Assembly: GCA_048882325.1 (NCBI GenBank)
Contig: JBHLRS010000037.1
Span: forward strand, 3,127 to 30,062
Direction: 5' to 3'
Source: Candidatus Thorarchaeota archaeon
GTDB lineage: Archaea; Asgardarchaeota; Thorarchaeia; Thorarchaeales; Thorarchaeaceae
DNA length: 26,936 nt
Shown in pieces: positions 1 to 26,936 of this stretch. Position 1 is the stretch's first letter; each line of letters starts with the position of its first letter. A program made the translations under genes and the position numbers. The notes beneath the pieces are model-generated. The model searched no databases. It had not been told where the DNA came from and saw only the letters and a program-made list of their open reading frames with translations.

Positions 1-350
1 GGTGTACTTGGTGTTATGAGAGAGGTTAGGTAGAATGCCAATGCGTAGCACATGTATGCAGATGCGATCACCCATCTCTGGCCTATCCAATCACCAACCG
101 CTCCTGTTGGATAGTCCAAAGCTGTTTGAACTCCAAGCTGAATGATGACCAGAACACCGACGAGACCAAGTCCTTCCAAATACCGTCCCGGACCACCGCC
201 CAATGCATCAGCAACGAAAATCATGTAGAAAGTGCTGGACATCATGACAGTGGCAATAACAATAGGAACCAACATCAGGAAGGTCCTTGCAATTCGTAGA
301 ACTCTGACATTGTCTTCACTAAAACCAAAGAATGATGAAATCCTACCCAT
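1..350 (-). CDS. MFS transporter, N-terminal part (runs off window start)
   Basis: Own translation from ATG at 350: MGRISSFFGFSEDNVRVLRIARTFLMLVPIVIATVMMSSTFYMIFVADALGGG...LDYPTGAVGDWIGQRWVIASAY; hydrophobic helices and an MFS motif-A-like GAVGDWIGQR. Not in the ORF track. Confidence 0.8.
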   Translation of the reverse strand, partial: MGRISSFFGFSEDNVRVLRIARTFLMLVPIVIATVMMSSTFYMIFVADALGGGPGRYLEGLGLVGVLVIIQLGVQTALDYPTGAVGDWIGQRWVIASAYMCYALAFYLTSLITPST

Positions 351-414
351 TATTCCAAGCCGCCTACACATTGTTCAATTTGCTTGTTAAAAAACTATGT
401 AACAAAATACTACG

Positions 415-1266
415 TCAAAGCGTTGGAGGACCAGCTCGTATTCTCTCTCTAAGTTCATCAACCTCAGCGCGAAGACCATGAATATCCTCTAGGAACCAAG
501 TAGCGCCAACCTGTAACCAAGACTCAATTTTCTTACGATCCTTCTCAGAGTCAGTCCCTGAGGTTTCTCCGCTAACAACTACATCGTAATTATTCAGATT
601 CCCTCTTTCGGATTTGACAATCTTGAGTGCATCTTCAAGCAGCTGAGGTGTCACGGGCTCTGGCCATTTAGCATGTACGGGAGCCACACCATCAAATCGA
701 GCCGCCCTTCTGAATGGTGCTTTGTTTGGCACACCACCACCGATCCAAATCGGAATTCTAGGTTCTTGCATGGGCTTTGGCAGAAAAGTCATCTCTTCGA
801 GCTCGTAGTATTCGCCCTTGAAGGAGAAAGGTTCACCTGACCAAAGACCTGAAATTATGTCAAGACCTTCATCCAGCAGCTGAGAACGAATCCTATCATT
901 ACTCTCCTCTCCGAAATAATCAAACTCCACGTCAGGGGGTGCGCCAAGCCCAACTCCAAGAGTCACACGGCCCTTAGACAGGTGATCAACCGTCAAAGCC
1001 TCTCTAGCCACCTTCCATGGTCGCCTTCGCGGTATTGGTGTAACCAATGGTCCTAGTCGAATTTTCTTTGTATTGCATGCTATCGCAGTCAACGCAATCC
1101 AGGGATCCACAAATGGTAGAACCATGTCCTCCTGCTTGAAGACCAGCATATGGTCCCAAAGGAAAAAGCCCTCCCATCCAGCCTCTTCAGCCTCAACCGC
1201 AACATCGACAAGTGTATCGATATCTCCAAACCAACCAAAATTGGGTAAGTTAATTCCATACTTCAT
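415..1266 (-). CDS. LLM-class (luciferase-like) flavin/F420-dependent oxidoreductase
   Basis: AEEAGWEGFFLWDH, DPWIALTAIA, TVDHLSKGRVTLGVGLG, PIWIGG motifs. Confidence 0.9.
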   Translation of the reverse strand: MKYGINLPNFGWFGDIDTLVDVAVEAEEAGWEGFFLWDHMLVFKQEDMVLPFVDPWIALTAIACNTKKIRLGPLVTPIPRRRPWKVAREALTVDHLSKGRVTLGVGLGAPPDVEFDYFGEESNDRIRSQLLDEGLDIISGLWSGEPFSFKGEYYELEEMTFLPKPMQEPRIPIWIGGGVPNKAPFRRAARFDGVAPVHAKWPEPVTPQLLEDALKIVKSERGNLNNYDVVVSGETSGTDSEKDRKKIESWLQVGATWFLEDIHGLRAEVDELRERIRAGPPTL

Positions 1267-1387
1267 TCGAATACCTCAAGGACCTGTGCGATAAGCATTC
1301 TTGGATATGGAACTTCTACTCGGAAAATTTGAGTGAGTACAAAGGAGAAATTCTTGTTGAAGATGAAGTAGCAGATTGAGGCGGCTC

Positions 1388-1426
1388 AAAAAGAAAAAGT
1401 ATGAGACGCGCGTTTGCGCATCCTCA
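1388..1426 (-). terminator. Hairpin plus T-tract, terminator-like
   Basis: Minus strand TGAGGATGCGC-AAAC-GCGCGTCTCA followed by TACTTTTTCTTTTT; the G-U pair favours the minus strand. Confidence 0.55.
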
Positions 1427-1730
1427 ATTATAGATTCCACCTACGTTCAACAATAAGGGAACTTTCCCATATTGAAGTAGGTGTCAATGCTGCCTTCGAG
1501 TACTAGAATGCAGTAACTCGAGGGAAATCCGAGGTAGTAATGTGCAGTGGGATCGATTTCAACATATGCACCAGTGTCATAATGTGTGACGTTTATCCTC
1601 TATGCTCCTCCAGATTGATCGAACAGATAGAATATATTGTATTCTGAACTTAGACTTAAGATCGACAAGTAATGCGTCCCAGCTCGGATATACTACTACC
1701 ATTTTCTTTGATGTAAAAACAAAGTTCGAA
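1424..1730 (-). pseudogene. Possible decayed gene remnant
   Basis: Minus frame reads YIRAGTHYLSILSLSSEYNIFYLFDQSGGA*RINVTHYDTGAYVEIDPTAHYYLGFPSSYCILVLEGSIDTYFNMGK; a 1-nt shift continues VPLLLNVGGIYN* ending exactly at the terminator hairpin. Confidence 0.35.
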
Positions 1731-1860
1731 ATATAAATTGGTCAATTGATGATAGGATTAATATAGAAGTAGCATCCTACTGGAATAGGGAATCTTGGGA
1801 CGGATTCCTAGGTTCACAGCGAATCCTCAACATGTGAACAAAACGGGGTGAATATTTGTA

Positions 1861-2565
1861 ATGAGAAAATCATTCAAGATAATGACTCTAGGTATTGCGA
1901 TGCTTCTGGTCGCTGGGTTTTTTTCTCCAGCTGCTATCGCTGCAGCGTACACCTGGGGTGATAATTTCAACGATGGAGATTATGACAACTGGACCGTGCT
2001 ATATGGTCAGTTCTCAGCAGCGGACTTTTACCTTAACACCTTCATGTCACCGCTTGGAATAAACACAATCTATCATAGTAGTCTGTGTGCATACGGTAAT
2101 TGGGTCTTTGAACGCTGGGAGAATGTCACTGATCAACATACGTTCTTCATTAGTACAAATTGGAATACAACGATACATGATGCTTATTCAGTAAGTGTAG
2201 AGTATGGAACTATATCGAATCTAACACTCTACAGATGGGATGGAGAAATCAGTACGGTAATAGACCAGACGACCATAGTTCCTGAGGCACCTGGAGAGTT
2301 CCATTTCTATAACATATCACGCACGACTAGCGGACACTTTGATGTCCTTCGTGATGGAGTTCTAGAACTGAGTGCTGATGATAACGTAATCACGACATCT
2401 GAGTATTTCATATACTCTCTTGATGGAATTGGTGCAATAGACAACATCTTTGTTGCTTGTGACGCAGCAACAGGATGTGGTTTGTGTACTACCACCTATA
2501 TTGTGATAATTATCTTCCTTGTGATAGTCATAGGAATTCTAGTCGTTAAATGGCGTCCGAAGTGA
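1861..2565 (+). CDS. Secreted, C-terminally anchored surface protein with a ConA/lectin-like beta-rich domain
   Basis: Signal peptide (AAIA-AA), WGDNFNDGDYDNW start and IDNI end typical of jelly-roll domains, N-x-S/T sequons, C-terminal TM then KWRPK; GGGGTGA RBS. Confidence 0.75.
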   Translation: MRKSFKIMTLGIAMLLVAGFFSPAAIAAAYTWGDNFNDGDYDNWTVLYGQFSAADFYLNTFMSPLGINTIYHSSLCAYGNWVFERWENVTDQHTFFISTNWNTTIHDAYSVSVEYGTISNLTLYRWDGEISTVIDQTTIVPEAPGEFHFYNISRTTSGHFDVLRDGVLELSADDNVITTSEYFIYSLDGIGAIDNIFVACDAATGCGLCTTTYIVIIIFLVIVIGILVVKWRPK

Positions 2566-2715
2566 TAGTCATAGATACTCAATCTACACAAAGATCATCA
2601 GAGATTGAGTCCGAATAGCGAGAAAAGGCAAAGGTACTCATGCTTAGAGTGTTTGAGATATCTCTCATTCCGTGAGTAATCATCATACAAATACCAACAA
2701 CTCAGGGTGGAATTT

Positions 2716-3171
2716 CTACTCCCACGTTCGTCGATGCATCAACCGTTTCAAGCTCACAAAGCCCTCAGACTCGTAGAGCGGGAGTCCTTCATCAGACGCG
2801 TGCAAGAATAGCAAGCCAATTCCATCATTCCTGCACACATTGATTACATATCTGAGCAATGCTTTACCAACACCCTTTCGTCGGTGTTCTTGTTCAACGA
2901 ACATATTGGACAAGTACGCATAGAAACCGGTCTTCTGAGAAACCTGCGGTGGAACCCTGAAGGGACTAATTCCACAACCAGCGATGACCTCACCTTCCTC
3001 TTCAACCAAGAAGTACCGATATCCATTTGTCCAGTCATCTTCAAGGTATTGTTCGGTCAATCGAGCAGTCTCATAGATATAGTCACGGTCCAGACCCATG
3101 TCAGTGAACATCCCAATTCGATGATGTAGGATCCATCTAGAATCCGCATGTGTGGCTTCTCGGAATTTCAT
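2716..3171 (-). CDS. GNAT N-acetyltransferase
   Basis: NMFVEQEHRRKGVGKALL acetyl-CoA motif, LHAS..GLPLYESEGF; ATG at 3171 preferred to 3207. Confidence 0.9.
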   Translation of the reverse strand: MKFREATHADSRWILHHRIGMFTDMGLDRDYIYETARLTEQYLEDDWTNGYRYFLVEEEGEVIAGCGISPFRVPPQVSQKTGFYAYLSNMFVEQEHRRKGVGKALLRYVINVCRNDGIGLLFLHASDEGLPLYESEGFVSLKRLMHRRTWE

Positions 3172-3242
3172 GATGGTTTCTGAGAACGCAAGCTGAATAT
3201 CAATCAATACATTACCGCTACCTAGAGATGAGGATTAAATCA

Positions 3243-4016
3243 TCAGGGCTCAATCCCAACAATCGGCGAGAGATGAATGAGAAACTGACCTATGATGAAC
3301 GTAATACCGACTACAAAGCTGCTGAAGAAGTCAGAGCTTGCAATCTGAATCACAGCCAGCACCCAACTTGAATACATTGTCATAAGGAACCCGCCTACAA
3401 GGAACAACTTGAAAAGCGTCGGGAAATTATTGAAGCATTTGCTGATTGAGAAGGCAACAGCAGAAGCAAGTATCATTGCACAGAGCAAGGCAGCAGAGCT
3501 AACAGTCAGGTCAAACGGATTGAACGCCGTGAAGTAATACAATACAGCAACAACTGCGATACATAGTATTAGTAAGAGTAGGTTGCGAACAATGAGACCT
3601 GGTGCTGAAGACTCTTCGGTTGATTCGCCTATATCTGGACGGATCAACAATGGAGAGATTGACCTGAGACTAAGGATATAGAAGACAAGTCCAGTTCCAG
3701 CGAAAAAGATGCTATTGAGGAATGCATCGGGAGTTATGTAGAAGATACCTTCCATTACTAACGTACTCACAAGGATTAGAACCATTGCCACAAACAAGAG
3801 AAGAGTATAGCTGAATGAGTATCTGTCCCGCCTCAGGTGAGCAATCAGGAGGTTGAGGAGAGATATCAAAACAAGAACCAAACCAGCTATGGTGGATACT
3901 GTGCTAAGAACATCGCCTCTTAGAAGATACGCACCAGAATAAAACAGGACCATGCTAATCAGGACAACGAACACAAGATATCTGACGTATCCCAGGTATC
4001 TGATTGTCGAGTCCAA
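3243..4016 (-). CDS. Hypothetical integral membrane protein (about 8 TM)
   Basis: Two hydrophobic blocks of about 4 helices separated by a polar linker (RPDIGESTEESSAPG). Confidence 0.7.
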   Translation of the reverse strand: MDSTIRYLGYVRYLVFVVLISMVLFYSGAYLLRGDVLSTVSTIAGLVLVLISLLNLLIAHLRRDRYSFSYTLLLFVAMVLILVSTLVMEGIFYITPDAFLNSIFFAGTGLVFYILSLRSISPLLIRPDIGESTEESSAPGLIVRNLLLLILCIAVVAVLYYFTAFNPFDLTVSSAALLCAMILASAVAFSISKCFNNFPTLFKLFLVGGFLMTMYSSWVLAVIQIASSDFFSSFVVGITFIIGQFLIHLSPIVGIEP

Positions 4017-4152
4017 AGTCAGCTAGTCTCCGTCTATCAAATCGATAGCAGTATGATGATGGCCTTTCCATGTCTTAACTCTTCTTAGTCAATGAATCGC
4101 AGAGGTTCTCGGAAGAGATATATCCCAGAGGACATTAACAGGCGATTGGGTT

Positions 4153-5475
4153 TTGGGCATGGAATATAGTCCTCGAAAGTCAACTATCATCCTGCTTTTG
4201 TTACTTCTACTTCCCTCTTTCTTTGTAATCTCAGATACTACTATGACCCTTGAAAGAATTCAATTATCCACACCAAGTCAGACCATAAACTGGCTCGAAG
4301 GATGGGAATACAGAAAGTCACATTCTATAACAGGCTCGGTCGGAGCAGGAATCGGTTATCAGATGCGGGTGATAGTTCATCGTTTTGCAGGACTAGACTC
4401 TGGGGAGGATGTCTACATAGGGACCAATTGTCAGTCAGACTTTGGAGACATTAGATTCACAGATGGAGATGGGACAACACTCCTCGATTACTGGCTCGAA
4501 GAAGCAACAGTAGTACGTGCGACCTTCTGGGTAGAAGTGAATGATAACCTTGACACAGATCAAACCATCTACATATACTACAGCGCATTCAGCGCAAAGA
4601 CGAGTCTTTCGAGTGGCTATAATACGTTTCCTTTGTTTGATGACTTCAACAGAGCAGACACAGACCTCGTAGGTGGAGGCTGGTTTGATGACAGTGGTGA
4701 TGGTGACAACGACATAGAGAACAACGTTCTGAAAACTGTGCAGAATGAGAATGAGTTCTGTCACATTGAAATGCCGGCTCCATCGCACTCTAACTTTGTT
4801 CTTCATGGCAAGTTACGACAGCATGCAATCGCTCCAGCCAGTTGGAAGATGGCTGTTGGTGCATACTGGGGGAGTGACAGGTGGATTAAGGTTGGATGGA
4901 GGTCGAATGACAATTTTGAGGCAAACTTGTTTTCTGATTCTAATACGGATAATGGCGCTTTGCCCTATCTAGGGCTTGATGATACTTGGTGTTACTATAA
5001 AATCGAGGTTGGTACTAATGCAATCGACTACTATTACTCCCTCGATGGAGAAATGTGGACACTGATCCATAGCGCAAATAGACTAGCAGGAGTGACAGGG
5101 AGTCCCTTATTGATTATCATTGGAAAAGGGTATGAAAATCCCAACACACTCTATCCGAATCTAGACTGGGACAACAACTATGCTACTGCAGGACCTGAGT
5201 ATACGAACTATGCTGATGATATCTTTCTGAGAAAGTTTGTTGATGTAGAACCTGTCCATGAAGACTGGGGCGCTGAAACTATTTTTGATGAAGTGACTCA
5301 ACCAACAACAGGACCTGGCACCCCAGGTGAACCTTTGGATATCGACCTTGCGATGATAACAGTGTTCGCAGCAGGAGGCGTGGCAGGGATTGCCCTTGTT
5401 CTTGGACTAGTCACCATAGCTAGAACTGGAAGAGAGGTTGTTGCTCCTTCGCAGCCATCAGGCTACGAATGGTGA
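4153..5475 (+). CDS. DUF2341-like domain surface protein, lectin-like domain, C-terminal TM, YEW tail
   Basis: Signal peptide; WLEGWEYRKSHSI...DFGDIRFTDGDGTTLLDYWLE...FWVEV...IYIYY...FPLFDDF matches the DUF2341 pattern; TM then RTGREVVAPSQPSGYEW. Confidence 0.8.
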   Translation: MGMEYSPRKSTIILLLLLLLPSFFVISDTTMTLERIQLSTPSQTINWLEGWEYRKSHSITGSVGAGIGYQMRVIVHRFAGLDSGEDVYIGTNCQSDFGDIRFTDGDGTTLLDYWLEEATVVRATFWVEVNDNLDTDQTIYIYYSAFSAKTSLSSGYNTFPLFDDFNRADTDLVGGGWFDDSGDGDNDIENNVLKTVQNENEFCHIEMPAPSHSNFVLHGKLRQHAIAPASWKMAVGAYWGSDRWIKVGWRSNDNFEANLFSDSNTDNGALPYLGLDDTWCYYKIEVGTNAIDYYYSLDGEMWTLIHSANRLAGVTGSPLLIIIGKGYENPNTLYPNLDWDNNYATAGPEYTNYADDIFLRKFVDVEPVHEDWGAETIFDEVTQPTTGPGTPGEPLDIDLAMITVFAAGGVAGIALVLGLVTIARTGREVVAPSQPSGYEW

Positions 5476-5703
5476 TATAACAAAGTCATCGAGAAATCAC
5501 TCCAAAAGGTCTTTTAGTTGGATAACGGATATCCACGTTTCAACCCCACTATTGAGTTTGAGATAGTAGAGGATGCAAGTGTATCTAATGGAAATCGCTA
5601 GACATTCGCACACGGAACTCACTCAGACTTTGCAATAGCTAACAATCGTATGACTTAAAAATAGTTAACTTTCAAGACCAGCTCGTTCAACTGAGGTGAT
5701 GTC

Positions 5704-7101
5704 TTGGCAGTCACATTAAAAGCTTCTACTAAGATATTGGAATTAGCTAATGAGTTTCCATTTCTGTTCGACACTCTTGTAGAAATTTCCCCGAAACTCA
5801 AGAAACTACAGAATCCGATTCTTCAGAAAACAATTGGACGTCGGGCGACACTGACTGATGTTTCCAAGATGTCCCGTGTACCACTAAATCGACTATTCGT
5901 ACTATTATCAGAATCGATCTCTGAAAATGCAGATGCAGAGGTTGAGATTGAAAAGGAAGATGCAGATAGTGGCGAGTGGCTGGATGAACTCGCACAAAGA
6001 CAGAGAAGATTGAAGGATCTGATTCTCGGTTTGCATCGTGGGGAAGACATGAAAGAACTTCAATCACAATTCAAGGAGATCCTGGTCGATGTGAGCGCGA
6101 CTGAGATTGCAGAGATGGAACAGTCACTCATAGATTCGGGAGAATTGACTGCCCAACAGGTTACCGCATTATGTGATTTACATGTTCTAGTCTTCAAGGA
6201 ATCACTCGATGTACAACAGACACCACAAACAACTCCTGGACATCCGATTCATACGTATATGAGTGAGAATGAAGAAGCACAGAAACTTGTCAATTTCCTG
6301 AAAGAGAATCCAAATGACCAAAATACAATTGAAGAACTCAAGAAGATTGTCCTCCATTATACACGACTTCAGAACCAACTCTTCCCACTCTTGGAGAATG
6401 CAGGAGTGACTGGTCCATCTACAGTGATGTGGGCAAAACAGGATGAGATTCGCGAAATGCTTAGCAAGGTAGATTCCTCTGACCTGAGCAAACTATTGAC
6501 TGCAATCGAGGAGTTAATCTACAAGGAAGAAAACATCCTCTTTCCGATGTCACTCGAAAACCTATCTGAATACGACTGGGTAAAGGTTCGAATTGGAGAA
6601 GAGGAGATCGGATATGCGTGGATTACACCTGGTAATGAGTGGAAACCAATATCTCCAATAGATATTCACCAAGTCGAAGAGAAGGTTGAATCACCAAAAA
6701 TCAATTTGAACACGGGAAATCTAACTCTCAAGGAGATTGATCTACTACTCAGACACCTCCCTTTAGACCTATCCTTCGTTGGACCTGACGAGAAGGTCAA
6801 ATACTACTCTGCAACTGAAGACCGCATCTTCCCTCGGAGTCCTGCAGTAATTGGTCGTGACGTAATCAACTGTCATCCAAGCAAGAGCTATGACAAAGTC
6901 AAGAAGATTCTTGACTACTTTAAAGAAGGGAAGAAAGACAAGGCGATGTTCTGGATAAATGTAGGCGACAAGTTTCTCATTATCAGTTACTATGCTGTCA
7001 GGGATGATGAGGGAGATTTTCTAGGAACACTTGAAGTAACACAGGACGCGACAGAGATCAGAAGTCTTGAGGGTGAGCATAGACTCTTAGATTGGGAATA
7101 A
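5704..7101 (+). CDS. DUF1858 + DUF438 + hemerythrin-like + PAS domain protein
   Basis: LKDLILGLHRG, EIAEMEQSL, LCDLH, GHPIHTY, KEENILFP, FPRSPAVIGRDVINCHP, GTLEVTQD; TTG start with GAGGTGA RBS. Confidence 0.85.
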   Translation: MAVTLKASTKILELANEFPFLFDTLVEISPKLKKLQNPILQKTIGRRATLTDVSKMSRVPLNRLFVLLSESISENADAEVEIEKEDADSGEWLDELAQRQRRLKDLILGLHRGEDMKELQSQFKEILVDVSATEIAEMEQSLIDSGELTAQQVTALCDLHVLVFKESLDVQQTPQTTPGHPIHTYMSENEEAQKLVNFLKENPNDQNTIEELKKIVLHYTRLQNQLFPLLENAGVTGPSTVMWAKQDEIREMLSKVDSSDLSKLLTAIEELIYKEENILFPMSLENLSEYDWVKVRIGEEEIGYAWITPGNEWKPISPIDIHQVEEKVESPKINLNTGNLTLKEIDLLLRHLPLDLSFVGPDEKVKYYSATEDRIFPRSPAVIGRDVINCHPSKSYDKVKKILDYFKEGKKDKAMFWINVGDKFLIISYYAVRDDEGDFLGTLEVTQDATEIRSLEGEHRLLDWE

Positions 7102-7108
7102 TCCAGCA

Positions 7109-7711
7109 TCACGATTCACGCCGCTGGATGAGTTCTAATAGCATGCGAATCCTCTCAATGCGCATATCATCAGGAGATTTGCTGTACTCATAGATGCCTT
7201 TGCCGCTTTTCATATCAAGGTCTCCAGCGTTGACCTTTTCTTGAAGCCATGAAGGAGGTCTGAATTTCTCATCCTCCAGAACAAAGGCTAGGTAATTGGC
7301 AGCCATAGTGATGGTATTTAATCCGATGTGGTCAATGTTGCCAAAGGGGCCAAACTGGAGAAAGATGTAGCCCAGATGTTCTTTCCATGCTCTATCGATG
7401 TCATCGAAAGTTGCGACTCCATCCTCTATCATCTTTGCAGCTACAACGAGTACCGCTGCTGCAACTGAGAGCATAGCAGCAGTGTGTATGACGGAATCCA
7501 CATTATACTCCTTAATCACATCCACAAGACCCTGAAAATCAGCCTAATCTCCTTTCACGATCGTGACCTTATTCTTCAAATCATTGACACTGTGATTGTT
7601 GGAGTAGAGGTCGAAGAGAACCACCTTAGATTCGATAGCAACTAGTTTACGAGCTAGATGGGTCCCAATAAAACCAGTGCCCCCGGTAATAAGAACTGAA
7701 CCAGCTGACAA
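7109..7711 (-). pseudogene. Fusion pseudogene: NAD-dependent epimerase N-terminus joined to 3-hydroxyacyl-CoA dehydrogenase C-terminus
   Basis: VLITGGTGFIG...KGD*ADFQGLVDVIKEYNVDSVIHTAA (in-frame TAG at 7544-7546) continues into GVATFDDIDRAW...GPFGNIDHIGL...KSGKGIYEY. Confidence 0.8.
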
Positions 7712-7767
7712 AAGACCAGCACCTTCAGAATGCGAAGTTTCCACAGGATTAAAAAATTGTCAGATTG

Positions 7768-8103
7768 TTATGAGAGGTGTCTGGTAAGAAAATCTGCTAC
7801 TTCACGCTCGAGTTCTTCACTCGATCCTGTCTTAGTGAATGATTTAAGCTTGACACCGGTGATTTGGATTCTATAGGATTGCTGTTCAATTGGTTCAATA
7901 ACAAGAACGAGATGACGAGATGGGTCCCACCAAGTCCGACTCAGATAGAAAACATAGATCCAGACTGAATCCTCATGCGTCATTTGAAAAATCGGATCCC
8001 ACATCTTCCCCATGATTCGTGTCGAGTTCCAGTTATCTTTCATATTATCAATTAGAGAATTTAGTTCCGATGCTTCAATTCCCTCTACTTCTAAAACGAT
8101 CAC
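7768..8103 (-). CDS. Hypothetical protein
   Basis: 111-aa ORF downstream of and co-oriented with leuS; no recognisable motif. Confidence 0.6.
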   Translation of the reverse strand: MIVLEVEGIEASELNSLIDNMKDNWNSTRIMGKMWDPIFQMTHEDSVWIYVFYLSRTWWDPSRHLVLVIEPIEQQSYRIQITGVKLKSFTKTGSSEELEREVADFLTRHLS

Positions 8104-8181
8104 TTTCTAAGTACTCCTGGTTCCAACCAGGTTCTTCATCCTAATCTAGATGTAAAGAGAGAAAAGCATTACCACCAGGAA

Positions 8182-10998
8182 TCACTCAATAACAATGGCA
8201 GGTTTTCCAGGCAGTGCAATAGCTGCTTTTTGATGCGAACTGGATTCCTCAGGTTGTATGCTGATATCAACCCCAAATCTCTGATTGAGAAGGACCTTTA
8301 CGTTCTGCAGGAACTCAAGTTCCTGTTTGGCGGAAGTGAATAGCAGGTCAAATTTCAAGGGGTCTTTCTCTATCTTCTTGATTAACTTCTGGACATCTTT
8401 GCCGTGTGGTCGGATGGACTCATCAGCCATAAGCTTAGGAATAATCTTGTGAGGCTGTGTATTCTCTTTGATTGCCTCAATGCTTTTTTGAACCACGGAT
8501 GTTTTCCAGTTGTCAGCAATGATAAGGTGTATCCGCTCGATTGTGTTCTCACTTGGCTCTCGAGTAATGACTTTGATTATGTTCCGTATGTCTTCTACGA
8601 CTTGGTCAAAGTAGGTCCACTGTTTTACAATATCGTCCTGTATGTAGCCCTCATCAAATTCGGGCCAACTCTCGGAAGAGATGAAATGCACACCATCTTG
8701 ATTTTGACCAATTATTTCCCACAGCTCCTCTGTGAAATGAGGTACAAATGGTGACAAAAGAAGCATGATTGTCTTCTTACATAATTCAAATATCTCTTGA
8801 TTGACTCCGATTTCCTCGTTCTCATAGTAGCTCTGTGCTGTATCAATCAGCCATATGATTCCGTTGACAGCGTCTCTGATTGCCAGCTCTTCAATTTGGT
8901 TAGTTGTTTTTCTGATTACACTATGAATGGCATACTGTATCCGCGTGTCAACGATGTGTGTTTCGGTTCTTGTCTTCTTTGGTGATGCTGTAAGTAGGTT
9001 CCAGGTCTTTTGTAAAATGCGATATGCACGTTCAACACCTTGGTCAGACCATTCCAGTTCCTTCTCGGGATTTGCCACTGATAGAATGAACATACGTGCT
9101 GTATCAGCCCCATATTTCTCAATGATGGATTCGGGACTTACTGTATTCCCTAGCGATTTTGACATCTTAGCACTTCTCATTTCATAGTGATTTCCACAGT
9201 TTTTGCACGTCTTCGTTTTGAGGTCATAACTACCAACAGGAAGGAATTGGTTACAGGTCTCACAGAACGGACTTGCCTTGTTTACCATACCCTGAGTAAG
9301 TAAATTCAGAAAAGGTTCGTTGATGTCATGGAGACCGATGTCCCTTGTGAACTTCGTCCAGAATCTCGCATACAAAAGATGGAGTATAGCATGCTCAACT
9401 CCTCCGATATACTGGTCGACAGGACCCCAGTACATGACTGGCTCTTTCCTATAGGGCAGTTCCTCTGATTGTGGGTCACAATATCTGAAGAAATACCAGG
9501 AGGAATCAACGAAAGTGTCCATTGTATCGGTCTCGCGCTTTGCAGGCCCACCACATTTAGGACACGTTGTGTTCACGAACGAGCTAGAGGTCGCAAGAGG
9601 GTTTCCGTGACCGGAGAAAGTTACATCTGTTGGGAGTCTTACAGGGAGGTCTTCAAACGGAACTGGAACAATACCACAACTCTCACAATACAGAATCGGA
9701 ATTGGTGTCCCCCAATATCTTTGCCGTGAGATCAACCAATCACGAAGTTTGTAATTGACTGTCGCGTTCCCAGCTCCCATCTTCTCAAGGTGCTTTGTGA
9801 TTTCTGTCATACCTTTCCTGCTCTCAAGACCATTGAAGGATTCAGAGTTCACCATACTACCTTCACCCTCATAAGCCTCCGAGATCATGTTTGGATGTAA
9901 CTCGGATCCTTCCGGTTGGATGACTATCTCGATTGGGATACCGAACTCTTTCGCAAATTCAAAATCACGTTGGTCATGAGCTGGTACCGCCATCACGGCA
10001 CCTGCTCCGTATTCATAAACGACAAAATTACCGATGTAGACTGGAACCGCCCTCCCATTTATCGGGTTGATTGCATATTTGTCAATGAACATACCGCGCT
10101 TCTCAGTATCAGTCGCAGTACGCTTGAAGCGGTCCTCCTCGAGGACTTCCTTGAGAAACTTCCGAAAGGGCTTCTCTGACTCAGTTCCAATTACCCACTT
10201 TTCAACAAGTGGATGTTCAGGAGCAAATACGAAGAATGTGACGCCATAAAGTGTATCGGGACGGGTCGTGAATATCGGGATGACCTCGCCAGTGTCCTTA
10301 ATCTGAAAATTGATGGTGGTCCCCTCACTTCGCCCAATCCAGTTCCTCTGCATATTTTTTACATTATCAGACCACTCAAGACCATCCATTTGCTCAAGTA
10401 GTTCATCAGCATATTCTCGAATCTTGAGATACCATTGCTGAAGGAATTTCTGTTCTACGATTGAGTTGCATCTCCAGCACTTCCCACTAACAACCTGCTC
10501 ATTTGCAAGAACCGTAGTGCATTTGGGGCACCAGTTCACGTATGACTCTTCTTTGTATGCCAGACCTTTCTCAAACATCTTCAGAAAGATCCATTGATTC
10601 CAAATATAGTAATCAACATCAATACTCTGAATCTGGCGAGACCAATCATATGATAATCCTAGACTCTTTTGCTGAATCTTAATGGCATTGATATTTTCCC
10701 ATGTCCACTTCTCAGGATGAATACCATGTGCAATGGCGGCATTCTCCGCAGGAAGGCCAAATGCATCATACCCCATTGGATAGAGAACATTGAGCCCACG
10801 CATGCGTTTGAAACGTGCAAATGCGTCTCCGATTGAATAATTGCGTAAATGCCCCATATGAATTGAGGAACTTGGGTAAGGGTACATTTCCAAACAATAG
10901 TACTTTGGCTTGTCAGGATCCTCCTTGACCTCAAAGACTCTGGAATCGTCCCACTTCTTTTGCCATTTGGTTTCGATCTTTTGTGGTTGGTACTTCAT
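8182..10998 (-). CDS. leuS: Leucine--tRNA ligase (bacterial-type core, archaeal-type C-terminal domain)
   Basis: HMGH and KMSKS class I motifs; CP1 editing motifs FTTRPDT and [13 protein letters not shown]; [15 protein letters not shown]; ends [11 protein letters not shown]. Confidence 0.98.
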
Positions 10999-11062
10999 TT
11001 CAAATCGACCTGAGGCTGCTGGAATTTAAGGCCTTCTGTAAGTTCTTTTCATTTCAGGAACT

Positions 11063-11869
11063 TCAAAATCCAAGGAGTGATTCTCTTTTAGCAACTGAAT
11101 CAAGCATACCACCGCCGTCCACATTGATGACTTCACCAACGATGTAACTAGCTGCGGATGATGACAAGAAAACAACTGTTTCTGCAATATCCTCAGGTTC
11201 TCCTACTCGCTTCAGAGGGACCTCAACTTCAATATACCGTTTGACCTTTTCCAAAGTCCAACCTGTTGCCTGCTTTGCCATCTCCTCAGGCTTCCAAGTC
11301 TTGATTAGGCCAGGAGTGATACAGTTCACATTAATCCCAAAAGGAGCCAAATCTGCAGCAAGACCCTTTGTCAATCCAATGATGCCAGCCTTGCTGGCTG
11401 GATACTGAACACCCGATGATAAACTACCGTTGACCCCAGCACCACTTGATATGTTTACAATCTTCCCAGACTTTTGTGGAATCATCTTCTTGGCCACAGC
11501 TCTTGCGAAGTTGAAATAGCCAGTCAGGTTCACAGCCATGACCTGATCCCATGTTTTTTGAGAAATTTCAGTTACTAGAGAATAACCTCCAGAGATATAG
11601 GCATTGTTCACAAGAACATCAATACGTCCGAACTTCTTGAAGACATCTTCAACCATAGCGTCCACAGCTTTGACATCAGAAACGTCTGCGGTGTAAGCAA
11701 CTGCATCGAATCCCTTGGCCTGAATTTCATTCGCGACCTTCTTGGCACCGTCGCCATTGATGTCCACAATCACTGCTGTTGCACCCCTCTTTGCAAAAGC
11801 CCAAGCTGTCGCCTCTCCAATTCCTCGTGCAGCACCTGTGATAATGACCACTTGATCTTTGAATTCCAT
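11063..11869 (-). CDS. SDR family oxidoreductase (FabG-like)
   Basis: TGAARGIG, NNA, catalytic S...YPASK; ATG at 11869 preceded by GGTGAGG. Confidence 0.93.
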   Translation of the reverse strand: MEFKDQVVIITGAARGIGEATAWAFAKRGATAVIVDINGDGAKKVANEIQAKGFDAVAYTADVSDVKAVDAMVEDVFKKFGRIDVLVNNAYISGGYSLVTEISQKTWDQVMAVNLTGYFNFARAVAKKMIPQKSGKIVNISSGAGVNGSLSSGVQYPASKAGIIGLTKGLAADLAPFGINVNCITPGLIKTWKPEEMAKQATGWTLEKVKRYIEVEVPLKRVGEPEDIAETVVFLSSSAASYIVGEVINVDGGGMLDSVAKRESLLGF

Positions 11870-11973
11870 ATTCCTCACCGTATAGTCTTAGTTCAAGAAG
11901 TAAGGTCACAATCGGCTATTAGAAAATAACGACAGGAGTAAAATCACGTTGAGGCGAAACTTCAAGATGTGGA

Positions 11974-13173
11974 TTGCGTGTCACATTCTTGTTGATAACA
12001 GTGCTGAAAGACAAGACTGTTACCTTTATTGAAGGAATGCGCAAGCAGCTGATTGACATCAGTGATGAGATACATAGAAACCCGGAACTAGCGTTCGAGG
12101 AAGTAATTGCCGCAAACCTCCTCGTAAACGAACTCAAGAAGGCTGAATTTGAGGTGGAACAGGGGGTTGCAGGGATGGAAACCGCAATTGTCGCGACTCA
12201 TCCTGAGAAATCAAAGGGCCCTACAATTGCGATCCTTGGAGAGTATGATGCGCTGCCTGAGATTGGACACGCATGCGGTCACAACCTCATCGCGACTGCC
12301 GCACTCGGAGCAGCCCTCGCTCTCGGTTCGATTAAGAAGGACCTACCCGGCAAGCTTGTCTTCATGGGCACACCTGCGGAGGAGGACATTGGCGGCAAGA
12401 TCGCTATGGTTGAGGCGGGATTGTTCAAGGATGTTGATGCTGCAATGATGTTCCACCCATCTGCAGGATATACGTTGGTGGGTCGAAGAGGTCTTGCCAT
12501 GACTGAAGTTAAGATCAAGTTTCATGGTAAATCAGCTCATGCCGCAGCCAGTCCTGAGAAGGGCATCAATGCACTTGATGCGATCATCCAGACATTCAAC
12601 GGAATCAACGCACTGCGACAACATATCAAGATGACATCAAGAATACACGGCATCATCAGTCATGGAGGAGTCAAGCCAAATATAGTGCCTGAGTTTGCTT
12701 CCGCAGAGTTCTATGTTAGAGCAGAAGAGAGTGGATACTGCAAGGAGCTAGTGAAGAAGGTCGAGAACTGTGCCAAGGGGGCAGCAAGTGCGACTGGAGC
12801 CACTTTAGAGTTCGAGGTTGTTTTACCATTTTATGAATCGAGGATCATGAACAAGGAGATGGGAGCCGCGTTTGTAAAAAACCTTGAGATTCTTGGAGAG
12901 CCAATCATTCCTCTACCACCAGGTAGCGGGGCTGGCTCGAGTGACATTGGTAATGTGAGTCAGGTTGTCCCCGCGATTCATCCCTACATTTCAATCTGTG
13001 ACAAGAGCATCGCTGGACACTCTAAGGAATTTGCAAAAGCCGCAGCGTCGAAGAAGGGACAAGAAGCAATGCTTAACGCAGGAAAGGCTTTGGCGATGAC
13101 CGCGATTGACTTATTCACAGACCCAGAATTGATGAAACGTGTGACTGAGGAGTTCAGGAACCGTGCTTCCTAA
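11974..13173 (+). CDS. M20 family metallopeptidase/amidohydrolase
   Basis: IHRNPELAFEE, EYDAL, HACGHN, GTPAEE, GKSAHAA, GSSDIGNVS; exact start uncertain. Confidence 0.93.
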   Translation: MRVTFLLITVLKDKTVTFIEGMRKQLIDISDEIHRNPELAFEEVIAANLLVNELKKAEFEVEQGVAGMETAIVATHPEKSKGPTIAILGEYDALPEIGHACGHNLIATAALGAALALGSIKKDLPGKLVFMGTPAEEDIGGKIAMVEAGLFKDVDAAMMFHPSAGYTLVGRRGLAMTEVKIKFHGKSAHAAASPEKGINALDAIIQTFNGINALRQHIKMTSRIHGIISHGGVKPNIVPEFASAEFYVRAEESGYCKELVKKVENCAKGAASATGATLEFEVVLPFYESRIMNKEMGAAFVKNLEILGEPIIPLPPGSGAGSSDIGNVSQVVPAIHPYISICDKSIAGHSKEFAKAAASKKGQEAMLNAGKALAMTAIDLFTDPELMKRVTEEFRNRAS

Positions 13174-13897
13174 TGAAGACAATCACCCAAATCACAATAG
13201 CAACGCCAGCAACCAGACCTCCAATGAAAAGAAAATTCATTGGCGGAGATGGTTGAGCCCTCTCAAGCAGTAAATCAAAAGCGAGTTCAGTGGATACAAA
13301 CCTTTCAGTAATCCCATTTGTGATGTTGAGGACGAGTAGCGACCCATCAGTTTTTGACCAAATTCGAGTATCAGTCATATTGATTTCAGGAACTCCGTAT
13401 ATGTAGCCCCATCTCTCTTCATCTTCGATGAGTGTGTAACTGTGATTGTAGGGATCCATCACATCTAGGTGAGCCAAATACAGCTCCTCATTGGCACCAG
13501 TCCAGTTTCCAACTGGCATTGCAGCACAATTTGGGAAATGTGAGCCAAGTACTAGTGGATCTTCTGAAAAATGAACATCAGACCCATTTGGAAACGTCAG
13601 AGTGTTTCTGCACGTTGATTGATAGTCAGTGGGAATCCATCCGTAGTATGCTAGCGATAGGTTCCCTAGTGATGTTATTTCCATTTGCAGGATCTCATCA
13701 AACTCATACTCTCTAGCATCATGACCCAATGAGCGGTCGCACAGCAGATATTGTGTTCTGAACTTGAGAATGTCCCCCACCTCAACAGCCCAATAGGCGC
13801 CACTTTCAAATTCCGCGGATATAGATTCCGCTGAGGTGGGAAGAATTATCAACGCCAGTGTCAGGACTATTCCAACTTTTTTCCAATTCAATTGCAT
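13154..13897 (-). CDS. Secreted, C-terminally anchored hypothetical surface protein
   Basis: Signal peptide, several sequons, C-terminal TM then RKHGS; ATG overlaps the upstream stop (TGATG), suggesting translational coupling. Confidence 0.8.
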   Translation of the reverse strand: MQLNWKKVGIVLTLALIILPTSAESISAEFESGAYWAVEVGDILKFRTQYLLCDRSLGHDAREYEFDEILQMEITSLGNLSLAYYGWIPTDYQSTCRNTLTFPNGSDVHFSEDPLVLGSHFPNCAAMPVGNWTGANEELYLAHLDVMDPYNHSYTLIEDEERWGYIYGVPEINMTDTRIWSKTDGSLLVLNITNGITERFVSTELAFDLLLERAQPSPPMNFLFIGGLVAGVAIVIWVIVFIRKHGS

Positions 13898-15519
13898 CAC
13901 CATTCATATGGTACAGAAGTGCTTCCTGGTGAGCCACCTTTCTTTGTCAGAATGATGATGATGACGATGATTATCACACCCATACCTCCACCACCCACAA
14001 ACACCATCATAAACCAGTTACCATTAGGAAGCGTGACATTTGAAGGGGTGGTTGATGAAGAACTTGAGGTATCGGTATATGTGTCCGTAGGTGAAGTTGT
14101 TGTATAAGTTGTCCCCGTACCTGTAGATGTTGTTTCACTGGTGGTGGTTGTGGTGGTGGTGGTAGTCGTAGTCGGTTCTGGTTCAGGTGTAGGAGGTTGT
14201 CCATTCCCAAGGTATACGTTGTCAATGTAAAAGTCACCTGGGTCTCCATTTGATGAGTGACAGAGTAGTCGAACATCGTAGATCTCAATCTGTGATGGGT
14301 CACTAGGTACTCCCCAGAAGGCGACATAATCAGCATAGACTGACCTATTCAGGATGTTCCAAGAGTTAGGTGTCCAGTCAAAAAGTAGGTAACGAACATA
14401 TGTGCTGTTTGAGTTGAGGTCGTTGCCTGGGAATGTGTAGCCAGACCATTCATACGCTATGTGGCTAAACTGACCTGTACCTGTGTTATGGAATAAGATG
14501 CCTATTTGAGAGACCCCTGCTTGACCACAGGTGTTTCCAACTTTGGTAGGATAGATAACCGCTGAGAGAGTGAGAGCCTCGGATAGTGTCGCATTTACAG
14601 ATAACCTCTGAGTGACAGGTTCATAGGGCGATGAGCTGTAGTGAGAATCAAGATAAAGAGAGTAACTCCCATTATAGACTGTCGACCCTACAATCTGGTT
14701 ATATTCAGTTCCGCCCTGATTGACCCACGGCGAGAATGAACCAGTTTCAAACCCTGAATTCTCGATGTAGTTATAGTCTGTTGAAACGGGCACTTCCTCT
14801 GGAGCACCAATCGTAATGTCATCAATCCAGAAATCGCCAGGATCACCATTGGATATGTGAGATAGTAAGGTGATACGATTCACCACAAGTTCAGTATTGT
14901 TTTCAGGAGTCCCATAGAATGCACAATAATCATCATACAGATTCCTTTCAACAAAGTTCCAATCATTGGGTGTCAAATCAAAGAGAAGATAGAGGACCTT
15001 TGTCACATTGACATCCATGTCACCACCCGGATATGTATAACCAGACCACTCATAGAAGACATTCCTGTGAGTGTCTGACGTACGATTATACACTCCAAAC
15101 CAAACCTGATCAGCCCCTGCTTGACCTGCGGTGTTTCCAACTTTGGTTGGGTAGACTGCAAAACTGAAGTTTTGTGCCTCAAAAAGGGGAATGTCAGTAT
15201 TGATCTCCTGATACACAGTTTCGTATGGTGCGCTACTCAAGTGGCTGTCCATGTAGAGCGCATAAGTGCCAGAATAGACTGTACTGGTCTGAATCTGGTT
15301 ATATGATGTGCCTCCGTAGTTAGTCCATGATGTGAAGTCACCGGTTTCAAACCCACCATTATCGATGAGGTTTACTGAGCCTAAAATGATACCTTGTTGG
15401 GGTTGCGTAAAAGGTCTATTTGCAAAATCTGTCACCTGATAGAGAGTGATTGGACTCATCCACATCACTGATGCGACGATCAACCCAATAATTGCTAATG
15501 GAATGTTCTTCTTCTTCAT
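13897..15519 (-). CDS. Surface glycoprotein: two CBM4/9-like (galactose-binding fold) domains, Thr-rich stalk, TM, YEW tail
   Basis: Two NxGFETG...W...IDD/IDN repeats, PEPEP-T11 linker, TM, TKKGGSPGSTSVPYEW; start MKKKN at 15519. Confidence 0.85.
   Translation of the reverse strand: MKKKNIPLAIIGLIVASVMWMSPITLYQVTDFANRPFTQPQQGIILGSVNLIDNGGFETGDFTSWTNYGGTSYNQIQTSTVYSGTYALYMDSHLSSAPYETVYQEINTDIPLFEAQNFSFAVYPTKVGNTAGQAGADQVWFGVYNRTSDTHRNVFYEWSGYTYPGGDMDVNVTKVLYLLFDLTPNDWNFVERNLYDDYCAFYGTPENNTELVVNRITLLSHISNGDPGDFWIDDITIGAPEEVPVSTDYNYIENSGFETGSFSPWVNQGGTEYNQIVGSTVYNGSYSLYLDSHYSSSPYEPVTQRLSVNATLSEALTLSAVIYPTKVGNTCGQAGVSQIGILFHNTGTGQFSHIAYEWSGYTFPGNDLNSNSTYVRYLLFDWTPNSWNILNRSVYADYVAFWGVPSDPSQIEIYDVRLLCHSSNGDPGDFYIDNVYLGNGQPPTPEPEPTTTTTTTTTTTSETTSTGTGTTYTTTSPTDTYTDTSSSSSTTPSNVTLPNGNWFMMVFVGGGGMGVIIIVIIIILTKKGGSPGSTSVPYEW
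14140..14172 (-). repeat. Poly-Thr (11 codons), ACN/ACC low-complexity tract
   Basis: GGT-rich run on the plus strand encoding the mucin-like stalk. Confidence 0.85.
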
Positions 15520-16322
15520 TTTCACGTTCTCAAACCTCACCATTGATATTCTGAAGGTGGAGCTGCAGAGGAAGATCCTTTCCTTGTCAAGAAAATGACG
15601 ATTACCACGATGATTATTACACCACCACTCCCACCTGCTATTAGAAGGGTTATGAGAGAATTAGAATCTCCGGGTGGAGTTTCTGGAGGTGGTGTCTGTG
15701 TTTCATCTGTTGTAGTGGTCGTTGTTTCGTTTGTGGTTACAGCTTCATCAGTGTAACTAATTTTGACATCATCAATCCAACAATCTCCTGGATCTCCATT
15801 GGATATGTGTGATAGCACACTGATTTGAGTGACCACCAAGTCTGAGGCGTCTGCAGGTGTTCCATAGAATGCTATGTAGTCATTGAGGAGGTCTCTCTCA
15901 ACGAGATTCCACTGATTGGGAACCAAATCAAATAGTAGATACATGACCGTTGTGACGTTGACGTTCAAATCGCCTCCAGGATACGTGTAGCCTGACCACA
16001 GATAGAGTATCAGCTTTGTAGTTTCAGCCACGGTGTCAGTTATGAATACAGTGAATTGATCCACACCAGCCCGTCCAGCTGTGTTCCCCACTTTTGTTGG
16101 GTAAACAGCTGCAGAAAAGTAGCGAGATTGATCAATCCCAACAGTTGTGCTAATTAGTTGATCTACTGGCTCGTATGGTACACTACTCACATGTGAGTCC
16201 ATATACAATGCATGACTTCCTGCGTAAACCCTGTCGCTCACAATCTCATTATAGGATGTACCACCTTCATTGACCCAAGGACTAAATTCGCCAGTTTCAA
16301 AACCAGCGTTACTGATGATATT
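14206..16322 (-). repeat. Three 567-bp domain-coding repeats (14206-14772, 14806-15372, 15756-16322)
   Basis: Colinear, ungapped 189-aa units sharing YPTKVGNT, WSGYT, YLLFD, SNGDPGD. Confidence 0.9.
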
Positions 16323-16454
16323 GGTCTCTGCTGCTGTTTCATATTGAGTTGGAGTGTCAATAACGGTTGCATAATGGCTTGATGAACACAAAAACATCAT
16401 AGAGAAGGCAATAACAGAAACTAGACTTATTGTGGCAAACTTCCCAAATGACAT
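15537..16454 (-). CDS. Surface glycoprotein paralogue: one CBM4/9-like domain, Thr/Pro stalk, TM, YQW tail
   Basis: Signal peptide, NAGFETG domain, TTTTTT/PPP linker, TM, TRKGSSSAAPPSEYQW. Confidence 0.85.
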   Translation of the reverse strand: MSFGKFATISLVSVIAFSMMFLCSSSHYATVIDTPTQYETAAETNIISNAGFETGEFSPWVNEGGTSYNEIVSDRVYAGSHALYMDSHVSSVPYEPVDQLISTTVGIDQSRYFSAAVYPTKVGNTAGRAGVDQFTVFITDTVAETTKLILYLWSGYTYPGGDLNVNVTTVMYLLFDLVPNQWNLVERDLLNDYIAFYGTPADASDLVVTQISVLSHISNGDPGDCWIDDVKISYTDEAVTTNETTTTTTDETQTPPPETPPGDSNSLITLLIAGGSGGVIIIVVIVIFLTRKGSSSAAPPSEYQW

Positions 16455-16485
16455 GCTCTCTTACCCGACCTATCCTGATGAGGTC

Positions 16486-16501
16486 AATGCTAAAAAGCAT
16501 T
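16486..16501. promoter_or_regulatory. Palindrome AATGCT-AAAA-AGCATT in a divergent promoter region
   Basis: Perfect 6-bp inverted repeat between divergent genes; AATGCTTWT also occurs upstream of other genes. Confidence 0.4.
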
Positions 16502-16561
16502 CCTTTTTTTGATTGAAGGACATATTATCAGGTCAGCATTACAAACGGATGATTATCCAGA

Positions 16562-17323
16562 ATGAGTATCCTTGGTGACTTCTTCGACAGACGAAAGTTA
16601 GTAGGACTACTTGTAGTAATTGTGGTCATCCTCGGATTCTTTGGTTTCGTAGGATACATTCATGACATTCCTACGACATATCATTACGAAACATGGCTCC
16701 CTAATTCAGACAAACGGGATACTCGCATTACAATCACAGGACTAACGGATGCCAACATCACGGTGTCCTATGTTGATGAGCCAGGTCTCTGGTATCGAAT
16801 GGACATCACACATTATGACTCAACAAAACGGCATGCAGTTGAAAATGTGACTGATCCTTCTTTCTTTCCACTGAGAGTTCATGTGACAAGTGTCACTCCA
16901 GTTAAGAGGTTAGACCTGTTTCTGGGGACTGATGTGGCACATAGTCTTTACATCTCAGGAACTAACCTGAACACCAAGATCATTCTGGATAATGGAGCAA
17001 AGCTCTCAGGAAGCAGGTGTAGATTCTATGGTACCGGAACCTTTCAGTTCTTCATGACCGATGATGTAAACTTCACTGAGGGAGGCATGGATGTCAAGGT
17101 TGGTGACTTCTTTACCGACTCACCATCAACTGAACTTGTCATTGTTGATGTCAATTTACCTGCTGGATTGAATGGGCGGCTTTCATCACCCAATGTATCA
17201 TTCGTGCAGAACGAATGGCCTGTCAAGTATGGACAGGAGTGGGGCACCATCTTGATAGACGAGCCCCTCCTGGACATTGAGATCTACTCTTCATTGAAAG
17301 TGTGGGCTAATCTTCTGATGTAA
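16562..17323 (+). CDS. Hypothetical N-terminally anchored beta-rich membrane protein
   Basis: RRK then TM helix, followed by a beta-strand-rich region with sequons (NIT, NVT, NFT, NVS). Confidence 0.75.
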   Translation: MSILGDFFDRRKLVGLLVVIVVILGFFGFVGYIHDIPTTYHYETWLPNSDKRDTRITITGLTDANITVSYVDEPGLWYRMDITHYDSTKRHAVENVTDPSFFPLRVHVTSVTPVKRLDLFLGTDVAHSLYISGTNLNTKIILDNGAKLSGSRCRFYGTGTFQFFMTDDVNFTEGGMDVKVGDFFTDSPSTELVIVDVNLPAGLNGRLSSPNVSFVQNEWPVKYGQEWGTILIDEPLLDIEIYSSLKVWANLLM

Positions 17324-17326
17324 GGA

Positions 17327-17524
17327 TTACCGTTTCAACATTCCAATGACAGCCTCTTTACTGACGCTCACCCCGCGGCCTTTGGCAACCTCTTGAAGAG
17401 GATAGACCATCCCACAGCCTTCACATTTCATTGCAGAGTGGATAACTACTCCACCAGCAACGTGGAGTTCATGAATGACCATTTTCCAGTCTTCGCCTCC
17501 ACACGATTCACAAGAAATCTTCAT
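17327..17524 (-). CDS. Small zinc-ribbon protein
   Basis: CESCG...CEGCG in 65 aa; fills the intergenic gap. Confidence 0.75.
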   Translation of the reverse strand: MKISCESCGGEDWKMVIHELHVAGGVVIHSAMKCEGCGMVYPLQEVAKGRGVSVSKEAVIGMLKR

Positions 17525-17637
17525 GCTATGGGCTTGGGGTGGAGAGAGATAAACTCTGCGAAGAAGAAATCGACTACACCTTCGACCATCAATGCTTATT
17601 ACAATCCGAATAGTGTAGCCTCCTTTGTGGTGCGGAA

Positions 17638-19287
17638 ATGAGTGAATTGCACAAAGAGATAGACAGTCTATTCTCCAATTGGGACAGAGATGATTCGCCC
17701 GGGTGTATTCTTGCTATTGTCAAAGATAGAGAGATAGTCTATTCAAAGGGATATGGCATGGCTAATTTGGAGCATAGAGTCCCAATCACTGCAGACTCCG
17801 TATTTCGTACAGGGTCAGTGTCAAAACAGTTCACAGCGATGTGTATTGCACTTCTGGTGGAGCGGAGAGATATTTCACTGGATGACAGTGTTCGCAAATA
17901 TGTCCCGGAGTTGCCCAGCTATGCAGACAAAGTGACGATACGACATATGGTCCACCACATCAGTGGTATTCGTTCCTACACTAGCTTGCTCTCTATCTCG
18001 ATGCTCTCTCTGGATACAAAGGATGCCGATATGATCACAAAAGACATGTCAATTGAGATGGTGGCAAGACAAAAAACTCTCGAATTCAAGCCTGGTGAGA
18101 AATATGAATATAGTAACTCGAACTACTTCTTGTTAGGACTGATTGTCGAACGGGTCAGCGGCAAGTCATTGAGGCGTTTTGCGGAGGATGAGATATTCAA
18201 ACCACTTGGAATGAAGAACACGCACTATCATGATGACTGCAAGATGGTGGTGCCTAATCGTGCGTACGGATATGCACCGAAGGAGGGTGATGGGTTTGAG
18301 GTATCCATGAGTAACTGCGAGGTTGTTGGAGATGGCTGCGTCTTTTCTAGTGCAAATGATCTTCTTCACTGGGACTCCAATTTCTATGACAATAAACTCC
18401 CTGGTGGCAAAAGACTAATCGAAACAATGGAAACAAGCGGGATTCTGAACAGCGGAGATGAATACCCCTATGCTTTTGGTCTTTTCAAATCCTTTCACAA
18501 GGGACTGCCCTTGATCGACCACGGGGGTGCATGGGCGGGATTCAGAGCCTATATGGGGAGGTTTCCCGAACAGAGGTTCTCTATCATTCTCTTAGCAAAC
18601 ATAAGCAACCTCCCAGTTGGAAAACTCGGGAAACAAGTAGCGGATTTGTATCTTGAGCCTTACTATGATGAAGTGTTTAGGAGTAGCCAACCTGAGGAAA
18701 CCAAACCTCTAAAGTCAGTCAAAGTGTCGCAGAAAGAACTCGATGAAATTGCAGGTCTTTATCTGACTCCCAATGGAATGCTACTCGAGGTTTCAAGAGT
18801 TGAAGATAATCTGTCAATAGTCGTATCAGGTTGGAATGAGTCGCGAACAACATACATCCCTGTATCGAAAACAAGATTCCATCCAGATGACGGGATGTTC
18901 ACCAGTATTATTGAGGTGGTGAGAGTTTCTGAGAAGAAACCACTAAGACTAATGTCTCATAAGCCAGACGGTACAACTTCAAACTGGGAACCTATTCCGA
19001 AGACGTTGTCCAAGAGAGAGGTGAGGGATTTCGCTGGAATCTATTACAGCAGAGAACTTGATTCTACCTATATACTGGAAAAGTCAGAGAGTGGAACGCT
19101 AGTTTGCAGAACGGTTCCTTCTTTCTCAGGAAACCATGATGTTCACAAATTACGCAAAGATGAGGTAGTGTTTTTGGGCATCCAATTGAAATTCAGCCGA
19201 AATAAGCAAGGAATGGTCAATGGTTTCGATCTCTTTTCTAGTGGTGGTGTAAACGGTGTGAGGTTCAGAAAGGTGAAGAAGAGTTGA
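17638..19287 (+). CDS. Serine hydrolase, beta-lactamase/D-aminopeptidase family, with C-terminal accessory domains
   Basis: SxxK (GSVSKQF), YxN (YSNSNY), HGG; no signal peptide. Confidence 0.92.
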   Translation: MSELHKEIDSLFSNWDRDDSPGCILAIVKDREIVYSKGYGMANLEHRVPITADSVFRTGSVSKQFTAMCIALLVERRDISLDDSVRKYVPELPSYADKVTIRHMVHHISGIRSYTSLLSISMLSLDTKDADMITKDMSIEMVARQKTLEFKPGEKYEYSNSNYFLLGLIVERVSGKSLRRFAEDEIFKPLGMKNTHYHDDCKMVVPNRAYGYAPKEGDGFEVSMSNCEVVGDGCVFSSANDLLHWDSNFYDNKLPGGKRLIETMETSGILNSGDEYPYAFGLFKSFHKGLPLIDHGGAWAGFRAYMGRFPEQRFSIILLANISNLPVGKLGKQVADLYLEPYYDEVFRSSQPEETKPLKSVKVSQKELDEIAGLYLTPNGMLLEVSRVEDNLSIVVSGWNESRTTYIPVSKTRFHPDDGMFTSIIEVVRVSEKKPLRLMSHKPDGTTSNWEPIPKTLSKREVRDFAGIYYSRELDSTYILEKSESGTLVCRTVPSFSGNHDVHKLRKDEVVFLGIQLKFSRNKQGMVNGFDLFSSGGVNGVRFRKVKKS

Positions 19288-19355
19288 CCAACTCAGTTCC
19301 GAAGATAGTGTATTTATGCGACACAGATACATAGGATGAGCTGGAGCAATTTGTC

Positions 19356-20267
19356 GTGGACTCAATTGATAAAAAGATCCTGTGGGAACTTGATGCAGAC
19401 TGCAGGATAACCTATGAGAAGCTAGGTCAGAAACTAGGTATCACTGCGAATGCAGTCAGGAAAAGAGTGGAGGGTCTCATAGAGGATGGTGTGATAGTCA
19501 GGTTCATGATTCTCCCACACAACGCATTGATTAGTGCTGACTTCATTTCCATTCTGGTCATGACGGATGGTTCAGAAGAACAAACTGATTTCATTCAGGC
19601 AATTGGAAAGCATCCGGTCATCCATCATGTTAGTCCAGTAGTGACAATTGAGGGTGGTGCGTATCATCTGTTCGGTCAGTATTCCAGTATTGAGATGCTC
19701 TCGGATCTCGGCCAGTTTCTACGAGGACTCGAAACTGTGAAAGCGGTCAAGCAATATCCGGTTCTATTCCCACGGGGAGACAAAAAGGAGTTGTCCAAAC
19801 TTGAGCTCCGGGTGTTGGCATGTCTGATTGATAACCCTAGAATGACCATAAGTGAACTCGCTCGTTGTTCCAAATTAACAACCCGAAAGACAAGTAGGGT
19901 CTTGAAACAGATTCAGGAAGGGGGTGCAGTGAGGTTTACAGTCAGATGGGATGTGAATGCTGGAGGTAACACGTCATTCTGGATTATAGTGAACTGGGAC
20001 CAGAAGAAGATGTCTCATGAGAAATTGATTCAAGAATTCGAGAAATCGTTTCCAAATGAATACTGGACCTCCTTTGTTACAGCAACAGAACCTGTTATTT
20101 TCGTGAGGTTTGTCGTTGACAACCTACGAAAGGTCAATCAGATCACTGAGGATGTCAAGAACATGTCCTTTGTTGAATCCATTCAGACCATTGTATGCTA
20201 TTCATCTGCAGATTTCTCTTGGCTCGGAGAGTCATTGCTGAGAGACATGATATCCAACGCTATGTGA
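19356..20267 (+). CDS. Tandem (double) Lrp/AsnC-type winged-helix regulator
   Basis: Two HTH modules (DSIDKKIL...R.TY..LG...GIT...V.KRV and LSKLELRVL...NPRMTISELA), each followed by a RAM-like domain. Confidence 0.88.
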   Translation: MDSIDKKILWELDADCRITYEKLGQKLGITANAVRKRVEGLIEDGVIVRFMILPHNALISADFISILVMTDGSEEQTDFIQAIGKHPVIHHVSPVVTIEGGAYHLFGQYSSIEMLSDLGQFLRGLETVKAVKQYPVLFPRGDKKELSKLELRVLACLIDNPRMTISELARCSKLTTRKTSRVLKQIQEGGAVRFTVRWDVNAGGNTSFWIIVNWDQKKMSHEKLIQEFEKSFPNEYWTSFVTATEPVIFVRFVVDNLRKVNQITEDVKNMSFVESIQTIVCYSSADFSWLGESLLRDMISNAM

Positions 20268-20360
20268 ATGATATGATTATTCTCGATTATCACATGTAAA
20301 AAGAACAGAGTCTCAGGTGAAGTCGTAAATGTCCATCACCCGAGATATCGTCTGTTGCTT

Positions 20361-21380
20361 CTAACCTTTCCTCGCCTCTTCTTCGCGTTTCCGGCGTTCC
20401 TTCTCTAGCTCATCTAGTCGCTTTTTCTTAGATTCCTCAGCCTTTCGGATTTGCTTCTCAACGTCGAGAATACGCTTCTCAGCATTGGATAGTTCCTTCT
20501 TCCTGCGGTTCTCAGCGTTCTTGAACTCCTTACTGGCGTCCTTATACTCGTCCTTTGCCAGGTGTAGATCACGCTCAACACTCTCAACGCGAGTTCGTTT
20601 GACCTCCGCTACTGTTCGGTATCGCTCAGTCTCCTCATCAAGTCTGCTTTTTAATGCATCAAAGTCGGTCCGAAGCTGCTGAAGCTCAATGTTGTACGCA
20701 TTGATGTCCGATTCAAATGCTCGGATCTTCTCATCTTGAGCAGGCATTTGTGTTTCTGCGACTGGTGGGGGGGTCACTGGCGCAGGCTGAACTGGTGTTG
20801 GCGGCTCAACTGGTGCTGGTGTTTCAGCTGGTTCAGCAGGTTTTTCCATTGAGCTGAACCCTGTTTCAGGCATTGGCTCTTCTGCAATTGGCTCTTCCAC
20901 TTCAGTTTCAACTTCTGGTTCCTCGTATGCCATTGGTTCCTCAAGTTCCTCTTCCGGCTCAATGGGTGGAGGTTCCAAATCGTATTCTTCTTCGGAAGTT
21001 TCGACAGCTTCTTCTCCTCGAGAACGAGCCTCAGCAGCCCTGACCTTCTCTAGAATGTCAGCAACAACCGCTTTGCCCCGTTCATTATCCATAGGTGGAG
21101 ACTCAGACACGGTTTCTTCCACCTTTTCATATTCCTCGTAGGCATCTGGTTCATCGGAAACCAGTTCTTCTTGCCTAGCAGCTACATCACTCGGACGCAC
21201 ATGTACCGCCCCTTCTGAAACGACAGGTGATTCAGCTGCTGGGGTTTCCTCTACCACCTCAGGTTCTACAACTGGTTCTGGTTCAGCTTCATCAAAGCTT
21301 CTGATAAGAGAAGATCCGCAACCAGTGCAATACTTCCTAGTCACAGCGTTGAGCCTGCCACACTTTGGACATGTCTTAAT
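20361..21380 (-). CDS. Zinc-ribbon + acidic/Pro-rich disordered linker + coiled-coil protein
   Basis: Extending upstream of the GTG at 21344 gives IKTCPKCGRLNAVTRKYCTGCG; probable ATT start at 21380; E/P-rich middle; charged heptad C-terminus. Confidence 0.8.
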   Translation of the reverse strand: MKTCPKCGRLNAVTRKYCTGCGSSLIRSFDEAEPEPVVEPEVVEETPAAESPVVSEGAVHVRPSDVAARQEELVSDEPDAYEEYEKVEETVSESPPMDNERGKAVVADILEKVRAAEARSRGEEAVETSEEEYDLEPPPIEPEEELEEPMAYEEPEVETEVEEPIAEEPMPETGFSSMEKPAEPAETPAPVEPPTPVQPAPVTPPPVAETQMPAQDEKIRAFESDINAYNIELQQLRTDFDALKSRLDEETERYRTVAEVKRTRVESVERDLHLAKDEYKDASKEFKNAENRRKKELSNAEKRILDVEKQIRKAEESKKKRLDELEKERRKREEEARKG

Positions 21381-21596
21381 TTCTGACCTCTCCTGATTAG
21401 TAAATAATGTCCAAGCCTACGATTTATTCTTAGATATACATTTGGCGTATCAAGATACCGTGCAGAAAGCTGTAAGTTCTCTTACTATTCACCAACCATA
21501 CGAGGCGGATTCTGTACTCCCAGTGGTTCCTTTTCGCGTAGTTAGAAAGATATTAAGAAAATCAAGATTGAGTTCCACAAGTGTGGAGATCTTCAG

Positions 21597-22511
21597 ATGA
21601 TAGAATCAAATCGATGTACACTGATCAGTGATCCAACAGATGATGATGTAAAGAAGTTCCAACAGGGTTTGGAAACCTACAATCTGAAGAGGACTGATGG
21701 AGAGTTCAATAGTCCGCAACCATGGCACAATCTGGTCTTGAAAGATAACGAGGGGACAGTCATTGGTGGCATCTCTACTAGTACCCTATATTGGACTCAG
21801 TATCTCGAGGTTCTCTGGGTCGATGAAAAGTATCGTAGACTAGGATATGGAAAAGACCTCGTCTTGGAAGCACAGAGATTGGCAAAAGAGATTGGATGCA
21901 TTTCATCGCATGTTTACACGTTCTCCTGGCAAGCATCAGATTTCTATCAAGCAGTCGGGTATGATCTCATAGTGACCTATGATGGTTATCAAGGAGGAAT
22001 CAAAGAACACATTCTCATGACCCGTTTTGATGCCTTTGAGGAAAGACCAAATCGAATAGAAGACCCAGCTCGTTTCACAATAACATCCAATCCATCAGAT
22101 GAAGACCTCAAAACAGTACGCGCAGGTCTTGGAAGTAACTTTGATGATCATGTAGCGGGTGTCATGAAGGAATATCCACATACCGACTACAGCTCCGTGA
22201 TTAAAAACGAAGTTGGAGATGTGATTGGTGGAATAGGGGGATATACCACACTCGGAATACTGCACATTGCTGAACTTTGGGTTGATGAGAGATATAGGGG
22301 TCTTGGATATGGAAAGGATCTCTTGACGCACACTGAAACAGATGCAAAAGAGAAAGGATGTATAGCAGCACAGATTGCGTGTTTCTCTTTCCAGAACTTG
22401 GAGTTTCTGAATAGTCAGGGGTATCAGGTGCTTGGTTTATCGGACGCATATCCGAAGGGAGTCAGGGAGTATTATCTCACCAAGAAGTTTCGAATCCAAC
22501 CATCATGTTAA
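21597..22511 (+). CDS. Tandem GNAT acetyltransferase (two domains)
   Basis: LWVDEKYRRLGYGKDL and LWVDERYRGLGYGKDL; TFSWQA/CFSFQN. Confidence 0.92.
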   Translation: MIESNRCTLISDPTDDDVKKFQQGLETYNLKRTDGEFNSPQPWHNLVLKDNEGTVIGGISTSTLYWTQYLEVLWVDEKYRRLGYGKDLVLEAQRLAKEIGCISSHVYTFSWQASDFYQAVGYDLIVTYDGYQGGIKEHILMTRFDAFEERPNRIEDPARFTITSNPSDEDLKTVRAGLGSNFDDHVAGVMKEYPHTDYSSVIKNEVGDVIGGIGGYTTLGILHIAELWVDERYRGLGYGKDLLTHTETDAKEKGCIAAQIACFSFQNLEFLNSQGYQVLGLSDAYPKGVREYYLTKKFRIQPSC

Positions 22512-23153
22512 GTTACCTGCCTGACTAGTTTCAAGAAACGACAATACGAAAGAACTCCATTTCGCTTTCAGTTTGAGATATTCTTCATCTCGATTCGTCA
22601 TGACTTCCCTCATCAGTCGGGATGCGTCTTCCTGTTGGTGAGTTGACAAACCGTTCCAGAACTCAGTATTGATGATCGTGAGTTCTGAACTTATTTGATT
22701 CTCTCGCTCAATCAACTGTTCAAGTAAACCTAGGGCTTCATCTATTCTTGTTTCAGGAATAAAGACTCCATATGCTCCGAGACCCAGAATCATATTTTGG
22801 AGTCGGTCCTTGACAAAGGTCCGCATTCCACCATTTGATTTTATCATATCTGCGATTCCAAGACGATATTCTCTTGCTGTTGCTCGATAATAGCGCTGAA
22901 CAATCCCGGTGGTCGTCTTTTCAGTCCGAACCTGTTGGACCAGACCCACACTCTTCAACCGTTCGATGTGACGCAATACGTTTCCAGGATTTTTGCCGAT
23001 AGCATCTGCAAGCTGCTTGACTGTCATCTCTTCATTGACTAGGTATTTGAAAACAATCAGTGCCCTTATCTTGTCAAAGAGGACCTTGATAGTGTTTGGG
23101 TCAGAAATGACCGCTAGATCCTTCATACGAGGAGATGTATTAGCTGGATTCAT
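22503..23153 (-). CDS. ArsR-like winged-helix regulator
   Basis: EMTVKQLADAIGKNPGNVLRHIERLKSVGLV...RYYRATAR; ATG at 23153 with GGAGG RBS. Confidence 0.85.
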   Translation of the reverse strand: MNPANTSPRMKDLAVISDPNTIKVLFDKIRALIVFKYLVNEEMTVKQLADAIGKNPGNVLRHIERLKSVGLVQQVRTEKTTTGIVQRYYRATAREYRLGIADMIKSNGGMRTFVKDRLQNMILGLGAYGVFIPETRIDEALGLLEQLIERENQISSELTIINTEFWNGLSTHQQEDASRLMREVMTNRDEEYLKLKAKWSSFVLSFLETSQAGNLT

Positions 23154-23154
23154 T

Positions 23155-24063
23155 TTATTGTGACTCCTCCATTTGTCTTTCCTGTACTTCATGGATATTC
23201 GGGTCTGAAATGATGAGATATGTTCTGGATGCTGAGAGCACATATACAGGCAACAATATCATGACAATCACGAGAACGGATGCAAGTACATAGAGGTCAT
23301 ATGCTTGCTCTGTGAAGAGTGTCAAATCTGCAAACTCCTGGGCAATAATGGGACCGAGTAATAACAGACCTAAAGATGAGAATGTAATCCAGATTGAGAA
23401 TACAGCACTAAGGTTGTTTCGAGCCAGCTGCATTGAGTGCTTGATGGATGCAGTAAGGGACATGCCATCAACTATTGAGGGAAATACCATCGACAACATT
23501 CCTGAACTGATCAAAAACCAGACAATAGCTATGATGATTAGAAACATGAACGACGAACTAGTTGGTACGCGGTTTCCATAAAACCATGCTGCAATGATGT
23601 ACTCCACACCGATTGGACCGATGATGAAGAGAAACTGTACAATCCCACCTGGAGCCAGACGAGTGAATTTCTGTCGATACCAGAGCAATGATTCCTCAGC
23701 AGTTGCAGTTCCACCCTCAATAATCTCCTGCCCCATCCCAAATAGTGCCCCCAGAGCTATTAGAAATGGTGCCAATAGTGCAGAACCTACGAAGAGAACA
23801 ATACCAACAGCTTCAACATCGTTCACACCCGACAAAGCACCCCCGATAACATCGAAGATGTCGAAAATCTCATCTAATGGACCGTAGGCAATTGAAATCG
23901 GTATGCTTCCAATGAATAGTATCAAGAGAAACAAGCTTATTGTTATCACAAAGACGCCGAGAATCGCCAAGAAGATTGAGATGTAGTAGGTCTTTGTGAA
24001 ACGAACGCTAAGCTTGATCGTTTCAACATAGTCTCGTCGAGTCCATTTGCCCATTCCTTTCAC
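23155..24063 (-). CDS. Hypothetical integral membrane protein (about 6 TM)
   Basis: Multiple hydrophobic helices; GTGA overlap with the upstream peptidase. Confidence 0.8.
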   Translation of the reverse strand: MKGMGKWTRRDYVETIKLSVRFTKTYYISIFLAILGVFVITISLFLLILFIGSIPISIAYGPLDEIFDIFDVIGGALSGVNDVEAVGIVLFVGSALLAPFLIALGALFGMGQEIIEGGTATAEESLLWYRQKFTRLAPGGIVQFLFIIGPIGVEYIIAAWFYGNRVPTSSSFMFLIIIAIVWFLISSGMLSMVFPSIVDGMSLTASIKHSMQLARNNLSAVFSIWITFSSLGLLLLGPIIAQEFADLTLFTEQAYDLYVLASVLVIVMILLPVYVLSASRTYLIISDPNIHEVQERQMEESQ

Positions 24064-25865
24064 ATCCGTCGCTTTGTTCTAACGACAATGAAGATGCTAC
24101 TAAGTGCTACGATTGCTAGAATTAAGAATGGAACGATGATCAGGTCAGGCATTGGTTGATCCTCAGAAGCTCCCTCTGTGATTGAGAGGTCTAGAGTTTC
24201 TGATGGAATCTCATCAAGTGCAAGCACATCCTCGAAATGGGTAGGGGTGTCTTCGGAAATTAGAGTCGTTATTACATACACCTCTTCACTATCGGGACTT
24301 TGAATGTATTTAGAGAGAGTCCCAGATGTTGAATGGAGTTGAGATTGTGACACGTGCCACCCACTGGAATTTCTTATTGCTATGACTAATCCCACGTCGT
24401 ATGTAAGTGGATTGTCAATTGTAATTGTGAAGTTGTCAAGTGGTGCAACCATTCTAAACACATTGAAGCCATAGTGATAATGCTCGACATTTTCTCTAAT
24501 GATTGGGTAGTTGCCCAACAGAGTTGTATAGTATTGGATTGTATAGTTCAATGACTCAAAGCCATATACACCATCCTCAATCTCAGGGTCATCTAAGACA
24601 CACGCCGTTATGAAATCAAGATAGACATCATTGAACGTTAGATCATACCCTGCATTGGCTAATGCAACCTCGACAGCTGCAGGACCATCCTCGCGAGTGC
24701 TTACAAGGCTCTTCACCATATCCACGCCGAATCTTTCAGCAAGATAAGTCACAAAGAGATATGCTTGGCCATAGCTGGCATCCCAATATCGGCCATAGAA
24801 TCTATTGAAATGGAGTAGCGATATCTCTGGGTGGTATGTGTACGTGGTCGTGACTGCATCCGTAATGTAGTACCAGTATCCTGTGTAATCTATTGCTAGA
24901 TTTGCCAGCCCCTCCATCAGGAAGTCTGCCTCATCAGTTTCATAATTGTCCCAAATCAGGTGATTGAACTCATGGATAGTAATGAGCACAGTCTCGTTAA
25001 GGTCCCTTTCAGATTCGATGAAGATCATTTCTCTTCTATTAGAGAAAGGAAAAGGATATTCGTCCCACGGAACATGAAATCCCAGATACGCAGTTCCCAT
25101 ATGCCGCACCAATGGTACGAGGAAGAGCGTCACTCTCGGGTCTCCATCAATGTCTCCGAGATAGCCATCAGGACTTCCAGCTAGCTCTACTGCCTTAGGG
25201 TAAATCACATCATCAAAATACTGCCCCAACTGACTGCATTTCGATATTGCTGCACTCTCTCCCATAAGATCTATCGTTTCATTCGCCATATAGACATAAC
25301 AGGAATCACCAACAGCGAGAAGAGTAGCATTCACTGGAGTCAACTCCATGGACTCTGGTCGCGATAGGTAAGTCCAGAAAGCTTGTTGCTCACCAAAGGA
25401 CTCAGTAGTGTGTTCATGGTAAATCAAGACACCGGGAGTGAATACAGGTGCGAAATACACTGTTCTCACTTTGTCAGTATCATAGAGGAATCGAAATGTG
25501 AACTGATACTCAATTCCTGCCACGAAATCACCATAGACGTCCATTGACAAGATTCCATGAAAGGGAGTGGTATACGCTGATTCATTCGTTTTGGTATCAA
25601 GTGGATTGAGTCCAGTAACTGATGGCTCACATGCTACTGTTTGAAGTGTGAGCTCTTCATCAAATGGAGCAAAGAGTCCAACAACACGAATAGAATTAGG
25701 TCCCATTCCATCGTCTCCGATAGTCAAACATTGGATATCAGATTCATCTGCGTATGAAAATTCGAAATGAAATGTAATTCCTATGCCAAAGACTACGACA
25801 ATCATCCCGATCACAAGTACGGCACATGTTCTTGTTCCTAGTTTTCGTTGACTAATTGATGACAT
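24060..25865 (-). CDS. Membrane-anchored extracellular zinc metallopeptidase (HExxH gluzincin, M30-like)
   Basis: GDIDGDPRV, HEFNH plus downstream EGLA, YGQAYLFVTYL; N-terminal signal/TM and C-terminal TM then RTKRR; ATG at 25865. Confidence 0.82.
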   Translation of the reverse strand: MSSISQRKLGTRTCAVLVIGMIVVVFGIGITFHFEFSYADESDIQCLTIGDDGMGPNSIRVVGLFAPFDEELTLQTVACEPSVTGLNPLDTKTNESAYTTPFHGILSMDVYGDFVAGIEYQFTFRFLYDTDKVRTVYFAPVFTPGVLIYHEHTTESFGEQQAFWTYLSRPESMELTPVNATLLAVGDSCYVYMANETIDLMGESAAISKCSQLGQYFDDVIYPKAVELAGSPDGYLGDIDGDPRVTLFLVPLVRHMGTAYLGFHVPWDEYPFPFSNRREMIFIESERDLNETVLITIHEFNHLIWDNYETDEADFLMEGLANLAIDYTGYWYYITDAVTTTYTYHPEISLLHFNRFYGRYWDASYGQAYLFVTYLAERFGVDMVKSLVSTREDGPAAVEVALANAGYDLTFNDVYLDFITACVLDDPEIEDGVYGFESLNYTIQYYTTLLGNYPIIRENVEHYHYGFNVFRMVAPLDNFTITIDNPLTYDVGLVIAIRNSSGWHVSQSQLHSTSGTLSKYIQSPDSEEVYVITTLISEDTPTHFEDVLALDEIPSETLDLSITEGASEDQPMPDLIIVPFLILAIVALSSIFIVVRTKRRM

Positions 25866-25874
25866 AGATTCAAG

Positions 25875-25920
25875 AACGTTTGCGTTTATTAAAAACGTTT
25901 GCGGATAAAGCAAACGTTTG
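25875..25920. promoter_or_regulatory. Triple AACGTTTG operator-like repeat flanking a TATA box
   Basis: Copies start at 25875, 25894 and 25913; minus-strand TTTTTAATAAA at 25885-25895. Confidence 0.7.
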
Positions 25921-26034
25921 TGGTTTTGTGATGATTTCTACAATCTTAGTCTTTTTCGTGAAGCATCAGTGCCACTCCTCAAGGGTAACACTCAATGTAC
26001 ACACGTATGCTTTTGGTGAATTTAGAATGTTTCA

Positions 26035-26640
26035 CTATTTCCTAATTCGTGGGAAGAAGCGTCCAGTTCTCTTCATATAATCAGAGTATTCATCGCCAAA
26101 AGTCTCCAGAAGCATCTCTTCTTCTTTTCGTGCCACGAATGGAAATTGAATGATAACTAATACTGAAAGGATGATTATCAGGAAGTTCGCAGTCAGTAAA
26201 GAAACCCCAAACGAGAATATGTTGAGAACAGTGTACATTGGATGACGAACCCTCGCATATGGTCCTTCTGTAATCAACATATGGCTCTGCTTGATCTGCA
26301 GACATGCTGAGTACTGGCGATCAAGTGTTTTGTGAATCCACCAAAGGAACGGTGTGCTTACAAGAGCTAATAGAATACCAATCCATCGGACAAATTCCGG
26401 ATAATCAGGAATTTGAGTCCATGTGAACCACGGTTGATTCAATAGATAAAGAATTATGGAAACGAAGTAACCGAGGATTAGAAAGCTCATTGCTGCCTCG
26501 GCTTTACCAAATGGTTTCCTTTCATCTACTTCATCTGGTTCTTCACGTTTTGGTTTTACGAATCGATAGTAGCCCCTGACACTGAGGAAGAAGGCATAGA
26601 GTGCGATAAAGGAAATTCTGTAGAAGACCTCATCAGCCAT
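26035..26640 (-). CDS. Isoprenylcysteine carboxyl methyltransferase (ICMT/PEMT) family membrane protein
   Basis: LITEGPYARVRHPMY, EEEML..FGDEY..Y...TGRFFPR; ATG at 26640 with GGTGA RBS. Confidence 0.9.
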   Translation of the reverse strand: MADEVFYRISFIALYAFFLSVRGYYRFVKPKREEPDEVDERKPFGKAEAAMSFLILGYFVSIILYLLNQPWFTWTQIPDYPEFVRWIGILLALVSTPFLWWIHKTLDRQYSACLQIKQSHMLITEGPYARVRHPMYTVLNIFSFGVSLLTANFLIIILSVLVIIQFPFVARKEEEMLLETFGDEYSDYMKRTGRFFPRIRK

Positions 26641-26670
26641 GAAAATCACCAATTGTATTGTCGATAATAC

Positions 26671-26704
26671 ATACGCATGAGTCAGTAATAATACTAATAA
26701 GTCA
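26671..26704. promoter_or_regulatory. Putative TetR operator pair
   Basis: ATACgcATGAGTCA and ATACtaATAAGTCA, 20 bp apart, between divergent genes. Confidence 0.4.
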
Positions 26705-26766
26705 CTTTTTAACCTTGTTAGTTGAGCAATCATCAAGGCTCTCTCAGAGCAGAGGTCAGATGTAAG

Positions 26767-26936
26767 ATGCCCAGAGTGGTTCCAGAGTATAAAGAGAAAG
26801 CCAGACACAGGATAATTGAAGCTGGTGCAAGCATGTTTACTCAGAGAGGATTCCATGGAACTAGCATGGATGATATTGCAGAAGTATTAGGAGTTAGTAA
26901 AGGAGCAGTCTATCAGTATTTCAAGAGTAAAAAGCA
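26767..26936 (+). CDS. TetR/AcrR family regulator (partial)
   Basis: Own translation: MPRVVPEYKEKARHRIIEAGASMFTQRGFHGTSMDDIAEVLGVSKGAVYQYFKSKK. Confidence 0.92.
   Translation, partial: MPRVVPEYKEKARHRIIEAGASMFTQRGFHGTSMDDIAEVLGVSKGAVYQYFKSKK

Follow-up and report, generated by a model that had tools for sequence, protein, structure and literature searches.

The window analysed here, a stretch of 26,936 nucleotides from a Candidatus Thorarchaeota genome, carries three genes for surface proteins that finish in the same kind of C-terminal module (Table 1). In each of the three proteins, a Gly-containing transmembrane (TM) helix is followed by K/R, a tail of 16–17 residues, the tripeptide YEW, YEW or YQW, and the stop codon. 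These C-terminal ends are exactly as the initial annotation had quoted them. The same annotation had placed P0002 at 13897–15519; its C-terminal end stands and its start does not, since 15519 is an internal start in an open reading frame (ORF) that reaches 15543. P0003 and the start of P0002 share 7 nt, as expected of an operon. This tandem pair has an orthologous pair in another tail-bearing genome, G005, downstream of which the N-terminus of P0005 is conserved. The sequencing runs that match 13897–16454 are of sediment-metagenome DNA, with no RNA runs listed. The ectodomain of P0001 does contain DUF2341, as had been proposed, and BLASTP detects no similarity between it and P0003 (best E = 7.7). 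For the 189-aa lectin-like unit, weak matches to CBM_4_9 and NTTRR-F1, both below cut-off, are the sole basis of the fold assignment, and the structure model of the unit (pLDDT 38) is unusable.

Table 1. Genes and C-terminal features in the window (positions in window coordinates).
Feature	Position	Strand
P0004, C-terminally anchored protein without tail	1861–2565	+
P0001, type-I surface protein, DUF2341-type ectodomain, 440 aa, ends GYEW	4153–5475	+
P0001 TM helix, ~L399–A423, with AAGG motif	5347–5421	+
P0001 predicted cytoplasmic tail, R424–W440, 17 aa, plus stop	5422–5475	+
P0001 YEW codons	5464–5472	+
P0001 TGA stop	5473–5475	+
DUF1858-DUF438-hemerythrin-PAS cytoplasmic protein, directly downstream of P0001	5704–7101	+
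P0005, third gene of the P0003–P0002 operon, type-I anchor without tail	13154–13903	-
P0002, type-I surface protein, two copies of the 189-aa lectin-like unit, 548 aa, ends PYEW	13897–15543	-
P0002 tail, T533–W548, 16 aa, plus stop (13897–13899)	13897–13947	-
P0002 TM helix	13948–14013	-
P0003, type-I surface protein, one lectin-like unit, 305 aa, ends EYQW	15537–16454	-
P0003 tail, T290–W305, 16 aa, plus stop (15537–15539)	15537–15587	-
P0003 TM helix	15588–15656	-
P0006, anchored peptidase-MA-like protein without tail	24060–25913	-

The other anchored proteins of the window, P0004, P0005 and P0006, had been described as stopping at the basic cluster, and their ends indeed lie 3–6 residues past the helix. 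The same is true of about 100 type-I-like surface proteins of this genome, and related surface proteins in tail-negative genomes also stop there. The tail is therefore a distinct add-on to the anchor. The 'GG' in the helix, which had been offered as part of the signature, does not mark the class, since the outer half of the helix is Gly-rich in tail-less anchors of this genus too; in helix alignments that include P0001 (A1/A2), one Gly is invariant.

The tail is not confined to the window. Two further proteins with a TM helix and this tail are encoded on contigs C10 and C29 of the same genome, and both end GYEW. Among 4,403 ORFs, a terminal Y[EQ]W was observed six times, against 0.18 expected. 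When ORFs with a C-terminal TM helix and a tail of 10–25 residues were set apart (n = 160), the ending was found in 5/160 of them versus 1/4,243 others (Fisher p = 3.5e-7), which bears out the enrichment that had been suggested. Of the two soluble ORFs ending Y-x-W, one is an orphan and the other belongs to a large LRR family, and neither end is conserved. The search was extended to relatives and to a library of 1.84 billion protein representatives, and the expectation that more such proteins would be found was borne out there as well: about 40 further proteins end Y-x-W, and ~38 of the 46 profile matches among the library representatives do so. Counted from its first basic residue, the tail is 15–19 residues long in 44/44 cases. 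Position -2 is D/E/S/Q/N in 38 of the 44 (D 15, E 11, S 5), and position -4 is G/S/P in 35. Immediately before the module, the last ectodomain may be a DUF2341 region, the 189-aa lectin-like unit, Ig-like repeats, or a ConA-like 'WHHD' or Laminin_G_3 domain. The module is thus reused on at least four unrelated ectodomain types. The claim that it is shared by proteins with differing ectodomains holds, and the caveat that there are only two independent examples falls away with ~44 tails now in hand. Because these ectodomains share one shuffling pool, the module itself may have a single origin.

Among the genomes sampled, the tail occurs in one Thorarchaeota genus only, in 7/28 genomes with 1–5 genes each, and in none of 372 other genomes of the phylum. 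One match in a different genus (G383) covered the TM helix only, in a protein that ends at the basic cluster. The tail genes are accessory genes with a patchy presence, and surface genes rich in repeats lie on short contigs in these assemblies. The class is therefore far narrower than the term 'sorting system' would imply, with one genus and 1–5 proteins per genome. Such a pattern, in a single mosaic domain pool, would be compatible with neutral inheritance, in which the tail is a functionless leftover, carried along as an anchor segment was shuffled. A relic motif would be expected to decay at the rate of its spacer, and that is not what is seen in the 16 tails available at the DNA level from seven genomes. 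Their spacers are saturated with changes (38% nucleotide and 20% amino acid identity), and both the Tyr codons (TAT 9, TAC 7) and the stops (TGA 8, TAA 4, TAG 4) have been exchanged. Even so, none of the 16 departs from Tyr(-3), Trp(-1) and termination immediately behind Trp. Neutral inheritance is for this reason scarcely credible. Orthologues of P0001 with 48–63% identity end YEW, YDW and YDW, in line with the earlier expectation that orthologues keep YxW while the spacer diverges. Tyr(-3), Trp(-1) and the site of termination are thus kept as the spacers diverge. The comparison shows that the free C-terminal tripeptide is selected, and that purifying selection acts on the motif, on how long the spacer is and on the placement of the motif at the very end. 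Three of ~47 tails extend one to ten residues beyond Trp, so terminality is not absolute, unless these are decaying copies. The initial annotation can thus be followed in taking the tail to mark a subclass of type-I surface proteins; the subclass is genuine and under selection, and Y-x-W is kept in it despite diverged spacers.

The tail had been placed inside the cell, and several features agree with that prediction. The tail proteins have signal-peptide-like N-termini, K/R directly after the helix, and Pro/Thr-rich ectodomains that bear sequons. The ectodomain sequon density exceeds the genome mean in four of the five tail proteins of this genome, with no sequons in P0001. The tail is accordingly predicted to face the cytoplasm.

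Shared C-terminal modules led to the discovery of the LPXTG, PEP-CTERM and PGF-CTERM sorting systems. Among prokaryotic tripartite C-terminal sorting signals, PGF-CTERM is handled by archaeosortase A, PEP-CTERM by exosortase and GlyGly-CTERM by rhombosortase. These CTERM signals end at the basic cluster, and their signature motif lies outside the membrane, before the helix. The module described here resembles them in being common to unrelated ectodomains and in its layout, a single TM helix that has small residues in the outer half and basic residues behind it. It differs from them in that the signature of the tail lies 15–19 residues past the basic cluster, at the predicted cytoplasmic C-terminus. 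No NCBIfam CTERM model reached its cut-off against the whole proteins or the isolated C-termini. The best match, GG_III-CTERM at 16.4 bits (cut-off 22), and a PVV_CTERM match at 13.5 (cut-off 27) both concern the helix of P0003 only. The Y-x-W tail matches no curated C-terminal sorting family, which upholds the contrast with known prokaryotic CTERM signals drawn in the initial annotation, and a literature search for such a tail on surface proteins found no description.

A motif of this kind invites the question of what might read it. A cytoplasmic reader that serves in sorting or in coupling to the cytoskeleton had been proposed, and this part of the proposal gains no support here: the candidate reader classes named beforehand gave no signal, either by co-occurrence or by gene context. 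Across ~12 loci, no recurrent neighbour of tail genes was found except the DUF438-hemerythrin-PAS protein, which adjoins them at two loci. A paralogue of the gene next to P0001 adjoins a different tail gene in genomes G024 and G007. The paralogues and orientations differ between the two loci, the family is present in 28/28 genomes of the genus, and the G024/G007 case sits in a variable spot of a conserved neighbourhood. The recurrence fits insertion into such a spot, and the adjacency is a weak lead only. A second candidate, the conserved neighbour after Alg14 (L001:6517-7416), was rejected as a tail-specific partner because it is a core gene found in 23/28 genomes; it is also unrelated to the ORF that adjoins P0003.

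One possible reader is a protease. HtrA-family PDZ domains read C-termini with Tyr at -3 and an aromatic residue at -1, and DegS prefers Y-x-F-COOH. The Y-x-W end matches this preference, with Tyr at -3, Trp in place of Phe at -1 and a free carboxylate, and the genome itself encodes an HtrA-like PDZ protease. This protein, P0106, is the only soluble PDZ protein of the genome. It consists of Trypsin_2 and PDZ domains and has no signal peptide or TM helix, with five open codons upstream, so it is predicted to be cytoplasmic, on the same side as the tail. The tail could then be a turnover or quality-control tag, its aromatic C-terminus being read by P0106 or by a membrane-bound Lon-type protease that controls the abundance of the surface lectins or is activated by them. 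The fixed spacer length would suit a reader positioned a constant distance away from the membrane. Nevertheless, searches with the protein and with Pfam Trypsin_2 found no HtrA-type gene in three tail-bearing genomes, namely G024 (99% complete), G005 and G007, whereas the gene is present in 16/21 tail-negative genomes. On this distribution, an HtrA-type PDZ protein is rejected as the obligate reader. The DegS system, moreover, acts on unassembled porins in the bacterial periplasm, unlike a tail that is predicted to be cytoplasmic, and a constitutive degron on stable surface proteins offers no obvious benefit. A turnover tag is, on this evidence, unlikely.

It is also conceivable that no protein reads the tail. 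Tyr and Trp favour membrane interfaces, and in a short and flexible tail they might return to the interface as an aromatic belt, so that the tail forms a short loop that fixes the tilt or depth of the helix or binds particular archaeal lipids. The absence of a reader signal in the context and co-occurrence analyses would be explained in this way. However, an aromatic belt would work without Trp at the very end, and without a Tyr fixed at -3 and separated from that Trp by a polar, often acidic, residue. Those positions are kept in 44 of ~47 tails, with all three stop codons in use, and the ~100 other anchors of the genome do without such a tail. We consider a purely lipid-facing role improbable.

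A precedent for the form of the end is found among domains that hold C-terminal tripeptides. The CIA targeting complex reads [LIM]-[DES]-[WF]-COO- on eukaryotic cytosolic Fe-S clients (PMC10245660), and Lto1 and viperin have a C-terminal Trp (PMC4523923). As in that signal, a tripeptide stands at the extreme C-terminus with Trp last, and D/E/S occupies -2 in 31/44 tails. Unlike in that signal, position -3 is an invariant Tyr rather than aliphatic L/I/M, and the tail proteins are membrane-anchored, lectin-like and without Cys clusters, whereas CIA clients are soluble cytosolic or nuclear Fe-S proteins. A wider set of soluble clients was considered and rejected, as x-[DESNQ]-W ends showed no excess (24/66 W-ending ORFs).

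Domains that read a carboxylate impose just this kind of selection for a terminal Trp, and a reader of the carboxylate is therefore favoured here. The module would be a short linear motif appended to a C-terminal anchor. Outside the cell, a Sec-type signal peptide would be followed by a lectin-type ectodomain and then by a single TM helix. On the inner face of the membrane, a K/R cluster would lead into a disordered Gly/Ser/Pro-rich spacer of fixed length, and the chain would stop at small-Tyr-polar-Trp, its carboxylate free. A membrane-embedded reader, or a cytoplasmic one close to the membrane, may grip Tyr(-3), Trp(-1) and this carboxylate in a groove or pocket, much as PDZ domains and the eukaryotic CIA targeting complex hold C-terminal tripeptides. 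Through such docking, the lectin-like surface proteins of this subclass would be tethered, clustered or positioned. That terminal Y-x-W is a docking motif for a cytoplasmic or membrane-embedded partner on these proteins is a proposition to which we give an even chance.

Whether such a partner might resemble eukaryotic sorting factors can be considered separately. Eukaryotic type-I proteins carry tail motifs that include C-terminal PDZ ligands, C-terminal hydrophobic signals for COPII and, in TRAP/MIC2, a subterminal Trp. The present proteins resemble these in having a short, predicted cytoplasmic tail on an adhesin-like protein and a terminal aromatic determinant. Unlike the acidic tails of TRAP/MIC2 with their subterminal Trp, they are rich in Gly/Ser/Pro, begin with basic residues and end in Trp. 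A more specific version holds that a Sec23/24-like protein, or another adaptor of eukaryotic signature, binds the aromatic C-terminus as a cargo signal, as Sec24 does in COPII export, for which C-terminal hydrophobic or aromatic signals are known in eukaryotes. The genome does encode a 538-aa Sec23/24-like protein, with trunk and beta-sandwich domains above cut-off and a weak zinc-finger. Across Thorarchaeota it is highly conserved (80–94% identity), and a homologue carries the annotation SEC24 family protein. This gene, though, is present in 26/28 genomes of the genus regardless of tails, and co-variation is uninformative for so near-universal a gene. Searches of G005, a tail-bearing genome that is 80% complete, did not detect it; the gene never adjoins tail genes, and nothing shows internal membrane traffic in these organisms. 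Complex prediction of the Sec23/24-like protein with the TM helix and tail gave a score of zero (0.00), which counts neither for nor against binding. Binding of the tail by such a protein as a cargo signal is very unlikely. The broader idea, that Y-x-W-COOH is an Asgard cargo or anchoring code read by some eukaryote-like protein (Sec23/24-like, a small-GTPase/longin module or an actin-associated factor), seems to us quite doubtful. If true, it would make the code a prokaryotic forerunner of the eukaryotic tail-motif and adaptor logic by which type-I proteins are sorted or tethered.

To our knowledge, the prokaryotic C-terminal sorting modules described so far are all recognised either outside the membrane or inside it. 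If the tail is cytoplasmic as predicted, its selected tripeptide and free carboxylate would instead follow the eukaryotic logic of tail-based sorting or tethering. Thorarchaeota are relatives of the eukaryotic ancestor, and as far as we know, almost nothing has been learned of how their surface proteins connect to the cell interior. The class is small, is confined to part of one uncultured genus and has yielded no partner, and for these reasons we regard the tail as an experimental handle rather than as evidence for a general system. The motif is short and sharply defined, and tail-less paralogues supply natural negative controls, which makes Y-x-W a ready bait for the partner of these surface proteins.

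Translation of the three window proteins, P0001, P0002 and P0003, agrees with the C-termini described in the initial annotation. Each has a signal-peptide-like N-terminus, a Pro/Thr-rich stalk and a single hydrophobic helix with Gly-Gly, followed by K/R, a Gly/Ser/Pro-rich tail of 16–17 residues, the terminal tripeptide listed in the table and the stop. The three anchored proteins that had been named as lacking this tail (P0004–P0006) indeed stop 3–6 residues past the helix. P0001 contains a DUF2341 domain and, as had been stated, its ectodomain shows no similarity to that of P0003. The tail-less P0005 belongs to one operon with P0003 and P0002 (window 13154–16454), with 7-nt overlaps at 15537–15543 and 13897–13903; the genus relative G005 keeps the P0003/P0002 order and at least the start of P0005.

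Locations of the tail proteins and associated features (G, genome, with G000 being this one; C, contig; L, locus; A2, tail alignment)
Feature	Location	Strand	Description
P0001	window 4153-5475	+	440 aa; ends YEW (translation)
P0002	window 13897-15543	-	548 aa; ends YEW (translation)
P0003	window 15537-16454	-	305 aa; ends YQW (translation)
P0007	C10		623 aa; ends GYEW
P0008	C29		1,127 aa; ends GYEW
WHHD domain	P0007:46-268 and 264-486; P0008:376-790		repeat of roughly 215 aa
P0007-type locus	G000:C10:70962-77416 (L001); also L035; L096		glycosylation locus
Cys before basic cluster, A2 tails	L001:5200-5287; L005; L006; L007		examples
Sec23/24-like protein	G000:C42:609-2225 (L025:609-2225)	-	zinc finger (weak), vWA-type trunk, beta-sandwich
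P0106	G000:C5:120927-121853 (L026:802-1731)		HtrA/DegS-like serine protease; one PDZ domain
DUF438-hemerythrin-PAS genes	window 5704-7101; G024:C81:15417-16601; G007:C406:4947-5969		
Giant proteins	G000:C6:35020-65618; C16:50955-58631; C19:7177-16683		

The assembly that holds the window comprises 3.6 Mb in 89 contigs, the window lying on C37. Among crude six-frame ORF calls of at least 100 aa, six end in Y-[EQ]-W versus 0.18 expected, and five of these six belong to the 160 ORFs whose C-terminal hydrophobic helix is followed by a 10–25-residue tail (Fisher p = 3.5e-7). The search for further membrane proteins of this kind yielded two, P0007 and P0008. The stalk, helix and short basic stub are the default ending of well over 100 type-I-like proteins in this genome, so the YxW tail marks a small subclass. 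A 45-position profile of helix and tail matched the five true cases through the last position at 60–70 bits; helix-only matches reached 32 bits or less.

Close homologues carry the name Candidatus Thorarchaeota archaeon. The anticipated conservation was found in P0001 orthologues (48–63% identity), which end in YEW, YDW and YDW; one deviates with YRW and eight further residues. Full-length profile matches, all ending Y-x-W-stop, occur in 7 of 28 species-level genomes of the genus (this one included) and in none of 372 others from across the phylum, where absences set lower bounds on presence, since scoring covered no more than 18 candidates per genome and short contigs often carry the surface genes. 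One apparent match in another genus was rejected, as the protein ends at the basic cluster. An 18-sequence profile gave 46 matches among 1.84 billion cluster representatives, approximately 38 of them ending Y-x-W. Among the genomes sampled, the module is restricted to a part of a single Thorarchaeota genus. Judged by the identity of one conserved protein, the genomes closest to this one lack the tail and those that bear it are dispersed over the genus, which means frequent loss, within-genus transfer or assembly gaps.

In all 44 aligned tails, 15–19 residues separate the first basic residue from the protein end. Position -2 is often acidic (D 15, E 11, S 5, Q 4, N 3, K 3, G 2, T 1), and position -4 is often G (20), S (9) or P (6). 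Recent copying is ruled out by the 16 tails available as DNA, because the 14-codon spacers (38% nucleotide and 20% amino-acid identity), the Tyr codons (TAT 9, TAC 7) and the stop codons (TGA 8, TAA 4, TAG 4) have diverged while Tyr, Trp and a stop directly after Trp are invariant in 16/16. At the sequence level, this argues for purifying selection on both aromatics and on the terminal position, i.e., a free carboxylate next to Trp. Exceptions are few: YQWG, YYYG, YYSG, FSFG or YRW plus 8–10 residues end the module in P0063, P0077, P0091, P0093, P0062 and P0012, with 1–10 residues added after Trp where it is kept. Such endings may reflect copies in decay, artefacts of gene calling or a variant that is tolerated. 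A Cys at the cytoplasmic helix end, immediately preceding the basic cluster (I-C-R-S/N-K type), occurs in 26/44 YxW tails and in just a single tail-less anchor among those inspected. In eukaryotes, a Cys at this place is typical of S-acylation.

Domain mapping showed that the module immediately follows a DUF2341 region, a 189-aa lectin-like unit, a 'WHHD' domain or, most commonly, Ig-like repeats; in small tail proteins, it is preceded by Laminin_G_3 or by no domain that could be recognised. No Pfam family matches the WHHD domain. Its fold is predicted with high confidence (pLDDT 91) as a concanavalin-A-like lectin/CBM sandwich, with a phage Dit carbohydrate-binding module, calreticulin lectin domains, galectins and GH16 enzymes as the best structural matches. 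P0008 has a head of the P0001 type joined to repeats of the P0007 type, and in a G010 protein the lectin unit is combined with WHHD and Ig repeats; the ectodomains are mosaics out of one pool. Four of this genome's five tail proteins have a sequon density above the genomic average, P0001 having zero sequons. From domain content and sequon density, they are therefore probably glycosylated, lectin-type surface proteins. The P0007-type gene is invariably flanked by glycosylation genes on one side and an Alg13/Alg14-like pair on the other, in the order UDP-glucose dehydrogenase, GT1, tail gene, Alg13-like, Alg14-like and a conserved soluble 250–300-aa protein of no family. Tail genes are accessory: the corresponding locus of the tail-negative G001 and G014 is without this gene, and Ig-like surface proteins in tail-negative genomes stop at the basic cluster.

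The claimed difference from known CTERM signals was borne out: those stop at the basic cluster, whereas the YxW tail extends beyond it and matches no curated CTERM sorting model. Four giant proteins (2,558–6,202 aa) share a helical C-terminal segment of ~50 residues that differs markedly from the YxW tail. The eukaryotic CIA targeting complex reads [LIM]-[DES]-[WF]-COO- (PMC10245660; PMC4523923). This signal is the closest defined counterpart of the tripeptide itself, with terminal Trp and D/E/S at -2 in common; however, YxW has Tyr, and the kind of client differs. A second likeness, Tyr(-3) and an aromatic at -1, bears on the alternative of a protease or turnover tag. DegS-type PDZ domains recognise Y-x-F-COOH, and P0106, the only soluble PDZ protein found, has no signal peptide, helix or membrane anchor and is predicted to be cytoplasmic. 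The protease occurs in 20/28 genomes of the genus. The DegS-type reading fails on distribution, as three tail-bearing genomes, including one that is 99% complete, yielded no HtrA-like gene.

Alternatively, YxW may act as a Sec23/24-type cargo signal. The Sec23/24-like gene is core (26/28 genomes of the genus) and its product unusually conserved, at 80–94% identity across many Thorarchaeota MAGs (90% in strain SMTZ1-45); no helical or gelsolin domain was detected in it. The neighbourhoods of ~12 tail loci revealed no common candidate, DUF438-hemerythrin-PAS at two excepted. This gene adjoins different YxW-tail genes in three genomes, which is statistically unexpected. It has two paralogue types, type A additionally having DUF1858, and one of the two loci is a variable spot inside a conserved neighbourhood; the adjacency fits insertion hot spots.

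The cytoplasmic reader for sorting or coupling proposed in the initial annotation is a hypothesis. As the most likely mechanism, given about an even chance, the free Tyr-x-Trp end would dock to a membrane-proximal partner. As another mechanism, the two aromatics may serve as an interfacial anchor. The literature search turned up no account of a tail of this type in archaea. On lectin-type surface proteins, the YxW tail constitutes a C-terminal motif module that is real, under selection and undescribed.
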